Positions 1 to 64,000 of a DNA stretch of 64,000 nt are shown one piece after another. The notes beneath the pieces were generated by a model. The model worked only from the letters and a program-made list of their open reading frames with translations, had not been told where the DNA came from and searched no databases. The stretch's first letter is position 1, and each line of letters begins with the position of its first letter. A program made the position numbers and the translations under genes. Source of the DNA: an uncultured Candidatus Saccharibacteria bacterium (GTDB lineage Bacteria; Patescibacteriota; Minisyncoccia; Phycocordibacterales; UBA2100); assembly GCA_964512835.1 (NCBI GenBank), contig CAZELA010000001.1, positions 233,372 through 297,371 of the forward strand. Reading direction: 5' to 3'.

Positions 1-572
1 TCTCGATCATGCAGATGGCGGTGTTCTCGGTCGCATTCGTGTTTACGCAGTACAAGGAAAAAGGGGTGCTTAAGCGTCTGCTTGCAACGCCGATGCCGCC
101 GTTTGCGTTCGTGCTCTCGAATGCGATTACGCGACTGTTTGTATCGATCGCTCAGGCTGCGATATTCATTATTCTTGGTCTTATCCTGTTCAAGATCCAT
201 GTGGTGGGTTCATACTTCCTGCTTGCCCTTACGGTCGTGCTCGGTGCATTCATGTTCCTGGGGCTCGGATTCACGATTTCAGGGTTGGCTAAAACTACGG
301 ATACCGTGCCCGTTCTCGCCAACCTCACTGTCTTTCCGATGATGTTTTTGGGCGGCACATTCTTCGCTGTTGAGAACATGCCGGGTTGGCTTCAAGTGGT
401 GGCTAAACTGCTCCCGCTCACGTTCTTTTCGACCGCTGTACGAGAGATCATGACCAAGGGAACCGGTCTCAGCGGTATATGGATTGATCTTGTAGGTATG
501 CTCGTGTGGGCGGTCATCCTGTATATTCTCGCCACATTCACGTTCCGCATGCAGGAAAAAGACGCCTCGTAG
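1..572 (+). CDS. ABC-2 type transporter permease, C-terminal part (5' end outside window)
   Basis: Polytopic hydrophobic protein with ABC-2 permease-like TM pattern; ORF open at the window start. Confidence 0.55.
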   Translation, partial: SIMQMAVFSVAFVFTQYKEKGVLKRLLATPMPPFAFVLSNAITRLFVSIAQAAIFIILGLILFKIHVVGSYFLLALTVVLGAFMFLGLGFTISGLAKTTDTVPVLANLTVFPMMFLGGTFFAVENMPGWLQVVAKLLPLTFFSTAVREIMTKGTGLSGIWIDLVGMLVWAVILYILATFTFRMQEKDAS

Positions 573-590
573 GGGCGGTATACTGGCGCA

Positions 591-1055
591 ATGAAACAGG
601 CGACGCTCTGTTATTGCATCAAGGGAGACGAGATTTTACTCGGTCTGAAAAAGGTGCGCTTCGGAGCGGGAAAGTGGAACGGGTACGGGGGGAAGGTCGA
701 TCCGGGAGAAAGCAACGAAGAGGCGGCTGCGCGCGAACTGTTCGAGGAATCCGGTATTGCGACCGATGCAAACGCGCTCGAAAAAATCGCGGATATCCAA
801 TTCTATTTTGCGGGAAAGCCTGTGTTCCAGTGTCATGCGTACGTCGCACGCAGCTGGGAGAACGATGCGGCCGAAAGCGAAGAAATGCGTCCGCAGTGGT
901 TTCCGATTCGTTCGATGCCGTTCGATACGATGTGGGTGTCCGATTCGCTCTGGCTTGAACGCGCGCTCGCGGGAGAACATCTGCGTGGCGTGGTGCACTT
1001 TAATGACGACGGCTCTGCCGTGCTCGACGCCTCCTTTGAGGCGCTCGGAAATTGA
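591..1055 (+). CDS. NUDIX hydrolase
   Basis: Nudix box GKWNGYGGKVDPGESNEEAAARELFEESGI (GX5EX7REUXEEXGU). Confidence 0.75.
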   Translation: MKQATLCYCIKGDEILLGLKKVRFGAGKWNGYGGKVDPGESNEEAAARELFEESGIATDANALEKIADIQFYFAGKPVFQCHAYVARSWENDAAESEEMRPQWFPIRSMPFDTMWVSDSLWLERALAGEHLRGVVHFNDDGSAVLDASFEALGN

Positions 1056-1564
1056 CTATGAATGTATCGCTTATCGGAATGTCCGGTGCAGGAAAATCGT
1101 ATGTCGGTCGTCAGCTTGCCGATGCGCTCGATCTCACGTTCGTCGATGTGGATGCGGTCCTTGAGAAGCATGCACAGAAACCGCTTTCGGAAATAATTGA
1201 TGAGCTCGGTGAGGCGGCGTTCATCCGCGTTGAGGGGGCGGCAGTCGAGAAAGCATGCGACGGTGATAATCAACTCATTTCGACGGGTGGAAGTATCGTG
1301 TATTCGGAGTCCGCAATGGAATCGCTCAAGGAGCGTTCACGCGTCATATATCTTCGTGTATCTAAGGCGACGTTGTTGAAGCGGATTCAAAGCGATGCGG
1401 GTCGCGCGGACCGGATCATTGGTATCAAAGGAAAATCGCTCGAGGAGATCATTGACGAGCGAATGCCGCTCTACGAGCAATACGCACATGTGACGATCGA
1501 CGCGGAAACCGGCGGCGTGGAAAATATCGTTGCCCGTGCGGTCGAAGCCGCGTTGACACGATAG
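1052..1564 (+). CDS. aroK: shikimate kinase
   Basis: P-loop GMSGAGKS near N-terminus, shikimate-kinase-like length (170 aa), overlaps upstream stop by 4 nt. Confidence 0.8.
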   Translation: MTMNVSLIGMSGAGKSYVGRQLADALDLTFVDVDAVLEKHAQKPLSEIIDELGEAAFIRVEGAAVEKACDGDNQLISTGGSIVYSESAMESLKERSRVIYLRVSKATLLKRIQSDAGRADRIIGIKGKSLEEIIDERMPLYEQYAHVTIDAETGGVENIVARAVEAALTR

Positions 1565-1673
1565 CGGCGTCTGTTACTTTTAAATACATGCAGTCATATA
1601 CATCAATGATGATGGCGATGAACCAACCGCTCAGCGGCGCTCTTCGTACTGCATAATCACCTTTGCATACAAC

Positions 1674-1704
1674 AAAAAGCCCCGCCGAGCGCGGGGCTTT
1701 TTGT
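1674..1704 (+). terminator. Rho-independent terminator after aroK
   Basis: AAAAAGCCCCGCCGAGCGCGGGGCTTTTTGT GC hairpin plus T-run. Confidence 0.7.
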
Positions 1705-2093
1705 ATATGCATCAGCTCTTTGGAGGTTGCATGCGGCACCTTGTCGTCCAGGACGTCGCGCTCGTCACGCTTGCAGAGCGTACCTGGCGTGCGCGCGGAG
1801 GATATGTGTATCCGCTGCGCGTCTGTACCGTTTCGTGCTCCGATACCACCACGGTGCGACTGATCGATGTCACAGACACGGTACGAACGCTCGGCTCATG
1901 GAATATAACCGAATACGCGGATCTGCCGGACGTATTCCGCCAGATCAGCCGGGTCGACCGTTTCTTTTCGGGACTGGTCTTTCATGAGCGCATCGAACAG
2001 GGTCAATGCTTTTGGGAGAGTGTGGAACCCGACACGCTTCGCCCATCCCGCATGTTCTCGCGTTCGTGGCGCGAGCCGTACAGCATGATCTGA
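1701..2093 (+). CDS. hypothetical protein
   Basis: 130-aa ORF (TTG start in track; ATG at 1731) with GC3-rich codon usage; followed by terminator hairpin at 2095-2127. Confidence 0.35.
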   Translation: MYMHQLFGGCMRHLVVQDVALVTLAERTWRARGGYVYPLRVCTVSCSDTTTVRLIDVTDTVRTLGSWNITEYADLPDVFRQISRVDRFFSGLVFHERIEQGQCFWESVEPDTLRPSRMFSRSWREPYSMI

Positions 2094-2094
2094 C

Positions 2095-2127
2095 AACCCG
2101 AACGCACGCGTTCGGGTTGTTTTTCGT
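2095..2127 (+). terminator. Rho-independent terminator
   Basis: AACCCGAACGCACGCGTTCGGGTTGTTTTTCG. Confidence 0.65.
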
Positions 2128-2139
2128 GTGGTACATTGC

Positions 2140-2964
2140 ATGTCAATGAAACGGGATTTCCGGGAGCTTACGGAGGGAAATGCGGCCCAACATAGATATG
2201 TATGTGTCGGACTCGATCCGGATCTCGATAAAATGCCTGCTCACCTGAGATCCCTTTCCGCGCGTGACGCTATCGTGGCATTCAATCGTGCGATCATCGA
2301 TGCAACGGCGTCCGTTGCCGCGGCGTATAAACCGAACACAGCATTTTATGAGGCGTTCGGTGCGGACGGGTGGGATGCGCTTCGCGAAACAACATTGTAT
2401 GCTCAGGAGCGCGCAGCGCACGCAACGGTTATTGCGGACGCAAAACGGGCCGATATCGGGAATACCAATAACGGATATGTGGCGGCTATCTATGAATACC
2501 TGCAGGCCGATGCCGTAACGTTGCATCCGTATCTCGGAAAGGAAGCGCTGCAACCGTTTCTTGATCGCGACGACAAAGGCGCATTCATCCTCTGTCGGAC
2601 ATCGAACCCGGGTGCGGGTGAAATGCAGGACTTGAACGTGGACGGGTCACCGCTGTACCAAACTGTAGCGCGTATGGTCTCACATGAGTGGAATGATAAC
2701 GAGAACTGCGGCCTTGTTGCGGGTGCGACGTATCCGGCCGACATCGAACAGGTGCGACAGATCGCCCCGACACTTCCGCTCCTGATACCGGGAATCGGCG
2801 CTCAAGGCGGAGATCTCGAGGCGACCGTGCGCGCCGCTCGCGGTGGGGTAACACTCATTTCCGCGTCCCGCTCCATCATCTACGCGTCAGATGGTGAAGA
2901 CTTTGCGACAGCAGCTGCGCGTTCTGCACAGGAGCTTCATGGCTCCATTATAAAAGCGTCGTAA
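2140..2964 (+). CDS. pyrF: orotidine 5'-phosphate decarboxylase (type 2)
   Basis: YVCVGLDPDLD and DAKRADIGNT motifs typical of type-2 OMP decarboxylase; ATG at 2140 within track ORF 2128..2964. Confidence 0.85.
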   Translation: MSMKRDFRELTEGNAAQHRYVCVGLDPDLDKMPAHLRSLSARDAIVAFNRAIIDATASVAAAYKPNTAFYEAFGADGWDALRETTLYAQERAAHATVIADAKRADIGNTNNGYVAAIYEYLQADAVTLHPYLGKEALQPFLDRDDKGAFILCRTSNPGAGEMQDLNVDGSPLYQTVARMVSHEWNDNENCGLVAGATYPADIEQVRQIAPTLPLLIPGIGAQGGDLEATVRAARGGVTLISASRSIIYASDGEDFATAAARSAQELHGSIIKAS

Positions 2965-2986
2965 TATAGTTTGAACCACTCTTCAT

Positions 2987-3622
2987 ATGGACGAAGCACA
3001 TGTACTCGATGTTTTGCAGAAAGTAGGGGCATTCCGTGCGGGTCATTTTGTGTTTGTGTCGGGCCTTCATGCCGACACGTACGTGAATAAGAATGCGATG
3101 TATCCGTACACTCGCGAGATGTCGACGTTGTGTCGCGAGATTGCACAGCGGTTCAAAGGGCGAGGGGTTGAAGCGGTCGTCGGACCGGCGACCGGCGGCA
3201 TCATCTTGTCGCAATGGGTCGCGTATCATTTATCTGAGCTTGAAGGCCGCGAAGTGTATAGCGTGTACTCGGATAAGGATGGCGACGGGTTCGTGATCAA
3301 ACGAGGGTATAACGAATTGATAAAGGGTAAACAGGTGATTGTAGTCGAAGACCTTGTCACTACCGGAGGTTCGCTTCGGAAAGTTATCGAGGCGGCTCGC
3401 CAGGAAGGTGCGCATGTGCTTGCGGCTGTCGCTATTTGCAACCGTGGGAACGTTACGCGCGAGATGGCCGGAAACCCGCCCGAATTCATGTCTATGCTGA
3501 CTGTCGAGCTTGATCAGTGGCCGGAAGCGGAGTGTGACCTCTGCGCGCGGGGTATTCCGATCAATACCGATGTCGGTCATGGTAAGGACTTTTTACAAAA
3601 GCGAAGCACAATACTTTCATGA
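2987..3622 (+). CDS. pyrE: orotate phosphoribosyltransferase
   Basis: PRPP-binding motif VIVVEDLVTTGGS; follows pyrF. Confidence 0.85.
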   Translation: MDEAHVLDVLQKVGAFRAGHFVFVSGLHADTYVNKNAMYPYTREMSTLCREIAQRFKGRGVEAVVGPATGGIILSQWVAYHLSELEGREVYSVYSDKDGDGFVIKRGYNELIKGKQVIVVEDLVTTGGSLRKVIEAARQEGAHVLAAVAICNRGNVTREMAGNPPEFMSMLTVELDQWPEAECDLCARGIPINTDVGHGKDFLQKRSTILS

Positions 3623-3981
3623 AAAAGATCATTATTGCAGTTGTGGCGCTCATGCTTATCGGCGGAGCCGCGGTTTATATATACAAAGCACGGGAAGCCG
3701 CGGAATACGCTGCAATGCCCGCGCCGGCTGTCACGCAGTTGACCGCACCGGCCACCATGGCAGATGTTGCCATGCATGCGGGGGCCGAGAGTTGCTGGAG
3801 TGCCATAGACGGCAATGTATACGATCTGACAGGATGGGTTGCTGAGCATCCGGGTGGTGAGCGTGCAATCCTCTCCTTGTGCGGCAAGGATGGCACCGCT
3901 GCATTTCATGGTCAGCATCGAGACAATAAGGTCCAGGCCGATGTATTGGCCGAGTTCAAGATCGGCACGGTAGCGCAATAA
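3619..3981 (+). CDS. membrane-anchored cytochrome b5-like heme-binding domain protein
   Basis: N-terminal TM helix, then CWSAIDGNVYDLTGWVAEHPGG...AFHGQHRD (cyt b5 HPGG and second His); ATGA overlap with pyrE stop. Confidence 0.7.
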   Translation: MKKIIIAVVALMLIGGAAVYIYKAREAAEYAAMPAPAVTQLTAPATMADVAMHAGAESCWSAIDGNVYDLTGWVAEHPGGERAILSLCGKDGTAAFHGQHRDNKVQADVLAEFKIGTVAQ

Positions 3982-4067
3982 ACGCGCGATTGTGCTCATA
4001 CAACCTCCATAACGTGGAGTGATATACTGAGACAACTAGCAGTCTTAGGAATATAAAGCCTTTATCT

Positions 4068-4556
4068 ATGCGAAATCTTTTGTGGATCATTCTTGCGGTA
4101 ATCATCATCGGCGGCGGTTATTGGTGGTGGTCTATGTCTGCCCAGCCTACAGCGATGGTCAATGAGAACGCCGCATCTCCTGCACCGGTCACGGCCACAA
4201 CAACCCCGGAATCAGCCGTTACTACACCGGCTGCGACACCGTCAACGGTCACCGTTACCTACGACGGTAAAGCGTATTCGCCGGTTGATGTGACGATCAA
4301 GGCGGGTGATACGGTCGTGTTCAAAAACACCTCCGGCAAGAACATGTGGGTGGCGTCTGACGAGCATCCGACGCACACTGAGTTCGACGGTACATCGCGT
4401 GCAACGCACTGCGCAGCAGGATATGCCGGTGAAAAGCCGTTTGATCAGTGCAAGCCGGAAGCCGCAGACTACTCGTTTACGTTTGCTAAGGCGGGAACGA
4501 TTGAGTTCCACGACCACATCAACCCGAGCGCGCACGGTACGGTTACTATTCAGTAA
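4068..4556 (+). CDS. membrane-anchored cupredoxin-like domain protein
   Basis: N-terminal TM, low-complexity linker, then KAGDTVVFKNTSG...SDEHPTH...AKAGTIEFHDHINPSAHGTV resembling the cupredoxin-like/EfeO-type fold. Confidence 0.55.
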   Translation: MRNLLWIILAVIIIGGGYWWWSMSAQPTAMVNENAASPAPVTATTTPESAVTTPAATPSTVTVTYDGKAYSPVDVTIKAGDTVVFKNTSGKNMWVASDEHPTHTEFDGTSRATHCAAGYAGEKPFDQCKPEAADYSFTFAKAGTIEFHDHINPSAHGTVTIQ

Positions 4557-4562
4557 CGCTCT

Positions 4563-4919
4563 ATGAATCGTGATTCAGCGGAAATCATTCTGAGGATAGG
4601 GCTCGCGTTCGCGTTCCTGTATCCGCCGTTGAACGCAGTCGTGGACCCGAACGCCTGGATCGGCTACTTTCCTCCGTTCGTCCGGGGCATTGTGGACGAC
4701 ACGATCCTATTGCACGGCTTCGGCGTCATCGAGGTGATCATTGCGATATGGGTCCTCTGGGGACGGGCGATTTTCTGGCCGGCTCTCGCGGCGTTCCTGA
4801 TGCTTGTCGGTATTGTGGTGCTCGACCGCTCGGAATTCCAAGTTGTATTCCGTGATCTTTCGATCGCGGCGATCGCGCTGTATTTTGCGGTGAAATACCG
4901 ACCCGGCTCGATCCGATAG
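4563..4919 (+). CDS. DoxX-like small integral membrane protein
   Basis: 118 aa, 3-4 predicted TM helices, DoxX-like hydrophobic pattern. Confidence 0.45.
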   Translation: MNRDSAEIILRIGLAFAFLYPPLNAVVDPNAWIGYFPPFVRGIVDDTILLHGFGVIEVIIAIWVLWGRAIFWPALAAFLMLVGIVVLDRSEFQVVFRDLSIAAIALYFAVKYRPGSIR

Positions 4920-4930
4920 TACACTAGTCG

Positions 4931-4966
4931 CTCAAAGAAAAAGGGCTCCGCTCCGGAGCCCTTTTT
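4931..4966. terminator. bidirectional terminator between DoxX-like gene and trxB
   Basis: AAAGAAAAAGGGCTCCGCTCCGGAGCCCTTTTTCC. Confidence 0.7.
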
Positions 4967-4983
4967 CCGTATCAATGCGGCTT

Positions 4984-5967
4984 TTATACGGCGACCGCAG
5001 TGTCTTTGTGAACGAACATATAGATGTCCTCCAGGGCTTTTACGGCGTCTCCCGCAGCAATGTTGTTCTGGTGGTAGATACCGTCGGTGATGTCTCCTGC
5101 AGCCCATACACGGGGGTGTGACGTGCGCTGCAAACGGGGATCAACTTTGATCTGCTTAACCTCATTGAGTGCGATTGTGTCACCGAGCCATGCGGTGTTC
5201 GGAATAAGACCGATTTCCACGAATACTCCCGTTACCGGAAGCGTCGATTCCACACCGGACGCATCCTTCCACTTCATGCCGTTCACAAACTTGTCGCCGA
5301 GAATTTCCGTCGGTGCGGCGCTCGTCAGGAGTTTGAAATTCGGTTTTGACTTCGCGGCGGCCACGGTGATTTCGTCGGCCCGGAACGTTTCGGTCCTGTT
5401 GAGGAGCGTGACTGTTTTGCAGTAGGCCAGTAACTGCAGTGCGGTCTCGAACGCGGCGTTCCCGCCGCCGATGACCGCGACGTCCTGATCAGCGAACAGC
5501 GGTCCGTCGCAGGTTGCGCAGTAGGTGAGGCCCTTGTTATCAAATTCTGCGGCACCCGGAACGTCGAGCTTGCGGCGCTGCGCACCCGCGGCGACCAGCG
5601 CAGTCTTCGCCTTGTAGACCGTGCCGTTATCAACCGTGACCTCGACATGATCGCTGAATGTTTCAAACTTCGTTGCAAGCGCGGGGGAGACGACTTCGAG
5701 ATATTCGCCCTTGTATGCTTCGACGTGCTCTTTGAGCGCTTTTGCGAGATCGGCACCGGCGATCGCTTTCGTGCCGATCCAATTTTGAATTTCGCTGGAA
5801 ACATTGCTCTGGCCGCCCCATTCAGAAGTGATCTGAACAGTCTTCAGTTGTTTTCGAGCGGCGTAAATGGCGGCAGATGCACCTGCCGGGCCGCCGCCGA
5901 TGATGATGAGGTCGTACATAGCTATAGGATTAGTCTGAGCAGAATAGCACGGCCCGCACACGCTCAC
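4984..5967 (-). CDS. trxB: thioredoxin-disulfide reductase
   Basis: FAD motif IIGGGPAG, redox-active CATCDG, NAD(P)H motif GGGNAA. Confidence 0.85.
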   Translation of the reverse strand: MSVCGPCYSAQTNPIAMYDLIIIGGGPAGASAAIYAARKQLKTVQITSEWGGQSNVSSEIQNWIGTKAIAGADLAKALKEHVEAYKGEYLEVVSPALATKFETFSDHVEVTVDNGTVYKAKTALVAAGAQRRKLDVPGAAEFDNKGLTYCATCDGPLFADQDVAVIGGGNAAFETALQLLAYCKTVTLLNRTETFRADEITVAAAKSKPNFKLLTSAAPTEILGDKFVNGMKWKDASGVESTLPVTGVFVEIGLIPNTAWLGDTIALNEVKQIKVDPRLQRTSHPRVWAAGDITDGIYHQNNIAAGDAVKALEDIYMFVHKDTAVAV

Positions 5968-5982
5968 CGTGGATAATGTCGG

Positions 5983-7236
5983 CTATTTTCGTCGTAGGAA
6001 GGACGGGAGACCGCCCCAGCTGTCGTCTTCGTCGGTCGGTCCGGTTTCTACCGATGTGTCCTGAATGCGGACCTCGGGCTTCTTTTCTTCGCGAACCTGC
6101 GGCTTGTCCGTCGCGAGCGCGTCGATGATCTTTTTCGGTTCCGGACGCGGGATTGTCTGAATCGGCGGCACGTCCGTGTCTTTTGCTCGGGACGGTATAA
6201 CGCGCGTGGCGAATGTAGCGCCGCCAGCAGGACGGGCCGGCTGTTCCGGGAAGCCCGTTGCAATAACAGTGACGCGTACCTGGCCCTTCTTGAGCGACTC
6301 GTCGGTGATCGCGCCGAAGATGACCTTCGCCTCCGGGTCGATTGCCTCGGTGATGACGTTTGCGGCATCCTGAACTTCGAGCATGCCGAGGTCGTCGCCG
6401 CCCGCGATCGAGAAGAGAACTCCCTTTGCCCCGGTGATAGAGACTTCGAGGAGCGGGGAGTTGATCGCGGCTCGAGCTGCGTTTTCTGCTCGCTTTTCGC
6501 CGATCGCTGTACCGATACCCATGAGTGCGGAACCGGCATTCGCCATGATCGCGCGTACGTCGGCGAAGTCGACGTTGATGATGCCTGTCTGTGTGATGAG
6601 GTCGGAGATGCCTTCGACTGCCTGCTTCAGTATATCGTCGCACATTGCGAACGCGTTCTTGATGCCGGTTTCTCGAGAGACAATCGCAAGGAGTTTGTCG
6701 TTCGGAATGATGATGGTGGCATCGACTGCTTTGCGGAGCTCAGCGAGCCCTGCTTCTGCGAGTCGGATGCGCTGCTGGCCCTCGAATGCAAACGGTCGTG
6801 TAACAACACCGATCGTCAGAGCACCGAGTTCACGTGCGATTTTTGCGACAACGGGCGCCGCGCCGGTGCCGGTGCCGCCACCCATTCCGCAGGTTACGAA
6901 TACCATGTCGGAACCCTTAATCGCATCCTGAATTTCTTCACGCGTTTCTTCCGCCGCCTGTTTACCCATGTCCGGATTCATGCCGGTACCGAGTCCGCGG
7001 GTGAGTGTTTTACCGATGTGAATCTTGTGCTTTGCCTTTGATTTGTGGAGGTCCTGTGCGTCGGTGTTTACCGCAATGAAATCAACGCCCTGGACGCCTG
7101 TTGCGACCATGTGGTTGACCGTATTTCCACCCGATCCGCCGACACCGATAACTCGTATTCGCGCGAAAGATTCAACTTCGGGCTTCACTTGCTTTGACAT
7201 AGTGGGCACATCATAGCATTTCTGCGTAGAGGGCAA
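5983..7236 (-). CDS. ftsZ: cell division GTPase FtsZ
   Basis: Tubulin signature [18 protein letters not shown], long charged C-terminal tail. Confidence 0.95.
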
Positions 7237-7305
7237 CGTTGACGCCCATATGCATTCATGTCTGAATTACATCGAAAAAACACAGTATTTGTGCCGCTAA
7301 ATCGA

Positions 7306-8475
7306 CTAGGGGAGCAGTGAGCGGAAACTTGCTTTCAAAGAGTTCCATCCGCCGCTGAGTACATCTCCGAGTGTCGTTCCTTTGTCGGATGCGTCTTCCG
7401 CGAACGCCCATCGGCACAGTCCGTATGCGACAGCCCAGGTGGCATCGGTCGATGCGGTGCGTGCAACATTCGCGATCTGTCCGACCTGTGACGGGAGTTT
7501 CAATACAGCCTTCGCAATCTCCGTCGCAGAAGCCGAACCGGAACCCCCGCCGGTGATGACGATACCTGCGGGGAGCAACTTCTGCCGACCGATCGTTTTC
7601 AGGTGGCCGTTGATGAGTGTGAACATGTCCTTCAAGCGAGCGGTGACAATCGTGTCTGACTTCTTTTGGGGAATGTCGCCGCCGGTCACTCCGCCGCGTT
7701 TGAGTTGTTCGGCTTCAGAGAGGGGGAGTTGGAACTGAAGCGCGATCATGTTCGTGATGTCGCCGGAACCGACGGGAAATACTTTGAGAGAAATCGGCGT
7801 ATCGTTATCAAATACGATGATCGACAGCGTTTCGGATCCGATATTTGCGAGACATACGCCCGCCATTTTTTGTGCTTTCGTGAGGGAGACGAGCGACGCC
7901 GCAAGCGGTGATGCCATCACGCTTTCAACTTCGACGCCGGCTGCCTCTACCGCTTCGATAAGGTCGTCGTGGTGCTGCGCGAGCAACGTAATCAGCAGGG
8001 TATCGACAGACAGTTTGGTTCCCTGTAATCCGGCCGGCTTGCCGAATACCTTGTTTCCGTCGACGCGGTATTCAAGCGGAATCGTGTGGACGACGACGCG
8101 GTTCACGAGCTTCGGTGTGGCGCGCTTTTCGCTGTCTTGCATGGCGCGTTCGATGTCACGCTCGGTTACGACTCCTCCCGACTGGGTGAGGGTCACGTCG
8201 CCCGTTGAGCGGATGTCATCAAGTCCGACGCCGCCGAGCGCCAAGCGCGCGCTCTTTACGGTGACTTTTGCGGCGGTTTGCGCGCGCATGAGCGCCTCGC
8301 GAATAGAACGCGTGGCCTCGCCGCGATCGACGATATAGCCATGGCGCATACCCTTTGAAACTGCGGTGCCGGTACCGATTATTTGCATCGGCGCCTCGGG
8401 ATTTTCCGCAGGCGCCGCGATAACTACCTTTACATTGAAAGTTCCGATGTCGATACCGGTGTAAAACGTCCGCAT
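7306..8475 (-). CDS. ftsA: cell division protein FtsA
   Basis: Actin-fold ATPase GIDIGTFNVKVVIA...; immediately upstream of ftsZ on the same strand. Confidence 0.85.
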   Translation of the reverse strand: MRTFYTGIDIGTFNVKVVIAAPAENPEAPMQIIGTGTAVSKGMRHGYIVDRGEATRSIREALMRAQTAAKVTVKSARLALGGVGLDDIRSTGDVTLTQSGGVVTERDIERAMQDSEKRATPKLVNRVVVHTIPLEYRVDGNKVFGKPAGLQGTKLSVDTLLITLLAQHHDDLIEAVEAAGVEVESVMASPLAASLVSLTKAQKMAGVCLANIGSETLSIIVFDNDTPISLKVFPVGSGDITNMIALQFQLPLSEAEQLKRGGVTGGDIPQKKSDTIVTARLKDMFTLINGHLKTIGRQKLLPAGIVITGGGSGSASATEIAKAVLKLPSQVGQIANVARTASTDATWAVAYGLCRWAFAEDASDKGTTLGDVLSGGWNSLKASFRSLLP

Positions 8476-8541
8476 TGCACGCGCATTATAGCGCGATACG
8501 GCTTCATTTACAGCCTACAAAAGGGGGATTTCTGCTGAATA

Positions 8542-8931
8542 CTACGCGAGTTTGAATCGGCGAAGTATTTTTTGCTCCGCAGCCTCCATGTGATCTGAGT
8601 GATCGAGTCCTTTCAGGTGAAAAAGACCATGCACGTAGAGGAGTGCCAGACGTTTAGTGAGCGGGATGCCGCCACGTTTCGCCTCGCGCGCGGCGCAGCG
8701 CACGTTCAGGAATATTTCGCCTTCAGTCTTTGAGTACGGGAACGAAAGCACATTCGGCCGGTACGACTTTTTGCGGTGCTCCATATTCATACGGCGTGAC
8801 AGTGTGTCGCCGCAGATGACGAGCGAGAGTTCGTAGTGTTTGCCGAGCACGGCTTCAGCTATCGCTTCAAACGAAATCCGCGGCACGGGGCCGCGGATCG
8901 TCGTTTTGATGTCTATTGAGGGCGAACCCAT
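8542..8931 (-). CDS. ybeY: rRNA maturation endoribonuclease YbeY
   Basis: HGLFHLKGLDHSDH metal-binding motif; start taken at MGSPSID to avoid overlap with rpsU. Confidence 0.8.
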   Translation of the reverse strand: MGSPSIDIKTTIRGPVPRISFEAIAEAVLGKHYELSLVICGDTLSRRMNMEHRKKSYRPNVLSFPYSKTEGEIFLNVRCAAREAKRGGIPLTKRLALLYVHGLFHLKGLDHSDHMEAAEQKILRRFKLA

Positions 8932-8944
8932 CGTCTGAGACGCA

Positions 8945-9289
8945 CTAGCGTGCGATTGGAGTCGATTCACCGAATCGTGCCGGTCCGGTATTTTCTGCAG
9001 CTTTGTTTGCCTGGGCCTGGGACTGATTCGCATCGCGATTGTAGCCGCGTCGTGCCGGAGCCTCTGCTACCTTACCTTCCTTGATGAGCTGCTTGAATTC
9101 CGCACGGCGCTTCAAGAGCTTGAGTGCGCGCTTTTTCTGCACCGACTTGGATGCATTTCGTTCGTAGTAACGGGTCTTGCGGGAATTCTTGATGAGGCCC
9201 GTACCCTGAACACGGCGGCTGAATTTACGAATGACCGCAAGAGCGGATTCGTTGCCGACCTTAGTGACTTCTGCGTTGATTGACATGTC
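8945..9289 (-). CDS. rpsU: 30S ribosomal protein S21 with C-terminal extension
   Basis: ALAVIRKFSRRVQGTGLIKNSRKTRYYERNASK matches the S21 core; start at MSINAEV. Confidence 0.65.
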   Translation of the reverse strand, partial: DMSINAEVTKVGNESALAVIRKFSRRVQGTGLIKNSRKTRYYERNASKSVQKKRALKLLKRRAEFKQLIKEGKVAEAPARRGYNRDANQSQAQANKAAENTGPARFGESTPIAR

Positions 9290-9331
9290 GCGAGATAATA
9301 CCTGCAAGTGGGTTGAAAGTCAACGCGGGGC

Positions 9332-10543
9332 TTAGATGCTGGGCGAAAGCGCCTTCCAGGCCCCCATGCGTCGACGGCGCAGGTAGTTCGGAAGCTCGTC
9401 CACGGGGACTGCATCCTGGGAATTTGTGGCAACTTCTCGGACCAAGATGGTGTTCTCCATTGCCTCCTTGTAGCCCATGATCAGGATGTACGGTACCGCC
9501 AGCTCCTTGGCTTTAATCATCTGTTCGCCGATCTTGTCGTAGAGCAGGGACTGATGGACCGGTATCTCTGCGCGGCGCAGACTCTCGAGGACCATGAGCG
9601 CCCGGCGTCGCGCCTCGGGACCGAGGTGCGCGAAGTAAATAGACGGGAGTGCACGGTTTTCGCGCTTGAATTTCGTCTTGCCCCGCACTTCGCAGGTGAT
9701 GGAGATCATTGCGGCCGGAATGTGCTTTGCAGCGAAGCGGGTCGCGAGCGGATCATAGCGGCCGCCGAGCGCGAATCCTACACGGCCCCCTGTCTCTTCG
9801 TCGGTCGACGAGATCTCGTAGAGCGAATGTGCCCAGCAGTCACGGGAGCCCAGAACGTGCGGGGAGAGTTCGTAGGGGAGGCCGAACACTTCCAGATATT
9901 CGAGCAAGTCCCAGAATCGGCGGCGCTCATCTTCGGTAAGGTATTCCATCGACTGGGGAGCGCGCGGCGTGGCAGGGTGACCTTTCTCGATCAGCTGCAC
10001 GAGCGTACCGAGCGGATCAGTGGCAGCACGCGGTCGAAGCGTCGGAGAAATGGAGTCGATATGCTTGCGCAGGTAGGATCCGATGTCGCGAACGAAACGG
10101 TTCGACGATTCGTGAGAACCGATGTTGTTGATCGAGAGGTAGCGGTTCTTTACGCCGCTTTCCTCGGCGATGGTGTTCGCTACGACAAGCAGGATTGCTT
10201 CGGCTATCGCCGACTGTGAACCGAGCACGTGCAATTCAAACGAAACCGTCTGGCCGTCACCCTGCCCCTGGGCAGTGCGCCACGCAAGCAGCGTGCCTTG
10301 CTGCGCACGTGCGACCGAAACGGCGCGACGTGCAACGGAAGCAAGTGCGCGCTCATCGCGACGTGCGAAGCTGATATCGGACTCACTCTTTGCCTGCTGC
10401 ACCTTGCGAGCGGCTTCGTCGCGTTCCTTTGTCTGACCTTTCATTTCGTCCAATGGAACGAATCCGTAATATTCTGCGATTTTAATCGCATTCTGCAGGA
10501 ACTCCGCAGTATTCCCGTGGGCTGTGTCTTTCAGTCTGATCAT
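9332..10543 (-). CDS. hisS: histidyl-tRNA synthetase-like class II aaRS (HisS/HisZ family); motif 2 appears degenerate
   Basis: HisRS-specific GGRYD, FELHVLGSQSAIAEAILL and NIGS region, C-terminal anticodon-binding domain; the FRxERPQxGRxRQFxQ arginines are not recognisable. Confidence 0.6.
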   Translation of the reverse strand: MIRLKDTAHGNTAEFLQNAIKIAEYYGFVPLDEMKGQTKERDEAARKVQQAKSESDISFARRDERALASVARRAVSVARAQQGTLLAWRTAQGQGDGQTVSFELHVLGSQSAIAEAILLVVANTIAEESGVKNRYLSINNIGSHESSNRFVRDIGSYLRKHIDSISPTLRPRAATDPLGTLVQLIEKGHPATPRAPQSMEYLTEDERRRFWDLLEYLEVFGLPYELSPHVLGSRDCWAHSLYEISSTDEETGGRVGFALGGRYDPLATRFAAKHIPAAMISITCEVRGKTKFKRENRALPSIYFAHLGPEARRRALMVLESLRRAEIPVHQSLLYDKIGEQMIKAKELAVPYILIMGYKEAMENTILVREVATNSQDAVPVDELPNYLRRRRMGAWKALSPSI

Positions 10544-10551
10544 AGTGCGCT

Positions 10552-11202
10552 CTATGAATTAACGTTTGTAATGGAGGAGTCGTCGAAATGAACCGTTCCG
10601 GGAAGAATGCCTATTTTGTCGAACGGGAAGAGTCGCAGGACTGCACGGCCGACGATATCTTCGCGGGGGAGTACACCCCATGAACGTGAGTCTGCGGATA
10701 CGCGCCGGTTGTCGCCCAGAACATAAAACTGATCAGGGCCGAGAGTGATCTTCGTATCCGTAGGGCCGCCGAAGTTGTTCGGGTCGATGTAGCTTTCATC
10801 GAGCTTAAAGCCGTTGGGGTGCGCGGCGTTCGAGATGATTACGTCGTTGCCTTCAAGTGATACGGTCTCGCCGGGGAGGCCGATGACGCGCTTAATGAGT
10901 GCGCGGGATGTGTCTTGCGGGAGATCGAGCACGATCACGTCGCCGCGCTGCGGTTCTTCGAAACCGTACGTAACGCGATCGATGATGAGATAGTGGTAAT
11001 CATAGAAGGTCGGCACCATCGAAGCCCCGGAAACCACATATGGAGCGGCGATGAAGAATCGTATGAAGAATGCGAGGCCGAGCGCCGCGATCGTATAGAT
11101 AATGAGTGATCGAGTCGACGATGCGTCCCCGTCAACGGGAGTGTGCGGTGCACCTGTTTGCGTCGGTGTACCTGCATCAGTTGTGTGGAGTGTATCGTTC
11201 AT
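10552..11202 (-). CDS. lepB: signal peptidase I
   Basis: S26 motifs GASMVPTF and GDNRRVSADSRSWG; N-terminal TM. Confidence 0.8.
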   Translation of the reverse strand: MNDTLHTTDAGTPTQTGAPHTPVDGDASSTRSLIIYTIAALGLAFFIRFFIAAPYVVSGASMVPTFYDYHYLIIDRVTYGFEEPQRGDVIVLDLPQDTSRALIKRVIGLPGETVSLEGNDVIISNAAHPNGFKLDESYIDPNNFGGPTDTKITLGPDQFYVLGDNRRVSADSRSWGVLPREDIVGRAVLRLFPFDKIGILPGTVHFDDSSITNVNS

Positions 11203-11320
11203 AGCGATACCAACCCCTGGTTGAGCGACTTTCCATTAGAACCACATCCAACGGATTTCATGTGCGAGCATCATACTCTGTGAGTGCCGTTGACACAAAG
11301 TCTTTGGCATCGCGCACCGC

Positions 11321-11432
11321 ATATTTTTTTTATTTTTATAAAAAATTTTCAAAAAAAATCAGAAAAAATATTTTTGAACAAAAATTATCGCAGACTTTTT
11401 TGTAAAATCACAATTTTTTCTGTGGATTGCGC
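11321..11432. promoter_or_regulatory. near-pure A/T tract in the divergent lepB / pth intergenic region
   Basis: About 110 bp of almost 100% AT in a 55-58% GC context; contains TGTGGATT (one mismatch from a DnaA-box reverse complement). Confidence 0.4.
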
Positions 11433-11473
11433 ACGGTGACTGTTCGCGTGAGCGGATGCTATGATGCGCCGCA

Positions 11474-12064
11474 ATGACTTGGGTCGTTACAGGACTCGGG
11501 AACCCCGGTCCCGAATACGAGAATACCCGCCACAACGCCGGGAGGATGGCCGTTGTGCATTTTGCAAAGCACGCGGGTGCGCCCGCGTGGAAAGAGGATA
11601 AGCGGTCGCAGTCACTGACCGCCGGAGCCGCGATTAAAACGGCGATGGTTGCCCTTCAACTCCCGAATACCTTTATGAATAAGTCCGGAGCGGCTGTTTC
11701 TAAGCTCGTAAAGGGCGTAAAGGCGGCTGAGAAGCTCATCGTTGTGTATGACGATCTTGATTTGCCGATCGGTACCATCAAGTTGTCGTTTGACCGAGGT
11801 TCCGGAGGGCATAAGGGTGTTGAATCGATCATGACGACACTGAAAACAAAGAAATTTACCCGGATTCGTATCGGTATCTCGCCGCACACGGCGGCAGGAA
11901 AGATACAGAAACCCGATAGCGACTCAGTGGCGGATAATTTCATTCTCAAGACGTTCAAGCCGTCCGAAATGGACGAACTCAAGAAGGTGTTCAAGCGTGT
12001 GGCCGAAGCAATCGAGGCGATCGTGGCGGACGGACCCGCCATCGCGATGAATCACTTCAATTAG
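11474..12064 (+). CDS. pth: peptidyl-tRNA hydrolase
   Basis: GLGNPGPEYENTRHNAG N-terminal signature. Confidence 0.9.
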   Translation: MTWVVTGLGNPGPEYENTRHNAGRMAVVHFAKHAGAPAWKEDKRSQSLTAGAAIKTAMVALQLPNTFMNKSGAAVSKLVKGVKAAEKLIVVYDDLDLPIGTIKLSFDRGSGGHKGVESIMTTLKTKKFTRIRIGISPHTAAGKIQKPDSDSVADNFILKTFKPSEMDELKKVFKRVAEAIEAIVADGPAIAMNHFN

Positions 12065-12138
12065 TGAGAGGTGTGTTGACCCCCGAGAAGTGGTGTGGTT
12101 ATCTGCACCCGGTATCACAGTAGAAAGGAGTGCCCGCA

Positions 12139-12429
12139 ATGGAGTTCCCATTGTTTCCATCCATCGAAAAGGTTCGTGACGGGCAGTGTCTTGTCACGAC
12201 GGAACCGGTTTTCGTCAGTGAGATCCGCAGCTATCCGGCAGGAACTCGGGTGATCGTCCGTGCAGCGACGCGCGACATCGACGCGAAGGGGTACGTATCA
12301 GGCTCATGGCTCTGGGTGGAGTTGCCCGACGGTACTGAGCTCGGCTATCCGCGGACCTCGCTGCGCAGGACGTTCCTGATCTACTGCTTCATCTGTGCGT
12401 GTAATAAAAGAAAGGGACCGGGGGCGTAA
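12139..12429 (+). CDS. hypothetical protein
   Basis: RBS GAAAGGAG 6 nt upstream of ATG; 96 aa; terminator hairpin at about 12405-12450. Confidence 0.35.
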   Translation: MEFPLFPSIEKVRDGQCLVTTEPVFVSEIRSYPAGTRVIVRAATRDIDAKGYVSGSWLWVELPDGTELGYPRTSLRRTFLIYCFICACNKRKGPGA

Positions 12430-12543
12430 ATGCATCCGGTCTTTCTTCTTTGGTGTTCGTGAGGCAAAGCCGGATTGCTATTGAATATCAGATACGCTTC
12501 TGTACTATCGCGAGGGAATACAACGGATACGGAGGATATCGGC

Positions 12544-12969
12544 ATGAAGGTAGTACACCTTGTAGTGCTGCTCCTTATGGGAGGCGCGGTCTCGGCCTAC
12601 GGGCACGACCATCCGAAATCGTTTGCGGGAGGGAACGGCGATTGGTTCAACACGCTTCCGCGTCCCGATAACGACAAGAATCCGGATCGGGACGCAAAAT
12701 CGAAACTATGTTGTACGAACGAAGACGTTGCCACGGTGCAGACGCGGATGGAGTTGCCGCCGGGAGGAAAGTACGAGGAGGCCGTGTGGTATGTCTGGAT
12801 CAATGTCTACCGGGCGAACGGTAAGCTCGAAAAAGACTGGGTCCGGGTGCCGGAGGATAAAATAGTGCACGAGCGTCCGCCGAACGGTGACGAGATCTCG
12901 GCGTACATCTATCTGATGGTCAGTGGGACTGCTATTACATGCTTCGTTCCACCACCACCGCCGACGTGA
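12544..12969 (+). CDS. hypothetical secreted protein
   Basis: Signal peptide MKVVHLVVLLLMGGAVSAYG; 141 aa; terminator GACCCGG...CCGGGTC at about 12985-13012. Confidence 0.45.
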   Translation: MKVVHLVVLLLMGGAVSAYGHDHPKSFAGGNGDWFNTLPRPDNDKNPDRDAKSKLCCTNEDVATVQTRMELPPGGKYEEAVWYVWINVYRANGKLEKDWVRVPEDKIVHERPPNGDEISAYIYLMVSGTAITCFVPPPPPT

Positions 12970-13081
12970 TGCATGCCTGTTGCGAAAAGACCCGGACAAT
13001 ACCGGGTCTTTATCATGTGACGCATTTTTATTTTACCCGTTCCTCTGGTAGGGTCAGGTCGGTCATTGAAGGAGGGTATGC

Positions 13082-13534
13082 ATGACTGCGACACCTGCGA
13101 TCCTGTTCGGCGGAGACTACTTCTGGTGGTGCTCCAATTTCGCCGCATTCCGGATGATCTGGGGTGGTCTGGTGTGGGATACGTCGGAACACATCTATCA
13201 GGCGGAGAAGTTTACCGACCCTGCGCTCCGGGCGTGGGTTCGCGAGGCGGAGTCGCCGCACGAGGCGAAACGTCGTGCGAATGAGCGCAAGGATGCGTGG
13301 CGCCCGGACTGGTACGCGGTCCGCGACTCCATCATGGAGAAAGTCGTTGCCGAAAAGGCGCGACAGCACCCGTGGGTCGCCAGGAAGCTTGAGGCAACCG
13401 GTGACCGCGAGATCGTCGAGAACGCGCCCTGGGATGAATACTGGGGTAACGGTAAAACCGGTACCGGGTTGAACAAGCTCGGCAAGACGTGGATGAAAGT
13501 TCGCGCGGATCGGCGCATTGCCGCGCATGTCTGA
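13082..13534 (+). CDS. NADAR (YbiA-like, DUF1768) domain protein
   Basis: FWWCSNFAAF...WDTSEHIYQAEKF...HEAKRRAN matches the NADAR/YbiA N-glycosidase family pattern; RBS AAGGAGGG. Confidence 0.65.
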   Translation: MTATPAILFGGDYFWWCSNFAAFRMIWGGLVWDTSEHIYQAEKFTDPALRAWVREAESPHEAKRRANERKDAWRPDWYAVRDSIMEKVVAEKARQHPWVARKLEATGDREIVENAPWDEYWGNGKTGTGLNKLGKTWMKVRADRRIAAHV

Positions 13535-13547
13535 TCGTTGGATCACG

Positions 13548-13582
13548 AAAAAAGCCCGACACACGGTGTGTCGGGCTTTTCC
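13548..13582. terminator. bidirectional terminator (NADAR / rpsA convergent)
   Basis: AAAAAAGCCCGACACACGGTGTGTCGGGCTTTTCC. Confidence 0.7.
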
Positions 13583-13595
13583 TTTTGTCGTTCGC

Positions 13596-14705
13596 TTACG
13601 CGATCGGCTTGAGAGTCATGCGGCGCTCCTTCGGTTCGAAGAAGGTGATCGTGAACTGATACACCTTGCCGAGTTCAAGCTTCGAGCGAAGTTCGTCTTC
13701 GCTGCCGAATTCGGAAATGTGTACGAGTCCTGCGACGCCTTCCTCGATGGAGGCGAGTGCACCGTGCTTGTTGTATTTGATGACAACCGCTTCCACCTGC
13801 TGATCTTTCTTGTACTTTGCTGCAGCAGCCTTCCACGGGTCTTCGACGAGGGCCTTGATCGAGAGCGACACCTTGTCGTCCTTGATCTCGATGACCTTCA
13901 CTTTCACCGGTTCACCGACCTTGTAACGGGTCTTCGGGTTTTCAACGAGTGCCCAATCCATTTCGGAGATGTGAACGAGTCCTTCGAGCGAGTCTTCGAG
14001 TTTAACGAAGACGCCGAACTCGGTCGCGCCGGTGACGACGCCGTCGAGCACGTCGCCCACGTTGTACTTGCCGACGAGCGATGCGCGCTCAGAGGTGCCT
14101 GCACCCTTTTCCGAGAAGATGAGCTTTTGCTCCTTCGGATTTGCGGTGATGACCATAACTTCGAGCTTCGTGCCGATCATCTTCTTGAGCTCGACAAAGA
14201 TCTTGTCCTTATCGCCGTCCGGAACGCGCGGGTAGTGCGCCGGAGAGAGCTGGGAGGCAGGGAGGAAGCCCTGAATCCCGTTCCAGTTGATGATAAGGCC
14301 GCCCTTGTTGGCATCCGTGATCGGAAGCTCGAATACAGTCTTCTTTTGTGATGCCTGTTCGGCTTCGTTCCAGATGAGTGCCTGTCGTGCCTCGCGGAGC
14401 GACAGCTCGATGTAGCCGTCGGCGTTTTCGCTGCCGACTACCTTTGCGGTTACCAAGTCGCCGATATTGACGTTCTTGAGGGTTTCGCGTGCCGAGAGGT
14501 ATTCGCGGCCGTAAATAATACCCGTACCGAACGGGTGGAGATCGACGTACACGCGTGCACGTCCGATCGCGACGACCGGTCCTTCGACCACGTCGTCAAT
14601 TACCGGCACCTTCGGTGCGGTAAGGAGAAGCTCGGCCATCGGGCCTTTTTTCTCCTGCACTACTTCGACATCGGTATCCTCGATGTCTTTGATGTTTTCT
14701 GCCAT
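13596..14705 (-). CDS. rpsA: 30S ribosomal protein S1 (short, 4 S1 domains)
   Basis: Repeated S1 OB-fold motifs (GxV.G.V...FGAFV-like) across 369 aa. Confidence 0.85.
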   Translation of the reverse strand: MAENIKDIEDTDVEVVQEKKGPMAELLLTAPKVPVIDDVVEGPVVAIGRARVYVDLHPFGTGIIYGREYLSARETLKNVNIGDLVTAKVVGSENADGYIELSLREARQALIWNEAEQASQKKTVFELPITDANKGGLIINWNGIQGFLPASQLSPAHYPRVPDGDKDKIFVELKKMIGTKLEVMVITANPKEQKLIFSEKGAGTSERASLVGKYNVGDVLDGVVTGATEFGVFVKLEDSLEGLVHISEMDWALVENPKTRYKVGEPVKVKVIEIKDDKVSLSIKALVEDPWKAAAAKYKKDQQVEAVVIKYNKHGALASIEEGVAGLVHISEFGSEDELRSKLELGKVYQFTITFFEPKERRMTLKPIA

Positions 14706-14874
14706 TGTGTTGAGCGTTTGGGGTCTTGCTCCTTACGCTACCGAGGTCTATCGGAAGCAAGATGTAACCCGCACACTGAAACTAATAAATGGTCCGTGCA
14801 CTATATATAGAGCGCGACGCTTATGCAAGACGCCGCTCGAGGCGACGGGCGCAGATATGGTACTATGCCGTTTC

Positions 14875-15339
14875 ATGATGAAGCGAGTCGCAGAACTTCA
14901 GGAAAAAGTAGGCTCCCGGGCCGGCGGTTTTTTGCATGAATTCTGGGCGTTCGCCGCAAAAGGAAACGTATTCGACCTCGCGGTCGCCGTTATCCTCGGT
15001 AACTCGTTCGGTGCGGTTGTTAACTCATTCGTCGCGGATGTCGCAATGCCGACGCTCTCGATCGCGACCGGCGGACTTGAGGACTTGAGCGGACTCAAGT
15101 ACCAGCTCAGCAATAACGTGGTGATCAGTTACGGGCACCTGATGCAGGTGTTTCTGAATTTCATCATCATCGCACTCTCCATTTTCCTTATGTTTAAAGT
15201 AATTTCGAGCCTGCGAAAGCGACTCGCAAAGAAAGAGGAGGCGAATCCCGAGGTGAAACCGGAACCCACCGACGACCAGAAGTTGTTGATCGAAATACGC
15301 GATCTTCTGAAAGCGAATCTTCATTCGCACAAAGACTAA
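14875..15339 (+). CDS. mscL: large-conductance mechanosensitive channel
   Basis: EFWAFAAKGNVFDLAVAVILGNSFGAVVNSFVADVAMP matches the MscL N-terminus; ATG at 14875 inside the longer track ORF. Confidence 0.85.
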   Translation: MMKRVAELQEKVGSRAGGFLHEFWAFAAKGNVFDLAVAVILGNSFGAVVNSFVADVAMPTLSIATGGLEDLSGLKYQLSNNVVISYGHLMQVFLNFIIIALSIFLMFKVISSLRKRLAKKEEANPEVKPEPTDDQKLLIEIRDLLKANLHSHKD

Positions 15340-15341
15340 GA

Positions 15342-15372
15342 AAAAAGCCCGGGAACCCGGGCTTTTCAATGT
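15342..15372. terminator. bidirectional terminator
   Basis: AAAAAAGCCCGGGAACCCGGGCTTTTCAATG. Confidence 0.7.
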
Positions 15373-15385
15373 GCGATCGCGACGC

Positions 15386-15637
15386 TCAGGTGCGACGGAT
15401 GATGTTGTTTGTCCCTTGCGTGTGCTCGCGGTGCGTTTTGAAGCACGCATGGAGCGCATTACCGGTCGACGCTTCAACGTCGAAGCTGCGTGCCCGGTTC
15501 TCGTCCGCCTTGTCGTAGTACCAGCACGTGAACGTGCGGACAATCGGTGCCGACGGGTCTTCCGCGTATTGCGACAGTGCCAGCGCACCGGACATCGTTA
15601 CAAGCAGGGCGCATGCGGCGGCGATAAGTGCTTTCAT
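15386..15637 (-). CDS. small secreted cysteine-containing hypothetical protein
   Basis: Internal ATG of the track ORF gives an 83-aa protein with signal peptide MKALIAAACALLVTMSGALA; the longer N-terminus overlaps the downstream divergent gene. Confidence 0.4.
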   Translation of the reverse strand: MKALIAAACALLVTMSGALALSQYAEDPSAPIVRTFTCWYYDKADENRARSFDVEASTGNALHACFKTHREHTQGTNNIIRRT

Positions 15638-15761
15638 TTCGTCCCTCGTGGAGGCGTTAGAGTTGACCGCGAATATAATCCTACTGTTATTGAACATTGT
15701 CAAATCGCCACAGAACACGAGTGAATTCGGTTTTTGATTTGACCGCGGTATACTGCGCCGC

Positions 15762-16382
15762 ATGATTTTGACATTCCACGATGGCTCATGCATTCGCGCG
15801 AGCGCGGGCGACACGACAGTAGTGTTCGGTCCCGTATCCAAGCAGTCCAAGAACTTTAAGCCGACTAATTTCGGTGCCGACGTTGCGTTTATATCGCTCA
15901 ATCATGCGGATATGAACGGGGCAGAAGAAGCCGGCCGAGGCGAAAAGCAGCCGTTCGTCGTATTCGGTCCGGGTGAGTACGAGGTGAAGGAGATCACCGC
16001 GTCCGGCTATCCTGCGGGATCGATGTACGACAAAGAGGGCAAGATCAATACCGTGTATTCGATTCACTTCGACGGGCTGTCGGTCCTGTACCTTGGTGCG
16101 CTCGGTGATATGGATTTGCCGCACGAGGTGTTGGAAATGGATTCGCCGGACATACTCATTGTACCGATCGGAGGCGAAGGGACGCTCAATCCTGCTGAGG
16201 CCGAAAAGCTAGCGGTCAAACTCGAGGCAAAAATCGTGATTCCGATTCTCTACGACGACAAGACCCTTAAAACCTTCCTGAAGGAAGCCGGTGCCGAAGG
16301 CACGAAACCGGTGGACAAGCTCACGCTCAAGCCGCGCGACCTTGCAGGAAAACAGGGCGAGGTCGTCGTTTTGGGTGCATAA
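15762..16382 (+). CDS. metallo-beta-lactamase-fold metal-dependent hydrolase (UPF0173-like)
   Basis: MILTFHDGSCIRA...ADVAFISLNHADMNG resembles the MBL superfamily III N-terminus. Confidence 0.5.
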   Translation: MILTFHDGSCIRASAGDTTVVFGPVSKQSKNFKPTNFGADVAFISLNHADMNGAEEAGRGEKQPFVVFGPGEYEVKEITASGYPAGSMYDKEGKINTVYSIHFDGLSVLYLGALGDMDLPHEVLEMDSPDILIVPIGGEGTLNPAEAEKLAVKLEAKIVIPILYDDKTLKTFLKEAGAEGTKPVDKLTLKPRDLAGKQGEVVVLGA

Positions 16383-16389
16383 TAGCGAT

Positions 16390-16725
16390 ATGGTGGTTCA
16401 ACGAACCCTCAATAAGATCGAAGAACTGAAAGAACGTCCTCATCATGAACGTCGCGCGGTAGCGATGTACTGGGCGGTGGGTGTTGTCGGTTTCCTCGTG
16501 CTGTTTTGGGGATTCTTTACACTGCGAACGCTCGGTAGGACTGCGATGCGCTTGAATGCGCCGCGGGCAAGCGCGGTTGCGGTAGAGACTGCGCCACAGG
16601 GAAATCCGTCGGCAGCGTCTGCGGCTTCGGCAGCGGCGGCACTCGAGGCTAGTAGCGGTGCACAGCCGCAGGGCTACACTGCGAGTTCAACGAACGGCAC
16701 AGTAGACATCATCAAGATTCGGTAG
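16390..16725 (+). CDS. hypothetical membrane-anchored protein
   Basis: ATG at 16390; one TM (AVGVVGFLVLFWGFFTL); Ala/Ser-rich tail. Confidence 0.4.
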   Translation: MVVQRTLNKIEELKERPHHERRAVAMYWAVGVVGFLVLFWGFFTLRTLGRTAMRLNAPRASAVAVETAPQGNPSAASAASAAAALEASSGAQPQGYTASSTNGTVDIIKIR

Positions 16726-16809
16726 GGCAAATAAATGGCTTAGATACGGGGTTTTTTCAGCAATTCATTACTGGCAGTTATACTTCATTTTTGATAGAAT
16801 TCAGGGTAT

Positions 16810-19320
16810 ATGGCGCGCGCAAAAAAGAACGACACCCCGTCAGATGACGACAAGGGTGCAGGATCAGACATAGCTACCGGTAATGTAATCGCACGATCAA
16901 TCACGCAGGAAATGCGAGAATCGTATCTCGATTACGCGATGACGGTTATTACCGCGCGCGCACTCCCTGATGTGCGAGACGGTTTCAAGCCTGTGCACCG
17001 ACGCATCATGTATGCGATGCAGGAAGCAGGTCTTACTGCGAATGCAAAGACCCGAAAGTCGGCAACGGTCGTCGGAGATGTGCTCGGTAAATATCACCCG
17101 CACGGCGACGCATCGGTGTACGACGCGATGGTGAAAATGGCGCAGGACTTTTCGATGCGCTATCCGCTCGTAATCGGTCAGGGAAACTTCGGATCTATCG
17201 ACGGCGACGGTGCGGCAGCGTACCGCTACACGGAGGCGAAGATGTCTCGCATGGGAGGCGAAATGCTTCGCGATATCGACAAAGAAACTGTCGATTTTCG
17301 CCCAAACTACGACAATACAAAACAGGAACCGACGGTTCTCCCGACCACGATTCCGAACCTCCTCTTGAACGGCACGCTCGGTATTGCCGTCGGTATGGCA
17401 TCGAACATTGCACCGCACAATTTGCGCGAAGTGGGCGAGGCTGCAGTGCATCTCATCGAGAACCCGGAAGCTACGACGGAAGACTTGCTGCAATTCGTAC
17501 AGGGGCCGGACTTCCCGACAGGTTGCATCGCATTTAATAAAAAAGACATTGCGGCCGCATATACGACGGGTCGCGGACCGGTCGTCGTGCGTGGCAATGC
17601 CGAGATCGTTGAAGGTAAAAAGGGTGACTACCAAATCATCATTACCTCGATTCCGTACCGTGTGGTGAAGGCAGACCTCATCACCAAGGTCGCTGATCTT
17701 GTGCAGGAGAAAAAGCTCGAAGGAATCCGAGACATTCGTGATGAATCAACAAAGGATATCCGTATCGTCATTGAGCTCAAGAACAACGCAAACGCGCAGA
17801 CCGTTCTCAATTATCTGTACAAGCACACACAGCTCGAGGATACGTTCCACTACAACATGGTGGCACTCGTCGACGGCGTTCCGCAGACGCTTTCGCTCAA
17901 AGCAATGCTTGAGTACTACGTTGCGCACCGCAAAGAGGTCGTGACACGCCGCACCAAGTACGATCTGAAGATCGCCGAGGCGCGCGAGCACATCCTGCTC
18001 GGTCTGAAGAAAGCACTCGACCACCTCGACGAGATTATCGCGCTCATCCGTAAGTCAAAGACCGTCGATGATGCTCGCTCGGGCCTCATGACGAAGTTCA
18101 AGTTCTCCGAAATCCAGGCACAGGCGATCCTTGACCTCCGACTCCAGAAGCTTGCAGCTCTCGAGCGCCAGAAGATCGAAGACGAATTGAAGGAAGTTCA
18201 GGCGCTTATCGAAGAGCTTCGTGCGCTCCTTAAGAGCGAAAAGAAACTCATGGATCTCATCAAGAAGGAGATTCGCGAGGTTGTCGAGAAATACGGTGAC
18301 GACCGCAGAACAAAGATCGTAAAGGGTGGTGCGACCATTCTCTCGGCAGAAGATCTTGTTGCCGACGACGAGTCGGTGCTGGTGCTCACATCAGGCGGCT
18401 ACATCAAGCGCACTAATCCCAGCGAATATCGACGCCAGAAGCGCGGTGGCGTGGGTGTCGTGGACCTTGATACCAAGGAAGAGGACTTTGTGACGCAGTT
18501 TTTGACCGCGTCGGCACATTCCGACCTCCTGTTCTTCTCGGATCGCGGAAAGGCATACCAGCTCAAAATGTACGAACTGCCGGAGGGTAAGCGTGCTACG
18601 AAGGGCAAATCTATCATGAACTTCCTTTCGCTCGAGCAGGGTGAACAGATCACCTCGATTCTCTCGATGCCGAAAGAAAAGAAGGCCGCTGACGACCTCT
18701 CGCTGCTCATGGCAACGAAAAACGGCACCGTGAAGCGCGTAGCCGCATCCAACTTTAAAGAAGTTCGACGCTCCGGCCTGATCGCCATCGGTTTGGATAA
18801 GGGCGACTCACTCATATCCGCTGAATTCGTGCGAAAGGGCGACGACGCGCTGCTCGTGACCGCAAAGGGTCAGTCGATCCGGTTTGCTGCGGATGACGTG
18901 CGTGAAATGGGCCGACAGGCGGCGGGTGTGCGCGGTATGAAGCTCGGTTCAGCGGACTCCATTGTAGGTGCCGGTGTTATTCCGAAAGGCTCAAAAGATG
19001 CGGAGCTGCTTGTAGTCTCATCGACCGGATACGGCAAAAAGACAAAGCTTTCCGAATACAAGACACAGGGGCGAGGAGGTTCCGGTATTAAAACGATGTC
19101 GATTACCGCGAAGACAAAACAATTGGTCGGCGGATACGTCCTGTTGAAAGACGGTGAACTCGTTGCTATGTCGAAGAAGTCGCAGACCATCCGTACGGGA
19201 CTCGACGAGATTCCGACCCTGTCGCGTGCAACGCAGGGAGTTCGCGTAATGAAAATGCGCGATGGAGACGAAGTCGCATCGTTCGTAGTCTTCGAGGCAG
19301 AGGAAGAGGGTAAGGAATAG
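16810..19320 (+). CDS. gyrA: DNA gyrase subunit A
   Basis: [28 protein letters not shown] active-site region, 836 aa, C-terminal beta-pinwheel repeats. Confidence 0.95.
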
Positions 19321-19359
19321 TCCCCATATTCAGAATGTAATTCGAGATACCGCCACGTC

Positions 19360-19941
19360 GTGGCGGTATACTTGTGTGTAATGACGAATCCGCTTCAGAC
19401 GGCGAATTTTGCGCATCCGCCCCGCAATATCGGTGCGCTTGGAGTGGAACCCGGCATGATCGTCGCCGATTTCGGTTCGGGATCAGGCGCGTACGTGCAT
19501 CTGATTGCAGAGCGACTTGCGCACGCGGGTCGCGTCTATGCGATCGACGTACAACAGGATTTGTTGCGACGAATCAAGAACGAATCGCATAAGCGCGGAT
19601 ATGCGAATGTGGAAACCGTGTGGGGAGATCTTGAGCGCTCACACGGATCAAAGATTGCGGCAAATCATACCGATCGTGTCCTCATATCGAATCTCCTGTT
19701 TCAGCTCGAAGACAAAGACATTCCGCTTCGCGAGGCGTTCAGAATACTGAAGCCGAACGGTCTTTTGGCCGTGATCGACTGGAGCGAATCGTTCGGAGGG
19801 CTTGGTCCCCAAAAGAAAGATGTCGTTAAGAAAGAATCGGCCGTTAAGCACATCACAGCTGCCGGGTTCGTGATGGTGCATGAATTCGAAGCCGGCGCGC
19901 ATCACTACGGATTACTCGCAAAGAAACCCGCACACGTATGA
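19360..19941 (+). CDS. class I SAM-dependent methyltransferase
   Basis: Motif I VADFGSGSGAY; later motifs LKPNGLLAVID. Confidence 0.65.
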   Translation: MAVYLCVMTNPLQTANFAHPPRNIGALGVEPGMIVADFGSGSGAYVHLIAERLAHAGRVYAIDVQQDLLRRIKNESHKRGYANVETVWGDLERSHGSKIAANHTDRVLISNLLFQLEDKDIPLREAFRILKPNGLLAVIDWSESFGGLGPQKKDVVKKESAVKHITAAGFVMVHEFEAGAHHYGLLAKKPAHV

Positions 19942-21293
19942 AGGCCAGCGGCATGTCGATGTTCCAGGTCATTTTGCTCTGCATATTCGGTGCAGGAGCG
20001 ATTGCCGGCGTGCTTATTTTTGCGCTTGCGGTCGGCAAAGGGAACTCGAGTTCGATCGGCAATGTGGTGATCTGGGGAACGTTTGACGGCAACACATTTA
20101 CCGACTCGCTCAGACAAATTCAGGATCAGGATTCGAGCATGCTCGGTGTTACGTATGTTCAGAAGGATCCCGATTCATACATGCAGGAGCTCACTGATGC
20201 GCTCGCGAGCGGTAAGGGGCCGGATCTGTTTATTATGCGAGATGATCAGGCACTCTCTCAGGAAAGTCGTGTAATCAAGATTCCGTATACGGCAAAGGTG
20301 GGACAGCAATCGCTCACGATGAACGATTATCAGACTATTTTCGCGGATTCGATATCGCCCTTCCTGACTCCCGAGGGCAGCATGGGCATTCCGCTTTTCA
20401 TTGACCCGCTCGTTCTCTATTGGAACAAAGACATGCTGAACACGGCCGGGTATGCGCGTGCGCCGTTGTATTGGGACGAGGTGCAGGACATGGCACAAAA
20501 GATCACTAAGCGTACAGAGACCGGCACGATCATAAAGGCGACCATTCCGTTCGGTCTGTACCGCAACGTGAACAACGCAAAGGAGATTCTGTCGATGCTT
20601 GTTATGCAGGCGGGCGGCCAGATCACCGGACGGGATCAGGACAACGTACTCCAGGCTGAACTTGCGCCTCAGGAGCGCGACGTTGCTCAGTCATCGCTTG
20701 CCGCACTGAGGTTTTATACTGAATTTGCCGATCCTGCGAAGCCCGGTTATTCATGGAATGCATCCTTGCCTGAGGCGCGAAAAGCGTTTATTGCGGGGGA
20801 CCTTGCGCTCTATATCGGGCATGCGAGCGAAAAAGACACGATCAGGGCTGCGAATCCGAACCTCAATATGGCGATCGCCGCGATCCCGCAGCGACGCTCC
20901 GCGACGACCGCGAGCAACGCCGGATTTACGTATGCATTCTCCATACCGAGGACGAGTAAGAATCAGACCGGCGCATTCACGGTTGCTACCACGCTCGCGA
21001 ACGGTCAAAACGCGCTCGCGCTTTCGCAAACGTTTAATTTGCCCTCTGCACGCCGCGACGTGCTCTCAAAACCTTTCACGACCGATCTCAATGATTTTAA
21101 TAAGCAGGCGATCCTGGTGCGTTCGTGGACCGACCCGAATCCGGCTCGCACGAGCGAGATCTTTCGCGCTATGATTGAAGACACGGTCTCCGGATCGATG
21201 CTTCTCGGCGAGTCTGTGCAGCGTGCAGACCGCGAGATTGCGGCTATCCTGGACGCATACAACCAGCAGCGTAATCAGCAACAAATACAATGA
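19938..21293 (+). CDS. membrane-anchored extracellular solute-binding protein (ABC SBP family 1-like, orphan)
   Basis: N-terminal TM anchor; sugar-SBP-like LVLYWNKDMLNTAGY...PLYWDEV; no permease or ATPase adjacent. Confidence 0.55.
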   Translation: MKASGMSMFQVILLCIFGAGAIAGVLIFALAVGKGNSSSIGNVVIWGTFDGNTFTDSLRQIQDQDSSMLGVTYVQKDPDSYMQELTDALASGKGPDLFIMRDDQALSQESRVIKIPYTAKVGQQSLTMNDYQTIFADSISPFLTPEGSMGIPLFIDPLVLYWNKDMLNTAGYARAPLYWDEVQDMAQKITKRTETGTIIKATIPFGLYRNVNNAKEILSMLVMQAGGQITGRDQDNVLQAELAPQERDVAQSSLAALRFYTEFADPAKPGYSWNASLPEARKAFIAGDLALYIGHASEKDTIRAANPNLNMAIAAIPQRRSATTASNAGFTYAFSIPRTSKNQTGAFTVATTLANGQNALALSQTFNLPSARRDVLSKPFTTDLNDFNKQAILVRSWTDPNPARTSEIFRAMIEDTVSGSMLLGESVQRADREIAAILDAYNQQRNQQQIQ

Positions 21294-21661
21294 AGACACG
21301 TACGGTGATAACTGCACATGTGCTCGTGGGAGCGATGGTCGCACTTTTGGGGGCGGATGTCGCGTTTGCGCAAACACAATCAGGGCTTCGTAACCCGCTC
21401 GAAGGGGGAGGCATCAGTACTATTCCGCAATTCATCTCGAGCGCCTTGAAAGTGATGGTTATGGTGGCGCTCCCGATTATTACCCTGTTCATGGTGTATT
21501 CGGGCTTTTTGTTCGTACTTGCACAAGGAAACCAGGAGCAGCTTGCGAAAGCAAAAACAAACTTCGTATACGTAGTCATCGGCGCAATCCTTATCCTGGG
21601 TGCGTGGGTCTTTGCGTCACTGCTTGGCGGAACCATATCCGAACTCACGAGCGGCACATGA
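21290..21661 (+). CDS. TrbC/VirB2-like (T4SS-pilin-like) small membrane protein, paralog A
   Basis: Signal peptide plus two hydrophobic helices; ATGA overlap with upstream gene. Confidence 0.5.
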   Translation: MKTRTVITAHVLVGAMVALLGADVAFAQTQSGLRNPLEGGGISTIPQFISSALKVMVMVALPIITLFMVYSGFLFVLAQGNQEQLAKAKTNFVYVVIGAILILGAWVFASLLGGTISELTSGT

Positions 21662-22062
21662 GGACGATACTGCGCATCGCACCGTTTCTGGCCCTCGCGT
21701 TGCCGTTCAGCGCTTCTGCGGAAGTTGCACATACGCTGCGCGACCTTGTCGGTCAGATTGTGAACCTATTAAACACGGCGACCGGCGTCCTGGTCGCTGC
21801 GGCGCTTGTCGCGTTTCTGTACGGCGCTGCCTACAACATGATGAAGGCGGGCGAACGTGGAAGCGGAGCCCTCAGGCAGTTTTTGGTCTGGGGTGTGATC
21901 ATTCTGTTCGTGATGGTATCCATCTGGGGCATCCTCAATGTACTTCAGCAGACGCTCTTCGGAACGGGTGCCGGCGGATCAAGCAGCGGCGGCTCCGGCA
22001 TCAACGGAAGCGGAGGATCGGGTGTGCGGAATGACCCCGGATCGAATATTATTTTCGAATAG
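21658..22062 (+). CDS. TrbC/VirB2-like small membrane protein, paralog B
   Basis: Signal peptide ...SASAEVAH; helices with FVMVSIWGILNVL shared with paralog D; Gly/Ser-rich tail; ATGA overlap with A. Confidence 0.5.
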   Translation: MRTILRIAPFLALALPFSASAEVAHTLRDLVGQIVNLLNTATGVLVAAALVAFLYGAAYNMMKAGERGSGALRQFLVWGVIILFVMVSIWGILNVLQQTLFGTGAGGSSSGGSGINGSGGSGVRNDPGSNIIFE

Positions 22063-22063
22063 T

Positions 22064-22390
22064 ATGGACCTGTCTACGGTCGTTGCACTGTTTAATATTG
22101 TCGTCGGGGGGATGCTGGTGATATCGATCCTCATGATGTTCGGCGGCCTGGGGCTCTGGTACGTGCGCCTCGGTACGTGGCCGACATATCGCGACGAAGC
22201 GATTGACTACATGCGGTGGGGAGTATCAGTGCTGTTCGTTCTTGTCGTGCTGCTTGGCATTGCGCAATACGTTCAGACTCACATGGCTCTCTCTATGCTT
22301 GCGCTCGGGGCAGTGGTCGCGGCCATTGTTGTGTACTTTGTCGGTACACAGCTTATGGCCGGAGGCGGAGACGAGGAAGAACACCACTAG
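22064..22390 (+). CDS. small polytopic membrane protein, paralog C (no signal peptide, acidic tail)
   Basis: Starts 2 nt after B's stop; 3 TM; C-terminus GGGDEEEHH. Confidence 0.45.
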   Translation: MDLSTVVALFNIVVGGMLVISILMMFGGLGLWYVRLGTWPTYRDEAIDYMRWGVSVLFVLVVLLGIAQYVQTHMALSMLALGAVVAAIVVYFVGTQLMAGGGDEEEHH

Positions 22391-22501
22391 TGGTTTGTGC
22401 AGACGCTTCCCGCTATCCACATTCATAAAAATGTGGCCTTGTACTCGTGCGTACACGGGATACGATTGAGGAACTAGTACTAACGTTATTTCTTTATTTT
22501 T

Positions 22502-22873
22502 ATGCGCAGAACGCTTATTCAGATCGGTTCGACAGCAGCGACCCTCGCTTTCGTAGGCCTTCCGTCACTCGTTGCCGCACAGCAGACGGCTGCACAGGGA
22601 CTCTTGGGTACGCTCGCGCTTGCGAACCGCATTCTCAACGGTTTGGTTGGTCTCCTCATTCTCGTCGCTATCCTCGCGTTCTTCTGGGGTTTGATCAAAT
22701 ACCTCTTCTCGGGAGGCGGTGAAGATAAGTCAGAAGGTCTCAAGCTCATGTTCTACGGTGTCATCGCGATCTTCGTGATGGTATCAATCTGGGGCATCAT
22801 CCGACTCCTTCAGAACACATTCGGTGTTACGCAGAACACGTCGATCACTCCTGACGGTATCCGCTCCTTCTAA
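22502..22873 (+). CDS. TrbC/VirB2-like small membrane protein, paralog D
   Basis: Signal peptide ...LVAAQQ; two helices; FVMVSIWGIIRLLQNTFG. Confidence 0.5.
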   Translation: MRRTLIQIGSTAATLAFVGLPSLVAAQQTAAQGLLGTLALANRILNGLVGLLILVAILAFFWGLIKYLFSGGGEDKSEGLKLMFYGVIAIFVMVSIWGIIRLLQNTFGVTQNTSITPDGIRSF

Positions 22874-22896
22874 GCTCGCTCTGATATTGCGGGCAT

Positions 22897-23202
22897 ATGG
22901 AAGCGGCAGCAACGATAGTCCAACGGCTCAACGACCTGATCATCAGGCCATTGATCCTGTTGGTATTTGCCGGCGGGTTCTTCCTGTTCATGTGGGGGTT
23001 GGTTGTGTTTTTGTGGAATTCGCGCGAAGGGGAAGTTGCGACCGAGGGTAAGCAGCACATGCTCTGGGGTATCGTGGGCATGTTCGTGATGATCTCGGTG
23101 GGCGGAATTCTTTCCATCATCCTCAACACCTTTGGAATCAATCAGACGAGTGCGACCGATACGAGTAATGCGCAGGGGTTCAGCAATGTGCAGTTTAGGT
23201 AA
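22897..23202 (+). CDS. small membrane protein, paralog E
   Basis: Two TM; MFVMISVGGILSIILNTFG homologous to B and D. Confidence 0.45.
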   Translation: MEAAATIVQRLNDLIIRPLILLVFAGGFFLFMWGLVVFLWNSREGEVATEGKQHMLWGIVGMFVMISVGGILSIILNTFGINQTSATDTSNAQGFSNVQFR

Positions 23203-23362
23203 GAAACGGGGACTCGATCACGAATAAAATCCACGCCGTCGCGATCAAGGGGGACTCGGCCAAGCGCTCGCTTCGTCGCCGTCGCGACGAAGCTCCGTTC
23301 GGCCCTGCTCGCGCATCCCCGTCTACTGACGGGGCCCCAGCGCTCGCTTTCTCGTCCCCGCC

Positions 23363-23410
23363 TTTGCTCTACCAAATACAAAAGATCGAGGCATGCCTCG
23401 ATCTTTTGTA
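23363..23410. terminator. long perfect palindrome / bidirectional terminator
   Basis: CAAATACAAAAGATCGAGGCATGCCTCGATCTTTTGTATTTG (19-bp stem). Confidence 0.7.
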
Positions 23411-23416
23411 TTTGTG

Positions 23417-23498
23417 TGGGCAAGGGGGGACTCGAACCCCCAATCCTTACGGAACCAGTTCCTAAGACTGGCGCGTATACCAATTCCGCCACTTGCCC
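23417..23498 (-). tRNA. tRNA-Leu (anticodon TAG), type II, CCA not encoded
   Basis: Manual fold: acceptor GGGCAAG/CTTGCCC, anticodon loop CTTAGGA, long variable arm, T-arm GGTTCGAGTCC. Confidence 0.8.
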
Positions 23499-23573
23499 AT
23501 CTGCACGATATTACACCTTTTCGGCTCGACCGAGCTATCGGTAACTCGCGCCGTAACGCACTATTTTCCTTTG

Positions 23574-23594
23574 CCAATTCCGCCACTTGCCCAT
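23574..23594 (-). repeat. exact 21-bp copy of the tRNA-Leu(TAG) 5' end in its upstream leader
   Basis: CCAATTCCGCCACTTGCCCAT also at 23480-23500; preceded on the tRNA strand by a TATAGT -10-like box. Confidence 0.7.
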
Positions 23595-23628
23595 TCGCGG
23601 CACACTATAGCACCAATTGTATCGAATG

Positions 23629-23657
23629 TTGACAATGGTATTTCAACATGCTATTAT
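23629..23657 (+). promoter_or_regulatory. consensus sigma70-type promoter for the DEAD-box helicase gene
   Basis: TTGACA, 17 bp, TATTAT; about 125-nt leader before the ATG at 23789. Confidence 0.6.
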
Positions 23658-23788
23658 CCACACACCAACGTACTCGTATTCTTTTGTCTTGAGCTACCTC
23701 TCGAGACCGCCCCGTAGTCGAATTGTGGGGTCGAGGAAAGCTCGAGGCGCTGGAATTAACGACTAGTGCCGTATATTCGGCTTACTAT

Positions 23789-24997
23789 ATGTACAAACAG
23801 TACTCACGTTCGGGCGGCGGTTCTCGCTCCCGATTCGGCGGACGCTCCGGCGGCCGCGCAAATTATCCGAAAAGTCGCGCACCGCGACAGATGGGTCAAT
23901 ACATTGATCCGGCTCGCTTTGTAAACAAGGCGACAGTCACCGAGGTGCAGGACGTATTCGTGCCGCAGCATAACTTCGCGGACTTTGACGTAGCAGACAG
24001 CCTGAAAAACAACATCATCAAGAAAGGCTACGTAACTCCGACTCCTATTCAGGACCATGCGATCCCGCATGTGCTCCATGGTGAAGATGTGCTCGGTATT
24101 GCTGATACCGGTACCGGCAAGACCGCAGCGTTCCTCATTCCGCTCATCAACAAAGTATTGAATGACCGATCGCAAAAGGTATTGATTATGGTGCCGACCC
24201 GTGAACTCGCGACTCAGATCGAGGACGAGTACTGGGGATTCGCAGACCACATGCGCATCGGCGCGGTGACCGTTGTAGGCGGTGCGAACATCAATAAGCA
24301 GATCCAGACGCTCCGACGACGACCGAACTTTGTAATCGGTACACCGGGACGACTGAAAGATCTCATGAGCCAGGGCGAGCTCGACCTCTCGGACTTCAAC
24401 ACTGTTGTTCTCGACGAGGCAGACCGCATGCTCGACATGGGTTTCATCCAGGACATGCGATTCATTCTTTCGCACATGCCGACGGAGCGGCACACGCTGT
24501 TTTTTACAGCGACGCTCTCGCGCGACATCGAACGAATGGTGCACGACTTCCTCAATAATCCGGTCCAGATCAAGATCAAGACGCGCGATACTGCTGCGTC
24601 AGTGGATCAGGACATCGTGAATGTGCGCGGTCGTGAAAAGATCGACGTGCTGCAGGAATTGCTCGCTCAGCCGGAATTCGAAAAGGTAATAGTCTTCGGA
24701 CGTACCAAACACGGCGTCGAAAAGCTTGCAAAAATGCTCGCAAAGAACGGATTCAAAGCTGAGTCCATTCACGGCAACAAAACGCAGAATAAGCGTGACC
24801 GCGCGCTCACATCGTTCAAAAAGGGACAGGTAAATATCCTCGTTGCGACAGACGTCGCTGCCCGAGGTATCGACGTCTCGGACGTATCGCACGTGATCAA
24901 CTACGATCAGCCGACGACCTACGATGACTATGTACACCGCATCGGCCGAACAGGCCGCGCAGGCAAGGCGGGAAAGGCGCTGACATTTGTCGGCTAA
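23789..24997 (+). CDS. DEAD-box ATP-dependent RNA helicase with N-terminal RGG-rich segment
   Basis: Motifs ADTGTGKT, PTRELA, DEAD (VLDEADRML), SAT, HRIGRTGRAG; N-terminus SRSGGGSRSRFGGRSGGR. Confidence 0.85.
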   Translation: MYKQYSRSGGGSRSRFGGRSGGRANYPKSRAPRQMGQYIDPARFVNKATVTEVQDVFVPQHNFADFDVADSLKNNIIKKGYVTPTPIQDHAIPHVLHGEDVLGIADTGTGKTAAFLIPLINKVLNDRSQKVLIMVPTRELATQIEDEYWGFADHMRIGAVTVVGGANINKQIQTLRRRPNFVIGTPGRLKDLMSQGELDLSDFNTVVLDEADRMLDMGFIQDMRFILSHMPTERHTLFFTATLSRDIERMVHDFLNNPVQIKIKTRDTAASVDQDIVNVRGREKIDVLQELLAQPEFEKVIVFGRTKHGVEKLAKMLAKNGFKAESIHGNKTQNKRDRALTSFKKGQVNILVATDVAARGIDVSDVSHVINYDQPTTYDDYVHRIGRTGRAGKAGKALTFVG

Positions 24998-25006
24998 ACA
25001 GCACGA

Positions 25007-25045
25007 CGTTGGAAAAACGACCCCTCAAGAGGGGTCGTTTTGCAT
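25007..25045. terminator. bidirectional terminator
   Basis: AAAAACGACCCCTCAAGAGGGGTCGTTTTGC. Confidence 0.7.
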
Positions 25046-25117
25046 TGGTATACCTTATGTATCGCTGGTAATCGAAAAAGATACCGAAGCGATCAGGAGG
25101 GTCGTGCAGCGTGACGC

Positions 25118-26392
25118 CTAGGCCGCGCTGTCGGGCGTCTGCGGCATTCCTTTGATGAGTGTAGCCACCTCGTGCCACAGCGATGTCGGGTCCGACATCT
25201 GTTTCTCGGCAAGTGCCCAGTCGAACTGCCCGCGAACATACTTGCGGCTGTCCTGGATGCCTTCTTCGTGCGGTAGGTTCGACATACCGATCTCGTCGCC
25301 GTAGTACATGATGGGCGAGCCGGGGAGTGAGTAGAGGAGTTTGAATGCGCGTCGCATACCCTCGCGGTCTCCGCGAAACACCTGACCGACCCGCGCCGAT
25401 GTAAACGGTGTCTTTTTGAAGTGGAACAATCCATCCGGATCGAGGAAGGCGACGAGTGCCGATCGGATGCCCGGTTCAAGTGTGGCGAGCGAAATCTCGT
25501 CGTGATTGCGTAGGAATATTGCCCAGGAACAATTATCGGGAATATCCGATGTGGCATCTACCATCTCTTGCACGGCGAGCGTCTCGCTCTTTTGGAGTGC
25601 GAGCCACATTTGCTCCATAAGATTGAAGTGGTAGGCCATATGACACTCGTCACCGTCGCCGAAATACTTCTTTGTATCCTCTACACTCAAGTGTGCCTCG
25701 GACAGGAGAATCACGTCCGGGTATTCTTTTTCAAGGGCGGCTCGTAGTCGCTTGAGCACCGCATGCGTCTCGGGCAATCCGCGACAATTGGTGCCGTCGC
25801 GCTTTACCAGGAATGGGGCAGCATCGAGCCGGAATCCGCTCACGCCCATATCTGCCCAGAATTTCATTACTCCAAACATTTCATTGAACACCTCGTCGTT
25901 GTCCCAATTGAGATCCGGTTGCTCGGGATAAAACGTGGCGAAATAGTAGTCGCCCGTTGTCTCGTTTGGCATCCATACGGTATCGCCAAACATGTTTTGA
26001 GCGAGCGGGAACTCGGTTCCCGTTTCCGACCAGAGATAGTAATCGCGTTTGGGATTGGAGCGTGAGGAGCTCGCTTCGATAAACCACGGGTGTTTGTTGC
26101 TCGTGTGATTAAGAACGAGATCGAGGATGATACGTATGCCGCGACCGCGCGCTTCGCGCACGAGCCGTTCCATGTCGTGGATGGTACCGAGGTCTTCGCG
26201 CACATTGCGGTAGTCCGAGATGTCGTATCCGTCATCAATCATCGGCGACGGGTAGTGGGGCAGGATGTGGAGACAGTTGATACCGAGTGCCTCAAAATAC
26301 GGCAGCTGCGCCGTAAGGCCGTTCAAATCTTTGTTGAACTTGTCGACATACAGCTCGTATATTTTTGCTGATTTCCACCAGTATTCGGCCAT
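25118..26392 (-). CDS. GH13 alpha-amylase-family glycoside hydrolase (catalytic domain only)
   Basis: GH13 regions DLVLNHTS, GFRLDAA, EAH...; start taken at MAEYWWK. Confidence 0.7.
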   Translation of the reverse strand: MAEYWWKSAKIYELYVDKFNKDLNGLTAQLPYFEALGINCLHILPHYPSPMIDDGYDISDYRNVREDLGTIHDMERLVREARGRGIRIILDLVLNHTSNKHPWFIEASSSRSNPKRDYYLWSETGTEFPLAQNMFGDTVWMPNETTGDYYFATFYPEQPDLNWDNDEVFNEMFGVMKFWADMGVSGFRLDAAPFLVKRDGTNCRGLPETHAVLKRLRAALEKEYPDVILLSEAHLSVEDTKKYFGDGDECHMAYHFNLMEQMWLALQKSETLAVQEMVDATSDIPDNCSWAIFLRNHDEISLATLEPGIRSALVAFLDPDGLFHFKKTPFTSARVGQVFRGDREGMRRAFKLLYSLPGSPIMYYGDEIGMSNLPHEEGIQDSRKYVRGQFDWALAEKQMSDPTSLWHEVATLIKGMPQTPDSAA

Positions 26393-26435
26393 CGGTCGAT
26401 TATAGGGCACTTCACCGTGGGCGGCGCTTGTCAGT

Positions 26436-27002
26436 GTGGTCTCGCAATGGTACACCTGCCAGCAGTTCAGGGAGGATGAATCGATGAAAATGCTGAGACG
26501 CTGGTTCTCTACATTCGTTGATAGTGCAGTTGTGATCGACGTGGACTACTCCAAGCCCCTCTATATACCAATAGGGGCGAGCGGTTTGAGCCGGCATCGG
26601 CCAGTTGGAACTGGCCGTATGTCGCTGCTGCCGCATAGTTTTGAATTGCGTGAGATGCCGCTGGGCATGACGTACGACGGATATTTCGACGCGCATGGCG
26701 ATGACATGATGTGCGATGCGGCCGTTCTCGACGGCATCGTGGCGTACGTCACGAAGGATGGTTTGGATGGGCGCTCGGTCGAACGGCGAATGTTCAAGTT
26801 GTTCGGCGACTTCCGCGGGCAAGTTTTTTTCCTGGGGACGTCGTTTACGTCGCCGGATAATGGGGTACATGTACCGTATTTGAATGTGCGGACAAACATG
26901 CCGGCCCTCAGGTACGCGTGCCCGTCGCATCATCCGATGAATCACGATTTCGACGTGCGCGTGTGTCACCTTGCACCGGTGCAACCAATCGTCGGCCCGT
27001 AG
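26436..27002 (+). CDS. hypothetical protein (strand assignment uncertain)
   Basis: 188-aa ORF with GC3-rich codons, convergent with cspA onto a shared terminator; a 199-aa antisense ORF also exists. Confidence 0.3.
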   Translation: MVSQWYTCQQFREDESMKMLRRWFSTFVDSAVVIDVDYSKPLYIPIGASGLSRHRPVGTGRMSLLPHSFELREMPLGMTYDGYFDAHGDDMMCDAAVLDGIVAYVTKDGLDGRSVERRMFKLFGDFRGQVFFLGTSFTSPDNGVHVPYLNVRTNMPALRYACPSHHPMNHDFDVRVCHLAPVQPIVGP

Positions 27003-27021
27003 GTCCGTCACTGTTCAATAC

Positions 27022-27055
27022 AAAAGGCCCCGTCTTACGACGGGGCCTTTCATGT
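27022..27055. terminator. bidirectional terminator
   Basis: AAAAGGCCCCGTCTTACGACGGGGCCTTTCATG. Confidence 0.7.
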
Positions 27056-27062
27056 AGATCGC

Positions 27063-27263
27063 TTAGATCTTGCTCACTTTGAGAGCGTTCGGGCCCTTCG
27101 GGCTTTCACCTACTTCAAAGCTTACTTTGTCTCCCTCGCGGAGGTCGTTGAACTGAACGTTCTGAAGTTCGTTCATGTGGAAAAAGAGATCCTTTTCCTG
27201 TCCGTTGACGGAGATAAATCCGAATCCCTTGTCGGTGAGTCGGGCGATGGTTCCTTCTTGCAT
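27063..27263 (-). CDS. cspA: cold-shock protein (CspA family)
   Basis: 66 aa; RNP1-like KGFGFI and FFHMNEL. Confidence 0.9.
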   Translation of the reverse strand: MQEGTIARLTDKGFGFISVNGQEKDLFFHMNELQNVQFNDLREGDKVSFEVGESPKGPNALKVSKI

Positions 27264-27580
27264 GGCAATGAGAATATCTTGAATAGATTCCCGTGAGGGA
27301 AATCAATACAGGACTGGAGTTTAGGTCGATCCCTGCTTCTCTGGATCAGCTCTGGTTGATACGTAAAAGATACCATGTGAAAAATGATGTGTCAATGAAT
27401 CGTGATTTGTTTGAGGCTGATTCCGAGATGTGGTGCCGGCAAGTATCGAGATGCGACATCGACTACGCTCCATGAGTGGTCAGGGATATTTTCCTCGCCG
27501 CCGCTCGGAAAATTCCACGATTCTGCCTTGCCTGTCGCAAAAGCTTTTGCAACATGGCTCCGGCTCGCACAAAGCGAAAA
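27264..27580 (-). promoter_or_regulatory. probable long cspA 5' leader and promoter region (no convincing ORF)
   Basis: About 300 nt without coding signal between the upstream terminator and the cspA ATG; csp genes classically have long structured leaders. Confidence 0.35.
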
Positions 27581-27584
27581 AACC

Positions 27585-27612
27585 TGGCGCAGGCCAGGTT
27601 TGTTTCGTCTTT
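27585..27612 (-). terminator. terminator of the low-GC hypothetical gene
   Basis: AACCTGGCGCAGGCCAGGTT hairpin with T-run on the minus strand. Confidence 0.6.
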
Positions 27613-27643
27613 GTGCGCCCAATGGGACGTTATCGGAACGGAA

Positions 27644-28168
27644 CTATTGGCAGGAGTCACGCAGATCGCCAGTTAGCCATGTTGCCGATTTTTTTGCCTC
27701 ATCAATATTTCTCAGCTGTAAATTATTTGGAACACCTGCTTGATGGCGCTTTTCTTCGAACTGAGTTTCAGTAAATGCCTGCATCGTTTGACCCGAGTGC
27801 GGGTCAATAACCCACCAGTAGGTTATCGATTCATCGGGGATGCAATTTGAACAATCCTCCATGCGTGGGTGCGGTTTCTCCAGCGGGTGTGTCTTCGCAA
27901 GAACATAGTCGTCATCCCACGCAATTTCAAATATGGATTCGGGAATGAACCCCCCAGCATCACCAATATCCGTGCAATTTACATATACAGCATATGCACT
28001 GCTCCTGTTCAGTTTGCAATGTGAATTTAACTGATATTCATAGTCTGCTAAACCGGGTCCAAAACCACATTTAAGAATAGTGCTGTAAAAAGAGAAACAA
28101 ATAAAAATCCACACGATGCTGGCGCCAATCCAAAAATACTTCGGATTCCGAACGATGGCTTTCAACAT
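27644..28168 (-). CDS. hypothetical membrane-anchored protein, low GC
   Basis: 174 aa, N-terminal TM, Cys-containing; about 45% GC versus 55-58% in flanks. Confidence 0.45.
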   Translation of the reverse strand: MLKAIVRNPKYFWIGASIVWIFICFSFYSTILKCGFGPGLADYEYQLNSHCKLNRSSAYAVYVNCTDIGDAGGFIPESIFEIAWDDDYVLAKTHPLEKPHPRMEDCSNCIPDESITYWWVIDPHSGQTMQAFTETQFEEKRHQAGVPNNLQLRNIDEAKKSATWLTGDLRDSCQ

Positions 28169-28196
28169 AGGAAAACTATGTCACGAAACTGAAAAC

Positions 28197-28390
28197 TTGT
28201 CTGTGCGCCCACTAGGATCCTCCCAAGCGCTCGTATTTTGCCGTCGCAAAATACTCCGCTCGGGCCTGGTTTTGCTATCCCATCTGCTGATGGGCCCCAC
28301 GCAAAACCTTTCGAATCCTGACGCTCGCTTCGCTAGCTGTGGGCGCACTTGTAAACAGAAAACGGCCCTAAGGCCGTTTTCTGATTCAAG
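28197..28390 (-). repeat. tRNA-Lys trailer element
   Basis: Terminator AAAACGGCCCTAAGGCCGTTTTC (28359-28382), inverted acceptor copy (28338-28349), hairpin GTATTTTGC-GACG-GCAAAATAC (28233-28254), direct copy GTGCGCCCAC.AGGAT (28203-28217). Confidence 0.6.
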
Positions 28391-28463
28391 TGCGCCCACC
28401 AGGATTCGAACCTGGGACCGTTCGCTTAAGAGGCGACTGCTCTACCAGCTGAGCTATGAGCGC
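28391..28463 (-). tRNA. tRNA-Lys (anticodon CTT), CCA not encoded
   Basis: Manual fold: acceptor GCGCTCA/TGGGCGC, anticodon loop CTCTTAA, T-arm CCAGGTTCGAATCCTGG. Confidence 0.8.
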
Positions 28464-28560
28464 AACGCAGGCACTATACCGTATTTATCGGAAATTTGAA
28501 GGGTGTACCGACGGAGAATTCCGTACAATGCTCGGTATGATCGGTCCTCGGTCCATACGC

Positions 28561-29478
28561 ATGAAGGTTTTGGTTGGGCTGACCGCGCTGGCTCTTTCGG
28601 GTGTTGTGATCGGCTCCCAATACGCATTTGATCGCGCTGCCGAACAGCGAGAGCTTGCCCGATTCCGAAAACTCACGACGACTGCAGCACAAAAGGAGAT
28701 CAGGATAATGACCGAGACAGAGGGGCCCATTGCGGCATGGAAATTCACGAAGCGCGTGTACTTCGACGACCATTCGATCGTTTACGGCAATGCTGACGGA
28801 CATGCTATAGCGCACACGGTAGGTGAGGGGATGTACGATCGGTATGGTCTCGCACAAGCATTGCGTGAATGTGATCACTCGTTCAGCGAAGGGTGTATGC
28901 ACGGCGTCGTGGCACGGATGATCGAGCAGGCGGGATCCGGCTCACCGGCTACGATGGGTTCAATCTGCGCTGCGCAAATTGATCCGAATAGTTGCGCTCA
29001 CGGCTCGGGCCACGGGATCGATGAGGCCGCTGCGAGGGACCTGGGTGTGTCGCTCGATTGGTGTCGTCGGTTTCCCGATGCGATCGCCCCTGACTGTGTC
29101 GAAGGGGTCCTGATGGATAATTCGTGGGATTGGGATCGTGTCAGCATGGAGCGTGATCCGTGGTCGATCTGTGCTCCGCTTGCAAAAGAATTCGACGTAG
29201 CCTGTGCGTCTGCTATCGGAAACTATTTCTCGGAGATGCGGAATGGTTCAGAGGAGCACCTTCGGTACGAGCCGAGCTACATATCTAATGTGTGTGACAT
29301 GGCTCCAACAAAGGATATGAAGGACCGGTGTTTTTTGCGCCTCTCTCAAAGTATCGTACGTAGGGCAAAGGCCGACCCTGCGCAGATGTTTTCGTTGTGC
29401 AGTGAGCTTTCGGCGAACAGGCGCAATACGTGCATCGTGTCGGCGAACGAATTTGTTGATGGTCAGAAGGTGTTTTGA
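28561..29478 (+). CDS. hypothetical secreted cysteine-rich protein
   Basis: Signal/TM MKVLVGLTALALSGVVIG; at least 16 Cys in the mature region; start chosen downstream of the tRNA-Lys overlap. Confidence 0.45.
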   Translation: MKVLVGLTALALSGVVIGSQYAFDRAAEQRELARFRKLTTTAAQKEIRIMTETEGPIAAWKFTKRVYFDDHSIVYGNADGHAIAHTVGEGMYDRYGLAQALRECDHSFSEGCMHGVVARMIEQAGSGSPATMGSICAAQIDPNSCAHGSGHGIDEAAARDLGVSLDWCRRFPDAIAPDCVEGVLMDNSWDWDRVSMERDPWSICAPLAKEFDVACASAIGNYFSEMRNGSEEHLRYEPSYISNVCDMAPTKDMKDRCFLRLSQSIVRRAKADPAQMFSLCSELSANRRNTCIVSANEFVDGQKVF

Positions 29479-29521
29479 GTGTATCCGCGTATCAGGTCTG
29501 TCTACATCCGACTGTCCAAAA

Positions 29522-29550
29522 GAAATTCGCGCGACCCGATTTCGGGTCGC
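29522..29550. terminator. bidirectional terminator
   Basis: CGCGCGACCCGATTTCGGGTCGCGCG. Confidence 0.6.
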
Positions 29551-29579
29551 GCGACGGGCAAGAAGCCACTGTCACGGCA

Positions 29580-29894
29580 TCAGTCGAGCACGCTGCGCAG
29601 GTCACGGATGCGGAGGTCGTACATCTCCATCAGGCACTTGTTGCTCATGCACTGGTCGCGCATCGAGAGCCACTCGCGCTGATTGTCCAACAGCTCCCGG
29701 GCGCCGCGCCGCGCCATATTGTTGCGCAGGCGGTAGTAGTACGCCGACATCGTCGCATCCCGATCGAGCAGCGTCGAATCCGAGCAGATGCGGCGTTCCA
29801 CAGGCCGCTGATCGACCCTGCAGTCGATATTGGCGTGGGCGGCGGTCGTACCGAGCACGAGCATGGCGATGCTGGCCAGCAATACCTTTTGCAT
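29580..29894 (-). CDS. secreted DUF1311 (LprI-like) domain protein
   Basis: Signal peptide MQKVLLASIAMLVLGTTAAHA; CRVD...C....MSAYYYRL...LLDNQREWL..RDQC pattern. Confidence 0.5.
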   Translation of the reverse strand: MQKVLLASIAMLVLGTTAAHANIDCRVDQRPVERRICSDSTLLDRDATMSAYYYRLRNNMARRGARELLDNQREWLSMRDQCMSNKCLMEMYDLRIRDLRSVLD

Positions 29895-30011
29895 AAAGAA
29901 CTCCCTCAATGTTCGCTGTCCCTGTGACAGCGGCGCAGATGCTAACACGCACTTTCGCAAAAAGAAACCGCGCGGCCCGAAAGGGTCGCGCGGCAATGAA
30001 CGGAATGTGTC

Positions 30012-30980
30012 TCAGGCAATGATCAGGTCGGAAAGCGACTTGTCGTGGTGGAGTCGTTGGATCGCGGTGGAAAGCAGCGGTGCGACCGATAGCACAGTCA
30101 GTTTGGTGTTGCCGATCATGCGCGAGCCCGGTTCCAGATTACAGACCGAGTCTGTGGTGATGATTTCCTTGAACGGACCGTTCGCAATCTTTTCCATCGC
30201 GTTGCCGGAGAAAAGCCCGTGGGTTGCAAAGGCGTACAGATCTTTGGCGCCCAAGGACTTCGCTAATTTGCCGTTACTGTCCATGGTGCCGAACGTGTCC
30301 ATGATGTCGTCGACAAAGATGATGTCATAGCCGTCGATATCGCCGACAGCGATCGTCTCATCTTCGGCGATCTCGTTGGCGCCGGATCGCAGCTTCAGAA
30401 AAACGGCGAGCCTGCGTCGTGCAAGATGCTGTGCATATTTTCGCATCCGTGAAACGCCGCCGGCGTCCGGCGACGCCACGCTAAAGTCTTTGCCGGCGAG
30501 CAGCTCCCTGATGTACGGCACGGCGGTCCACGATCCGTAGAGGTGGTCGGTCGTCATGTTCGGCTTGAAGTGCACCACCGTCGGTTCGGAGTGAACATCG
30601 AGCAGGAGTGCGTGATCTGCACCGCAGATCTTGATCTCCTGAATCATATGCCAGGCGCTCACCGGCGTGCGTGATGCCGACTTTCGATCTTGACGGTTAT
30701 AGCCGAGATAGGGAATGACGAGCGTGATCCTTCCTGCCGACGAGTCCCGTGCTGCATCTGCAAGCAGCGTGAGTTCGTCTTTGTTCGAGCTTGGCGGACA
30801 GGTCGGGTTGATGATGAACACGTCCTTGCCGCGCACGTTCTCGAGCAGCTGCACATCGAGCTCGCCGTCCTTGAACGGTTTGAGCTTTCGATTTGAGAGC
30901 GGGATGCTCAGGTTGTTACAGATGGTCGTGGCGAGTCGTTCCGCGGTCGTTCCTGAAAATACACAGATGTCATGAAGCAT
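30012..30980 (-). CDS. prs: ribose-phosphate pyrophosphokinase
   Basis: PRPP-synthetase architecture and PRPP-binding loop DIDGYDIIFVDDIMDTFGT. Confidence 0.85.
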   Translation of the reverse strand: MLHDICVFSGTTAERLATTICNNLSIPLSNRKLKPFKDGELDVQLLENVRGKDVFIINPTCPPSSNKDELTLLADAARDSSAGRITLVIPYLGYNRQDRKSASRTPVSAWHMIQEIKICGADHALLLDVHSEPTVVHFKPNMTTDHLYGSWTAVPYIRELLAGKDFSVASPDAGGVSRMRKYAQHLARRRLAVFLKLRSGANEIAEDETIAVGDIDGYDIIFVDDIMDTFGTMDSNGKLAKSLGAKDLYAFATHGLFSGNAMEKIANGPFKEIITTDSVCNLEPGSRMIGNTKLTVLSVAPLLSTAIQRLHHDKSLSDLIIA

Positions 30981-31140
30981 TCGATAGTCCTCCCGTTTAC
31001 GTTGCCTGTATTGCCGCTAAAAGGCGGCCTGCCATGAGACTACCAACGACCCCTACGCAGTCAACGATACGGGAGCGATTTGTACTATTACGAATACAGA
31101 TCGGTCTCAGGTCAAACAAATAAGAAGCTATACTTTAGCA

Positions 31141-32004
31141 ATGCTCCCGACTACAGGGCTCGTATTCGCGCTTCTGACCGCCGTCTCTGCCTCGGTCTAT
31201 GCGCTTACTGCTCGTTATGTAATACGGGGTGATTCCAACCCGCTCGCGTTTTCAATCTTGTTTACCGTGTGCTCCGCGATCATCTCCTGCGGTCTCTTTT
31301 TTGTGGTGCCGCCGGACTTTTCTTCAGCATCCTGGTCGTATGTGCCGCTTTTAATCTGTGCGGGTATTTTGTACGGCTTGTACGACGCTACACAGTTCTC
31401 GGCTCGCAAACACCTTGAGGCATCAAGTTTTTCTACAATTCTTCAGACTGCGCCTGTAATTGCGTTTATCCTCTCCGTCCTTATTTTGAAGGAGGGGATT
31501 ACCGCCTTGAAACTTGCCGCGGTCGCTCTCATCATCACGGGCAATATCGTTGCGATATACAAATCCCACGGTCGCATAACGCGAACAGGTCTCGCGTTCG
31601 GCCTTACTGTCGCGGCGGTCTCGGGTGTAGCGTACGTCGTCGATAAAGTAACGTTCCCGTACATCCCGTTTCTGCTGTACTCCATCACGGTATATGCTAT
31701 TCCCGCTATAATCGTGTCTTCAATCTATGCGGCAAAAGGTGGCACGGTTGCCTCGGTGCGCGCAGAGTGGCGACAGTTCTCATGGAGGATTCCCGTGATT
31801 TCGCTGCTCGGAGTTACGACATATTACTTTTTGTATCGTGCTTTTCAGGTTGCGGACGCTTCGGTGGTCGTGCCGATTACATCATCATCAACGATACTCA
31901 CGGTCCTTGGTGGCATTTTTCTGCTCGGCGAAAAGGGAAACATGCTGAGGAAAATCATTGGCGCAGTGTTTGTTTTGCTTGGCGTATTGCTGCTCCGGCT
32001 CTAA
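31141..32004 (+). CDS. EamA/DMT family transporter
   Basis: 10 predicted TM helices in two 5-TM halves. Confidence 0.65.
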   Translation: MLPTTGLVFALLTAVSASVYALTARYVIRGDSNPLAFSILFTVCSAIISCGLFFVVPPDFSSASWSYVPLLICAGILYGLYDATQFSARKHLEASSFSTILQTAPVIAFILSVLILKEGITALKLAAVALIITGNIVAIYKSHGRITRTGLAFGLTVAAVSGVAYVVDKVTFPYIPFLLYSITVYAIPAIIVSSIYAAKGGTVASVRAEWRQFSWRIPVISLLGVTTYYFLYRAFQVADASVVVPITSSSTILTVLGGIFLLGEKGNMLRKIIGAVFVLLGVLLLRL

Positions 32005-32009
32005 GTGAC

Positions 32010-32190
32010 GCCACGAGGGGTGTGCACCCGCCCATAACGCCCTTTGTTTAACTGGGCAGACCGTCGCGTGCGACGAGCTGGAATTACGAACACTACAATT
32101 GAGGCCACAGCGGGAGTTGCACCCGCCCATAACGGTTTTGCAGACCGTCGCGTTGCTACTTCGCCATATGGCCAGCGAAAGCTAACGCCG
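32010..32190 (+). repeat. two diverged tandem copies of an about 90-bp unit upstream of tRNA-Leu(TAA)
   Basis: GCACCCGCCCATAACG at 32027 and 32121; GCAGACCGTCGCGT at 32064 and 32143. Confidence 0.6.
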
Positions 32191-32229
32191 TGTACTGTAA
32201 CATAAATCAGCGCTACTATGGTGCGCATT

Positions 32230-32314
32230 GCCGGGGTGATGGAATGGTAGACATAGGGGACTTAAAATCCCCAGGCCGTAAAAGGCCGTGTGGGTTCGAG
32301 TCCCACTCCCGGCA
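32230..32314 (+). tRNA. tRNA-Leu (anticodon TAA), type II, CCA not encoded
   Basis: Manual fold: acceptor GCCGGGG/TCCCGGC, anticodon loop CTTAAAA, long variable arm, T-arm GGTTCGAGTCC. Confidence 0.8.
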
Positions 32315-32345
32315 CAAATGATATAGTCCGAAGAGGAGGTGACAC

Positions 32346-32654
32346 ATGTCAAAGAAGGAAAAAGGTTCCCAAAAGATCGGGAAGCACTACGTTCAAAGCC
32401 GTGGAAAAGCCCGCTCAATGAAGCGTGTACTCCGAGGATCGGGGTATGCGTTCGATTCATTTAACGGCAGGTCAGTCGGCGTGGTGGGCGATGGCAGGGT
32501 CTACGGACCCGTCGCGATCATGAAAGCGAGGGGCCGGATCTCGATTAAGCGAGCCGGTGAACTCTCGACGCAGATCATCAACGAGACGCCCGGCATTACT
32601 CGGGTGATGATCGACATCACACCGAAGCGAAAAAAGAAAAAGCGCCGTTCGTAG
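32346..32654 (+). CDS. hypothetical small basic protein
   Basis: Strong RBS AGAGGAGGTG; 102 aa; Lys-rich C-terminus; stop lies inside the terminator at 32640-32668. Confidence 0.45.
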   Translation: MSKKEKGSQKIGKHYVQSRGKARSMKRVLRGSGYAFDSFNGRSVGVVGDGRVYGPVAIMKARGRISIKRAGELSTQIINETPGITRVMIDITPKRKKKKRRS

Positions 32655-32661
32655 GCGCTTT

Positions 32662-32997
32662 TTACATTTCCGTCGGCTTTCTCGTCAGGTCGTCGATCCG
32701 TTGGCGGTTCTTTTCGCCGTAGTCGATCTCAAAATCCACGTTCGGCAAAAACTTCATTGCGGCATGCTTCTTGATATAGTCGCGGAAATCCGTGCGGCTG
32801 CGACGGGCAAAATGCAGCACCTGCTCTTCGTAGGTTTCGGGTAGGACAGAGAAGAAGATGGTGACGTTCTTAAGGTCCGGCGAGACATCGGCGCGCGTCA
32901 CGGTAATGAGCGCAAGGCGATTCGACTCGCGCGCAAAATAGTCCGCCGCCAAGTGGGCGAGTGTTTCGGAGACCTGTATTTGTCGTTTGCTTCCCAT
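32662..32997 (-). CDS. rbfA: ribosome-binding factor A
   Basis: RbfA KH-like core LAHLAADYFARESN...ITVTRADVSPDLKNVTIFFSV; downstream of infB. Confidence 0.8.
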   Translation of the reverse strand: MGSKRQIQVSETLAHLAADYFARESNRLALITVTRADVSPDLKNVTIFFSVLPETYEEQVLHFARRSRTDFRDYIKKHAAMKFLPNVDFEIDYGEKNRQRIDDLTRKPTEM

Positions 32998-33005
32998 AGC
33001 GATAT

Positions 33006-34496
33006 TTATATCGTCGTGCGTCGGAAGCATTCGAGGATGTCGCCTTCAGCGATCTCGAACTGCGCCTCGATCTGCGTACCGAATTCGTTGCCTTTTTCTA
33101 CACGATCCACGTTGGTCTTTGCCATCTGCATGTTGATGAGCTTTCCTTCGCCCATAACGGTCACATTGCGTCGGATGATGCGGATCGATCCCTTCTTTTC
33201 CAAAAATCCCTCGTAGACAGTACCGCCCACCACGTGTTCGATCTTGCGTGACGAAAATACGCGTAGTACGCGCGCCTTGCCGACGATCTCTTCCACGGTT
33301 CGTTTGGGGCGTGACGCCTGCAACAGCTCTTCAAGATCTTCGGTGAGCTTGTAGATAATCGAATGCATGTCGACGCGCACATCCTGCTGGCGTCCGAGCG
33401 TCTCTGCGATCGGATCAATTCCCACGTTGAATCCGATGATGATCGCCTTGGTGCTGCCGGCGAGTGCGGTCTTCATATCTCCCTCGGACACATTGCCGAT
33501 ACCGCTCTGCACGATCGTAATGCGAGAATGCTCATCGCCCAATCGCGCAATCTCGGAGAGAATTGCTTCGAGCGAGCCGGATGCGTCGGCACGGACTATT
33601 ACCGGCATGTAGTAGCGATCGGCGTTTTCCTCGCGCACAGCTGCGACAGGCTTTGCCTGACCGTTTGCCGCGCGCGCAGCCTCTGCGTCCTTTTTGTTTT
33701 TGTACGTTTTGAACTGTTCGCCCACGGCAGGGAGTTCGTCAAATCCGACGAGCGCAACGGGCGTCGAAAAGGTGGCCGATTTGATCTGCTTTCCCAGATG
33801 ATTCTCCATGATGCGTACGGGCGCGATGGCGCCACCGGCCACGACAGCTGAACCGCTCTCGAGTGTGCCTTCGGTGATGATGAGTGTGGCGGCAATACCG
33901 CGCTTCTGATCGCGATGAGCTTCGATTACGAATCCCGTAGCGGGGACCGACGGATCAGCACTGTAGTTGCCGATCTCTGCGACGAGGAGTACGAGGTCGA
34001 GCAGTTCGTCCACGCCGGTACCCACTTTTGCAGAGATCGCGGCCCACGGCACATCGCCGCCGAGCTTCTCCAGGTATACGCCCTTTTCGAGGAGGGAGCC
34101 CTGTGTGCGCGACATGTCGGCATTGGGTTTGTCGATCTTGTTGATCGCAACGATGAAGGGAATACCCGACTCGCGGATCTGTGCGAGCGCTTCGAGTGTC
34201 TGCGCCTTCACGCCGTCGTCGGCTGCGACGACGAGGATTGCAATATCCGCTACGTTTGCGCCGCGTGCGCGGATGGCGGAAAAAGCAGCATGCCCGGGAG
34301 TGTCGATGAAGGTAATGCGTTTTGATTTGTGTTCAACTTCGTACGCAGCTACATGCTGCGTAATACCACCGGCTTCGCCGGCGACGACGTTGGATTTGCG
34401 AATGAAATCAAGCAGTGTCGACTTACCGTGATCGACGTGACCCATGACCACCACGACGGGCGGACGCTCTTGCGGATTTGATGAAGCTTTTGACAT
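33006..34496 (-). CDS. infB: translation initiation factor IF-2 (short form)
   Basis: G-domain VVVVMGHVDHGKSTLLD, DTPGH, NKID; start at MSKASS. Confidence 0.9.
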   Translation of the reverse strand: MSKASSNPQERPPVVVVMGHVDHGKSTLLDFIRKSNVVAGEAGGITQHVAAYEVEHKSKRITFIDTPGHAAFSAIRARGANVADIAILVVAADDGVKAQTLEALAQIRESGIPFIVAINKIDKPNADMSRTQGSLLEKGVYLEKLGGDVPWAAISAKVGTGVDELLDLVLLVAEIGNYSADPSVPATGFVIEAHRDQKRGIAATLIITEGTLESGSAVVAGGAIAPVRIMENHLGKQIKSATFSTPVALVGFDELPAVGEQFKTYKNKKDAEAARAANGQAKPVAAVREENADRYYMPVIVRADASGSLEAILSEIARLGDEHSRITIVQSGIGNVSEGDMKTALAGSTKAIIIGFNVGIDPIAETLGRQQDVRVDMHSIIYKLTEDLEELLQASRPKRTVEEIVGKARVLRVFSSRKIEHVVGGTVYEGFLEKKGSIRIIRRNVTVMGEGKLINMQMAKTNVDRVEKGNEFGTQIEAQFEIAEGDILECFRRTTI

Positions 34497-34591
34497 AGGT
34501 GGTGTATCGGAGCGTTTGCATACGCGATGCGCAGGATTATATGACAAATATGCCTGATTGTAAAAGAACGAGCCTTCCGTACAATGGCTCA

Positions 34592-35779
34592 ATGCTTGGC
34601 CTGTTCGGCACTTCAAAAAAACGCGTCTATCTCGATTACGCGAGCGCTCCGCCCGTACTCCCTGAGGCGGAGGCTGCCATGCATGCTGCGGCGCGATTTA
34701 CGGGCAATCCCGGGGCGATCCATAGCGAAGGTGTGGCCGCAAAGCATGCACTCGACGAGGCTCGTGAAAGGATCGCGGCGCTCTTCGGCGTGAAAGCGCG
34801 CGAGGTCATATTTACCGGGGGACTGACCGAGGCGAATAATATTTCGATTCTTGGTGCAGCGCGGGCACATGAGCGTAAGCATCGATCACTCTCGGGCACG
34901 CACTGGATCGTGAGCTCGATCGAACACACATCAGTACTCGATTGCTTTGCCGAAATCGAACGACTCGGTGGCGTCGTTACGCATATTGATCCCGACGAGC
35001 GCGGGATTATTGCGGCAGAAAAGATTGCCGCTGCGCTTACAGAGCACACCGTTCTCGTGTCGGTCGGCTGGGCAAACAATGAAATCGGTACTATTCAGCC
35101 GCTCGCCGATATTTCACATGTGATACGAGCATACGAAAAGGAGCATGGTGTCACGATCCTCCTGCATGCCGATGCCGGACAGGCGCCGCTGTATCTCGCT
35201 ACCGGTTTAAATAGTCTTGGTGTTGATTTGTGTGCCATCGGCGGCAATAAGCTCTACGGTCCGCACGGTGTGGGTGTACTGTTCGTCAGTAATCGAGCTG
35301 ATTTGATGCGTACAGTGCATGGCGGTCCGCAGGAGCGCGGGCTCCGGCCCGGCACCGAAAATGTCGCGCTCGCGTGCGGATGCGCCGCGGCATTCGAAGT
35401 GATCGCGCAGAACCGGGAAGCGGAGGCCCGCCGCATCAGGGAGGTTCGAGATGCTCTGTGGCTCGCTATTCAAAAGGAGATCCCGAGTGCGGTCGTGAAC
35501 GGTAATCTGCAGCGTTCGCTGCCGCACATGCTCAATATTTCCATACCGGGGGTCAGTAGCGAGTATGTGACACTTTCGCTTGATCATGCCGGCTTTGCTG
35601 TTTCCACCAAAAGCGCCTGTCGCGAGGGCGAGGAACGTCGCTCACACGTTGTCGAGGCACTACGGGGTGCATCGTGGCAGGCGGAAAACACGTTTCGGTT
35701 CTCTCTTGGTATGGATTCTACGGGCACTGATATTCCCCGGCTCGTCGACGCGCTGAGGGGGATTGTTCACCGCGCGTAA
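34592..35779 (+). CDS. cysteine desulfurase (class V aminotransferase)
   Basis: SSIEHTSVLD, GGNKLYGPHGVGVLFV (PLP-Lys region), SACREG active-site Cys loop. Confidence 0.8.
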   Translation: MLGLFGTSKKRVYLDYASAPPVLPEAEAAMHAAARFTGNPGAIHSEGVAAKHALDEARERIAALFGVKAREVIFTGGLTEANNISILGAARAHERKHRSLSGTHWIVSSIEHTSVLDCFAEIERLGGVVTHIDPDERGIIAAEKIAAALTEHTVLVSVGWANNEIGTIQPLADISHVIRAYEKEHGVTILLHADAGQAPLYLATGLNSLGVDLCAIGGNKLYGPHGVGVLFVSNRADLMRTVHGGPQERGLRPGTENVALACGCAAAFEVIAQNREAEARRIREVRDALWLAIQKEIPSAVVNGNLQRSLPHMLNISIPGVSSEYVTLSLDHAGFAVSTKSACREGEERRSHVVEALRGASWQAENTFRFSLGMDSTGTDIPRLVDALRGIVHRA

Positions 35780-35828
35780 ACACGCAAAACCCTCTGTAAT
35801 TCGTAGCGGCGCGTGATAGGATGCGCGC

Positions 35829-36653
35829 ATGGACATGGAGCATCTCAGTAAATCTCAGATCGTACTCCTCACGCTCCTTGTTAGTTTCGTCACGTCGATT
35901 GCGACCGGCATCGTGACCGTATCGCTTGTCGATCAGGCACCACCAATCATCACGCAAACCGTCGGTCGAGTCGTAGAAAAGACCGTCGAAACGGTCATGC
36001 CGGCGCCCGCCGGTCAGCCGGCCGCCGCTGCAACCACAGTTGTTACAAAGGAGAAGACTGTTGTCGTATCTGAATCAGAACAGATCGCAAAGGCTGTGAG
36101 CAACGTCAGCCCGTCTATCGTGCATATATACACGTCGTCCGAAGAGCCGCTGTTCCTCGGGTTGGGTGTGATCATGGATTCCAGCGGCACGATGCTTATC
36201 GATAATGCCGCGATCGATGATCGGGCAGAGGCGATCGTATCGCTCCCCGACGGAACGCGCGTCCGCGCGTTTGTAGTCGAGCGAGATGCGAAGCGAGGGA
36301 TCGCATACCTGCGAACAAGCACAACGACTGAAGCAGAGGCAAAGAAGCCGATCGTCTGGAAACCGGTATCTATTGCGACGGATAAACCCGTCCTCGGGGC
36401 CACAGTGGTCGCGCTTTCCGGTAAAACAGTCGCCCGCATCGCGAGCGGCCTTGTTGCAGCACTTTTGCAAGGAGACAACGGCTCGATTATCGATACCAAT
36501 ATCGCCGAGAATTCGATCATGGCCGGCTCACCGCTCGTGGACACGAATGGAAACCTGGTCGGTGTAAGTACCGGCGTCTCGCGGTCATCTTCGGAGCAGG
36601 GCTTTATAGCTGCCGCAGAGCTCCTACCTTCACAGAAAACACCCGCTAAGTAG
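35829..36653 (+). CDS. membrane-anchored trypsin-like (HtrA-like) domain protein, catalytic motif degenerate
   Basis: N-terminal TM; AGSPLVDTNGNLVGV in place of the GNSGGPL Ser motif. Confidence 0.45.
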   Translation: MDMEHLSKSQIVLLTLLVSFVTSIATGIVTVSLVDQAPPIITQTVGRVVEKTVETVMPAPAGQPAAAATTVVTKEKTVVVSESEQIAKAVSNVSPSIVHIYTSSEEPLFLGLGVIMDSSGTMLIDNAAIDDRAEAIVSLPDGTRVRAFVVERDAKRGIAYLRTSTTTEAEAKKPIVWKPVSIATDKPVLGATVVALSGKTVARIASGLVAALLQGDNGSIIDTNIAENSIMAGSPLVDTNGNLVGVSTGVSRSSSEQGFIAAAELLPSQKTPAK

Positions 36654-36797
36654 CGCACGCTGCGACCGCAACCTGAGGCCGTGCACTCATCTCGGCAATC
36701 CGAGTTGTGCGCACAGATTTTTGCGTGTAAGAATTAATAGACGGTGTGTGGGTGCGATTTGAGCCGCATACCCGTTTGCGATATACTCTCTATAGAT

Positions 36798-39488
36798 ATG
36801 ACTCCATTCAATAACTACACAACGAAGGCAAAAGAGGCGATCCATCGGGCGCATCAGCTCGCAGTGGAGCGTGGCCATAATCAGGTCTCTACGCTGCATC
36901 TGTTTGCGGCACTTCTCACACAGGAAGAAACGATGGTGGTGCCGATGCTCGAACAGGTCGAGATCGATGTAACACACCTGACCGACTCCGTACTGGAACT
37001 TATCGAGGGTACCGCCGGCTCTACCGCCGTCTCACCGTCGTTCCAGCTGTATCTCACACCGGAACTCGTCCGCGTGTTCGAAGCGGCTCCGCGCATCGCG
37101 GCGTCGTTCAATGATCAGTTCGTCTCTCCCGAACACTTGTTGCTCGGTATTGCGGAACACCCGGGACCGGCATCGGAAACGCTGTCGCGTTTCCGTGTCG
37201 ACCGCACTGCGCTTGCGCGTGTGTTGACCGATATAAAAGAGGGCAAGATCCGCGGTGATGTCGACGACAGCAAAAAGACCCGTGCGCTGTCTCGCTTTGC
37301 GCGGTCACTCACTGATAAAGCGCGCGAGAACAAGATCGATCCTGTTGTGGGTCGCGACACCGAGATCACTCGGGTCATACAGATCCTTTCCCGCCGCACA
37401 AAGAACAACCCCATCCTCATCGGAGAAGCAGGGGTAGGTAAGACTGCAGTAGCGGAAGGACTTGCCTCGCGCATGGCGTCAGGCGACGTTCCGGAGTCGC
37501 TTCGCGGTAAGGAGCTTGTGCAGCTCGACCTTGGGCTCCTCATTGCCGGCACAAAATATCGTGGCGAATTCGAAGAGCGCCTCAAGGCTGTCATGAAAGA
37601 AGTAGAGCGCTCAGAAGGAAAAATTATTTTGTTCATCGACGAAATGCACACGATCGTAGGAGCCGGTGCCGCCGAAGGCTCGATGGACGCATCCAACATG
37701 CTGAAGCCTGCGCTTGCACGCGGTGAACTGCGTGTCATCGGGGCGACCACGCTCAAGGAATATCAAAAGCATATAGAGCACGATCCGGCACTCACTCGTC
37801 GGTTCCAGCCCGTATACATCAACGAACCGTCGACCGATGATACCGTCGCTATTTTGCGCGGCCTCAAAGAACGCTACGAACTGTTCCACGGCGTGCATAT
37901 AACCGACGATGCAATCATTGCAGCCGTACAGTTGTCGTCGCGCTACATCACCGAACGATTCCTTCCGGACAAGGCAATCGACCTCATAGACGAAGCGGCA
38001 TCTGCGCTCCGTTTGTCGCTCGAGAACATGCCGCCGGCACTCGAAGAATCACATCGCAAGGTGACTCGACTCGAGATTGAAAAAGAGGCACTCAAGAAAG
38101 AGGCAGAGGAGGGCGTTGAAAAGGCAAAGAACCGCGTTAAGACGATTGAAAAAGAGATCGCCGACCTGCGCGATTCCACCCGCGAACTCGAGACCAAGTG
38201 GAAGAACGAAAAGGACACGCTTACCGAGATCAAGCGCGCAAAGGCAGAGCTTGAAAAGTCGCGACAGGATGCCGACGCTGCTGAAATTGCGGCGGACTTG
38301 ACCAAGACCGCTGAGCTCCGCTACGGCAAGATTCCTCATTTGGAAAAGGAGATCGAGACTGCGACAAAGCGCCTGAAGAAACTCCAGCAGACGCGTCGTG
38401 TGTTGCGCGAAGATATTACCGGCGAAGATATTGCGGGTGTTGTGTCGCGATGGACCGGTGTACCGATATCTCGCATGCTCGAAGAAGAAGCAGAGAAGTT
38501 GTCGCGCATCGAAGCTGAACTCAAGTCACGCATTGTCGGTCAGGACGAGGCTGTTCAGAAGGTTGCAGACGCTATTAAGCGCTCTCGCGCGGGCATTTCG
38601 GATCCGCATCGTCCCGTCGGATCGTTCCTGTTCCTTGGGCCGACGGGTGTCGGTAAGACCGAACTCACCAAGGCGCTCGCGGACTTTATGTTCAATAGCG
38701 ACAAGTCGCTCATCCGGGTAGACATGTCGGAATACATGGAGAAGCACTCAATCTCGAAAATGATCGGTTCTCCGCCGGGGTATGTGGGGCACGACGAGGG
38801 AGGGGGACTTACTGAAATGGTGCGACACCGACCGTATTCCGTGATCCTATTCGACGAGATCGAAAAGGCTCATCCGGAGGTGTTCAATATTCTGTTGCAG
38901 GTGCTCGACAACGGGCGATTGACCGACGCAAAGGGTCGCACGGTGAACTTCAAGAACACAATCATCATCATGACCTCTAACATCGGAGCGGAACACATCG
39001 ACAAGATGTCGTCGCTTGGATTCGGAAGCGGGTTGAATGTGACCGAGGGTGACAAGTATGAAAAGGTTAAGGAAAAGGTGACTGACTCGCTCAAGGAGTA
39101 TTTCCGACCGGAGTTCCTCAACCGATTGGATGACATCGTACTGTTCAACATTCTCTCGCCGGAAAGCATCCGAAGCATCGTGCAGATGCAGGTGGATATC
39201 GTGGCGAAGCGCCTCGAAGAAAAACACATTACGCTTACCGTCTCAGATGCGGCACTCGATTATCTGGGTCGCGAAGGGTATAGCTCGCAGTATGGTGCGC
39301 GCCCGCTCAAGCGATTGATCCAGGCAAAGATTCTTACCGCGATCGCGAACATGATGGTATCGCGCGGGGTCATGGAAGGAGGGCATGTAAAAGTGGACAT
39401 CAAAGACAACGAATTTTCGTTTGATGTGCGCAAAGGACCCGAACGCGCAACGCGAAGCGCGTCATCTCGCGCCGCCGCTCGCGCCTAA
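36798..39488 (+). CDS. clpB: ATP-dependent chaperone ClpB
   Basis: Two AAA+ modules ([18 protein letters not shown]), long coiled-coil middle domain, Clp N-domain. Confidence 0.95.
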
Positions 39489-39494
39489 TATCTA

Positions 39495-39535
39495 AAACAA
39501 TGCCCCGCCATTCGGCGGGGTTTTGTTAGTTGATG
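39495..39535. terminator. bidirectional terminator
   Basis: AAAACAATGCCCCGCCATTCGGCGGGGTTTTGTTAG. Confidence 0.7.
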
Positions 39536-39556
39536 AAAGATCAGCGGGCGAAATGC

Positions 39557-39997
39557 TCACGGACGATCGTGGCAATGCTCCCGGATGTAACGCTTCAGCG
39601 CAAGCTCGTGGAGCGGAAAGCACAGCGAGGGTGGCGTGAGACGACGGCAGATACGGGTGATCTGGCGGGCCGACGTCTCGTTCGTCGGTTTGAACGGACG
39701 GACCTCGATGACGCCGCACGGTGAAATGACGGCGAAGATCAGCAACCTCGTGTTATCCGGGGTGCTGTGCGCATCGAAGATCTGCATGTGCTGCGGATCG
39801 GTCGAAACCGAAATGTGTGCCTCGTCGTTGATCTCGCGCGCGAGCGCTTCTCGCCAGGGCTCACGCTCGACATAACCGCCGGGCAGGGCATCCTGGCCGA
39901 TGAACGGCTCGATGGATCGGGTGATTGTCACGACCTTTTGCGGCTCCGGAAAGACAAGGCCCACCACGACCGGGGCCGGATTAAAATACTCCGTCAT
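39557..39997 (-). CDS. NUDIX hydrolase
   Basis: Nudix box GGYVEREPWREALAREINDEAHI; RBS AGGAGA; only the last 146 codons of the Arg-rich 396-aa track ORF are credible. Confidence 0.65.
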   Translation of the reverse strand: MTEYFNPAPVVVGLVFPEPQKVVTITRSIEPFIGQDALPGGYVEREPWREALAREINDEAHISVSTDPQHMQIFDAHSTPDNTRLLIFAVISPCGVIEVRPFKPTNETSARQITRICRRLTPPSLCFPLHELALKRYIREHCHDRP

Positions 39998-40134
39998 GTT
40001 TTCTCTCCTTTGTTTCCGCCGTGATACTACATGCGAGGCAAAAAAGTTCAACACATGCACGGGTGAGTCGAAGAACAGAACCGGTCGGTACATGTAAAGG
40101 GCGCGCCGATTTGGCGCGCCCACGAAGTGTACGA

Positions 40135-40836
40135 TCAGGCTGCTGCTGCGGATTTCACCGCAAGCGGAATGCCTTCGTTGAAGAACTGTTCGAGTCGCCG
40201 ATTCAATCCGGCCGGCCCGCCGTCGAGTGACACGTTGTCGAACCGTGTGATCGCGATATTCACGGGCACGCGGCCGAGCAGTCCGCCGTTCTGCAGCGAT
40301 GTGTGCAGTCCGTGGTGCTTCACGAGCAGGACCGGCAATCCCGGATGCTCCTTGATCATCGTATAGATGCCGGAGTAGCGGGGATCGATGACTTCGGTCA
40401 CGCCGTCGCCGATCTGACCGGAGGCGAAGACAAGCAGCAGCTTCTTCTTGGCCAGAACCTTGCTCATCGTCTCGAGTCCGAATGCCTTTTCGGCTTCGCG
40501 CTGCTCCGGAGTCCACGACCGGGGGGAACCGAGTCGGATCACGCCGAAGAGCACCATTGCCCATCGGAAGTGCATGCGCATGTACTGCGAGTACTTCGCG
40601 GTCGCGCGGAGCCGTGCGTATGGCCACGCGAGGATCATGAGGAGCGGGCCGTCTTCCATCGAATGATGGTTTGCCACAACGATGGCGCCGCTCTCTTTGC
40701 ACGAAAGTGCGGCATCGCCGCCTTCGATCGTGACGGGGTAGCGCCACGCGACAAACGGTCGGATGATCTGATACATGATGTCACGCATCACAACGCCGAA
40801 TGTGCCGTCGAGCAGTCTCAGAAACCACTTTCGCAT
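40135..40836 (-). CDS. plsC: 1-acyl-sn-glycerol-3-phosphate acyltransferase (LPLAT family)
   Basis: HX4D motif VANHHSMEDG; N-terminal hydrophobic anchor. Confidence 0.7.
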   Translation of the reverse strand: MRKWFLRLLDGTFGVVMRDIMYQIIRPFVAWRYPVTIEGGDAALSCKESGAIVVANHHSMEDGPLLMILAWPYARLRATAKYSQYMRMHFRWAMVLFGVIRLGSPRSWTPEQREAEKAFGLETMSKVLAKKKLLLVFASGQIGDGVTEVIDPRYSGIYTMIKEHPGLPVLLVKHHGLHTSLQNGGLLGRVPVNIAITRFDNVSLDGGPAGLNRRLEQFFNEGIPLAVKSAAAA

Positions 40837-40953
40837 TGCAATCTCCCTTGGTTTTTGCTGCGCGGGATAATGCAACACTTTTGCGTATTTATCAAGTATT
40901 CCTGATGCCCGCTCTAGCAGATAGGCCCTGATTGGTGCATACTAGTGCCACAA

Positions 40954-41036
40954 GCGTCGATGGCGGAGTGGTCAATCGCACTTGGCTGTAAACCAAGCGA
41001 CTTCGGTCTGCGCAGGTTCGAATCCTGCTCGGCGCA
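40954..41036 (+). tRNA. tRNA-Tyr (anticodon GTA), type II, CCA not encoded
   Basis: Manual fold: acceptor GCGTCGA/TCGGCGC, anticodon loop CTGTAAA, long variable arm, T-arm GCAGGTTCGAATCCTGC. Confidence 0.8.
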
Positions 41037-41230
41037 CAAACGCAAAAAGAACCCAATTGGGTTCTTTTTGCGTTTGTGCAGCACGAGAGCAGAGTGCTGA
41101 GCACTCTGCGGCAGGATTCGAACGCCGGAGCGATGTGAGCCCAGTAGGGCGAACCGCGAGGCGGTGCCCAGACAAACTTTTGCGACGGCAAAAGTTTAGT
41201 CGAGGGAGAATCCTGCTCGGCGCACAAAGT
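41037..41230 (+). repeat. tRNA-Tyr trailer element
   Basis: Terminator (41045-41070), palindrome GCAGAGTGCTGAGCACTCTGC, inverted T-arm-like CAGGATTCGAAC, hairpin AAACTTTTGC-GACG-GCAAAAGTTT (41174-41197), direct copy GAATCCTGCTCGGCGCACAAA (41208-41228 versus 41020-41040). Confidence 0.65.
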
Positions 41231-41276
41231 GCAAAAAGCCCCTAACCGGGGCTTTTTGCGTGGTACGATTTACCGC

Positions 41277-41684
41277 ATGATATTGAGGCAGGTGAAGGTA
41301 CTTGCGACCATTTCTGTCTTCGTGATGATGCTGCTCCCGCTGTACGCGACGGCAGCCGGCATTCCCACGCAGATCGTTCCGTCACAATACAACTGTGATC
41401 AGGAGGGAGGATGCGATTCTATCTGTGCGATCGTGGTACTGGCCCAGAACGTGCTCAATTTTGGCATCTTTATGGCGGTGGTCATTTCCGCTTTTTTGTT
41501 CGCCTACGCAGGCTGGAACATGCTCACATCGGGAGGTAATGCCGAAGTGTATGCAAAGGGGAAACGGGTATTCAGTAATGTTCTGATCGGACTCATCATT
41601 ATCCTGGCGGGCTGGATTGTGATCGATACCCTGATGAAAACCTTTACCGGCACGGGCCTGACTGGAGCGGGGATCTGCGTGTAG
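41277..41684 (+). CDS. TrbC/VirB2-like small membrane protein, paralog F
   Basis: Signal peptide ...LYATAAG; two helices; resembles paralogs A-E at 21.3-23.2 kb. Confidence 0.5.
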   Translation: MILRQVKVLATISVFVMMLLPLYATAAGIPTQIVPSQYNCDQEGGCDSICAIVVLAQNVLNFGIFMAVVISAFLFAYAGWNMLTSGGNAEVYAKGKRVFSNVLIGLIIILAGWIVIDTLMKTFTGTGLTGAGICV

Positions 41685-41690
41685 TGGAAA

Positions 41691-42251
41691 TTGACACTAC
41701 AGCAGGGAATTGTATTGTTTCCCCGGTTCATCACGGAGGACTTGTTCGTGCAAACACTCACTCACTTGGCGATTGGTGCCGCTATAGGCGCTGTTGCATT
41801 CCCACATCAACCGATCCTGCAGCTCTCGTGTGTGGCAGCATCAGTCGGTCCGGATGTAGTCATGATGCCGCTATTTGCGCTCGACAAACTACGGGGACGG
41901 CAGCCGCTCGTGCGACAGGGGCCGATCGTACTCACACTCAAGGAGTTGAGTCATTCGATTTTCCTCTGCGGCGCGTGTGGCTTGATCGGAATGCTGCTCG
42001 TGCTGCCGGTTGTTACTGCGTTCGCGCTCGGCTGGTTGGTGCACATTGTGATCGATATTCTCACGCACGCTGACCCAAAGTTTCAGGCTATCGGGGATCC
42101 GCACTACATCTGGCCCGTGGGCAGTCTGCGGAGCTGGGGGGTCTGGGAATATCGGATCGAGACCGGTCAGCTCTGGCCACTGAAGCCGCTTGAGCTCCAG
42201 GTACTCATTGCCTCGTCGGCCATGGCCGTCGTGGGGTGGGTTGTCCGGTAA
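41691..42251 (+). CDS. YdjM/DUF457-like membrane-bound metal-dependent hydrolase
   Basis: LTHLAIGAAIGAV N-terminus and HIVIDILTH motif. Confidence 0.5.
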   Translation: MTLQQGIVLFPRFITEDLFVQTLTHLAIGAAIGAVAFPHQPILQLSCVAASVGPDVVMMPLFALDKLRGRQPLVRQGPIVLTLKELSHSIFLCGACGLIGMLLVLPVVTAFALGWLVHIVIDILTHADPKFQAIGDPHYIWPVGSLRSWGVWEYRIETGQLWPLKPLELQVLIASSAMAVVGWVVR

Positions 42252-42351
42252 TGACAGCTCTTTGGGACCCCGTCGCAGTGCGACGGGGTCCGTATCATTG
42301 GAAGAAACAGGGGTTGATTTTAGCCCGGCCTTTCTGTATAGTGCTCGAACT

Positions 42352-42507
42352 ATGTCGCAGGACCAGCTCATAATGTTGAAGCACGCAGCCACCGGAGAGG
42401 TGTATTGGACGCGCAAGAACCGAAAGCTCGTGACCCGAAAGGTAGAGCTCAAGAAGTACAGCGCAAAGCTCCGCAAGCACGTGATTTTCAAAGAGACCAA
42501 GAAATAA
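42352..42507 (+). CDS. rpmG: 50S ribosomal protein L33 (non-zinc form)
   Basis: 51 aa ending VELKKYSAKLRKHVIFKETKK. Confidence 0.7.
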   Translation: MSQDQLIMLKHAATGEVYWTRKNRKLVTRKVELKKYSAKLRKHVIFKETKK

Positions 42508-42579
42508 CAAAAAAAGAAAGAGTCCGGGAAACCGGACTCTTTCTTTATGTCCCGAGACACCATATACTTGGCGACGTCA

Positions 42580-42650
42580 GGGCGATTAGTTTAGTGGTAG
42601 AACAGCGGTCTCCAAAACCGCTAGTGGGGGTTCGATTCCCTCATCGCCCG
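42580..42650 (+). tRNA. tRNA-Trp (anticodon CCA)
   Basis: Manual fold: acceptor GGGCGAT/ATCGCCC, anticodon loop CTCCAAA, T-arm GGGGGTTCGATTCCC. Confidence 0.8.
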
Positions 42651-42652
42651 CA

Positions 42653-42820
42653 ATGATCAAAAAAGACGCGCAAGCGTCTTTTTTGCCAAACATTGCGAGG
42701 CGATGAGGGAATCGAAAGGCGGAGGCGGGGCACCCGCGTACCCGCGGGTCGCCGAGCCAGGGCAGTGACCACTTGCCCGAAGGGCTTAGTGAGTTACGCC
42801 GCTTCCCTCATCGCCCGCAA
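42653..42820 (+). repeat. tRNA-Trp trailer element
   Basis: Terminator AAAAAAGACGCGCAAGCGTCTTTTTT, inverted copy GGCGATGAGGGAATCGAA (42699-42716), direct copy TTCCCTCATCGCCCGCAA (42803-42820); the two copies can pair as a 13-bp stem. Confidence 0.6.
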
Positions 42821-42831
42821 CAAGTGGTACA

Positions 42832-43242
42832 GTGCACGGCATGAATAACGAACTCTTGTTTCCCGCACTTTCGACCATGATCGCGCTCATGGTGTATTAC
42901 TCGCAGGGCATCTTTGTATCGCTCGCCCGTCGCAAGCACGGTATTGCAGCCCCAAAAACAACCGGCAACGAGGCATTTGAAAACGTATTCCGTGTGCACT
43001 ACAACACGCTCGAGAATTTGCCGATTTTCCTAACATCACTCTGGTTCTTTGCGCTGCTTGTAAGTCCATATGTCGCAGGATGGCTTGGGCTCGCATGGTC
43101 TGTGGGACGAATCGGCTACATGTACGGCTACTACAAATCTGCGCAGACTCGTCACAGCTACGGTTCGGTGATCTCGTACCTTGCGCTGCTGCCGCTCATC
43201 GCGGGTTCGTTTTGGGGAATCATTTCGGGACTCATTCGCTAA
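42832..43242 (+). CDS. MAPEG family membrane protein
   Basis: Four TM helices with RVHYNTLENLPIFL (MAPEG R-x-H-x-N-x-x-E motif). Confidence 0.55.
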   Translation: MHGMNNELLFPALSTMIALMVYYSQGIFVSLARRKHGIAAPKTTGNEAFENVFRVHYNTLENLPIFLTSLWFFALLVSPYVAGWLGLAWSVGRIGYMYGYYKSAQTRHSYGSVISYLALLPLIAGSFWGIISGLIR

Positions 43243-43251
43243 CGAAATTGT

Positions 43252-43686
43252 ATGGAACTGCAAGTCGGCGTAAAAGTGCTCTTGAAGAATCGCGAGGGGA
43301 AGTTTCTGTTGCTCCGTCGAGCCTACGATCCGGAACACACGGTACAAAATAAGTGGGACGTGCCCGGCGGGCGCATCAATCCGGGTACGCCGCTCATGGA
43401 AAACCTTGCTCGCGAGGTGTCGGAGGAAACGGGTCTCGTGATGACTGCGACGCCTGTCATTGTTGCGGCACAGGACCTCTTGCCGAAACAGCTTGCACAT
43501 CGACATGTAGTGAGAATCACATACCTCGGAGCTGCGGACGGCGACGTACGTTTGAGCGAAGAGCATATTGAGTATCGCTGGTTCGACTTTTCGGAGATTA
43601 CAGCGCTTCCAAATCTCGACAGTTACTTTAAAAAGCTTATCGACGACGGTGTTATTTCCGAGGCAGTACTGCAGCACATGAGCTAA
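43252..43686 (+). CDS. NUDIX hydrolase
   Basis: Nudix box GGRINPGTPLMENLAREVSEETGL. Confidence 0.7.
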   Translation: MELQVGVKVLLKNREGKFLLLRRAYDPEHTVQNKWDVPGGRINPGTPLMENLAREVSEETGLVMTATPVIVAAQDLLPKQLAHRHVVRITYLGAADGDVRLSEEHIEYRWFDFSEITALPNLDSYFKKLIDDGVISEAVLQHMS

Positions 43687-43765
43687 CGCTGCTATTCAGT
43701 GGGCCCGAGTTGCTGTCGTGATCGTGCGGTACTATGGAGGCATTAGTCACATAGTTTTGTACGAC

Positions 43766-44083
43766 ATGTCGGGAAAAACAATCGGTATCGTACTTGTGCT
43801 ACTCGTGCTCGTAGGCGGAGGATACTACTTCGTCTCGATGAAGGGTGGCGCAAACATACCCGCACTATCAGGAATGAATGATTCACAAGATGCAGTGAGT
43901 GGCGGCACAGCTGCCGTTCCTGCCCAGAGTGGATCCGTCGAAGATTTTAGTGCTTCAATCGATAGCGAACTGCAGGCAACTGCGGCAGGAATGAAGGACA
44001 TGGACGCTCAGACAGACGCATCGGTTTCAGGTATTCAACTTACCGGCGATAGTTCACGATTGTATGACCCGAACAACCTCTAA
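43766..44083 (+). CDS. hypothetical membrane-anchored protein
   Basis: ATG at 43766; TM IGIVLVLLVLVGGGYYFV. Confidence 0.35.
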   Translation: MSGKTIGIVLVLLVLVGGGYYFVSMKGGANIPALSGMNDSQDAVSGGTAAVPAQSGSVEDFSASIDSELQATAAGMKDMDAQTDASVSGIQLTGDSSRLYDPNNL

Positions 44084-44876
44084 TGCGTGGCGCGCGGCAA
44101 CCGCGGCGGCACTGATTGCCGGTATGGTCATGCCCACATTTGCGCTTGCACAGACTCGTGGCGAGCGTCTCGATGCTGCGCGTGATGCAGCCAAGGAGCG
44201 TCGGGCAAGTACAACACCGAATGGGCAGGGAGGAAAAAATTTCTGTACCAACATTGATTCGGTACTCTCAAAGATGAATGAGGGTCGAGCCACGGTCGGT
44301 GAGAATCGCGACGAAAAGCGCGAGACTCGTGACGGGAAGATGAGCGATAAGCGCGGCGAGAAAACACAGACGCTCGATGACAAACGGTCCGAGCACGATC
44401 AGAGCCGCATGGACGGCTACGCAAAGATGGAGGCGCGCGCAACCACAACCGAGCAAAAGGCGGCGGTCGCTGCATTCAAAGCGACGGTAGAGGCAGCGGT
44501 TGCTAAACGAAAAGCTGCGGTTGATGCGGCCATTTCCACGTACCGCACGGCGGTCGATAAGCTTATTTCCGACCGTCGAGCGGCGGTGGACGCTGCTGCG
44601 GCGACGCACAAGAGCGCGATTGATGCTGCGCAGGCTAAGGCAAAGGCTGATTGTGCTTCCGGTGTTGATCCTGCAGGGGTGCGCACGACAATGCGTGATG
44701 CAATCAAGGCTGCAAACGATGCATTCAAGACTGCGGCAAAGCGCCCTGAAGACCTTAAGGGTCAGGTACAGGTATTGCGCGACACGCGCGATGCATCAGT
44801 AAAGGCTGCAATGGAAACGTTTAAGGCTGAATACGAGGCGGCAAAGAACACGCTCAAAGCGGCGCTTGGTCGCTAG
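44064..44876 (+). CDS. secreted Ala-rich repeat protein
   Basis: Signal peptide; repeated AAVDAA / KAA..A.. helical repeats. Confidence 0.45.
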   Translation: MTRTTSNAWRAATAAALIAGMVMPTFALAQTRGERLDAARDAAKERRASTTPNGQGGKNFCTNIDSVLSKMNEGRATVGENRDEKRETRDGKMSDKRGEKTQTLDDKRSEHDQSRMDGYAKMEARATTTEQKAAVAAFKATVEAAVAKRKAAVDAAISTYRTAVDKLISDRRAAVDAAAATHKSAIDAAQAKAKADCASGVDPAGVRTTMRDAIKAANDAFKTAAKRPEDLKGQVQVLRDTRDASVKAAMETFKAEYEAAKNTLKAALGR

Positions 44877-44905
44877 GAGACTCCGCTCAGCAAAAATCGC
44901 CGGCT

Positions 44906-45850
44906 CTACCGGCGATTTTTGTTTGGCACTGCAGTGTGCGAGATGTGCGCTTTCACGCAACGCTCAATTGCCGCGTAGGCAGTTGGGTCGAACCAGTGAA
45001 TGTCTTTGTTCCGGTTCCAGTAGCCCGTTTGTTTACGGGCGTATCGCCGGATCTCGCTCAACAGGGTGGTGATCAATTGTTCTTTTGTGATCTTGTTTTC
45101 GAGCAGGTCCGCGAGTGAGCGGTATTCGAGACCGAGCTCGCGCATTCGCTTGTACGAGACACCCTGCTTTTTGAGGCGCTTAGCTTCGGCTACCATACCC
45201 GCCTTGATACGTGCGAGCAGCCGGGTCCGTATTTTTTTCTCCAGTACGCTCGCGCTCGGAGAGATTCCGAGCCAGAGCGGCGCATACAACGCCTCGGGGT
45301 CTAACCTCGGAGATTCTGGGGGCTGTGCTGAAGCGGCGATTTCGAGCGCTCGAATGAGGCGCACGGGATTATTACGCTCGCTCGGTGTGTCCATGGCTTG
45401 TGCGCGCTTCGCATCCTTTTTCTTCAGCATGGCGAACAGCTGCGCCGCGGTTTTTCCCGTAAGTGACGCTCGCAATTTCGGATTTGGTGCGACGTTCGGC
45501 AGATCGACTCGGCCCATAAGTGCATCGATGTAGAAACCGGTGCCTCCGACTACGATGGGGAGCTTGCCGCGTTTGACGATATCGGCGATCGCTCTGTGTG
45601 CGGCCTTTGTGTAATCGCCGGCACTGAACACACGCTTCGGCGAGGCGACGTCGAGCAGATGATGCGGAATACCCGCCATCTCCTTTTTCGTTACCTTGCC
45701 GGTGCCGATATTGAGACCTTTGTATACTTGTCTCGAATCCGCGGAGACAATCTCGCCGTTGAGCTTTTTGGCCAGACGCACGGCAAGGCCGCTTTTGCCC
45801 GAAGCGGTGGGACCGACAATAACGACAACCCTGTGCGGCTGCATTTGCAT
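44906..45850 (-). CDS. miaA: tRNA dimethylallyltransferase
   Basis: P-loop VVIVGPTASGKSGLAV...SADSRQVYKGLNIGTGK; start at MQMQPH inside the longer track ORF. Confidence 0.85.
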   Translation of the reverse strand: MQMQPHRVVVIVGPTASGKSGLAVRLAKKLNGEIVSADSRQVYKGLNIGTGKVTKKEMAGIPHHLLDVASPKRVFSAGDYTKAAHRAIADIVKRGKLPIVVGGTGFYIDALMGRVDLPNVAPNPKLRASLTGKTAAQLFAMLKKKDAKRAQAMDTPSERNNPVRLIRALEIAASAQPPESPRLDPEALYAPLWLGISPSASVLEKKIRTRLLARIKAGMVAEAKRLKKQGVSYKRMRELGLEYRSLADLLENKITKEQLITTLLSEIRRYARKQTGYWNRNKDIHWFDPTAYAAIERCVKAHISHTAVPNKNRR

Positions 45851-45874
45851 GCGCGGAAGCGTACAATATTTCCT

Positions 45875-46228
45875 ATGGTTTACCACCCCGATCATCCCGA
45901 GCGGCGAACGGTTTTTTTTGATGATGAGTGCGAACTGTGCGAGGACGCCGCCGTGCGACTGCAGAAGGAAATCGGTGTATCCATCAGGGGAGCGTCGTCG
46001 GACACCGGACAGTTCATCGACAAAGAGACGCTCGTACGCGAACTGCATGCAATGGACGAGAACGGCGTGATGCATACGGGGATAGATGCCGTGATCGTGA
46101 TCCTGCGATGGCATCCGCAGGGGAAATACGTGGCGCCGATTGTGGCATTACCCGGTATAAAGCAGCTCGGGGCACTCGTATATCGAATAGTCTCTGCCAA
46201 CCGCCACCGTTGGTCGAGAAAGGGCTAA
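45875..46228 (+). CDS. DCC1-like thiol-disulfide oxidoreductase (DUF393) family protein
   Basis: VFFDDECELCEDA (D-x-C-x-x-C) near the N-terminus. Confidence 0.55.
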   Translation: MVYHPDHPERRTVFFDDECELCEDAAVRLQKEIGVSIRGASSDTGQFIDKETLVRELHAMDENGVMHTGIDAVIVILRWHPQGKYVAPIVALPGIKQLGALVYRIVSANRHRWSRKG

Positions 46229-46248
46229 TGCGGTAGTATTGTCCGCGG

Positions 46249-46330
46249 GCCGGAATGGCGGAATTGGTATACGCACACGACTCAAAATCGTGCGCCTCAC
46301 GGCTTGTGGGTTCGAGTCCCACTTCCGGCA
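46249..46330 (+). tRNA. tRNA-Leu (anticodon CAA), type II, CCA not encoded
   Basis: Manual fold: acceptor GCCGGAA/TTCCGGC, anticodon loop CTCAAAA, long variable arm, T-arm GGGTTCGAGTCCC. Confidence 0.8.
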
Positions 46331-46507
46331 CACAAAATCAAAAAGCAGGGCATGTCCCTGCTTTTTGATTTTGTGGCACGGAAGTGGGACTCGAAAGCGA
46401 GTCCTGGGCCCCCGCGAGCACGTGGGGATGGACGAGCAGGGCAGAGAAACTTTTTAACGCGACGGCGTTAAAAAGTGTTCTTGGCCGAGTCCCACTTCCG
46501 GCTTTTT
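46331..46507 (+). repeat. tRNA-Leu(CAA) trailer element
   Basis: Terminator palindrome (46335-46371), inverted copy GCACGGAAGTGGGACTCGAA (46376-46395), hairpin ACTTTTTAACGC-GACG-GCGTTAAAAAGT (46449-46476), direct copy GAGTCCCACTTCCGGC plus TTTTT (46487-46507). Confidence 0.65.
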
Positions 46508-46560
46508 ACAATATGCGCATGTGTGGCATAATCGCCCCGGCAACATTCGGGAGGGCACAC

Positions 46561-46923
46561 ATGGCACTACGGGTTCCTGAGCCGGGTGACGAGATCGACG
46601 GACGGGTCATCGACGAAGTCGGTGAGCCGAGGGCGATCAAGGATCGTCACAGTATTGTCGTTGTACGAATGAGCGACAGAAAGTACGAGATCGTGTCGAT
46701 CACGGAGTTCCGGGCCGGTGAACAGAAGATGCGGTACTGGGAAACCGATAATGAACTCATACGCAGGGCGCTCGATACCGCGCTCGACTTTCCGGTCGCC
46801 GCAAGCGGCTCGGTGGGCGAGCTTCGCGTATGGGGCAAGACGGTGTTCGGTAATTTTTCAGCCGTAATCTTCTACGACGCCAAGAAAACCAGCGGTGTAC
46901 AGGATTCGTTCACGTATACCTGA
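46561..46923 (+). CDS. hypothetical protein
   Basis: RBS GGGAGGG; 120 aa. Confidence 0.4.
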   Translation: MALRVPEPGDEIDGRVIDEVGEPRAIKDRHSIVVVRMSDRKYEIVSITEFRAGEQKMRYWETDNELIRRALDTALDFPVAASGSVGELRVWGKTVFGNFSAVIFYDAKKTSGVQDSFTYT

Positions 46924-46991
46924 ATATGCACAGACTGCACACGGGGCCGCTTCAATGCGGCCCTTTTATTTTGGGATATAATCCGCGTCAT

Positions 46992-48002
46992 ATGGCAGGC
47001 GGCATGATGGATTCAATATATTGGGTAGAGGTAGATCGCATCGTTCCGAACCCGTACCAGCCTCGTAAAAGCTTTGACGAGGTCGCGCTTGCGTCACTCG
47101 CCGAAAGTATCCGTCAGTACGGCGTTTTGCAGCCGCTTACCGTTACCAAGAAGGAAACCGAACGCCCCGGTGAAGGTATTGCTGTTCATTACGAGCTGAT
47201 CGCGGGTGAGCGCCGTTTGCGCGCGTCGAAACTCGCAGGGCTTACCACGGTGCCTGTCGTGATCCGAACGGCAGAAGACACGGATCAAATGAAGCTCGAG
47301 CTTGCGATCATCGAAAACCTGCAGCGCGAGGACATTAATGCGCTGGACCGCGCAAAGGCTTTTAAGCAGCTCGTCGATTTGTTCGGACTGCAGCACAAAG
47401 AGATTGGTGCGCGTGTCGGCAAAAGCCGCGAGTACGTATCGAATACGCTCCGTATTTTGGCGTTGCCGGAGAGTATGCAGACGGCACTCGAGCATGGCGA
47501 GATCAGCGAGGGTCACACGCGACCGCTGCTCATGCTTGCTGACCGACCCGAAGAGCAGGAGACTTTGTTCAAAGAAATCGTATTGCGACGATTGACTGTC
47601 CGCGACGCGGAAGCGCTTGCGCGACGCGTTGCGATCGAAAAGGTCCGGCACAAGGCATTAGTGTCGCCCGATCTCATGTCGCTCGAAAAGCAGCTGTCAG
47701 AGCGCCTTGGCACGCGTGTGCGTATCGAAAAGAAGGACACCGGCGGCAAACTTCATATTGATTTCTTTTCTCCGGAAGACCTGACGAATCTCTGTATCGC
47801 ACTCACTGCTCAAGTAAACGCCGCACAGGCCACAGCTGCGCCCGCGATCGCTGCAGCGGTCACCGAAGCTGTCGCGTCACCGGTACAGCCGACCGAAGCT
47901 CCCGTAGAGACGGAAACAATGCCTGAGCCGCAGCCCGAAAAGACCCCTGAAGTGACAAAAGAGGAGGAGGATCTGTACTCGATTAAGAATTTCAGTCTCT
48001 AG
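46992..48002 (+). CDS. parB: ParB/Spo0J partition protein (no parA nearby)
   Basis: ParB box LQPLTVTK...YELIAGERRLRASKLAGL; HTH; Pro/Glu-rich C-terminal tail. Confidence 0.85.
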   Translation: MAGGMMDSIYWVEVDRIVPNPYQPRKSFDEVALASLAESIRQYGVLQPLTVTKKETERPGEGIAVHYELIAGERRLRASKLAGLTTVPVVIRTAEDTDQMKLELAIIENLQREDINALDRAKAFKQLVDLFGLQHKEIGARVGKSREYVSNTLRILALPESMQTALEHGEISEGHTRPLLMLADRPEEQETLFKEIVLRRLTVRDAEALARRVAIEKVRHKALVSPDLMSLEKQLSERLGTRVRIEKKDTGGKLHIDFFSPEDLTNLCIALTAQVNAAQATAAPAIAAAVTEAVASPVQPTEAPVETETMPEPQPEKTPEVTKEEEDLYSIKNFSL

Positions 48003-49547
48003 TTAGACTGATTTTCGTTGCTCCTGCGCAAGCGCCGCACGGATGTGCTTTTTTGCCATGTTTGTTTTTGCGATGTCGTGCCACTTGCGCGACGGTTTGG
48101 CCGAGGCCTTGGTGATTACCTCTACCATGTCGCCGTTTCGAAGTGCGGTATCGAGCGCAACCATTTTTCCGTTCACACGAGCGCCTGACATGCGGTTGCC
48201 GAGGTCGGAGTGCACCGCATAGGCAAAGTCGATCGGCGTCGCTTCCATCGGAAGGTCGATAACGTCGCCCTTTGGTGTGAACACGAAAACGCGATGACTG
48301 AAAAAGTCGCTCTTGAGTGTATCGAGATATTCGCCGGATGCCTCGCCGCCGTGTTGTACGTGTGCGAGTTCCTGCACCCACTCGGGCATGAGCGGCTGCA
48401 GTTCATCCTCTTCCAGAGTCGGTGCTGGTTTGCGCGCGCCGAATCCCGGGAAGAATTGACGTATCCACTCGAGTCCGCCGCGCTTACTGTCGCCGGCCTG
48501 CACGTCTTTGTACGTGAGGTGTGATGCGATGCCGTAGAGCGCTTCGCGATGCTGTGCTTCGGTGCGGAGTTGCATCTCAAGTGCACCGCCGTCGCCGGTG
48601 TAGACCGTCGTGTGAATTGACTGGTAGCCGTTCGGTTTTGGGAACGCAATGTAGTCCTTGATCTTGCCCGGCACCGGTCGCCAATGACCGTGAATGATCC
48701 CGAGTGCCGAATAACAATCAGCGACAGTGGGGAAGATGATGCGCAGTGCCAAGATGTCGTAGATCTTAGTTATGTCCCAGTCTTTGCGTTCGAGTTTTCT
48801 GTAGAGGCTATACACGCCCTTAATGCGCGCTTCGGTGCGGAAATTACGGATGCCGGCATCGGCGAGCTCGCGTTTGAGATCATGCTCGGTCTTTTCGAGG
48901 CGCTTTTCGTTTTCGTTGCGGCGCTCCTTTAATAGCTCGCGGGTCTTTTCGTACTCCTTAGGATGTGCCCACGGGAACGCGGCGTCTTCGAGTTCCTGCT
49001 TTGCCACGGACATACCGAGTCGATCGGCGATCGGTGCATAGATCTCGAGTGTCTCGAGTGCGATACGGGTACGCTTCTCGATTTTCGGTACGTGCTCAAG
49101 CGTGCGGGCATTGTGGAGGCGATCCATCAATTTAATGATGAGAACGCGGATGTCTTTGGCGGTAGCCGCAAACAGTTTGCGAAGCGATTCGGTATGGCGT
49201 TCCATGCCGCGATAGCGCAGTGTGCCGAGCTTCGTGACGCCTTCGACAAGAACGAGCACGTCTTCGCCGAATTGCTCGGATATGGTCTGCGGCTTCACGC
49301 CTGCATCCTCGATGGTGTCGTGTAGTAGGCCCGCTGCAATTGCTGCGGCATCCATACCCACCTGCGCCAGATAAAATCCGACTTCTGCCGTGTGTACAAA
49401 GTACGGGTCGCCTGAGTATCTTTTTTGCGGGCGGTGTGCCTCTTCGGCAAAGTCGTAGGCCCGGGTTACGAGCGATACGTCCTCGGGCGACTTCGACGTC
49501 ATCTCTGAAAGGATGGCTTTCAGCGGCCTCGGAGTGACGGATGTCAT
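48003..49547 (-). CDS. rel: bifunctional (p)ppGpp synthetase/hydrolase, short RelA/SpoT family
   Basis: HD domain HDTIEDAG, synthetase domain, TGS domain; 514 aa, no ACT domain. Confidence 0.85.
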   Translation of the reverse strand: MTSVTPRPLKAILSEMTSKSPEDVSLVTRAYDFAEEAHRPQKRYSGDPYFVHTAEVGFYLAQVGMDAAAIAAGLLHDTIEDAGVKPQTISEQFGEDVLVLVEGVTKLGTLRYRGMERHTESLRKLFAATAKDIRVLIIKLMDRLHNARTLEHVPKIEKRTRIALETLEIYAPIADRLGMSVAKQELEDAAFPWAHPKEYEKTRELLKERRNENEKRLEKTEHDLKRELADAGIRNFRTEARIKGVYSLYRKLERKDWDITKIYDILALRIIFPTVADCYSALGIIHGHWRPVPGKIKDYIAFPKPNGYQSIHTTVYTGDGGALEMQLRTEAQHREALYGIASHLTYKDVQAGDSKRGGLEWIRQFFPGFGARKPAPTLEEDELQPLMPEWVQELAHVQHGGEASGEYLDTLKSDFFSHRVFVFTPKGDVIDLPMEATPIDFAYAVHSDLGNRMSGARVNGKMVALDTALRNGDMVEVITKASAKPSRKWHDIAKTNMAKKHIRAALAQEQRKSV

Positions 49548-49622
49548 CCATTGATACTACTCTGAGACCCGGTTCGGTCAAATCACATGAACTGAAAAGC
49601 GGCGCTCGGAGCGCAGCTTTCC

Positions 49623-49733
49623 TTACTTCTTTTTCTTCGCCGTCTTCTTGTCGGATGATGCCCCCTCCAGCTTATGCGGGTTGTGCATGGGACATGTTTT
49701 TTGACTACAGCGCTCCGGAATCGTTTTTGGTCA
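49623..49733 (-). pseudogene. displaced duplicate of the topA 3'-terminal coding segment
   Basis: Minus-strand translation between stops: PKTIPERCSQKTCPMHNPHKLEGASSDKKTAKKKK versus the topA C-terminus ...TKTIPERCSQKTCPMHNPHKLEGVAKKKK; 29-bp identical core CCCTCCAGCTTATGCGGGTTGTGCATGGG. Confidence 0.7.
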
Positions 49734-49829
49734 CACGTTCGTGTCGTCCCGTCGGACGCCACGACGTGCGACCCCGGCTCAGGATCGCACGCTGCTGCGT
49801 GCGATATCCTTCCGCCTCACAAAAACGAA

Positions 49830-49851
49830 ACACGAGGCGCAGGCCTCGTGT
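49830..49851 (-). terminator. topA terminator hairpin abutting the stop codon
   Basis: ACACGAGGCCTGCGCCTCGTGT then TTTCGTTTTTG on the minus strand. Confidence 0.6.
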
Positions 49852-52044
49852 TTACTTCTTCTTTTTGGCGACACCCTCCAGCTTATGCGGGTTGTGCATG
49901 GGGCATGTCTTTTGGCTGCATCGTTCCGGGATCGTCTTTGTGCCTTCCATCATGAGCGAGTCACATAGCTTGCAGCGAGCTCCCGTGGGTCGGGCTTTGA
50001 TTGCATTCTTACACTTAGGGTAGTTGGAGCACGCGTAGAATAAACCGAATCGTCCGCGTCGTTCCACCATCTCTCCGTCGCTGCAGATATTGCACTTCAC
50101 GCCGGTCTTTGCCTTCGCTTCCTGTTCCGGGTCTTGCTTCACGAATTTGCACTTAGGGAAGTTCGAGCAGGCGATGAACGGTCCGAATCGGCCTTCGCGC
50201 AGGATCAGTTTGCCGCCCTTCGTTTCGCCGCAATCGGGACAGACTTCGCCGATTTCCTTGGGTGGCGGGATCTCACTGCCGTCCTCGCGTCGCGCACCAA
50301 GACACTCGGGGAATTTCTTGCACGACATAAACCGGCCCGCTTTGGAGAGTTTGTATTCCATCGGACCCTTACAGATCGGACAGGGGAATTCCTCGGGGGC
50401 ATCACCCATGCCGGTGATCTTTGCGATCTTCTCCTTGCCTTTGACCGCTTTCTTGAACGGTGTGTAGAAATCTTTGAGAGTTTTCTCGTATTCTCGAGTG
50501 CCGTCAGAGATCTCATCGAGTTCGTTCTCCATCTCCGCGGTGAACGTGTCCGAAATATACTCACCGAAATTATTCTCAATGAACGTGGACACAACGTCGC
50601 CGGTTGCCGTCGGGATCATGGTGCGACCCTGCTTTTCCACATAGCCGCGCGTCTCGAGTGTGCGGATGATCGACGCATAGGTCGACGGTCGACCGATGCC
50701 GCGACTTTCGAGCTCCTTCACAAGACCTGCCTCTGAATAGCGTCCCGGCGGCTGCGTTTCCTTGCCTTCGGTGTGCGCTTCTACGAGATCGAGCGGATCG
50801 TGCGCTGCAACCTTCGGCAGCTCCACGTCTTCGCCGCGGGCATCCGGATCTGCTGCGAGCCAGCCGTCGAATGTAACGCGGGAGCCGTTGGCGGAAAAAT
50901 CGGGGATGGTTGCACCGCTGACGTTTGCGATGATCTTCGTTCGAAGGGTCTTCGCGTCGGCCATTTGACTCGAGAGTGCTCGGGCACGGATGAGTGTATA
51001 GAGCTTCTTCTGCTCTTCGTTGTTGCCGCATGTTGCTTTGTGCGGATTGGTCGGACGTACAGCTTCGTGTGCCTCCTGCGCATTCTTGCTTTTTGATTTG
51101 TATTCACGTGCCTCTACATACGCTGCGCCGAATTCGCTTGTAGCAACTGCAACGAGCGCCGCCTGCGCTTCCTTGGCGAGGTTCGGACTATCGGTTCGCA
51201 TATAGGTGATGTGACCGGCTTCGTAGAGTTTCTGCGCGATACCCATCGTGCGGGACGGAGAGAACCCGAGCCGGGTCGACGCGGCCTGTTGCAGTGTGGA
51301 TGTTGTGAACGGTGCACGCGGCGAGCGTTTTGCTTCGGACTCATCAACGGAAATGACTTTCCAATCTTTTGTGGTCGCCGCCTTGTAGATGCGCTCGGCC
51401 TCTGCCTCGGTCTTCGGCTCCTCGACGCAGGTAACCGTGAATTGCTCTTTTTTCTTTGTTTTGACATCGGCGCTCACCACCCAAAACTTCTCGGGGACGA
51501 ATGCACGGATCTCGCGCTCGCGCTCCATAATGATGCGGAGTGCCGGCGATTGCACGCGGCCGGCCGACAAGCCATACCGCACCTTTTTCCATATGAGGCC
51601 GGAGAGGTCGTAGCCGAAGAGGCGGTCGAGGACGCGACGGGCTTCCTGGGCGGATACGAGTTGCTCATCGATCTTGCGGGGGTGGGCAATCGCTTCCTGT
51701 ACGGCATTCTCCGTAATCTCGTGAAATACGATGCGTTTCGGCTTTTTGAGTCCGATCGTAACGGCCAAATGGTGCGCGATCGCTTCGCCCTCGCGGTCTG
51801 GGTCTGTTGCAAGAATAACCTCAGTCGAGCGACCGGCAATGTCCTTCAGTTCATCGATGATTTTCTGTTTTTCTTTCACGATCTGATAGCGCGGCACAAA
51901 ACCGCCCTCGATATCGACGGCGTCTTTATTGCTTTTCGGCAGATCGCGTATGTGGCCCACCGATGCACGGACCGTGTATCCGTGACCCAGATACTTTTCG
52001 ATCGTTTTTGCTTTGGCGGGGGATTCAACGATGACTAATTTCAT
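49852..52044 (-). CDS. topA: DNA topoisomerase I
   Basis: Toprim plus topo IA core, C-terminal C4 zinc ribbons, Lys-rich tail; 730 aa. Confidence 0.95.
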   Translation of the reverse strand: MKLVIVESPAKAKTIEKYLGHGYTVRASVGHIRDLPKSNKDAVDIEGGFVPRYQIVKEKQKIIDELKDIAGRSTEVILATDPDREGEAIAHHLAVTIGLKKPKRIVFHEITENAVQEAIAHPRKIDEQLVSAQEARRVLDRLFGYDLSGLIWKKVRYGLSAGRVQSPALRIIMEREREIRAFVPEKFWVVSADVKTKKKEQFTVTCVEEPKTEAEAERIYKAATTKDWKVISVDESEAKRSPRAPFTTSTLQQAASTRLGFSPSRTMGIAQKLYEAGHITYMRTDSPNLAKEAQAALVAVATSEFGAAYVEAREYKSKSKNAQEAHEAVRPTNPHKATCGNNEEQKKLYTLIRARALSSQMADAKTLRTKIIANVSGATIPDFSANGSRVTFDGWLAADPDARGEDVELPKVAAHDPLDLVEAHTEGKETQPPGRYSEAGLVKELESRGIGRPSTYASIIRTLETRGYVEKQGRTMIPTATGDVVSTFIENNFGEYISDTFTAEMENELDEISDGTREYEKTLKDFYTPFKKAVKGKEKIAKITGMGDAPEEFPCPICKGPMEYKLSKAGRFMSCKKFPECLGARREDGSEIPPPKEIGEVCPDCGETKGGKLILREGRFGPFIACSNFPKCKFVKQDPEQEAKAKTGVKCNICSDGEMVERRGRFGLFYACSNYPKCKNAIKARPTGARCKLCDSLMMEGTKTIPERCSQKTCPMHNPHKLEGVAKKKK

Positions 52045-52166
52045 ACGAAGCGGATTGATACCTTACTACACTAGCACATGTCAAATATCGGGCGTGAAAT
52101 TTTTTATCAAAAAACAAAAACGTCCGGCGCGAACGACGGACGTTTTGATCAAGAAAACGAAAGAAC

Positions 52167-52700
52167 TTACTTCAACTCACGGGCATGGATATTGCATCGC
52201 TTCTTCGTGCCGAGTCGCACCGTGAAGTGGAAACCGCACTGCTTGTTGTCCTTGCCGCGATGACCGCACTGCTTGTTCCAGTCGCTCGTCATCTTGCCCA
52301 CGAATCCCGGTGAAGGTTCCCCGGCAGGCTCAGCAATGAATCCCTGGTGCGTACCGCTACTCATCTGTAACTCCTTGTGTGTGGTTGGTTCGGAGGGTGG
52401 GGCAGGCGCCCGCTGCTTCTGCGTGGGTGCCACGGCGGGTGTATGCGGAGGCACCTTCGTCTCACGTCGCGAAACGGCTGTTTTCGGCACCCGAGCCGCA
52501 CGGACTGCTGTGCTGCTCCTCGTTGCGGCCGTCACGCCGGGCAGGTGCGTGTGTCGATAGCCGACTATCTGTCCCTTTGTGGCCGACAGCTCGACAGCGA
52601 TCTGTTGGTCCGACATGCCTGTATTCCACAGTGTGGCGATGCGCTCGAGACGTGTAGCGTGATCGAAATCAGTCCACGTTGGCTTCTTTCGTTTTGCCAT
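52167..52700 (-). CDS. GcrA-like domain protein
   Basis: PTWTDFDHATRLERIATLWNTGMSDQQIAVELSATKGQIVGYRHTH resembles the GcrA N-terminal domain; Cys/His-rich C-terminus; GC-rich. Confidence 0.5.
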   Translation of the reverse strand: MAKRKKPTWTDFDHATRLERIATLWNTGMSDQQIAVELSATKGQIVGYRHTHLPGVTAATRSSTAVRAARVPKTAVSRRETKVPPHTPAVAPTQKQRAPAPPSEPTTHKELQMSSGTHQGFIAEPAGEPSPGFVGKMTSDWNKQCGHRGKDNKQCGFHFTVRLGTKKRCNIHARELK

Positions 52701-52831
52701 AATGTCGCTCCGTTGTAGCGGTGTAATGCAACGCAACAGAAGCAACGCAACAATCTACTCACGCGATGCTAACAAATGGAAACGGTGCACGCCAGAAACA
52801 AACAGGCGCTCCATGGGAGCGCCTGCATTCT

Positions 52832-53731
52832 TCATTCAGCCGGAACAAGTGCGTGCAGTCGGTCAGCTTCTGCGATTACCTCACGAGCATGGGCAATCCG
52901 CACCTCGTCATCAGTCGGGGCAGGTAAGCGAGGAATGACGACCGAGTCGATCAGAGCCATGCGCTCTTGAAGAGAGAGCTTTCTGGATCGCGGCCGCTTT
53001 GGTGTAGGCGGCTTCCGCTGTATCGCAACGACCCGCGGGCGGCTGCTCCGTTTCTTGCGCACTCCGCGTGCAAGGTTTTCGGAGCACGTCCAGAACAGTC
53101 TCTCGGCGTCATCCGTGGCTGCATCGCGCATACGGTCAATCTTGCCGAGCACGGCGCATCGGCCGCCGTCGTTGCAGTGCGTAAAGATGCCGAGTTTCTC
53201 GGCGATCTCGTATGCCGTCAGACCTTGCGCGCAACACAGTGCCAGCTCTGCAACGTGACCGATCGTCCATCTCGCTCGATGGCGACCGATCGTTCGCTTT
53301 GAAACTCCGTCAGTTGATCGCACAAAGCGCCGGTCACGCCGATCCCAAAACGCGAGCTCAGCAGCGGAGCATGCGGTGCGCCGGTGAATCGTTGCGCGTT
53401 TGCGGATCTCTGTGTGCGGGTCGGCATATGCGGCAAGAAACGGCAACATGCGTACCATCTTCTGTGCGGTGACGCCCTCGCTCCACATGCGCGCAAGCGC
53501 AATGTCCGCTTCGTGTGACCATCCCGGCAGGGAACGGCTCCAAAATGCGCGCTCAGCATCGCTGTGTGCCGCTTTGCGCAATCGGTCGATGCGACCGAGC
53601 ACGGCACTCTTTCCCTTATCGCGATATCTGTGGAGAACATCAAACTGTGCGGCGACCTCGGTGGCGCTCAAGCCCTCGTGCCACGCCCGCACGAGCGCTA
53701 CGTCGCGTTCGTGTGTCCAGACACTGTGCAT
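52832..53731 (-). CDS. protein with three tandem GcrA-like N-terminal domains
   Basis: Three repeats of W-T/S-x-E/H...L...W.EG.SA/T..IA...SAVLG+IDR+R; GC-rich. Confidence 0.5.
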   Translation of the reverse strand: MHSVWTHERDVALVRAWHEGLSATEVAAQFDVLHRYRDKGKSAVLGRIDRLRKAAHSDAERAFWSRSLPGWSHEADIALARMWSEGVTAQKMVRMLPFLAAYADPHTEIRKRATIHRRTACSAAELAFWDRRDRRFVRSTDGVSKRTIGRHRARWTIGHVAELALCCAQGLTAYEIAEKLGIFTHCNDGGRCAVLGKIDRMRDAATDDAERLFWTCSENLARGVRKKRSSRPRVVAIQRKPPTPKRPRSRKLSLQERMALIDSVVIPRLPAPTDDEVRIAHAREVIAEADRLHALVPAE

Positions 53732-53806
53732 GGTGATGCCTCGTACTTGTGAACTGTTTGAACGATACACCCCGGCGAGGGGTATGCAATCCGCTTAGAA
53801 AAAAAG

Positions 53807-54670
53807 CTACCGTGCGCGCACGAGGCCGAGTTCTTCGGTTATCAATCCTTTGATCTCCATCGCAGACAGAAGCACATTGGCTTCTGAAATATCAATAGCG
53901 AGCGCTCCAAGGAGCTCATCGCGCGAGAGCGGCGAGACAATGATGGTAAGAACGCGGCGCTCGTCGTCAGATAAGTCATCGCGCATGCTCGCGAAATTCT
54001 CGCCGTCGCGTTTTGTGATACCCAGTGCCGCCAAAATGTCGTCTGGCGAAGTGATCGCGGTCGCGCCGAGTCTTAAAAATTGCAGGGTGCCCCGGCTCGT
54101 TTCGCTGAAGATCGATCCGGGAACGACCAAGAGTTCGCGATTGTATTCGACTGCGAGACGGGCCGTGATAAGCGTCCCGGACTTTTCCTTTGCTTCGATC
54201 AGGAGTGTGGCGTGTGACATGCCGGCCATGATTCGATTGCGTTGCGGAAACGTGTAGTCAGTTCCCGGCTGAGTCGGTTCAAATTCGTTCAGCAGAGCGC
54301 CGCCGCTTCGCAGGATATCGCGCGCGAGCTGTACGTTTGCGCGCGGTGAGATCGTGCCCCAGTCGAGTCCGGAGCCGGGCACGCCGATGCAGGTAAGTCC
54401 GCTGCGGAGCGCCGCCTTGTGTGCCTCGGCGTCCACACCGTACGCCAGGCCGGAGACGATCACGATGGGGTAACCGCGTAGACCCTCTATTAAATGAGTG
54501 ATAGCCGCCCGACCGTAGGGGGAAACTGCGCGAGAGCCGACGACGGCGAGGTATTTCATGTCGTTGCCGGGTAGCTCACCGCGAACGTACAGGCGTTTGG
54601 GGCGGTCGGGAATTTCCCTCAGCAGGGTCGGGAATTCGGCGGGCGTAAGCTGTTTGAGCGCCTGCTCCAT
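53807..54670 (-). CDS. dprA: DNA processing protein DprA (Smf)
   Basis: DprA Rossmann domain VVSGLAYGVDAEAHKAAL...TIGVPGSGLD; start at MEQALKQ (the track ORF N-terminus is an out-of-frame artefact over serS). Confidence 0.8.
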   Translation of the reverse strand: MEQALKQLTPAEFPTLLREIPDRPKRLYVRGELPGNDMKYLAVVGSRAVSPYGRAAITHLIEGLRGYPIVIVSGLAYGVDAEAHKAALRSGLTCIGVPGSGLDWGTISPRANVQLARDILRSGGALLNEFEPTQPGTDYTFPQRNRIMAGMSHATLLIEAKEKSGTLITARLAVEYNRELLVVPGSIFSETSRGTLQFLRLGATAITSPDDILAALGITKRDGENFASMRDDLSDDERRVLTIIVSPLSRDELLGALAIDISEANVLLSAMEIKGLITEELGLVRAR

Positions 54671-54707
54671 AGTGCTATCATACCGTAACGCCACGAAGCC
54701 CACGTTC

Positions 54708-55994
54708 ATGCTCGACATTAAATTCATACGTGAAAACAAAGATATCGTTATAGCCGGTGCGAAGAAGAAGCGCATCGAGGTTGATATCGAGCAGCTGCTG
54801 AAAGTCGACGATAAACGCCGCGAACTGCAGGCGTCGTTCGATGCCAATCGCGCACAGCAGAACGCTGCTTCAGACAAGATTGCACAGGCATCCCCGGAGG
54901 AGCGCCAGACCCTCATCGCACAAATGCAAAGCGTAAAAGAAGCGCTCAAAAAAGACGAAGAGGCGCTACAGGAGGTTATGAAAGAATGGCAGTCACTCAT
55001 GGTTCGTGTGCCGAACGTGCCGGATATGTCCGTCCCCGATGGGGAGAGCGACGCCGACAATGTTGAAGTCCGCCGATGGTCGCCTGTTTCAGGAGACGGC
55101 GGTGATCCGGAGGCACCCACCTTCGCGCAGAAGTCGCACGTCGAACTCATGCTCATGCATGATATGGCGGACTTCGAACGAGGGTCGAAGGTGGCCGGAT
55201 TCCGGGGTTATTTTTTGAAAAATGACGGCGCGCGACTCGAGTGGGCACTGCGCCGACTTGTCGAAGATCGCTTTATGCATCGCGAAGGGTTCACACCGAT
55301 GGTTGTGCCGTCGATGGTCAGGCGAGAGCCGTTCATGGGAACGGGCTATTTGCCGCAAAGCGAAGAAGACCTCTATAAGACGCAGGATGCCGACTATCTT
55401 GCCGGCACCGCAGAGGTTGCAACAATGGGGTATTACGCGGACGAAATGTTGGACAAGGCGCAACTGCCGATCAAATTCTTTTCATACTCACCGTGTTTCC
55501 GCCGTGAAGCGGGAAGTCATGGCAAGGACACTAAGGGTGTATTCCGCATACACGAGTTCATAAAATATGAACAGGTGGTTTTGTGCGAAGCGTCGCACGA
55601 AGAATCGGTGCGCATCCACGAAGAGATTACGGGCAATGCGGAGGCGATTCTCCGGGAGTTGAAGCTTCCGTATCATGTCGTCGTGAACTGCGGCGGTGAT
55701 CTTGGTCTCGGACAGGTCAAAAAGTACGACATTGAAGCATGGATGCCGAGCGAACAGACGTACCGTGAGACGCATTCGTCCTCATATTTTCATGACTTTC
55801 AGACCCGAAGGTTGAACATCCGCTACCGTGACGAGCAGGGAGTGTTGCGATACGTGCACTCGCTCAATAACACAGCGCTCGCGATGCCCCGCATCATCTG
55901 TCAGATCGTCGAGAACTACCAACGAGCGGACGGCTCTATCGAAGTCCCTGAAGTATTGCGCCCCTACATGGGCAAAGACGTGATCGGCGCATAA
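54708..55994 (+). CDS. serS: seryl-tRNA synthetase
   Basis: N-terminal coiled coil MLDIKFIRENKD...; class II motifs; start at the internal ATG 54708. Confidence 0.9.
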   Translation: MLDIKFIRENKDIVIAGAKKKRIEVDIEQLLKVDDKRRELQASFDANRAQQNAASDKIAQASPEERQTLIAQMQSVKEALKKDEEALQEVMKEWQSLMVRVPNVPDMSVPDGESDADNVEVRRWSPVSGDGGDPEAPTFAQKSHVELMLMHDMADFERGSKVAGFRGYFLKNDGARLEWALRRLVEDRFMHREGFTPMVVPSMVRREPFMGTGYLPQSEEDLYKTQDADYLAGTAEVATMGYYADEMLDKAQLPIKFFSYSPCFRREAGSHGKDTKGVFRIHEFIKYEQVVLCEASHEESVRIHEEITGNAEAILRELKLPYHVVVNCGGDLGLGQVKKYDIEAWMPSEQTYRETHSSSYFHDFQTRRLNIRYRDEQGVLRYVHSLNNTALAMPRIICQIVENYQRADGSIEVPEVLRPYMGKDVIGA

Positions 55995-56008
55995 CTCCGG
56001 GATCTTTT

Positions 56009-56932
56009 ATGATCCAGAAAATCGTAGACCTTCGGCCGTCGCTTACGCATTCATCGCGTTCGCCCGATCGGAAGCCCGCGGCACATACACAGGCTCCTAA
56101 ACAATCGAAAAAACCCATTCCGCTCAAAACGCGACGACGGAGGCTGCGTATCGCGATTATCGCAGGCGGAGTGCTTTTCTTTTTGCTTACGCTCTATTTT
56201 TTGCACTGGATCTCGTATCGGCCGATGATGCGTATCCGGGAGGTGTCCGTGCGTGGTGCGATGTTGCAGGATCCGCAAGAGATCGCGAACTACGCGCTCG
56301 ATGCGCTGTCCGATAGCTCGAATCATTACATTGCCCGCGACAACATCTTTGCGTATCCGAAGGAGGAAATACGGGCAGGCGTCATGCGAACCTTTCCCCG
56401 TCTGCAATCTGCGCGATTAGGTCGCAGTAGTCTGTTTGGGACGACGCTGATTGTGAATGTGGATGAGCGTGCCGCCTATGCAACATGGTGCGCGGAGTCG
56501 CAGATTTGCTACGTGTTCGACGAGGGCGGTCTGATTTTTGCAGCCACCGACCGATCAGGTAAGCCCGAACTTCCGTATGTGTTTTACGGGGGCATTGAAA
56601 CGGACCCCGTGATCGGGTCGGTGTTCCTGCCGGAACAGTTGCGCGGAGTGCTCGATCTGTTGCAACGCATGCGGGAGGCCCGGTTCATTCCGGTCTCGAT
56701 GCGGGTGCTCGACGGCCAGGATTATACGATCGCATTATCGAACGGTTTCACGATCAAAGCGTCGTTCGGACAAGAGATTGATACAATCGTCCATAATCTT
56801 GAGCTTGTTTCCGTCTCGCCGGCGCTGCGCGGAAAAGAGGCGAGTCTCGAGTATATCGATCTCCGATTCGGGAATCGCGTGTACTACAAGTTCCGCGGAG
56901 TCGATGAGCCCACAGAGGAAAACGGCGGGTAG
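56009..56932 (+). CDS. ftsQ: FtsQ/DivIB-like cell division protein (TM plus POTRA)
   Basis: Basic N-terminus, single TM, POTRA-like RIREVSVRGAMLQDPQEI. Confidence 0.5.
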   Translation: MIQKIVDLRPSLTHSSRSPDRKPAAHTQAPKQSKKPIPLKTRRRRLRIAIIAGGVLFFLLTLYFLHWISYRPMMRIREVSVRGAMLQDPQEIANYALDALSDSSNHYIARDNIFAYPKEEIRAGVMRTFPRLQSARLGRSSLFGTTLIVNVDERAAYATWCAESQICYVFDEGGLIFAATDRSGKPELPYVFYGGIETDPVIGSVFLPEQLRGVLDLLQRMREARFIPVSMRVLDGQDYTIALSNGFTIKASFGQEIDTIVHNLELVSVSPALRGKEASLEYIDLRFGNRVYYKFRGVDEPTEENGG

Positions 56933-56939
56933 TCGTGCT

Positions 56940-57911
56940 ATGGTGACCGCGATGAATTTTTGGAAAACGCTGCCGCGACCGTTTTTTATAATGGCGCCTA
57001 TGGAGGATGTGACCGACGCTGCGTTTCGTCGGATGTTCGCCTTGCACGGAAAGCCGCACGTTACGTACACGGAATTCACGTCGGCAGACGGACTCGTGCT
57101 TGCGCCCGAACCGGGCAGGTCAAAGCTCATGAAAAAGCTGCTGTACTCCGAGATCGAGCGGCCGATCGTGGCGCAGTTGTTCTCATCAACTCCCGAGCGT
57201 ATGGAAAAGGCTGCCGCTCTCGCGCAGGAGCTCGGATTTGATGGCGTGGACATTAACATGGGGTGTCCTGATCGTGCGGTAGAAAAACAGGGGAGCGGTG
57301 CCGCGCTCATCAAAGACCCCGAGCTCGCGGTTGAGCTCATGCGCGCGGTTCGCCGCGGTGCACCCGATCTCCCGCTTTCTGTCAAAACGCGTATCGGCTA
57401 CAACACCGACGAGCTTGAGCGCTGGATACCTCAAATTCTTGCAGAGAAGCCCTCGGCCCTTACCGTACACTTGCGGACTCGCAAGGAAATGTCGGATGTG
57501 CCCGCACACTGGGATCGTATGAAGGATGTGGTGCGACTGCGCAATGAGCTGTCGCCGGAAACGGTAGTATCCGGAAACGGTGATGTGAAAGATCTCTCTG
57601 ATGCGCGGGCGAAAGCCTCGGAGAGCGGATGCGACGGCGTTATGCTCGGACGCGCGATATTCGGTAATCCGTGGCTGTTCGCGGAACGTAGCGCTTCGCC
57701 GCAGGAACGCATTCTCGGTCTCATAGAGCATCTCAGTCTGTTTAATGAATTACTCGGGTCCACGACGCACTATGCCGTGATGAAGAAACACTTTAAGGCG
57801 TACATAAACGGCTGGGACAATGCAAAGGATTTGAGGGTGCAGCTTATGGAAACGAATGATGCGGACAGTGCGCTTGCGGTGCTTCGCGAGAGTGGACAAA
57901 CCGCGCTCTAG
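56940..57911 (+). CDS. tRNA-dihydrouridine synthase
   Basis: FIMAPMEDVTDAAFR and the TIM-barrel Dus pattern. Confidence 0.8.
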   Translation: MVTAMNFWKTLPRPFFIMAPMEDVTDAAFRRMFALHGKPHVTYTEFTSADGLVLAPEPGRSKLMKKLLYSEIERPIVAQLFSSTPERMEKAAALAQELGFDGVDINMGCPDRAVEKQGSGAALIKDPELAVELMRAVRRGAPDLPLSVKTRIGYNTDELERWIPQILAEKPSALTVHLRTRKEMSDVPAHWDRMKDVVRLRNELSPETVVSGNGDVKDLSDARAKASESGCDGVMLGRAIFGNPWLFAERSASPQERILGLIEHLSLFNELLGSTTHYAVMKKHFKAYINGWDNAKDLRVQLMETNDADSALAVLRESGQTAL

Positions 57912-57967
57912 CGGTACTCTGGAGGCGGTTGACGCATGAAGCGTTTACATATGAGGGGAGTGTGCGT

Positions 57968-58303
57968 ATGGCGCGGTCATCAGAAGCAGAATGTGCACGA
58001 CTGGGCTTGCTCAGTGAGATCGAAGTGTTCGTGCTGTCACGCTATTCCTACGGATTCGCGCTCGCTCGCATCGATCAGGAAATCGCGGCGCGAAGTGACG
58101 GTCCCGGCGTGTCCGCAGAACAGACGATGATCGCCCTGTGTGATGTCCTCGGCATCACCGACGTGCGAGTGCCTGAGCGGTTCCGAAAGGCAGGCAAGCT
58201 GTATATCGACGCCAAGGAGATCGAGCGGGAGCAAGGCCTGCAGATCACTACCCCGGGTGCATACGGATACTTCGGCACGTCCGACGCAGTACCCGCAACG
58301 TAA
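57968..58303 (+). CDS. hypothetical protein
   Basis: RBS GAGGGGAG before the ATG at 57968; 111 aa; the alternative frame is Arg-rich junk. Confidence 0.35.
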   Translation: MARSSEAECARLGLLSEIEVFVLSRYSYGFALARIDQEIAARSDGPGVSAEQTMIALCDVLGITDVRVPERFRKAGKLYIDAKEIEREQGLQITTPGAYGYFGTSDAVPAT

Positions 58304-58380
58304 ATGCAATTCAGGCACGCCGGCAGAGCGATCTGTCGGCTATTTCTTTTGCTCTGACCGCACTTTGCTATACTGCCGCC

Positions 58381-59418
58381 ATGAAGAAAGAGTCTCATCA
58401 GACCTTGTATCGTCAGTATCGGCCGTCAGGGTTCGGAGAGGTTCGTGGTCAGGACCAGGTAACGCTTGTTCTCGAAAAAGCGATCAAAAACAAAAAGATC
58501 GGTCACGCCTACCTGTTCTGCGGCACGCGCGGCACGGGCAAAACGTCGGTGGCCCGTATTCTCGCACGAGAACTGGGCGTCTCGGACAAAGATCTGTACG
58601 AAATGGACGCCGCGTCAAACCGTGGTATCGATGACATCCGTGAGCTTCGCGAGGGAGTCTATGCGCTCCCGTTTGAATCACCGTACAAGTTCTACATCAT
58701 CGACGAAGCACACATGCTTACAAAAGAAGCGTGGAATGCTTTTCTAAAAACTCTCGAAGAGCCGCCGGCTCACGCGATCTTTGTTCTTGCAACCACGGAG
58801 CGGGATCGTGTGCCTGACACGATTCAGTCGCGTTGCGAAATCTACACATTTAAACAACCGTCACGGGACATGCTTGCCGATACGGTCGCCGATGTGGCGC
58901 AGAAAGAAGGGTATACGCTTGAGCGTGCTGCAGCGGAGTTGGTTGCGCTCCTTGCCGAAGGATCGTTTCGCGATGCGCTCTCTATCCTGCAAAAGGTGTT
59001 GTCAGTCGCTCAAGGAAAGAAGATCCAGATAGGTGACGTGGAAGACGTTTCCGGTGCGCCACGTGGTGAACTGATCCGTACATTACTCTCGGCTATCGCA
59101 AAAAAAGACGCCCAAGCGGCACTCTCGGTCGTCCGCACCGCAGAAAAAGACAACATGGATGCGAGAACGCTCGCAAAACTATTGATACATCGCTTGCGCG
59201 TGATATTGCTCATGCGGTACGCACCGGATTTGTCCGAGAGTCTGGCCGATGAGCTGACCGAAGCAGACCGCGAGATTGCGGGGGCGCTCACGAAAGAGCC
59301 GGGGATTAATTCTGATACATTGCGTTCGGTCCTCGATGCGTACGGAAAGATGGCGTATGCGGCGGTGCCGTTTTTACCGCTCGAACTTGCAATCATAGAC
59401 CTGTGCGCCGCGAAATAA
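58381..59418 (+). CDS. dnaX: DNA polymerase III subunit gamma/tau, short form (domains I-III)
   Basis: YLFCGTRGTGKTS, IIDEAHMLT, sensor SRC; aligns with the DnaX N-terminus. Confidence 0.75.
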   Translation: MKKESHQTLYRQYRPSGFGEVRGQDQVTLVLEKAIKNKKIGHAYLFCGTRGTGKTSVARILARELGVSDKDLYEMDAASNRGIDDIRELREGVYALPFESPYKFYIIDEAHMLTKEAWNAFLKTLEEPPAHAIFVLATTERDRVPDTIQSRCEIYTFKQPSRDMLADTVADVAQKEGYTLERAAAELVALLAEGSFRDALSILQKVLSVAQGKKIQIGDVEDVSGAPRGELIRTLLSAIAKKDAQAALSVVRTAEKDNMDARTLAKLLIHRLRVILLMRYAPDLSESLADELTEADREIAGALTKEPGINSDTLRSVLDAYGKMAYAAVPFLPLELAIIDLCAAK

Positions 59419-59469
59419 AAAAATCGGCCCCGCGTGACGGAGCCGAATGAGTTTCAAAGAGCCCGACGT

Positions 59470-59913
59470 TCAGTCGCCCTTTTTCTTTTCGGGGAGGATG
59501 AAGTCGATGAAGCGCAGACCGGCGCGTTCGGCCATCTCGAATGCCGATCCGATATGCGACGCGGTGAATTTACCGACGCCGACCGCAGTGGCTTTCGAAT
59601 GAGCCCACGAAATGAATTTCATGACCTCCCACAACGCCTTCGTCTGATGGAGTTCCGTCCAGCCATGTTTAGCGGATGATCGGAGGGTTTCGATATTGGC
59701 CAGCAGATCGACATCGTCGCTATTTTCGGGTGCGATGCCCGCATGCTGTAGTCCTTCGCGCACGGATTCGACGTGATCGAGAAACGTGTTGCGCAGGGAT
59801 GCGCTGGTGGCAGATGTTGTCCAGGACGCGACGAAGCCGATGATCTTTGCACCGATCACGGTTTTGATGACGAGCGGAACAATTGCGGCAAGGGCAATAA
59901 CGGGAGCGGGCAT
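59470..59913 (-). CDS. hypothetical N-terminal 2-TM / helical-domain protein
   Basis: MPAPVIALAAIVPLVIKTVIGAKIIGFVASW then a 110-aa helical region; divergent from the downstream operon. Confidence 0.45.
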   Translation of the reverse strand: MPAPVIALAAIVPLVIKTVIGAKIIGFVASWTTSATSASLRNTFLDHVESVREGLQHAGIAPENSDDVDLLANIETLRSSAKHGWTELHQTKALWEVMKFISWAHSKATAVGVGKFTASHIGSAFEMAERAGLRFIDFILPEKKKGD

Positions 59914-60143
59914 GCGCTATCCTTCCTTCAGGTTTGGCTTTTTTCACTATATACCTATGAAATATGAAAGAAAGTGCGTCAATAAAAATGCGAAAATATG
60001 GCTCAATGGAGCCACGGTGCAGACTTGACGTGTAATGTGAATTCTGGCATACTTGCGCCCGGCTACCGATGATCTTTCTGATCATTGAAAACAGCAAAGA
60101 GTTTACGACTACCACCCTCCAGCAAAGGACGAAGGAGAAGGCA

Positions 60144-61532
60144 ATGACCGAAGCGCAGACCCTGACCAAAGGTGGCCTCAATGAGGCCGCTGCATCGATC
60201 GCGCAGATGGATTCTGCGATGAGCAGTTTCCAGCGCACGACGCTGAACGACCTCCTGACGCAGCAGGAAACCCTGCTGAATCAACAGAAGGAAGTCGCTC
60301 AGCTCGACGACGCCAAGGAGCGTGCTGCGAAGACCGAGATCCTCAACGCGAATCTGGATTCGCTCCAGACCAAGATCGCCGCATACCGCGACGACACCGC
60401 TGAGCTGATCGCCGGCCTCGAGGCGCATTTCGAGAAGATCGGGCAATCGCTCGCCGGCTTGCAGAAGCCGACCGAGACCGACCTGAGCGTCGTGAAGCGT
60501 GCCGAGGAATTCCTCAAGAAGGTGCAGGACGACGGCGTCATCGCGCGCAAGCTGCTGACCGACGCGGTCACCGAAGCCCAGGGCGCGTTCTTCAACAGCG
60601 CCGGCAAGACGGCCGAGGCGAATCAAAAGCTCGCCGCGTTCGATCTCCAGCAGGAGGCCGACGTGAAGGCCGCCGGAATTGCCGTCGAGGAAGCGAAGGC
60701 TGAAGTCGAGCGGGCGCGCCGCAAGCGCATCCGCGAGGCGGACTTCGATGCGCAGTTCGATCGGTTCATCGCGATGGCGCAGCAGATTCAGAAGAATCTG
60801 CTCGACAACGTGATGGGCAGCGAAGTGCGGATGAAGGAGACTCAGAACGCCTTCATTGTATCGCTCAAGCAGAAGGAGTCGGCCGCGCTGAAGATGGCCG
60901 AAATCGCCGGCAAGATCCGCGAAAAGGAGAACGAGGTGATGAACCTCGAATCCGAACGCGGACAGACCGCCGACGAAGCGGCTCGCGCGACGGTCGACGT
61001 CAAGCTCGGTGTCGCCAATCAGGAGCTCGCTGACCTCAACGGTCAGAAACAGGAACTCCAGGTTGCGCACAACGCCGAAGAATCGGCGGCCAAGAAGCAC
61101 GAGACGATCCTGGCCACGCTGCAAGTTCAGCGTGAGAACCAGCGCTCGCACGCCGTGAAGCTCTCGATCGATGTGAAGGCGCGCTTCCAGCAGGCGCAGA
61201 ATATCGTCACGGTCATCAAGAACACGGCGCAGGAAGATGCGGCCTCGCGGCTGCATCAGGCCGGCTCGTCGATGGATCGCATGTCTCTCGAGATCGCGGC
61301 CCGCGCGCTCATTGCGAGCGAACGGGAGCGCCTCAACATGCTGCTCAATCACGAGAAGGACATGAAGGGCTTCGAAGAAGTGCGGTCGACGCTCGCCGAA
61401 GGGCGCGCGGACATCGCGGTCAGGGACGCCGAGATCATGGCGCGGATGAGGCAGGACTACGGCATCGATCCCTTGGGGTCGAGCTGGCTGCATCTCGCTG
61501 AACAGCACGTCGAAGAAAAGAAGGCGGCGTAA
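60144..61532 (+). CDS. long all-alpha coiled-coil protein (TelA/KlaB-like or PspA/ESCRT-III-like by composition only)
   Basis: 462 aa, Q/A/E/K-rich heptad-like sequence, no TM; RBS GGAGAAGG; GC clearly higher than the rest of the window; followed by hairpin GGGGCGCC...GGCGCCCC. Confidence 0.55.
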   Translation: MTEAQTLTKGGLNEAAASIAQMDSAMSSFQRTTLNDLLTQQETLLNQQKEVAQLDDAKERAAKTEILNANLDSLQTKIAAYRDDTAELIAGLEAHFEKIGQSLAGLQKPTETDLSVVKRAEEFLKKVQDDGVIARKLLTDAVTEAQGAFFNSAGKTAEANQKLAAFDLQQEADVKAAGIAVEEAKAEVERARRKRIREADFDAQFDRFIAMAQQIQKNLLDNVMGSEVRMKETQNAFIVSLKQKESAALKMAEIAGKIREKENEVMNLESERGQTADEAARATVDVKLGVANQELADLNGQKQELQVAHNAEESAAKKHETILATLQVQRENQRSHAVKLSIDVKARFQQAQNIVTVIKNTAQEDAASRLHQAGSSMDRMSLEIAARALIASERERLNMLLNHEKDMKGFEEVRSTLAEGRADIAVRDAEIMARMRQDYGIDPLGSSWLHLAEQHVEEKKAA

Positions 61533-61640
61533 GCCGTTGAACTGAACTGTTAGGTGGGGCGCCCGATTCAATCGCGGCGCCCCATTTCTCTTATGCAGAC
61601 AGGAATGGCCGATCGAATGAACACTCATGGGGAGAGCAGA

Positions 61641-62735
61641 ATGCAGCGACCTATCACCGGCGCGGGCAACACCGTCACGCTCATGAATAATGGCGACGGA
61701 CGATATGCCCGCTACTTTACCGAGCTCGACCGGGCGCTGCGCATGATTAATGCGTGGGCGCGCGGATACGCGAGCGGCACCATCGACGGATCGTGGCACG
61801 CGAACTATCTACGGGGACTCGCGGCTTGTTTTACCATGCTGCGCTCCCGTTACAGTTTTGAGTCATCTGATTCGTTCATGGTCGATCTTTCGCATTCGGG
61901 GTTTCCGCACAGCTTCATGCTGACGCGGATCGCTACCGATCGTGCGGAGGCGCTTGCCGAGCACTTCAAGAGCGAACCGCTTTCCGTCGGTGAATACAAA
62001 GTCGTCTTTCTTGACGACCTCTTCGCCACCGGACAAGTCAATCCCGCGCTCCTTAACAGGATCGCGAGTGCACAATATGCGGAAGTCGTCGCGAAAATGG
62101 ACGGGGCATTCGACCCGCGCTTTATGTGCGGAGAGCCTGTTTCGGTCAATGTCGCGAAGCGACGATATCGTTTGCAGTGGGCAGCGTTTGATCCGGCGGT
62201 TAATCTGCCGGTTCTGTGCGGGATGGCATTCGAACACGTCGGTGCCGATCTTACGAGGTCGATGCAGGCGTTGAAGTTGCTCCTCAAGCACGAAACGAGT
62301 GCCGGTACATCGATCGTCTCCCTCGCGGAGCGGATCGATTCCGGCAACAGCGATGTGAGACCGCTCGTGTTCACGCGGGTCACCGTGGGACCGATTCACT
62401 TGCCGGGCTTCACCGACATGACGGATACGGTCCGCGAACTCTCCGGCAACAGCGAAGAGGAGATGATGATCGAGCTTATTGCCGATCATACGCATGCGGT
62501 CAGCATCAGAAAGACAAGCGTACTCGCCGTGAAGTTGGGCGTGTCACCGGCTGAACAGCTCGTGTACGCGACCAAAGTGAATGACCCGCTCTGCTTCCAA
62601 CGCGGAGCGGAACAGGTTGAACGACTTGTGATCCTGCCGCATCGCATGCTGCAGGACATGGCGCCCACGACGCGATCGCATGTAAGCACCGACTACACAC
62701 TCATCCCGTATACCCAAGAAGGAGAAATCCAGTGA
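61641..62735 (+). CDS. hypothetical protein (no recognisable domain)
   Basis: RBS GGGGAGAG before the ATG at 61641; 364 aa; stop overlaps the next gene start (GTGA). Confidence 0.5.
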   Translation: MQRPITGAGNTVTLMNNGDGRYARYFTELDRALRMINAWARGYASGTIDGSWHANYLRGLAACFTMLRSRYSFESSDSFMVDLSHSGFPHSFMLTRIATDRAEALAEHFKSEPLSVGEYKVVFLDDLFATGQVNPALLNRIASAQYAEVVAKMDGAFDPRFMCGEPVSVNVAKRRYRLQWAAFDPAVNLPVLCGMAFEHVGADLTRSMQALKLLLKHETSAGTSIVSLAERIDSGNSDVRPLVFTRVTVGPIHLPGFTDMTDTVRELSGNSEEEMMIELIADHTHAVSIRKTSVLAVKLGVSPAEQLVYATKVNDPLCFQRGAEQVERLVILPHRMLQDMAPTTRSHVSTDYTLIPYTQEGEIQ

Positions 62736-64000
62736 ACGGCGGATCCAAAACGGAGATCAAGGCTGCTCAAATAGCGGAGCATCTGCGCAATGCAGATGCG
62801 CTCGTGACGAAAGTCGATTGGGCAGCCAAGAAAGCGCCACCTGCACCGGGCAATCTGTACCGCGAACGCTTGCTTGCAAGCGCCGCTGCAACCCCGAGTG
62901 CCTCGCTTATCGAAGCGATCAAGAACATCCGCAAGGACGGCTCTTCGATTGTCGACAAGGCCGAGCATCGCGTGCTCCACGACGTGCGCCGCGGTATCCA
63001 GATCGGATACGCGGTCGCCGAGGAGTACCGCCGCACGGTCGGCATCGAGAACGTGGGGGATCTCTCAAAAATTTCCCCTGAGCAGAAAGGTGTCATCCAG
63101 GAGAAGATGCGCACGGCGGCAGCACTTTCGCTGTACACGCTCGCGCGTTACGTCTCGGAAGGTCTCGCGGACGTCGGTGACGACCAGGCGCACAAGGAGC
63201 ACGTCGTGCTTCCCGAATGCGCGCTGGACAATCCGATCGCCGCGGCCAAATGCGCGCTCTACTACCTGAGCCTGAACCTGGCACATCCGAGCGTGAGCAA
63301 CGACAAGGCGCTCAACGCGACGGTGTATCTGTTCTTCCGTCAGGTCCTCGACGAGATCGAAGCCCGCAAGGCATCGTTCACGTACCTCGAATCGTTCCAG
63401 TCCATCGCGTTCGGCATCGAAGGCGAGGACTTCACGGTCGAGGGTCTCGAGCGTCACGACAGTCGCGCGGTCAGCGTCGAGTTCAACCGTCAGGAAATGG
63501 ACGGCATCGTCGGCAACGCCGATGCCAAACATGCCTCGACACGACTCGCGCGCCGGCTCGCGTGCTACAACATGCGCGAACAGGCGAACGTGTTCCAGAG
63601 GCTCGGCGGACTCATGCCGGTGTGGATGGGATACGGCAAACCCGGTACGGGCAAGTCGATGATCATCGCCGCGATAGCGACGCTGCTCGACGACCTCTGC
63701 AAGGCCCGGGGTATCCCGTTCCTGTTCCATCCGCTGCCGGACAACCTGATCGATTCGTATCAGGGAAACACGGCGCGGAACATGGTCAACTACATGAAAG
63801 CGTTCCTCGATCCCGGCCGCATCACATTCGGTGCGATCGACGACAGTGAGAACGTGTTTCAGGACCGTTCACGGCAGGGAGTGAGCGAGGGCGAGCGCGC
63901 CGCGATCGGCGTGTTCCTCCGCTATACCGAAGGTGCATACGCGATCACTCGCGGCAACGCCACCATCGGTGCGTTCACGAACATGCCGGAAGTGTTCGAC
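62732..64000 (+). CDS. AAA+ ATPase with about 290-aa N-terminal domain (3' end outside window)
   Basis: RBS AAGGAGA then GTG; Walker A MGYGKPGTGKSMIIAAIATLL about 300 aa in; Walker-B-like ITFGAIDDSE; open to the window end so absent from the ORF track. Confidence 0.6.
   Translation, partial: MNGGSKTEIKAAQIAEHLRNADALVTKVDWAAKKAPPAPGNLYRERLLASAAATPSASLIEAIKNIRKDGSSIVDKAEHRVLHDVRRGIQIGYAVAEEYRRTVGIENVGDLSKISPEQKGVIQEKMRTAAALSLYTLARYVSEGLADVGDDQAHKEHVVLPECALDNPIAAAKCALYYLSLNLAHPSVSNDKALNATVYLFFRQVLDEIEARKASFTYLESFQSIAFGIEGEDFTVEGLERHDSRAVSVEFNRQEMDGIVGNADAKHASTRLARRLACYNMREQANVFQRLGGLMPVWMGYGKPGTGKSMIIAAIATLLDDLCKARGIPFLFHPLPDNLIDSYQGNTARNMVNYMKAFLDPGRITFGAIDDSENVFQDRSRQGVSEGERAAIGVFLRYTEGAYAITRGNATIGAFTNMPEVFD

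Follow-up and report, generated by a model that had tools for sequence, protein, structure and literature searches.

Organization of the tRNA-Lys locus

The 64-kb window (the whole stretch of DNA analysed here, to which all coordinates refer) carries a tRNA-Lys gene followed, on the same strand, by a structured trailer and an open reading frame. In the direction of tRNA transcription the features are as follows.

28390-28463, minus strand: tRNA-Lys(CTT) (ARAGORN; Rfam tRNA, 67.6 bits)
28390-28407, minus strand: A1, the 3' segment of tRNA-Lys(CTT) from T-loop G57 to C74, part of the gene
28349-28389, minus strand: H1, hairpin with U-run (stem-loop 28359-28382; sequence and fold)
28339-28348, minus strand: acceptor part of A', GTGCGCCCAC, exact reverse complement of the last 10 nt of tRNA-Lys; 5' strand of stem P1a
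28321-28338, minus strand: X, an 18-nt insert splitting A' (sequence, fold)
28310-28320, minus strand: T-arm part of A', CAGGATTCGAA, reverse complement of T-loop/T-stem positions 54-64; 5' strand of stem P1b
28268-28308, minus strand: P2, stem GGUUUUGC/GCAAAACC around the hairpin CCCAUC-AGCA-GAUGGG (fold, covariation)
28222-28264, minus strand: P3, a basal stem and the hairpin UAUUUUGC-GACG-GCAAAAUA (fold, covariation)
28203-28220, minus strand: A2, direct copy of tRNA-Lys G57-C74 (GGATCCTAGTGGGCGCAC), 16/18 match; 3' strand of P1
27644-28168, minus strand: cargo ORF, 174 aa, DUF3997, with an N-terminal hydrophobic segment (Pfam PF13162, E = 4e-9)
27613-27628, minus strand: A3, outer degenerate copy of the tRNA-Lys end (GTCCCATTGGGCGCAC), 12/16, the last 9 identical
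27580-27601, unstranded: H0, original bidirectional terminator of tRNA-Lys (terminator scan; directly behind tRNA-Lys in the sister genome L004)
27474-27566, minus strand: E0, older decayed copy of the element, with A' truncated and A2 degenerate (30.1 bits, E = 3.6e-6 with the covariance model R1 described below; sequence)

The initial annotation had placed four features in this trailer: a terminator, an inverted acceptor copy, a hairpin and a direct copy. All four are present at those positions, far beyond chance expectation. The inverted copy (28338-28349; plus strand TGTGGGCGCACT, the reverse complement of AGTGCGCCCACA), the P3 hairpin (28233-28254; plus strand GTATTTTGC-CGTC-GCAAAATAC, giving a GACG loop on the tRNA strand) and the direct copy (28203-28220; GTGCGCCCACTAGGATCC, 16 of 18 positions as in the tRNA-Lys end) can each be read directly in the sequence. 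As to the terminator, the stem-loop at 28359-28382 (AAAACGGCC-CTAA-GGCCGTTTT) is a hairpin with a U-run, its 9-bp stem being followed by TTTTCTGTTT. It forms the apex of a longer near-palindrome, about 60 nt in length, that A1, H1 and A' build and that reaches from the end of the tRNA to the inverted copy. A terminator consensus scan flags H0 rather than H1. The outer boundary had been missed: it is the third, degenerate copy A3, followed by the original terminator H0. The 64-kb window has three exact copies of the 10-mer GTGCGCCCAC, all inside 197 bp, and a 9/10 copy lies 590 bp further, at 27613. Automated gene calling puts spurious ORFs on such elements, the 76-aa call on E0 being an example.

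An element family behind tRNA genes

The folded unit at 28203-28348, comprising the inverted copy, P2, P3 and the direct copy, recurs behind other tRNAs. The suggestion that one architecture is shared by several tRNA trailers holds for five of the seven tRNAs of the window, each followed by an element of about 150 nt whose arms match its own tRNA. Along the tRNA strand, a copy consists in turn of hairpin H, A', a GAAAG junction, the hairpin domains P2 and P3, and A2. A' repeats the host tRNA gene in inverted orientation, covering the stretch between T-loop position 54 and the 3' end, and is sometimes split by hairpin X; A2 is a direct copy, from T-loop G57 to the 3' end. In the predicted fold, A' pairs with A2 to form the closing stem (P1) of a three-way junction. 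A hairpin at the position of X is also found in the Tyr copy and in several of the metagenome copies among the matches listed. Further copies in the window are the following.

23241-23370, minus strand: behind tRNA-Leu(TAG) (R1, 100.4 bits)
41076-41225, plus strand: behind tRNA-Tyr, followed by a second terminator (sequence, fold, R1)
42695-42818, plus strand: behind tRNA-Trp (sequence, fold, R1)
46375-46502, plus strand: behind tRNA-Leu(CAA) (sequence, fold, R1)
49723-49826, minus strand: core-only copy past the topA stop codon and terminator, with neither a tRNA nor tRNA-derived arms (R1, 41.9 bits)

R1 is a covariance model of the element core built in this analysis. It matches the Lys element at 28215-28318 with 85.1 bits, reaches E-values of 1e-21 to 6e-26, and adds two window copies to the five, namely 27474-27566 and 49723-49826. 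The latter, armless copy occupies the same position past topA in L132 and L133, that is, in three genomes, and looks like a retained functional RNA rather than a homing element.

The arms vary with the host tRNA (GGGACTCGAA in Leu, GGGAATCGAA in Trp, CAGGATTCGAA in both Lys and Tyr), so that they are not the constant terminal inverted repeats of a MITE. A2 ends with C74 followed by A, like the gene, and not with CCA; A' forms a palindrome with the flank of the gene itself. Since both arms match gene and flank instead of the CCA end, a retroviral-style primer-binding site and copying of the mature tRNA were rejected. The core ends read ...GGATTCGAA and GAATCC..., at variance with the attC consensus RYYYAAC ... 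GTTRRRY. (C)GAA is present on both core flanks, and the palindromic T-loop sequence TTCGAA would yield the same without target-site duplication. No single class of gene lies downstream of the elements, where DUF3997, parB, a terminator and a small ORF are found.

Fold, covariation and strand

In an alignment of 19 copies made from sequence only, 82.9% of cells are paired, versus 62.9% in shuffles, and double changes occur in 27 of 35 pairs. The covariation score is 0.461 versus 0.167, a level reached by none of 500 shuffles, and slid controls stay at or below 0.176; covariation is similar on 37 of the metagenome matches listed. These compensatory changes speak for the fold, and G-U pairs, frequent at fixed positions (for instance a U-G pair in 20 of 37 sequences among the metagenome matches listed), speak for the tRNA-sense strand. 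This strand is the better-folding one in all five window copies and in 53 of 71 metagenome copies listed (p = 2e-7). Fold energies and G-U counts likewise disfavour an antisense-strand RNA gene ending at a bidirectional hairpin. The conserved junction bases GAAAG, CGGAG..CGAG, GG and GUGACC, of which GAAAG is partly imposed by the scan pattern, combine with multi-stem covariation in a riboswitch-like trait. In the reading favoured below, the folded tRNA-sense strand, most likely as RNA, is under selection. Two known motifs were considered and rejected: a K-turn in P2, whose strand order is wrong when judged by eye, and a self-cleaving ribozyme, the hammerhead-like CUGAUG being merely part of the P2 hairpin and Rfam giving no ribozyme match.

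Two folds are conceivable for a transcript that reads through hairpin H. Fold I consists of the normal tRNA and the three-way junction, with A' paired to A2; in Fold II, A1, H and A' form a long hairpin and the tRNA body is closed by A2. Fold II is the predicted minimum-energy fold of the full transcript in four of the five window copies, by 12-18 kcal/mol. For the Lys transcript the predicted values are -143.8 for Fold II versus -127.9 (z = -11.5). In Fold II, A2 would close the tRNA body with about 190 nt between T-loop positions 56 and 57.

Gain, loss and exchange in related genomes

In the sister genome L004, about 89% identical, tRNA-Lys runs straight into window position 27612 (55/55 identical). 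The segment 27622-28389, with the hairpin, the element and the DUF3997 gene, is therefore an indel. It measures 768 bp, holds the DUF3997 ORF alone, and is bounded by the tRNA end and by A3, its far edge; direct repeats of the tRNA 3' segment (A1/A2 16/18; A1/A3 12/16) bound the inserted DNA and coincide with the indel edges relative to L004. An empty site thus exists in a relative, and the comparison of orthologous tRNA-Lys loci that the initial annotation had proposed turns up a genome lacking both trailer and gene. The Lys indel was compared between the window and L004 alone, and gain here or loss in L004 are both compatible with it; the neighbouring 305-aa protein yielded a single homologue, and no Lys locus beyond L004 with which to polarise the indel.

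The cargo ORF starts 34 nt past A2, on the tRNA strand, and a promoter scan of the locus found no separate promoter for it. With a GC content of 0.44, it is the lowest-GC 525-nt stretch of the window, and its GC3 is 0.44 versus 0.58-0.72 in other genes. By its composition, its absence from L004 and its few homologues, the gene looks foreign and lodged at the tRNA tail; it lies outside the pair of copies listed in the initial annotation. Homology searching, advised there, assigns the 174-aa protein to DUF3997 and found only five homologues, one of them not beside a tRNA; for its function there is the Pfam DUF and no PHROG, PADLOC or PDB match. The gene was not seen at orthologous loci devoid of tRNA-end copies, nor did it prove to be a conserved core gene.

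Turnover extends to other tRNAs. At tRNA-Tyr, the window, L132 and L133 have the element and L004 and L135 do not; at tRNA-Trp it is missing from L133. Accretion is visible in the degenerate outer copies A3 and E0 at Lys and in a tandem remnant in L132. A block of 53 nt is identical between the Tyr element of L132 and the LeuCAA element of L135, and the tRNA-Tyr core subtype in L132 differs from that in the window and L133. In L135, A2 follows the changed tRNA and A' does not; the recipient's variant of the tRNA is present in both A1 and A2. Genomes with 74% identity in MiaA and 59-71% in the flanking hairpins share a Tyr element at 93% identity, a conservation that points to purifying selection or recent transfer.

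Distribution in metagenomes and databases

A pattern scan of metagenomes returned at least 120 stretches, most with the same architecture. Among 121 matches listed, 64 have a direct copy of at least 13 nt and nearly all others a shorter one. Because a long A' and a long A2 rarely co-occur (5 of 120 listed versus about 12 expected), a long P1 stem is not a general feature: A':A2 closes P2 and P3 in the window copies, and in most metagenome copies listed P1 is only GGAUUC/GAAUCC (6 bp). In unbiased loci, about three copies in four are at a tRNA 3' end. There are also copies within tRNA clusters that have no terminator.

Known families did not account for the element. Rfam 15 at the gathering threshold gave only tRNA matches in the window and 20 related loci; at E up to 10, the best sub-threshold matches of two copies were far below threshold. 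Full-text literature searching found no description of such an element, and the family is apparently both widespread and undescribed. The 64-kb window contains no integrase, transposase or reverse transcriptase, nor an intI integrase or attI site, and no recombinase was seen beside ten long metagenome copies, as judged from ORF lists alone. Autonomous versions with a gene between the arms were absent among the 121 matches listed, as were, in 1.07 Mb, empty A'/A2 palindromes such as GGATTCGAATCC that could serve as precursor sites. A phage or plasmid origin was rejected: blastn against plasmids and phages gave no match and the pattern is essentially absent from viral contigs: of its two matches in IMG/VR, L137 was inspected and proved to lie within an ORF by chance.

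Interpretation

The four features are not an ordinary integration scar. They belong to a conserved, covarying family that also occurs without cargo, without integrase and, once, without a tRNA. The explanation we lean towards, with slightly better than even confidence, is that of small, non-coding, structured insertion elements that home to tRNA tails and settle directly 3' of tRNA genes, by a mechanism that we infer as follows. The core termini match the near-universal palindromic T-loop sequence (GGATTCG...CGAATCC); they would anneal at the T-loop of a tRNA gene, or be recognised by a trans-acting recombinase, and both arms would then be filled in from the tRNA gene itself. Such filling-in would account for the T-loop start of both arms, for their match to the local gene and not to the mature tRNA, and for their varying length. 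Further copies would enter beside the tRNA and shift older ones outward. At Lys, the ancestral order may have been tRNA-H0-E0, as in L004; in the window lineage, H1, the element E1 and a foreign gene (DUF3997) would then have come in between H0 and the end of the tRNA, leaving A3 as a third tRNA-end copy at the far junction and the displaced, older E0 to decay. Against homing stand the lack of a mobilising enzyme in the window or beside the ten long metagenome copies, the armless topA copy at its fixed position in three genomes, the 93% identity of the Tyr element despite 74% MiaA identity, the rarity of a long A' together with a long A2 among the metagenome copies listed, the want of an empty palindromic precursor in 1.07 Mb, and a Lys indel that would also fit a deletion in L004.

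A bolder version, which we regard as possible but rather unlikely, is a self-propagating 'T-loop pseudo-intron'. An RNA, or the matching single DNA strand, would home via the universal T-loop sequence and template both arms on its target; in read-through transcripts A2, as a spare 3' half, would re-close the tRNA body while the original 3' half is sequestered in the long hairpin. If so, two alternative precursors of the tRNA could arise from the locus, and genes without a promoter could travel with the element into tRNA transcription units.

The alternative that survives best, though we too would put it well short of even, is an RNA with a cis-acting function for the host. It would be transcribed along with the tRNA when H is read through, its arms would switch between Folds I and II, and the tRNA or the downstream gene would depend on it for processing, quality control or regulation; its gain and loss would be ordinary gene turnover. 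The strong covariation and the G-U pairs on the tRNA-sense strand, the predominance of Fold II in the predictions for the window copies (4/5), and the conservation of the Tyr element and topA copies across deep divergence all suit such an RNA. So do the tracking of the changed tRNA in L135 by A2 but not A', the sense orientation of elements upstream of genes (DUF3997 lying 34 nt past A2, with no promoter of its own found) and the copies in tRNA clusters that lack a terminator. Yet presence varies at orthologous tRNAs of close relatives, displaced copies decay, the core subtype has been swapped at the same tRNA and identical blocks appear at different tRNAs in different genomes. Arm lengths, moreover, are highly variable, many copies having only the 6-bp P1, and any read-through transcript would lose its tRNA to a perfect 40-bp A1-H-A' hairpin.

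A folded single-strand recombination site, like the integron attC or the CTX-phage attP, appears improbable. A' and A2 on the tRNA-sense DNA strand would rebuild the duplex tRNA-gene target, a tyrosine recombinase encoded elsewhere would exchange one strand, and DUF3997 would be the cassette. Integrated attC cassettes and the CTX prophage do present the same order as here, of site copy, short content, inverse copy, structured centre and site copy; the direct copies start in the T-loop, where integrases classically cross over; next to the site comes a cargo gene without a promoter; and structure is kept while sequence varies. The window, however, has neither an integron integrase nor any other recombinase, the core consensus of attC is missing, and in L135 A1 and A2 both carry the recipient variant, which a single donor-recipient crossover could not produce. 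The folded stem also leaves out positions 49-56 and so is not a full two-arm core site, and tandem G-U pairs suit RNA better than DNA.

We give still less credence to functionless, decayed scars (attL/attR remnants) of classical integrase islands or prophages. tRNA genes are integration hot spots, and direct tRNA 3'-end repeats do bound an indel with a foreign gene here, but a core of about 100 nt is conserved with compensatory changes across at least five tRNA species, several genomes and dozens of metagenome contigs, the inverted copy is always present, no integrase remnant was found, and the pattern is essentially absent from viral contigs. Chance resemblance beside an ordinary terminator has a negligible probability: 10-mer matches with at most one mismatch are not enriched window-wide (10 observed versus 6.6 expected), but three exact copies inside 197 bp, recurrence of the architecture at five tRNAs, covariation and the R1 matches with their E-values (1e-21 to 6e-26) refute it.

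If the tRNA-tail-homing elements are real, most Saccharibacteria tRNA genes, and many in other uncultivated bacteria, would be trailed by a selected folded element that copies the tRNA tail. They would offer a concrete handle on how tiny CPR genomes acquire foreign genes at tRNA genes without an integrase, and may account for tRNA orientation flips between relatives and for MAG contig breaks at tRNAs.

Comparison with known systems

Several known systems share part of this organization. Like islands and prophages of tyrosine integrases with their att duplications, the element shows a direct tRNA 3' repeat starting in the T-loop that bounds an insert, a polymorphic insertion, a compositionally foreign gene and older copies further from the tRNA; unlike them, it has no integrase, is usually about 150-190 bp and non-coding, always includes an inverted target copy, and has a covarying core common to different tRNA species. 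With attC and the CTX attP it has in common an inverse and a direct site copy that, in the window copies, are predicted to close a structured, variable centre, strand asymmetry, structure conserved beyond sequence, and a promoterless gene beside the site. It differs in having no R''/R' consensus and no identified IntI or Xer partner, in a 'site' that changes with each tRNA, in a stem that is often 6 bp, and in a G-U pattern suggestive of RNA.

MITEs, REPINs and small palindromic repeats are likewise small, non-coding, geneless, multi-copy, hairpin-forming and intergenic, often near terminators, whereas the present terminal repeats copy the adjacent tRNA instead of staying constant, targeting is strict (tRNA 3' ends), and the fold is a three-way junction and not a single palindrome. 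The T-loop tRNA introns of Crenarchaeota and split or permuted tRNAs resemble the predicted fold in which the distal A2 closes the tRNA body, with about 190 nt inserted at 56/57; here, by contrast, the tRNA gene is complete without splicing, via A1, and to our knowledge the archaeal splicing endonuclease is absent from bacteria. Finally, DUP-TRP/INV-DUP rearrangements and quasi-palindrome template switching produce the same direct-inverted-direct order, with junctions at two palindromes (here the terminator loop and the T-loop TTCGAA), but the tRNA-tail elements carry a conserved foreign core at the second junction and recur at many tRNAs and in many lineages.

Structured elements downstream of tRNA genes

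When the 3'-terminal 12 nt of every one of the seven window tRNAs were searched for in the surrounding sequence, five tRNAs proved to share a layout: Leu-TAG, Lys, Tyr, Trp and Leu-CAA. On the tRNA strand the order is tRNA, a long hairpin (H), an inverted copy of the tRNA's own 3' part (A'), about 100 nt whose sequence is related between loci, and, 160-190 nt downstream, A2, which copies the tRNA's own 3' end in direct orientation. The end of A' is always ...TCGAA, the complement of the T-loop. The initial annotation had described a hairpin, an inverted copy, a second hairpin and a direct copy behind tRNA-Lys, and a repeat architecture behind other tRNAs; all four Lys features are present in the sequence, and the generalization holds for the five tRNAs named. 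The four Lys features are one unit, a single copy of a family.

Features of the tRNA-Lys locus
28390-28463, minus strand: tRNA-Lys(CTT)
28359-28382, tRNA-Lys strand, downstream of the tRNA: hairpin AAAACGGCC-UUAG-GGCCGUUUU
28348-28339: GUGCGCCCAC, exact reverse complement of the last ten tRNA-Lys bases
within 28233-28254, tRNA-Lys strand: hairpin UAUUUUGC-GACG-GCAAAAUA
28220-28203: direct copy GGAUCCUAGUGGGCGCAC, equal at 16/18 positions to tRNA-Lys G57 (T-loop) to C74
27644-28168: 174-aa ORF (DUF3997), starting 34 nt past the direct copy at 28220-28203
27613-27628: A3, a third tRNA-end copy, GTCCCATTGGGCGCAC, 12/16 match with the last 9 identical
27580-27601: H0, original bidirectional terminator, beyond A3
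27474-27566: E0, decayed element copy just past H0 (30.1 bits, E = 3.6e-6 with R1, the covariance model of the element core)

All three occurrences of the exact tRNA-Lys 10-mer in the 64 kb fall inside 197 bp, and a 9/10 copy lies at 27613. Each A'-to-A2 stretch is predicted to fold as a three-way junction, with P1 pairing A' and A2, P2 a stem carrying an AGYA-loop hairpin, and P3 a long hairpin whose top is usually GC-GACG-GC. The tRNA-sense strand folds better than the antisense strand by 4-12 kcal/mol in all five window copies. Rfam 15 gave no match to the element at the gathering score, nor with the limit relaxed to E = 10.

A core-only copy without tRNA-derived arms lies at 49723-49826, past the topA stop codon and terminator. 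It occupies the same place in two more distant Saccharibacteria (L132 and L133), with compensatory differences. After it comes a 21-codon ORF, MHNPHKLEGASSDKKTAKKKK (49623-49688, minus), whose start, MHNPHKLEG, is kept between topA and relA in both relatives.

None of the seven window tRNA genes encodes CCA. All seven have C directly after the discriminator, then A in six of them and T in tRNA-Lys. The element-free tRNA-Trp of L133 encodes CCA.

A polymorphic segment at tRNA-Lys

The window comes from the genome of an uncultivated Candidatus Saccharibacteria bacterium. JGI contigs identical to it exist, as does L004, a sister MAG contig (Prs protein 97% identical, DNA about 89% identical to the window). 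In L004 the sequence adjoining the tRNA-Lys 3' end is AAAGACGAAACAAACCTGGCCTGCGCCAGGTTTTTTCGC, the counterpart of minus-strand window 27612-27567. This junction matches the window at 55/55 positions, the last nine tRNA bases included, and window 27622-28389 (768 bp) is therefore an indel. Its parts are the hairpin before the element (H1), the element itself, the DUF3997 ORF with a 34-nt spacer ahead of it, and another 21 bases; A3 marks its far edge. Insertion in the window and deletion in L004 both fit, because the neighbouring gene's only homologue is that of L004. In E0, A' is truncated and A2 degenerate; a 76-aa gene called over H0 and E0 on the JGI contigs (27392-27622, minus) is probably spurious.

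The ORF within this segment looks foreign. Its GC and GC3 are both 0.44, against a GC3 of 0.58-0.72 in twelve other genes, and it is the lowest-GC 525-nt stretch in the window. It has only five detectable homologues, one of them not adjoining a tRNA, and its only family match is Pfam DUF3997. Both the indel and the low-GC ORF support the earlier proposal of foreign DNA beside a tRNA-tail repeat, although the boundaries first proposed needed correcting. No promoter-like site was found ahead of the ORF, the nearest being the tRNA's own (28500-28473), so that read-through expression from the tRNA is plausible.

The MAG contigs L004 (end at 12637, 46 nt past tRNA-Lys) and L003 and a JGI contig (near window 41306) all end about 100 nt or less from a tRNA or element, which suggests that the repeats break assemblies.

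Apparent turnover among relatives

Syntenic loci of three more distant Saccharibacteria (L132, L133/L134 and L135) were fetched through their MiaA homologues.

Occupancy of tRNA sites by the element
Leu-CAA: window filled; L004 not covered; L132 filled; L133 filled; L135 filled
Tyr: window filled; L004 empty; L132 filled; L133 filled; L135 empty
Trp: window filled; L004 not covered; L132 filled; L133 empty; L135 filled

Core blocks have been exchanged. At tRNA-Tyr the L132 core is of a different subtype from those of the window and L133; its P3 shares an identical 53-nt block with the Leu-CAA element of L135, and its P2 resembles the Leu-CAA element of its own genome. Older copies accrete: a tandem remnant follows A2 in L132, and tandem copies occur in L041, L081, L100, L111 and L129. 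The Tyr locus has its terminator twice, H1 before and H0 after the element.

The arms are copied from the local tRNA gene and not from mature tRNA. At L034, L048, L029 and L076 the direct repeat runs beyond the tRNA end into the flank. In L135 the tRNA-Leu T-stem has changed to CCCTC, and A2 with it; A' is still like the ancestral CCCAC type, suggesting that the two arms may evolve separately. A long A' and a long A2 are seldom found together (5 of the 120 metagenome matches listed).

Orientation also varies: L004 has Tyr and the Cys/Leu-TAA pair flipped, L135 has Leu-CAA and Tyr flipped, and the tRNA-Tyr-plus-hairpin segment of L004 is inverted relative to the acyltransferase gene.

Flipped tRNA segments
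window: 40937-41083
L004: 186-330
L135: 9362-9444 and 16774-16857

The Cys/Leu-TAA pair occupies 32090-32317 in the window and is inverted in L004, where the site lies at 9544-9860. Just downstream of tRNA-Cys, about 60 nt of that tRNA, D-arm to 3' end, are repeated in degenerate form (32005-32100, minus), and the EamA gene (about 31102-32089, GC3 0.58) is absent from L004; this site looks like a second tRNA-linked indel, of different architecture.

Covariation and strand specificity

Nineteen copies were aligned by sequence only with MAFFT (alignment A3, distinct from the tRNA-end copy A3) and scored against a structure hand-written from single-sequence folds. Paired cells reached 82.9%, against 62.9% in shuffles, and changes on both sides were seen at 27/35 pairs. 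The covariation score was 0.461 against 0.167 in shuffles, none of 500 being as high, and all slid controls gave 0.176 or less. Applied to 100 metagenome loci, R1, which was built from this alignment, gave 37 matches whose statistics are similar; their alignment leans towards the structure because it was fitted to R1. In these 37, G-U pairs are frequent at fixed positions of the tRNA-sense strand (one P3 pair is U-G in 20/37, others G-U in 10-13/37), which would read as A-C mismatches on the opposite strand. The sense strand folds better in 53 of 71 distinct metagenome cores (p = 2e-7). Between the window and L133, the Tyr element is 93% identical over 150 nt, with four of its ten differences forming two compensatory pairs; the flanking hairpins are 71% (H1) and 59% (H0) identical. 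These comparisons argue that the structure is under selection.

Metagenome spread

Metagenomes were scanned for a T-loop and, 60-90 nt beyond it, its inverted copy plus AG (GGTTCGAATCC N{60,90} GGATTCGAAAG), the GGATTCGAAAG junction being imposed by the pattern itself. At least 120 stretches were found. Among 121 matches listed, 64 repeat at least 13 nt of the tRNA's T-stem and acceptor 3' strand within 220 nt, most of them exactly, and nearly all the others carry a shorter copy beginning GAATCC. Several core types (L, S1, S2) occur among them. The window-like L type lies behind tRNA genes not encoding CCA, as in CPR bacteria, in 30/37 cases listed; the listed S1 and S2 cores, some from gut metagenomes, lie behind CCA-encoding tRNAs only, and what makes them putative homologues of L is their shared architecture. 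Run against 2.9 million viral contigs, the scan pattern hit twice, and the hit inspected (L137) was a chance match inside an ORF; blastn against plasmids and phages gave no element match.

A hairpin UGCC-(G/A)GUG-GGCA recurs in two places, the tip of P2 in S1 cores and X, a small insert splitting A', in S2 copies (L034, L048, L054). Four S1-type copies (L023, L094, L101, L124) share one AT-rich insert of about 38 nt in P3. Contig L015 carries at 1137-1243 (minus) a second tRNA-Ser-linked copy, preceded by a tRNA 3'-end remnant and no intact tRNA; tRNA tail and element appear to have been duplicated there as a segment.

Mobile element or host RNA

The element is thus a recurrent, covarying, strand-specific structure tied to tRNA 3' ends. 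We infer that it is mobile now or was recently, homing through the T-loop sequence. Both arms start in the palindromic T-loop TTCGAA, and the immediate core termini, GGATTCG...CGAATCC, are T-loop sequence in inverted orientation. We favour a mechanism in which these termini would anneal at the T-loop of a tRNA gene and then be extended on it, giving inverted and direct copies of variable length; alternatively, a trans-acting enzyme might recognise the termini there. The window encodes no integrase, transposase or reverse transcriptase; its large ORFs with a Pfam match are all housekeeping, the competence protein DprA included, and several ORFs matched nothing. None of the ORFs beside ten long metagenome copies appeared recombinase- or transposase-like, judging by the ORF lists.

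The main rival to mobility is a fixed host RNA whose two folds would serve processing or control, which the topA copy and the strong conservation keep alive. Folded as one RNA, tRNA-Lys through A2 reaches -143.8 kcal/mol (z = -11.5). The tRNA's own 3' segment (A1), H1 and A' are then predicted to form one long hairpin, and the tRNA 5' acceptor and T-stem strands to pair with the distal A2. The same predicted minimum-energy fold holds for Tyr, Trp and Leu-CAA, beating a tRNA plus separate trailer by 12-18 kcal/mol; for Leu-TAG, whose arms have decayed, it is not the minimum. This fold is only a thermodynamic prediction, which folding during transcription and termination at H may preclude. Mobility and a host role are not mutually exclusive.

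Comparison with known systems

We found no description of the element in Rfam 15 or in the full-text literature searched, which is not proof of novelty. Integrative elements specific for tRNA sites share with it repeats and cargo but differ in their integrase, which the element does not have. Integron attC and CTX attP sites are alike in topology, whereas the element has neither their consensus nor their partner enzyme. MITEs are similar in size and copy number, but the element's 'terminal repeats' derive from the target.

Follow-up and report, generated by a model that had tools for sequence, protein, structure and literature searches.

The window, by which we mean the whole stretch of 64,000 nucleotides that was analysed, is chromosomal DNA of a Patescibacteria/Paceibacterota bacterium and carries genes including ClpB, GyrA, TopA, MiaA, ParB, FtsZ and DprA (Pfam). 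The structure described here follows a complete tRNA-Tyr(GTA) gene without encoded CCA, which ARAGORN places at 40954-41037 on the plus strand and Rfam (RF00005) at 40954-41036 with 61.8 bits. The window has two exact copies of the 21-mer GAATCCTGCTCGGCGCACAAA, both on the plus strand: the first copy (X1-Y1) at 41020-41040 and the second copy (X2-Y2) at 41208-41228. The 21-mer comprises nucleotides 57-60 of the T-loop, the 3' strand of the T-stem, the 3' strand of the acceptor stem, the discriminator and four further nucleotides. An earlier, sequence-only reading had described it as the tRNA 3' end plus 4 nt, recurring downstream, and this is correct: there is no third copy in the window, even with up to two mismatches allowed, and 100 dinucleotide-preserving shuffles contain no match. 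The next gene (41277-41684) encodes a membrane protein of 135 aa, and the same product is called in public assemblies. Its start is most likely the ATG at 41277, 49 nt after the second copy, so that the gene is indeed close by, at a distance other than the 45 bp given before.

Each copy of the repeat is followed by the arrangement GCAAAAAG-stem-loop-CTTTTTGCG, with stems that differ between the two (76% identity over 54 nt). Hairpin T1, behind the first copy, is a perfect palindrome of 23+23 nt consisting of an A-tract, a GC stem and a T-tract (41034-41079, plus strand). Hairpin T2, behind the second copy, has arms of 12+12 nt (41231-41242 and 41248-41259, plus strand), with a T-run/GCG after them. 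The shared architecture and the different stems were described in this way before and are borne out. A consensus terminator scan calls neither T1 nor T2, because the T-run pairs with the upstream A-run in the extended palindrome. The name "terminator" given to both hairpins is suggested by appearance, since both look by eye like bidirectional terminators; T1 is terminator-like and possibly leaky.

Between T1 and the second copy, several short elements follow each other on the plus strand. Y' and a conserved AG linker occupy 41080-41088 (alignment A1, consensus fold). Y' is degenerate here and resembles the 5' strand of an acceptor stem; in the orthologues L016, L049 and L080 it complements the acceptor 3' strand without a mismatch. 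Hairpin P0 (41089-41109), with AG and CG at its flanks, is the 10-bp palindrome noticed earlier and has its arms at 41089-41098 and 41100-41109. The inverted T-arm, termed X' here (41111-41123), perfectly complements 41016-41028 and is the exact antisense of tRNA positions 53-65, that is, of T-loop and T-stem 3' strand. Its first part (41111-41119) pairs as the 5' strand of helix P1 with 41208-41216 in the second copy, and GAA(C) forms the junction. The acceptor-strand part of the second copy is unpaired in the Tyr module because Y' is degenerate. P1 encloses the P2 domain (41123-41163), composed of a GCC/GGC helix, an internal loop and a hairpin with AGUA loop, and the P3 domain (41167-41205), a long arm CCCAGAC...GUCGAGGG (helices 9-10). 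The internal loop of P2, GGAGCG...CGCGAGGC, is conserved, contains tandem G.A and looks kink-turn-like by eye. The tip of P3, AAACUUUUGC-GACG-GCAAAAGUUU, is the previously reported GACG hairpin, with arms at 41174-41183 and 41188-41197 and the loop at 41184-41187.

A single conserved, covarying fold unites the palindrome, the inverted T-arm, the GACG hairpin and the second copy. Taken alone, 41078-41228 has a folding energy of -76.8 kcal/mol (z = -7.1 compared with shuffles) and forms a weak acceptor-like stem, P0, P1 and a three-way junction with P2 and P3. The consensus fold of eight orthologous Tyr trailers, from which a covariance model was built, has compensatory changes at 29 of 50 predicted pairs. 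When 47 modules were aligned, in an alignment (A2) that is fitted to the model and for that reason somewhat inflates the pairing, 92% of the cells were paired compared with 61% in shuffles, and all 49 modelled pairs changed on both sides; E-values of the model are likewise rough. The covariation score is 0.605 against 0.166 in shuffles (0 of 500 reach 0.605) and at most 0.08 when the partners are slid. P0 contributes compensatory changes at all nine modelled pairs, with 95.5% of its cells paired, and helices 5-7 of P2 are 91-98% paired and all covary. These data show that the fold of the module is kept by compensatory change.

The sequence-only reading had raised the possibility that the second copy and its hairpin belong to a decayed second tRNA-Tyr gene. 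Indeed, the module agrees with the tRNA in its acceptor and T-stem sequences, and some orthologues with a full acceptor-like stem of 7 bp and P0 have a tRNA-like outline. A relaxed search, which might have revealed a recognisable tRNA pseudogene in the trailer, yielded none: there is no plus-strand tRNA match at 41038-41260 (Rfam, E<=10), ARAGORN finds only the gene at 40954-41037, and neither a D-arm nor an anticodon arm is present. Furthermore, the "T-loop" side of the module is the reverse complement of a T-loop and not a copy, the interior is a conserved non-tRNA fold, and the same design stands behind tRNAs of 19 specificities and behind topA. A decayed tandem duplicate is refuted as stated and we consider it hardly tenable; the frame of the module may still have an ancient origin in a tRNA duplicate.

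The fold was also compared with known RNA classes. An Rfam scan of the window at gathering thresholds returns only the seven tRNAs, and a relaxed scan (Rfam 15, E<=10, positions 22800-47000) gives matches at chance level over the modules, far below gathering scores, so that no known family rises above noise. Among small self-cleaving ribozymes, the hammerhead core arrangement CUGANGA/GAAA is absent by eye, as are the consensus features of twister, pistol, hatchet and HDV-like ribozymes, and the respective Rfam models are negative. A group I intron is rejected as well, with no RF00028 match (E<=10), a core of two arms and no conserved terminal G. Retron, DGR, TnpB and IS110 guide RNAs were dismissed, as no reverse transcriptase (RT), TnpB or DEDD recombinase is encoded in the scanned ORFs, and the putative "guide" is moreover base-paired.

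Five of the seven tRNA genes in the window (Tyr, Leu-CAA, Trp, Lys and Leu-TAG) are followed by such a module, and two further copies are present; tRNA-Leu-TAA and tRNA-Cys are without one. The resemblance to the Leu-CAA trailer noted earlier is therefore genuine and extends to Trp, Lys and Leu-TAG. On the plus strand, the modules are located at 42682-42817 behind tRNA-Trp (42580-42651; Trp-matched arms; covariance model R1, 32.8 bits) and at 46340-46507 behind tRNA-Leu-CAA (46249-46331; Leu-matched arms; 38.4 bits with R1). On the minus strand, tRNA-Lys-CTT (28390-28463) has one at 28202-28349 (R1, 57 bits) and a second, distal one at 27462-27611 (R1, 37.8 bits), in front of which lie the remnant of a Lys-like 3' end and a hairpin that is palindromic. 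A decayed module at 23238-23395 follows tRNA-Leu-TAG (23416-23498; minus strand; R1, 35.5 bits), and another one lies behind topA at 49719-49853 (minus strand; R1, 65.7 bits). Together, the modules fill roughly 2% of the window, which is part of a streamlined CPR genome. Against one model the seven copies score 26-152 bits, and they belong to various subtypes. The antisense and sense arms of each tRNA module are specific to its own tRNA. Copies within one genome have diverged (roughly 65% by eye), and therefore no transposition burst is indicated.

The tRNA end, the hairpin and the antisense copy together form long, near-perfect palindromes, with arms of ~40 nt at Leu-CAA. Such palindromes, and the sense-antisense-sense order, which resembles the inverted triplications presumably made by template switching, would fit a functionless by-product of replication errors, formed by fold-back or template switching at a palindromic terminator. 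This explanation leaves unaccounted for the foreign conserved core and P0, with the 49 of 49 covarying modelled pairs, the recurrence of the same cores at many loci and the conservation of the module above that of its flanks. It is largely refuted because the core is conserved and covaries, and we regard it as very improbable.

To describe the family, 80 related loci anchored at MiaA were analysed in addition to the window. In this set, the tRNA's own 3' end (13 nt) recurs, mostly exactly, within 400 nt downstream for 37 of 225 tRNAs, compared with 0 of 223 upstream. The covariance model gave 55 matches in 1.3 Mb, and 38 of 50 examined matches stand directly behind a tRNA on the same strand. 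An 18-mer of the core was used to fetch 120 metagenome loci, which provided ~100 more model matches; about 15 of the 18-mer hits are chance matches without model support. Sites with the A1 motif in these metagenome loci lie behind tRNAs of 19 amino-acid specificities and one tmRNA-like 3' end. In total, about 150 copies were found by the covariance model in genomes and metagenomes of Paceibacterota (CPR), and at least two further core classes, B and C, follow the same arm logic. In Paceibacterota (CPR/Patescibacteria), the modules thus reside directly downstream of tRNA genes, with occasional cases after a tmRNA-like gene or topA. A pattern scan of IMG/VR returned six loci, with real modules in L083 only. 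The literature searched contains nothing on such an element, and the family is apparently undescribed so far.

The modules are structured, non-coding and ~110-190 nt in size. Their layout consists of an optional terminator-like hairpin, the antisense T-arm, a core with P2 and P3 (70-90 nt, two arms only) and the sense tRNA 3' end. The antisense copy sometimes includes the acceptor strand, and an optional P0 hairpin can stand between the T-arm and acceptor parts. The sense copy spans T-loop position 56/57 to 1-4 nt past the discriminator, and the nucleotide before it is A or C, with no conserved G. At most modules the repeat is 14-25 nt long; the duplication ranges overall from ~8 nt to ~100 nt.

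Modules occur on both DNA strands and are always co-oriented with the upstream gene, under a GC skew that has one sign throughout the window. In the modelled pairs, G.U and U.G together outnumber A.C and C.A (62 vs 27; core only, 42 vs 14). The module follows the first hairpin too closely for a promoter to fit in, and many loci are entirely without a terminator-like hairpin. From the G.U excess, the sense orientation, the lack of promoter space and the hairpin-free loci, it is natural to infer that the module is co-transcribed with its tRNA. Compensatory changes beyond the controls, in the alignment fitted to the model, and the strand asymmetry of the wobble pairs characterize it as a structured RNA. 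A folded single-stranded DNA site of the attC or CTX-phi type was rejected, as both strands are used under the uniform GC skew, always in sense, and no integron integrase was found among the Pfam-scanned ORFs. Like integron attC and the dif-mimicking hairpin of CTX-phi attP(+), the module is an imperfect hairpin conserved in structure rather than in sequence, and it shares with CTX-phi a stem that reproduces the target duplex. It differs in having no integron or Xer context, a stem rewritten for each of ~20 targets, a strand tied to transcription of the host gene and not to replication, and a three-way-junction core.

The module behind topA involves a protein-coding target. topA carries a module in the window and in the distant L074, and 25 other topA 3' ends are empty. 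In the window, the module stands between two in-frame C-terminal coding copies, which start at 49938 and 49727 (minus strand, read downward). The duplicated codons, in frame, number 22 in the window, where they are the last before the tails diverge, and 19 in L074. The two copies differ by 16 synonymous codons and one non-synonymous codon, which has a hand-computed binomial probability of ~5e-8 if 30% of random changes are assumed to be silent. Here the 3' end of a protein-coding gene is duplicated in frame. Since the second copy, with its terminator, has its orthologue in the empty site of L003, the inserted piece consists of a new C-terminus, a hairpin, an antisense arm and a core.

Direct repeats of 17-25 nt over a tRNA 3' end are the classical signature of tRNA-targeting integrases. 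The modules could accordingly be scars of att sites, namely attL and attR of integrase-borne islands that were later deleted, leaving a CIME-like remnant of ~150 bp. The repeats agree with this signature: as in islands and CIMEs, a repeat of ~17-25 nt runs from the T-loop to the tRNA 3' end, and the element-side copy restores the gene and has its own terminator after it. The topA insert likewise provides a replacement C-terminus, with the displaced copy and terminator orthologous to the empty site of L003. In L107, a truncated serine-recombinase ORF lies between tRNA-Gly and the module with its copy. This remnant is, however, the only recombinase near any module, a single one in about 2 Mb of related loci. 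Among about 40 ORFs in the window no recombinase, integrase, reverse transcriptase or transposase was detected (Pfam), the ORFs being housekeeping genes. Partners of the repeats at kb-scale distance are absent from the window and the 80 related genome loci, and in the metagenome loci only L107 and the duplicate in L153 were found. A further candidate island, L176, proved to be a second tRNA-Gly gene. The modules thus have the direct repeats expected of an integrase island at a tRNA 3' end, and apart from the remnant in L107 no integrase or cargo lies by them. The module differs from att sites and CIMEs also in the short distance of ~150-190 nt between the repeats, and islands would not be expected to leave a shared covarying three-way junction of RNA type over many loci and tRNA species, a tRNA-specific antisense arm or a constant orientation on the transcribed strand. 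We therefore judge an origin as att scars to be improbable.

Related genomes show that modules are gained or lost at a site, exchanged for another subtype and stacked. At tRNA-Tyr, upstream of the pilin-like gene, L003 has an empty site, the window has A1 and L001 has A3; L002 has A1 at its tRNA-Tyr site too, with an unrelated downstream gene. The A3 core at Tyr in L001 is ~90% like the Leu-CAA core of L003 (by eye), yet its arms are Tyr-specific. The tRNA-Trp site is empty in L002, and behind tRNA-Leu-CAA the same conserved long hairpin encloses A3 in the window but A2 in L002. Stacked modules with decaying distal copies were observed in the tRNA-Lys array of the window and in L055, L080, L083, L097 and L136. 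In L025, two tRNA-Leu genes have a ~90% identical trailer, antisense arm and core, and the sense copies equal their own tRNA. L153 contains a complete duplicated unit with Asn arms at a non-tRNA site, 3 kb from its tRNA, and the boundaries of this unit are the tRNA discriminator and the T-run after the copy.

A resident module can be well conserved. The Tyr modules of the window and L002 share 92-97% identity, compared with 72% for hairpin T1, which differs by compensating changes, and 51% for the unconserved T2. Conservation of the module while its flanking hairpins drift indicates purifying selection on resident copies, and these may possibly have a host function. One reading of the modules is that of a cis-acting RNA serving the host, which would aid or control folding, 3' maturation or turnover of the preceding tRNA. 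It is in line with a core conserved in sequence and structure, with arms that must complement the local tRNA, with the constant sense strand and with several core classes that share one arm logic, similar to riboswitch classes. It may operate as a switch, in which X' either locks the tRNA 3' half in a long hairpin or sits in P1, the P1 state being adopted when a ligand or protein stabilises the core; the second copy would then be an anti-antisense or an alternative 3' half.

Competing pairings of this kind are predicted in silico. Nearest-neighbour folding of tRNA and trailer places a "swapped" conformer 9-15 kcal/mol below the "tRNA plus module" conformer. In the predicted swapped fold, the 5' half of the tRNA has the second copy as its partner and the long hairpin retains the first; the module would then be inserted between T-loop positions 56 and 57. 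Some antisense partners of the acceptor part have decayed, yet this part of the sense copy is still exact there, which also speaks for a host RNA and which the swapped conformer could explain. With riboswitch P1 switches and the T-box, the module shares a conserved junction and a closing P1 for whose 5' strand another partner competes, as well as dedication to a specific tRNA. It differs in its position downstream of a tRNA and not in an mRNA leader, in being dispensable per site and, from the T-box, in pairing with the T-arm and the acceptor 3' strand and not with anticodon or NCCA.

Against a host function stands the turnover described above. The module is dispensable for a given tRNA, as orthologous sites are empty in close relatives and two of the seven window tRNAs do without it; core subtypes are swapped at the same site, copies are stacked and decay, and orphan units occur away from any tRNA. 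It is also found behind topA with a gene duplication of ~100 nt, for which a tRNA regulator would have no need. Regulation of the downstream gene was rejected, since downstream genes are unrelated to each other (membrane protein, MAPEG, DUF3997 protein and ParB-adjacent genes). A host-serving RNA, the main rival of the insertion module, appears unlikely on balance, with a chance that is nevertheless substantial, and the two readings, host RNA and insertion module, are compatible with each other.

The explanation that we tentatively favour, at a little less than an even chance, is that of a transcription-coupled, non-autonomous insertion module of intron- or IVS-like character. It would duplicate its target's 3' end, and arms matched to that target would close it. 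Such a hitchhiker would enter at the T-loop or 3' end of a highly conserved gene. The insertion would be harmless because a replacement 3' end and terminator stand before the module. The module would be part of the tRNA transcript, reached through a leaky first hairpin or, at loci that have none, directly, and would act as RNA. The direct repeat would represent the footprint of insertion or recombination; it would permit precise loss and could also permit re-acquisition by homologous recombination. Against this explanation, and in favour of a host function, stand the negative scan for a mobilising enzyme among the ~40 window ORFs, the divergence of copies within a genome, which is unlike an actively transposing MITE, and the strong conservation of the resident Tyr copy. 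Moreover, no simple model covers both the P1 arms matched to the local tRNA and the near-identical cores at different tRNAs.

Several known inserts resemble the module in part. Bacterial rRNA intervening sequences and archaeal T-loop tRNA introns are also sporadic, structured inserts in a loop of a stable RNA, but the module brings a complete spare 3' half and a terminator, so that excision is not needed, and no bulge-helix-bulge motif is seen by eye. The distribution in conserved genes, in sense orientation and with empty sites in relatives resembles that of group I introns, and like their internal guide sequence (IGS; P1/P10), X' complements both the last nucleotides before the insertion point (GTTC) and the first ones after it (GAATCC...); the module differs in its core of only 70-90 nt, without a P3-P9 catalytic core or conserved terminal G. 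REPINs and MITEs are likewise short, non-coding, hairpin-forming, enzyme-less and located behind genes. In the module, by comparison, the inverted arms are derived from the target, the duplication varies from 8 to ~100 nt, copies are diverged, and no RAYT or transposase was found. A MITE was rejected on these grounds: the arms are local tRNA sequence and differ at every locus, the duplication of ~8 to ~100 nt is not fixed, and no set of near-identical copies exists, the seven window copies being of different subtypes.

A more far-reaching version regards the module as a self-targeting mobile RNA, in which the antisense arm would be an internal guide to the T-loop and T-stem of a tRNA, tmRNA or look-alike. 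Homing would proceed by reverse splicing, retro-homing or an RNA-guided recombinase, and the module would be a T-loop intervening sequence that carries a spare 3' half. We consider this quite unlikely. If true, nature would have an insertion system that can be programmed and encodes no protein in cis, an idea prompted by arms that appear rewritable for about 20 targets.

If the family is real, a widespread class of structured RNA or element that is linked to the cell's most conserved genes has so far been overlooked. As a selfish insertion module, it would have found a new, harmless lodging in essential genes, with the target 3' end duplicated and a ribozyme-sized fold with target-derived arms. 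As a host RNA, it would open a further level of tRNA biology in organisms about whose RNA processing little is known. The target-matched arms hint at a programmable recognition principle. On the practical side, the repeats may mislead the annotation of tRNAs and att sites and may break assemblies; in the related locus L001, an N-run is located behind tRNA-Trp.

At the strain level, four of four same-species contigs carry the Tyr module, with no presence/absence polymorphism among them. One of these contigs has a sequence variant at its end, which is probably assembly noise.

The module, the structured unit of about 150 nt behind tRNA genes, was also found in settings which differ from that of a single tRNA host. 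At the 3' end of topA (49623-49938, minus strand) the C-terminal coding segment occurs twice in frame, with copies starting at 49938 and 49727, and a module sits between them. The two copies show only synonymous differences and each has a hairpin of its own; their tails are unlike (GVAKKKK versus GASSDKKTAKKKK, each followed by the stop). A duplication away from tRNA genes was found in locus L153. Here, the whole unit behind tRNA-Asn, consisting of trailer, hairpin, upstream hairpin P0, antisense arm, core and the copy of the 3' end, occurs in two near-identical versions (3098-3356 and 6130-6341). One of the two is located 3 kb off at a non-tRNA site and is preceded by another hairpin.

In the window, the tRNA-Lys array (27462-28463, minus strand) consists, in this order, of a module, an ORF of 174 aa belonging to DUF3997 (28168-27644), what remains of a Lys-like 3' end (CCCATTGGGCGCACAAAG) together with a palindromic hairpin, and a second module, whose arms are very short. 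Cargo-like ORFs between tRNA and module were seen only in locus L107 (268-1860). Here, tRNA-Gly-TCC and a module with the 3'-end copy, 1.5 kb downstream, enclose two ORFs, one for a truncated large serine recombinase (Zn_ribbon_recom) and one that is metalloprotease-like. Directly 3' of the module behind tRNA-Tyr, two neighbouring genes encode small membrane proteins of 135 and 129 aa (41277-42073, plus strand). These are the pilin-like paralogues of the sequence-only reading; the one scanned (41229-41684) gave no match in Pfam.

Directly downstream of tRNA-Cys (32101-32173, minus strand) lies a partial degenerate copy of the gene (32005-32090, minus strand), in which both ACGCGACGGTCTGC and GTTATGGGCGGGTGCA are repeated. 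This segment is not a module; it resembles a tandem tRNA that has decayed, or a tRNA-like remnant.

Besides class A, two further core classes carry tRNA-matched arms of the same kind. In class B (L025, L027, L040, L042, L055, L064 and L066), the P3 loop follows the pattern YUGUAAG and the junction is GUACUG; in class C (L021 and L057), GAGGAA and GUGAGA are conserved. In L109 (approximately 180-484), a module with matching arms sits behind a segment which resembles the tRNA-like 3' domain encoded by a tmRNA gene; ARAGORN gave no tRNA call for this segment.

The repeats may break short-read assemblies. In L001, a run of N (approximately 3960-4085) starts 5 nt after tRNA-Trp (4090-4161, minus strand), at the exact position of the module in relatives. 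In the same-species contig L087 (1-60), the first tRNA-Tyr 3' copy differs from the window (GACTCC..GCATAAA). This variant is probably assembly noise, because the difference sits at the contig end; the second copy is the same.

Follow-up and report, generated by a model that had tools for sequence, protein, structure and literature searches.

What lies behind the tRNA-Trp gene of this genome: an ordinary terminator, a small structured RNA or the scar of an integration event? The locus belongs to a 64,000-nt stretch of DNA from an uncultured Candidatus Saccharibacteria bacterium (hereafter the window). An earlier note on this DNA had described, downstream of the tRNA, a terminator hairpin followed by two repeats of the tRNA 3' end, one inverted and one direct, and all three sit exactly where it had placed them, to the base. 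We name the target inside the functional tRNA A1, the hairpin H, the inverted copy A', the direct copy A2, and the two hairpin domains between the arms P2 and P3 (Table 1).

Table 1. Parts of the tRNA-Trp trailer and further copies of the element in the window (R1, covariance model; D numbers, repeats).
Feature	Coordinates	Strand	Evidence
tRNA-Trp(CCA), host gene	42580..42651	+	ARAGORN; Rfam tRNA 70.7 bits; CCA not encoded
A1, target inside functional tRNA	42636..42653	+	exact 18-mer
H, hairpin at the insert's left end, AAAAAAGACGC-GCAA-GCGTCTTTTTT	42659..42684	+	sequence, folds
A', inverted copy of tRNA 3' end, TGCG-A-GGCGATGAGGGAATCGAA	42694..42716	+	sequence, folds
P2, hairpin domain	42718..42758	+	fold, family covariation, three compensatory pairs relative to L121
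P3, hairpin domain, subfamily 'd'	42761..42800	+	fold; type recurs in L121, L051, L198 and L200
A2, direct copy of tRNA 3' end, TTCCCTCATCGCCCGCAA	42803..42820	+	exact repeat (family D7), pairing with A'
Copy behind tRNA-Leu(TAG), subfamily 'a'	23245..23415	-	R1 23249-23359, 96.9 bits; direct copy partly decayed
Degenerate copy	27478..27625	-	R1 27478-27565, 22.7 bits, E = 0.0024; sequence; Pfam
Copy behind tRNA-Lys(CTT), subfamily 'a'	28203..28389	-	R1 28212-28320, 98.8 bits; repeat D12
Copy behind tRNA-Tyr, subfamily 'b'	41038..41261	+	R1 41112-41216, 78.6 bits; repeat D2
Copy behind tRNA-Leu(CAA), subfamily 'a', GACG loop	46332..46503	+	R1 46385-46495, 98.9 bits; repeat D10
Copy behind topA, subfamily 'c'	49663..49851	-	R1 49720-49828, 47.7 bits; repeat D1

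A1 spans the end of the T-loop, the 3' strands of the T-stem and acceptor stem and the discriminator, followed by CAA. H makes up about 26 of the ~170 nt of the trailer and, taken alone, has the features of an intrinsic terminator, i.e. a stem of 11-12 bp, A/T pairs among them, with a GCAA loop and followed by a T6 tract. In the window genome, it displays the bidirectional form of such a terminator (A-tract, GACGC/GCGTC stem, GCAA loop, T-tract), and its homologues in the Trp elements of L013 and L171 are AGACGC-loop-GCGTCT hairpins from which the U-tract is absent. A' is complementary to tRNA positions 54 to 75 with a single bulged A (42698), the part reading GGCGATGAGGGAATCGAA occupying 42699-42716. 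This bulge and the flanking ATCATTGCG are seen again in Trp-linked copies of many contigs. The 13-bp long-range stem previously proposed between the inverted and direct copies is confirmed by folding and proves longer. Indeed, the closing stem formed by A' and A2 (P1) consists of 13 contiguous bp, the bulged A and four more pairs (TGCG 42694-42697 with CGCA 42816-42819). The ~85 nt between the arms, already described as hairpin-rich, fold into the two domains P2 and P3, which together with P1 form a three-way junction. P2 has a GGC/GCC base, a GGA/GA internal loop, a GGCG/CGCC stem and an apical CACCCGCG-TACC-CGCGGGT, and thus bears the CCGCG-TACC-CGCGG tip noticed before. P3, which reads GGGCAG..CACTT-GCCC GAA GGGC-TTAGTG..ACGCC, stands in place of the GACG-tetraloop hairpin of other window copies.

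This architecture is highly non-random. The RNA fold of 42694-42822 has a predicted energy of -78.5 kcal/mol (z = -7.1), with no shuffle as good, and the DNA fold of the element is equally significant (z = -9.4), i.e. the single-stranded DNA folds as well. The 18-mer common to A1 and A2 occurs exactly twice in the window, as the tRNA end and as the direct copy; allowing up to three mismatches, 0.04 matches are expected from shuffled sequences, and none of 100 shuffles reached two. If the trailer were nothing but a common terminator with fortuitous repeats in the GC-rich spacer behind it, H would fit, since taken alone it resembles an ordinary intrinsic terminator, but we give this explanation almost no weight in view of the exact 18-nt repeat (0.04 expected), trailer folds with z = -7 to -10 overall, and seven matches to a covariance model (R1) in the window with dozens elsewhere. 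As predicted by folding, the full read-through RNA thermodynamically favours pairing of A1 with A', A2 then completing the tRNA. This alternative to A2-A' pairing gives a long hairpin capped by H. Because the read-through RNA prefers A1-A' pairing, a terminator in H would shield the folding of the tRNA.

R1 goes with an alignment of 14 elements (A3) to which a 37-pair structure was assigned. Run without filters, it finds seven copies in the window, five linked to tRNAs, one behind topA and one degenerate; the Trp copy scores 46 bits (E = 5e-9). Five of the seven tRNAs in the window therefore bear the element. Behind each gene, the parts follow in the order A1, H, A', P2, P3 and A2, with arms that match each copy's own gene. 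The earlier note had recognized this order behind the Lys, Tyr and Leu-CAA tRNAs, which we confirm, and it is found behind the Leu-TAG tRNA and topA too. All tRNA-linked window copies fold as one type of three-way junction. There are individual peculiarities: the duplication of the Tyr copy is 54 nt long and includes a second terminator, A' of the Lys copy is split by an extra hairpin, and the degenerate copy, downstream of a DUF3997 ORF, comes after a decayed third copy of the tRNA-Lys 3' end and a terminator. In the 14-element alignment, 80.4% of cells pair in the assigned structure versus 57.8% in shuffles (0/500) and 35-50% when the partners are slid, and there are 123 double-sided changes versus 44 in shuffles. 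P2 and P3 covary strongly, and the junction nucleotides of the family are poorly conserved. The Trp copy lacks the GACG hairpin, a variant that had been noticed and is real, because it belongs to a conserved subfamily with a different P3. This subfamily 'd' form (GGGCAG..CACTTAG-hairpin-CTTAGTG..ACGCC) is shared by the window Trp copy, L121, L051, L198 and L200.

Scanning the whole window against Rfam 15, only the seven tRNAs reach their gathering score. In the stretch 40900-46600, which includes subfamilies a, b and d, a scan at permissive E-values yielded only weak, chance-level matches; the top one, isrK, scored 27 bits where the threshold is 50. The earlier note had proposed folding and an Rfam scan as checks, and had named missing covariation, or a match to a known RNA, as outcomes that would speak against its reading; covariation is present, there is no Rfam match, and neither adverse outcome occurred. 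Its suggestion of a small structured RNA is borne out as far as structure goes, by the conserved three-way junction, strong covariation and a better fold on the tRNA-sense strand, and that is the part of it that finds support. A literature search, within the bounds of the literature covered, found the element nowhere described. The Trp trailer is thus a member of a family of folded insertion elements, ~150 nt long and apparently undescribed, that occurs in bacteria of the candidate phyla radiation (CPR). Several features of this family go beyond the earlier note: it is not tRNA-specific, it is widespread in CPR bacteria, and its Trp variant constitutes a subfamily.

To what does A' owe its sequence? 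Behind topA, the stop codon is followed by a terminator hairpin, TCGTTTTT paired with AAAAACGA, P2, P3 and a duplicate of the gene end. The duplicate is 67 nt long, is 88% identical to the 3' coding end of topA and has its own stop codon and terminator. The eight differences between the repeat copies are mostly C/T read on the gene strand. Orthologous topA-linked copies in L011, L013 and L019 are arranged alike, and the two copies of A (A1 and A2) are more alike within one genome than between genomes. P1, which reproduces the acceptor and T stems in tRNA-linked copies, does not do so in topA-linked members. Since it consists of non-tRNA sequence there, mimicry of a tRNA is a consequence of the target, not a trait of the family. 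As read from the sequences, the rule is that whichever gene lies upstream has its 3' end duplicated, and A' repeats the start of this duplicated segment in inverted form. We also considered a tandem tRNA duplicate, which is rejected because A' and the 3' strands are perfect reverse complements: in the Trp copy, it reads GAGGG (GGGGG in the tRNA) and AATCGAA (TTCGATT in the tRNA), and the Tyr copy follows GCGCCGA, not GCGTCGA.

A filled/empty pair of metagenomic contigs bears on how the arrangement arose. The flank CTTCGCTCGTCGAAGCGAGC follows the tRNA end in L150 (empty) and A2 in L172 (filled). The L172 insert consists of 131 nt (H, A' and core) plus the 18-nt duplication GATTCCCTCATCGCCCGC, and the otherwise identical site L150 lacks both. 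Therefore, what was inserted is H-A'-P2-P3 together with a single 18-nt repeat of the tRNA end. In addition, the tRNA-Trp ortholog in the close relative L011 has no element. The length of the duplication is 17-21 nt in most copies, 54 nt in the window Tyr copy, more than 50 nt in L121, where the repeat takes in all of H, and at least 67 nt behind topA. Because this length is variable, recombination in a homologous segment fits better than a staggered cut of the transposase type.

The earlier note had also proposed an att scar. One half of this idea stands, the direct copy being the footprint of an insertion, as the filled/empty pair indicates. The other half, a decaying remnant of a larger island, does not, since the insert is a complete, recurrent unit of ~130-190 nt with no ORF and with compensatory change. 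Passive scars would consist of attL/attR ends and attP-arm fragments of mostly deleted tRNA-gene islands or prophages, and direct repeats of tRNA 3' ends are the typical sign of integrations of this kind. The same points do also receive larger insertions, of 2.5 kb with a serine recombinase in L001 and of 2.7 kb between two Trp ends in L013. Phage 21 and e14 in icd supply a replacement 3' end for a protein gene. Nevertheless, we consider such an origin very improbable: a complete unit with one fold recurs at more than eight different targets in many genomes, it shows compensatory substitutions instead of decay and no ORF remnants, and a target-specific inverted copy has no place in a scar. Moreover, blastn against phage and plasmid records gave no match, and two pattern scans of viral contigs returned only two chance matches, inside coding regions.

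How widespread is the element? The CPR DNA that we fetched amounts to about 2.1 Mb and contains 340 tRNAs whose downstream sequence extends for at least 250 nt. Of these, 56 have their own 3' end copied within 300 nt (at most one mismatch in 14), far above chance. The tRNAs that bear copies are Leu (four anticodons), Trp, Tyr, Lys and Ala. R1 finds dozens of copies in other contigs, of Parcubacteria/Paceibacterota. Judging by the names of its MiaA homologues and by synteny with named assemblies, the window itself comes from a Kaiserbacteria-like CPR bacterium of this group. A metagenome scan using 26 nt of the 3' part of tRNA-Trp retrieved 120 loci, 111 of which have at least 250 nt downstream; 17 of these have a direct copy and about 30 an inverted copy. 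Presence is lineage-specific, as judged from 31 R1 matches in 183 kb of contigs with a Trp element versus 2 in 474 kb of contigs without. The relatives found by a scan of genome contigs with MiaA are, among the matches listed, at most 58% identical.

These copies appear to turn over. Tandem arrays with the older copy distal and decayed occur in L209, L078, L122 and at the Lys locus of the window, and A2 of L201 is chimeric; together with the lineage-specific presence, these sequence features point to turnover. One and the same tRNA bears different core subfamilies across genomes, as in L013, whose tRNA-Trp element has another core subfamily. Trp-linked copies with different cores share a common left end (AATGATC...ATCATTGCG-N-GGCGAT), and cores on different targets within a single genome can be 81-87% identical. 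Such common left ends despite different cores, and similar cores on different targets, suggest target-specific lineages between which cores have probably been exchanged by recombination. The proposition that cores cluster by genome holds weakly, mean core identity being 0.65 within a contig, 0.61 for the same target in different contigs and 0.58 otherwise.

Is the structure a property of one strand in particular, and of RNA or of DNA? Over 28 elements, the summed minimum free energy is -1508 kcal/mol for the sense strand versus -1292 kcal/mol for the antisense strand, and the folds contain 66 versus 33 G-U pairs. An antisense (minus-strand) RNA is therefore rejected, the minus strand being worse by 216 kcal/mol with half the G-U pairs. 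Tandem G-A internal loops, together with GNRA, GNA or ANYA loops, are found in P2, P3 and many H hairpins; read on the opposite strand, they would be U-C or would make no sense. Each copy points in the direction of the gene upstream of it, nearly always a tRNA and once topA. Three window copies lie on the plus strand and four on the minus strand, and GC skew is uniformly positive; elements in both orientations under a uniform skew argue against a mechanism restricted to lagging-strand single-stranded DNA. A consensus promoter scan of 40800-46700 found none between H and A', where there is no space for one. Given the better sense-strand fold, the co-orientation and the lack of a promoter in the H-A' interval, the molecule that folds is more likely a read-through transcript. 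As H resembles a strong terminator in every window copy, however, read-through RNA should be limited.

The structure also seems to be maintained over time. Between the window Trp copy and its closest relative, L121, the main differences are three compensatory pairs in the tip of P2 and a G-U (window) that is G-C (L121) in P3. The Tyr element of the window is 92% identical to that of L011, with compensatory changes in P2 and P3, and both flanking terminators have diverged completely. Since the element was kept while its flanks diverged, this resembles purifying selection in place. Judging by this conservation, the element may have a host function rather than a purely selfish nature.

A host-serving non-coding RNA produced by tRNA read-through would have P1 imitate the acceptor/T-stem minihelix. 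Such an RNA would be a substrate of RNase P or RNase Z, acquire CCA or be bound by tRNA-binding proteins, and might serve to regulate, to assist processing or as a decoy. P1 of the tRNA-linked copies does equal the acceptor and T-stem duplex, and several copies have an extra hairpin at the acceptor/T junction, the very point from which a tRNA sends out its D and anticodon arms. The co-orientation with the gene, the better sense-strand fold, the GNRA and ANYA loops and tandem G-A motifs of P2/P3, the seemingly selected Tyr element and the large share of window tRNAs involved all agree with such a role. However, P1 of the topA-linked copies is not tRNA sequence, P1 usually runs past the discriminator into the trailer, the element is absent from many related genomes and orthologous tRNAs, the junction nucleotides are poorly conserved and a terminator, H, precedes the putative RNA. 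We therefore regard this role as unlikely.

Instead, we tentatively read the Trp trailer family as target-specific insertion elements that are non-autonomous and operate as a single folded strand with the polarity of the gene, A' reading the target. The folded strand would most likely be the read-through transcript and less likely single-stranded DNA. A' would serve as an internal guide for the target sequence, and P2, P3 and H would offer structure-specific handles to a putative enzyme supplied in trans. Insertion and precise excision would amount to an exchange between the two copies of A, equivalent to recombining a small circle A-H-A'-P2-P3 with the gene end. The excision junction would read A2 ...CATCGCCCGC joined to AATGATC..., and the empty site would be tRNA-Trp joined to CAAGTGGTACAG. 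The host gene would be left intact because its 3' end is duplicated and H is often a terminator, and tRNA ends would tolerate the element because the gene stays intact. Spread between genomes would be aided by the conservation of tRNA 3' ends, and cores would be swapped between the copies of one genome by recombination.

We looked for the enzyme in the window and in related loci. As assessed by Pfam, the 30 largest window ORFs encode housekeeping proteins or have no match, and include no integrase, transposase or reverse transcriptase; the gene content is that of an ordinary chromosome (ClpC, L33, MiaA, ParB, TopA, FtsZ, GyrA, IF-2). By tblastn, recombinase, LAGLIDADG and Y1 queries from related loci had no homologue in the window, and the Y1 protein of L014 found nothing in the window or in element-bearing loci. 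Three candidate links were rejected. The LAGLIDADG endonucleases beside tRNAs in relatives lie at loci without duplication and without the element. The serine-recombinase insertion of L001 is an independent insertion between A1 and H. Finally, the flanking hairpin of the L014 Y1 transposase, which has 8 nt in common with the Trp arm, is found only at that gene, the hairpins of this Y1 gene are its own and unrelated to those of the element, there are no elements nearby, and the L014 tRNA-Trp differs over these 8 nt.

The element might alternatively need no dedicated enzyme and hitch-hike on natural transformation and homologous recombination, with the tRNA body as left arm, A2 as a portable right arm and a folded core that has some other role or none. 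The variable length of the duplicated segment, the greater likeness of the copies of A within than between genomes (e.g. topA), the chimeric arms, the tandem or partial units and the absence of a recombinase linked to the element or encoded in the window all fit this scenario, as do DprA and a ComEC-type ORF present in fetched loci. Competence genes are common in CPR bacteria. It leaves unexplained, however, the existence of A' and its tracking of the target, the covariation of P2/P3 and the invariable gene-sense polarity of the structured strand, and recombination of the RecA type would have very little to work with in a right arm of 17-21 nt. We consider it improbable, if less so than a passive scar.

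Returning to the favoured reading of a target-specific insertion element, how does it relate to known systems? By analogy, its mode of action would come closest to that of attachment sites on a folded strand (CTX-type attP, integron attC) or of the hairpin-plus-guide ends of IS200/IS605 elements. In keeping the host gene through a duplicated end, it resembles integrase islands, yet it departs from each of these families in what defines it. Like integrase islands and CIMEs, and like phage 21 and e14 in icd, it occupies the 3' end of a tRNA or protein gene, duplicates that end and leaves the gene intact; the displaced copy lies downstream, and successive insertions give tandem arrays. In contrast to these islands, it has only ~130-190 nt, no integrase, a target-specific inverted copy, a covarying three-way junction, and one core for many targets. 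As for CIMEs, the direct repeat of the tRNA 3' end is present (exact 18 nt; filled/empty pair), whereas integrase or island remnants and neutral decay are not, the interior being 131-150 nt long with no ORF and with compensatory change.

In CTX-type attP (IMEX) and integron attC sites, as here, inverted and direct target-like copies ~90 nt apart fold into a stem that mimics the target, recognition is by structure and not by sequence, and newcomers push older units away from the target. However, the element has no dif-like or R/L core, its targets are arbitrary gene ends and it is 150 nt in total, not part of a phage or cassette. Indeed, its P1 sequences are differing tRNA and topA ends with no common motif and no mimic of dif. 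PATEs and REP/REPIN sequences (HUH Y1) are likewise small, ORF-less units with imperfect hairpins, a short guide 5' of the hairpin foot and precise excision, and they are mobilised in trans, as would hold for the element. The geometry is PATE-like, with A' directly 5' of the foot of P2 and A 3' of P3. Nonetheless, the guide pairs as a helix of 9-23 bp, not 4 nt, the target is apparently duplicated, there is no replication-strand bias, as the strand counts above show, and there is no Y1 match in the window or in element-bearing loci.

The guides of group I/II introns also involve a segment near the 5' end that is complementary to host flanks on both sides, but the element has no catalytic core (no Rfam match), its flanking 'exons' are one sequence twice and its host gene needs no splicing. 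A group II intron domain V was rejected since P3, in spite of a 9-bp lower helix, lacks the AGC triad, the 2-nt bulge and a GNRA-capped 5-bp upper helix. A hammerhead or other small ribozyme was rejected as well, because the junction strands (GAAA, 0-3 nt and 0-2 nt) are unsuitable and poorly conserved. The double-hairpin elements and GC clusters of fungal mitochondria are also two-hairpin modules, short, mobile and rich in GC, that lie beside or within genes and are associated with rearrangements; they are unrelated in host and sequence, and are not known to have target-derived inverted or direct arms. Two more classes were set aside. The A'/A2 'inverted repeat' differs from target to target, consists of target sequence and goes with a duplication of 17 to at least 67 nt, unlike a MITE. 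A DGR is discounted by topA mismatches that are not adenine-specific, by tRNA repeats that are identical and by the absence of a reverse transcriptase among the scanned window ORFs.

Taken together, these findings describe a widespread, apparently undescribed family of structured gene-end insertions in CPR bacteria, the mechanism of which we infer. If our reading holds, a large share of the tRNA genes of these small genomes is followed by a compact structured element that contains its target both inverted and direct, and that fits no described class (MITE, REPIN, PATE, attC or CIME). It would then be a substrate for asking how non-autonomous elements achieve specificity for long sequences without a linked protein, whether tRNA read-through transcripts function here, and why tRNA 3' ends are hot spots of rearrangement. 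In practice, its repeats can yield chimeric assemblies of CPR genomes, and the duplicated tRNA ends can mislead predictors of att sites and genomic islands. It is conceivable, though we find it doubtful, that the family represents a new class of guide-directed mobile element, in which a ~150-nt folded RNA or single-stranded DNA with a 9-23-nt guide (A') would be recognised solely through the shape of P2, P3 and H by an enzyme acting in trans and would move by exchange between target copies. Such a class, if true, would be naturally reprogrammable and a possible tool, and would account for the dynamic ends of tRNA genes in CPR bacteria.

Several relatives of the organism carry larger insertions or rearrangements at the tRNA genes behind which the structured elements, i.e. 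folded ORF-less insertions of ~130-190 nt, are found. At tRNA-Leu(CAA), three contigs from the same species (L001, L002, and L006) carry a 2.5-kb insertion which is low in GC, lies exactly between the 3' end of the tRNA and hairpin H at the left end of the element, and consists of two modules bounded by inverted repeats of ~100 nt. The first of these codes for a large serine recombinase of 479 aa. In L013, the tRNA-Trp 3' end occurs a third time 2.9 kb downstream of the tRNA, adjoining the DAGK gene, which comes directly after tRNA-Trp in L011. In this interval, a larger insertion at that tRNA-Trp site, lie a 732-aa AAA_13 ORF and a 93-aa ORF.

Two other contigs display rearranged loci. In L201, a second tRNA-Trp followed by a Trp-type element occupies the usual place of tRNA-Tyr, upstream of a 151-aa ORF and L33. 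The direct copy in this element is chimeric, combining a Trp T-stem with a Tyr acceptor strand, and the arrangement goes back either to elements that recombined ectopically or to a chimeric assembly at the repeat. In L078, tRNA-Leu(CAA) is followed by two elements in tandem. The direct copy behind the first one (T-loop TTCAAGT.., acceptor strand CTCCTGC) differs from the resident tRNA (T-loop TTCGATT.., acceptor strand CCGAGGC), which gives the impression that the entire tRNA was exchanged.

In Kaiserbacteria-like relatives, LAGLIDADG homing-endonuclease ORFs adjoin tRNA genes, one immediately 3' of tRNA-Leu(CAA) and another immediately 5' of tRNA-Tyr. These positions are held by structured elements in the window; the duplication of the tRNA end is absent at the LAGLIDADG loci of the relatives. 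Elsewhere in L014, an ORF for a Y1 (IS200-like) transposase lies between two copies of a hairpin, one arm of which matches the tRNA-Trp arm of the element in the window over 8 nt. Because the tRNA-Trp of L014 itself differs at those positions, we consider this match coincidental.

Coordinates of insertions, duplications, and neighboring features in the window and in related contigs
Feature	Location	Strand	Remarks
Insertion at tRNA-Leu(CAA)	L001:13083-15585
Interval with third tRNA-Trp end	L013 ~12600-15540
Second tRNA-Trp and element	L201:560-1775
tRNA-Leu(CAA) and tandem elements	L078:9555-10080
LAGLIDADG ORFs	L014:9429-10004 and L014:12593-13387		homologues in L029, L071, L050, L067
Hairpin CCGATGAGGTCAGACCTCATCGG	L014:2511-2529 and L014:3214-3232		flanks Y1 ORF
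tRNA-Leu(TAG) 5'-end copies	window 23480-23500 and 23574-23594	minus
Partial tRNA-Cys copy	window 32005-32100	minus	repeats D9, D16
MiaA	window 44906-46114	minus
topA 3'-end copies	window 49663-49729 vs 49874-49940		C-terminal zinc-ribbon coding segment

Other duplications occur at tRNA genes in the window. The 5' end of tRNA-Leu(TAG), together with its leader, has a 100% identical 21-nt duplicate 94 nt upstream; the two are separated by ~73 nt of unrelated sequence, and a -10-like box precedes each of them. Directly 3' of tRNA-Cys lies a degenerate second copy of part of the gene (anticodon arm to T arm), a site at which the three-way-junction element is not present. Separately, the N-terminus of MiaA is extended by about 95 residues relative to the ~300-aa homologues from related CPR genomes.

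The duplicated 3' end of topA keeps an open frame in both copies. Across genomes, changes in these segments are mostly synonymous, and despite this the two copies are closer to each other inside one genome than across genomes. This pattern of substitutions suggests that the copies undergo gene conversion, or that the second one is translated by some route.
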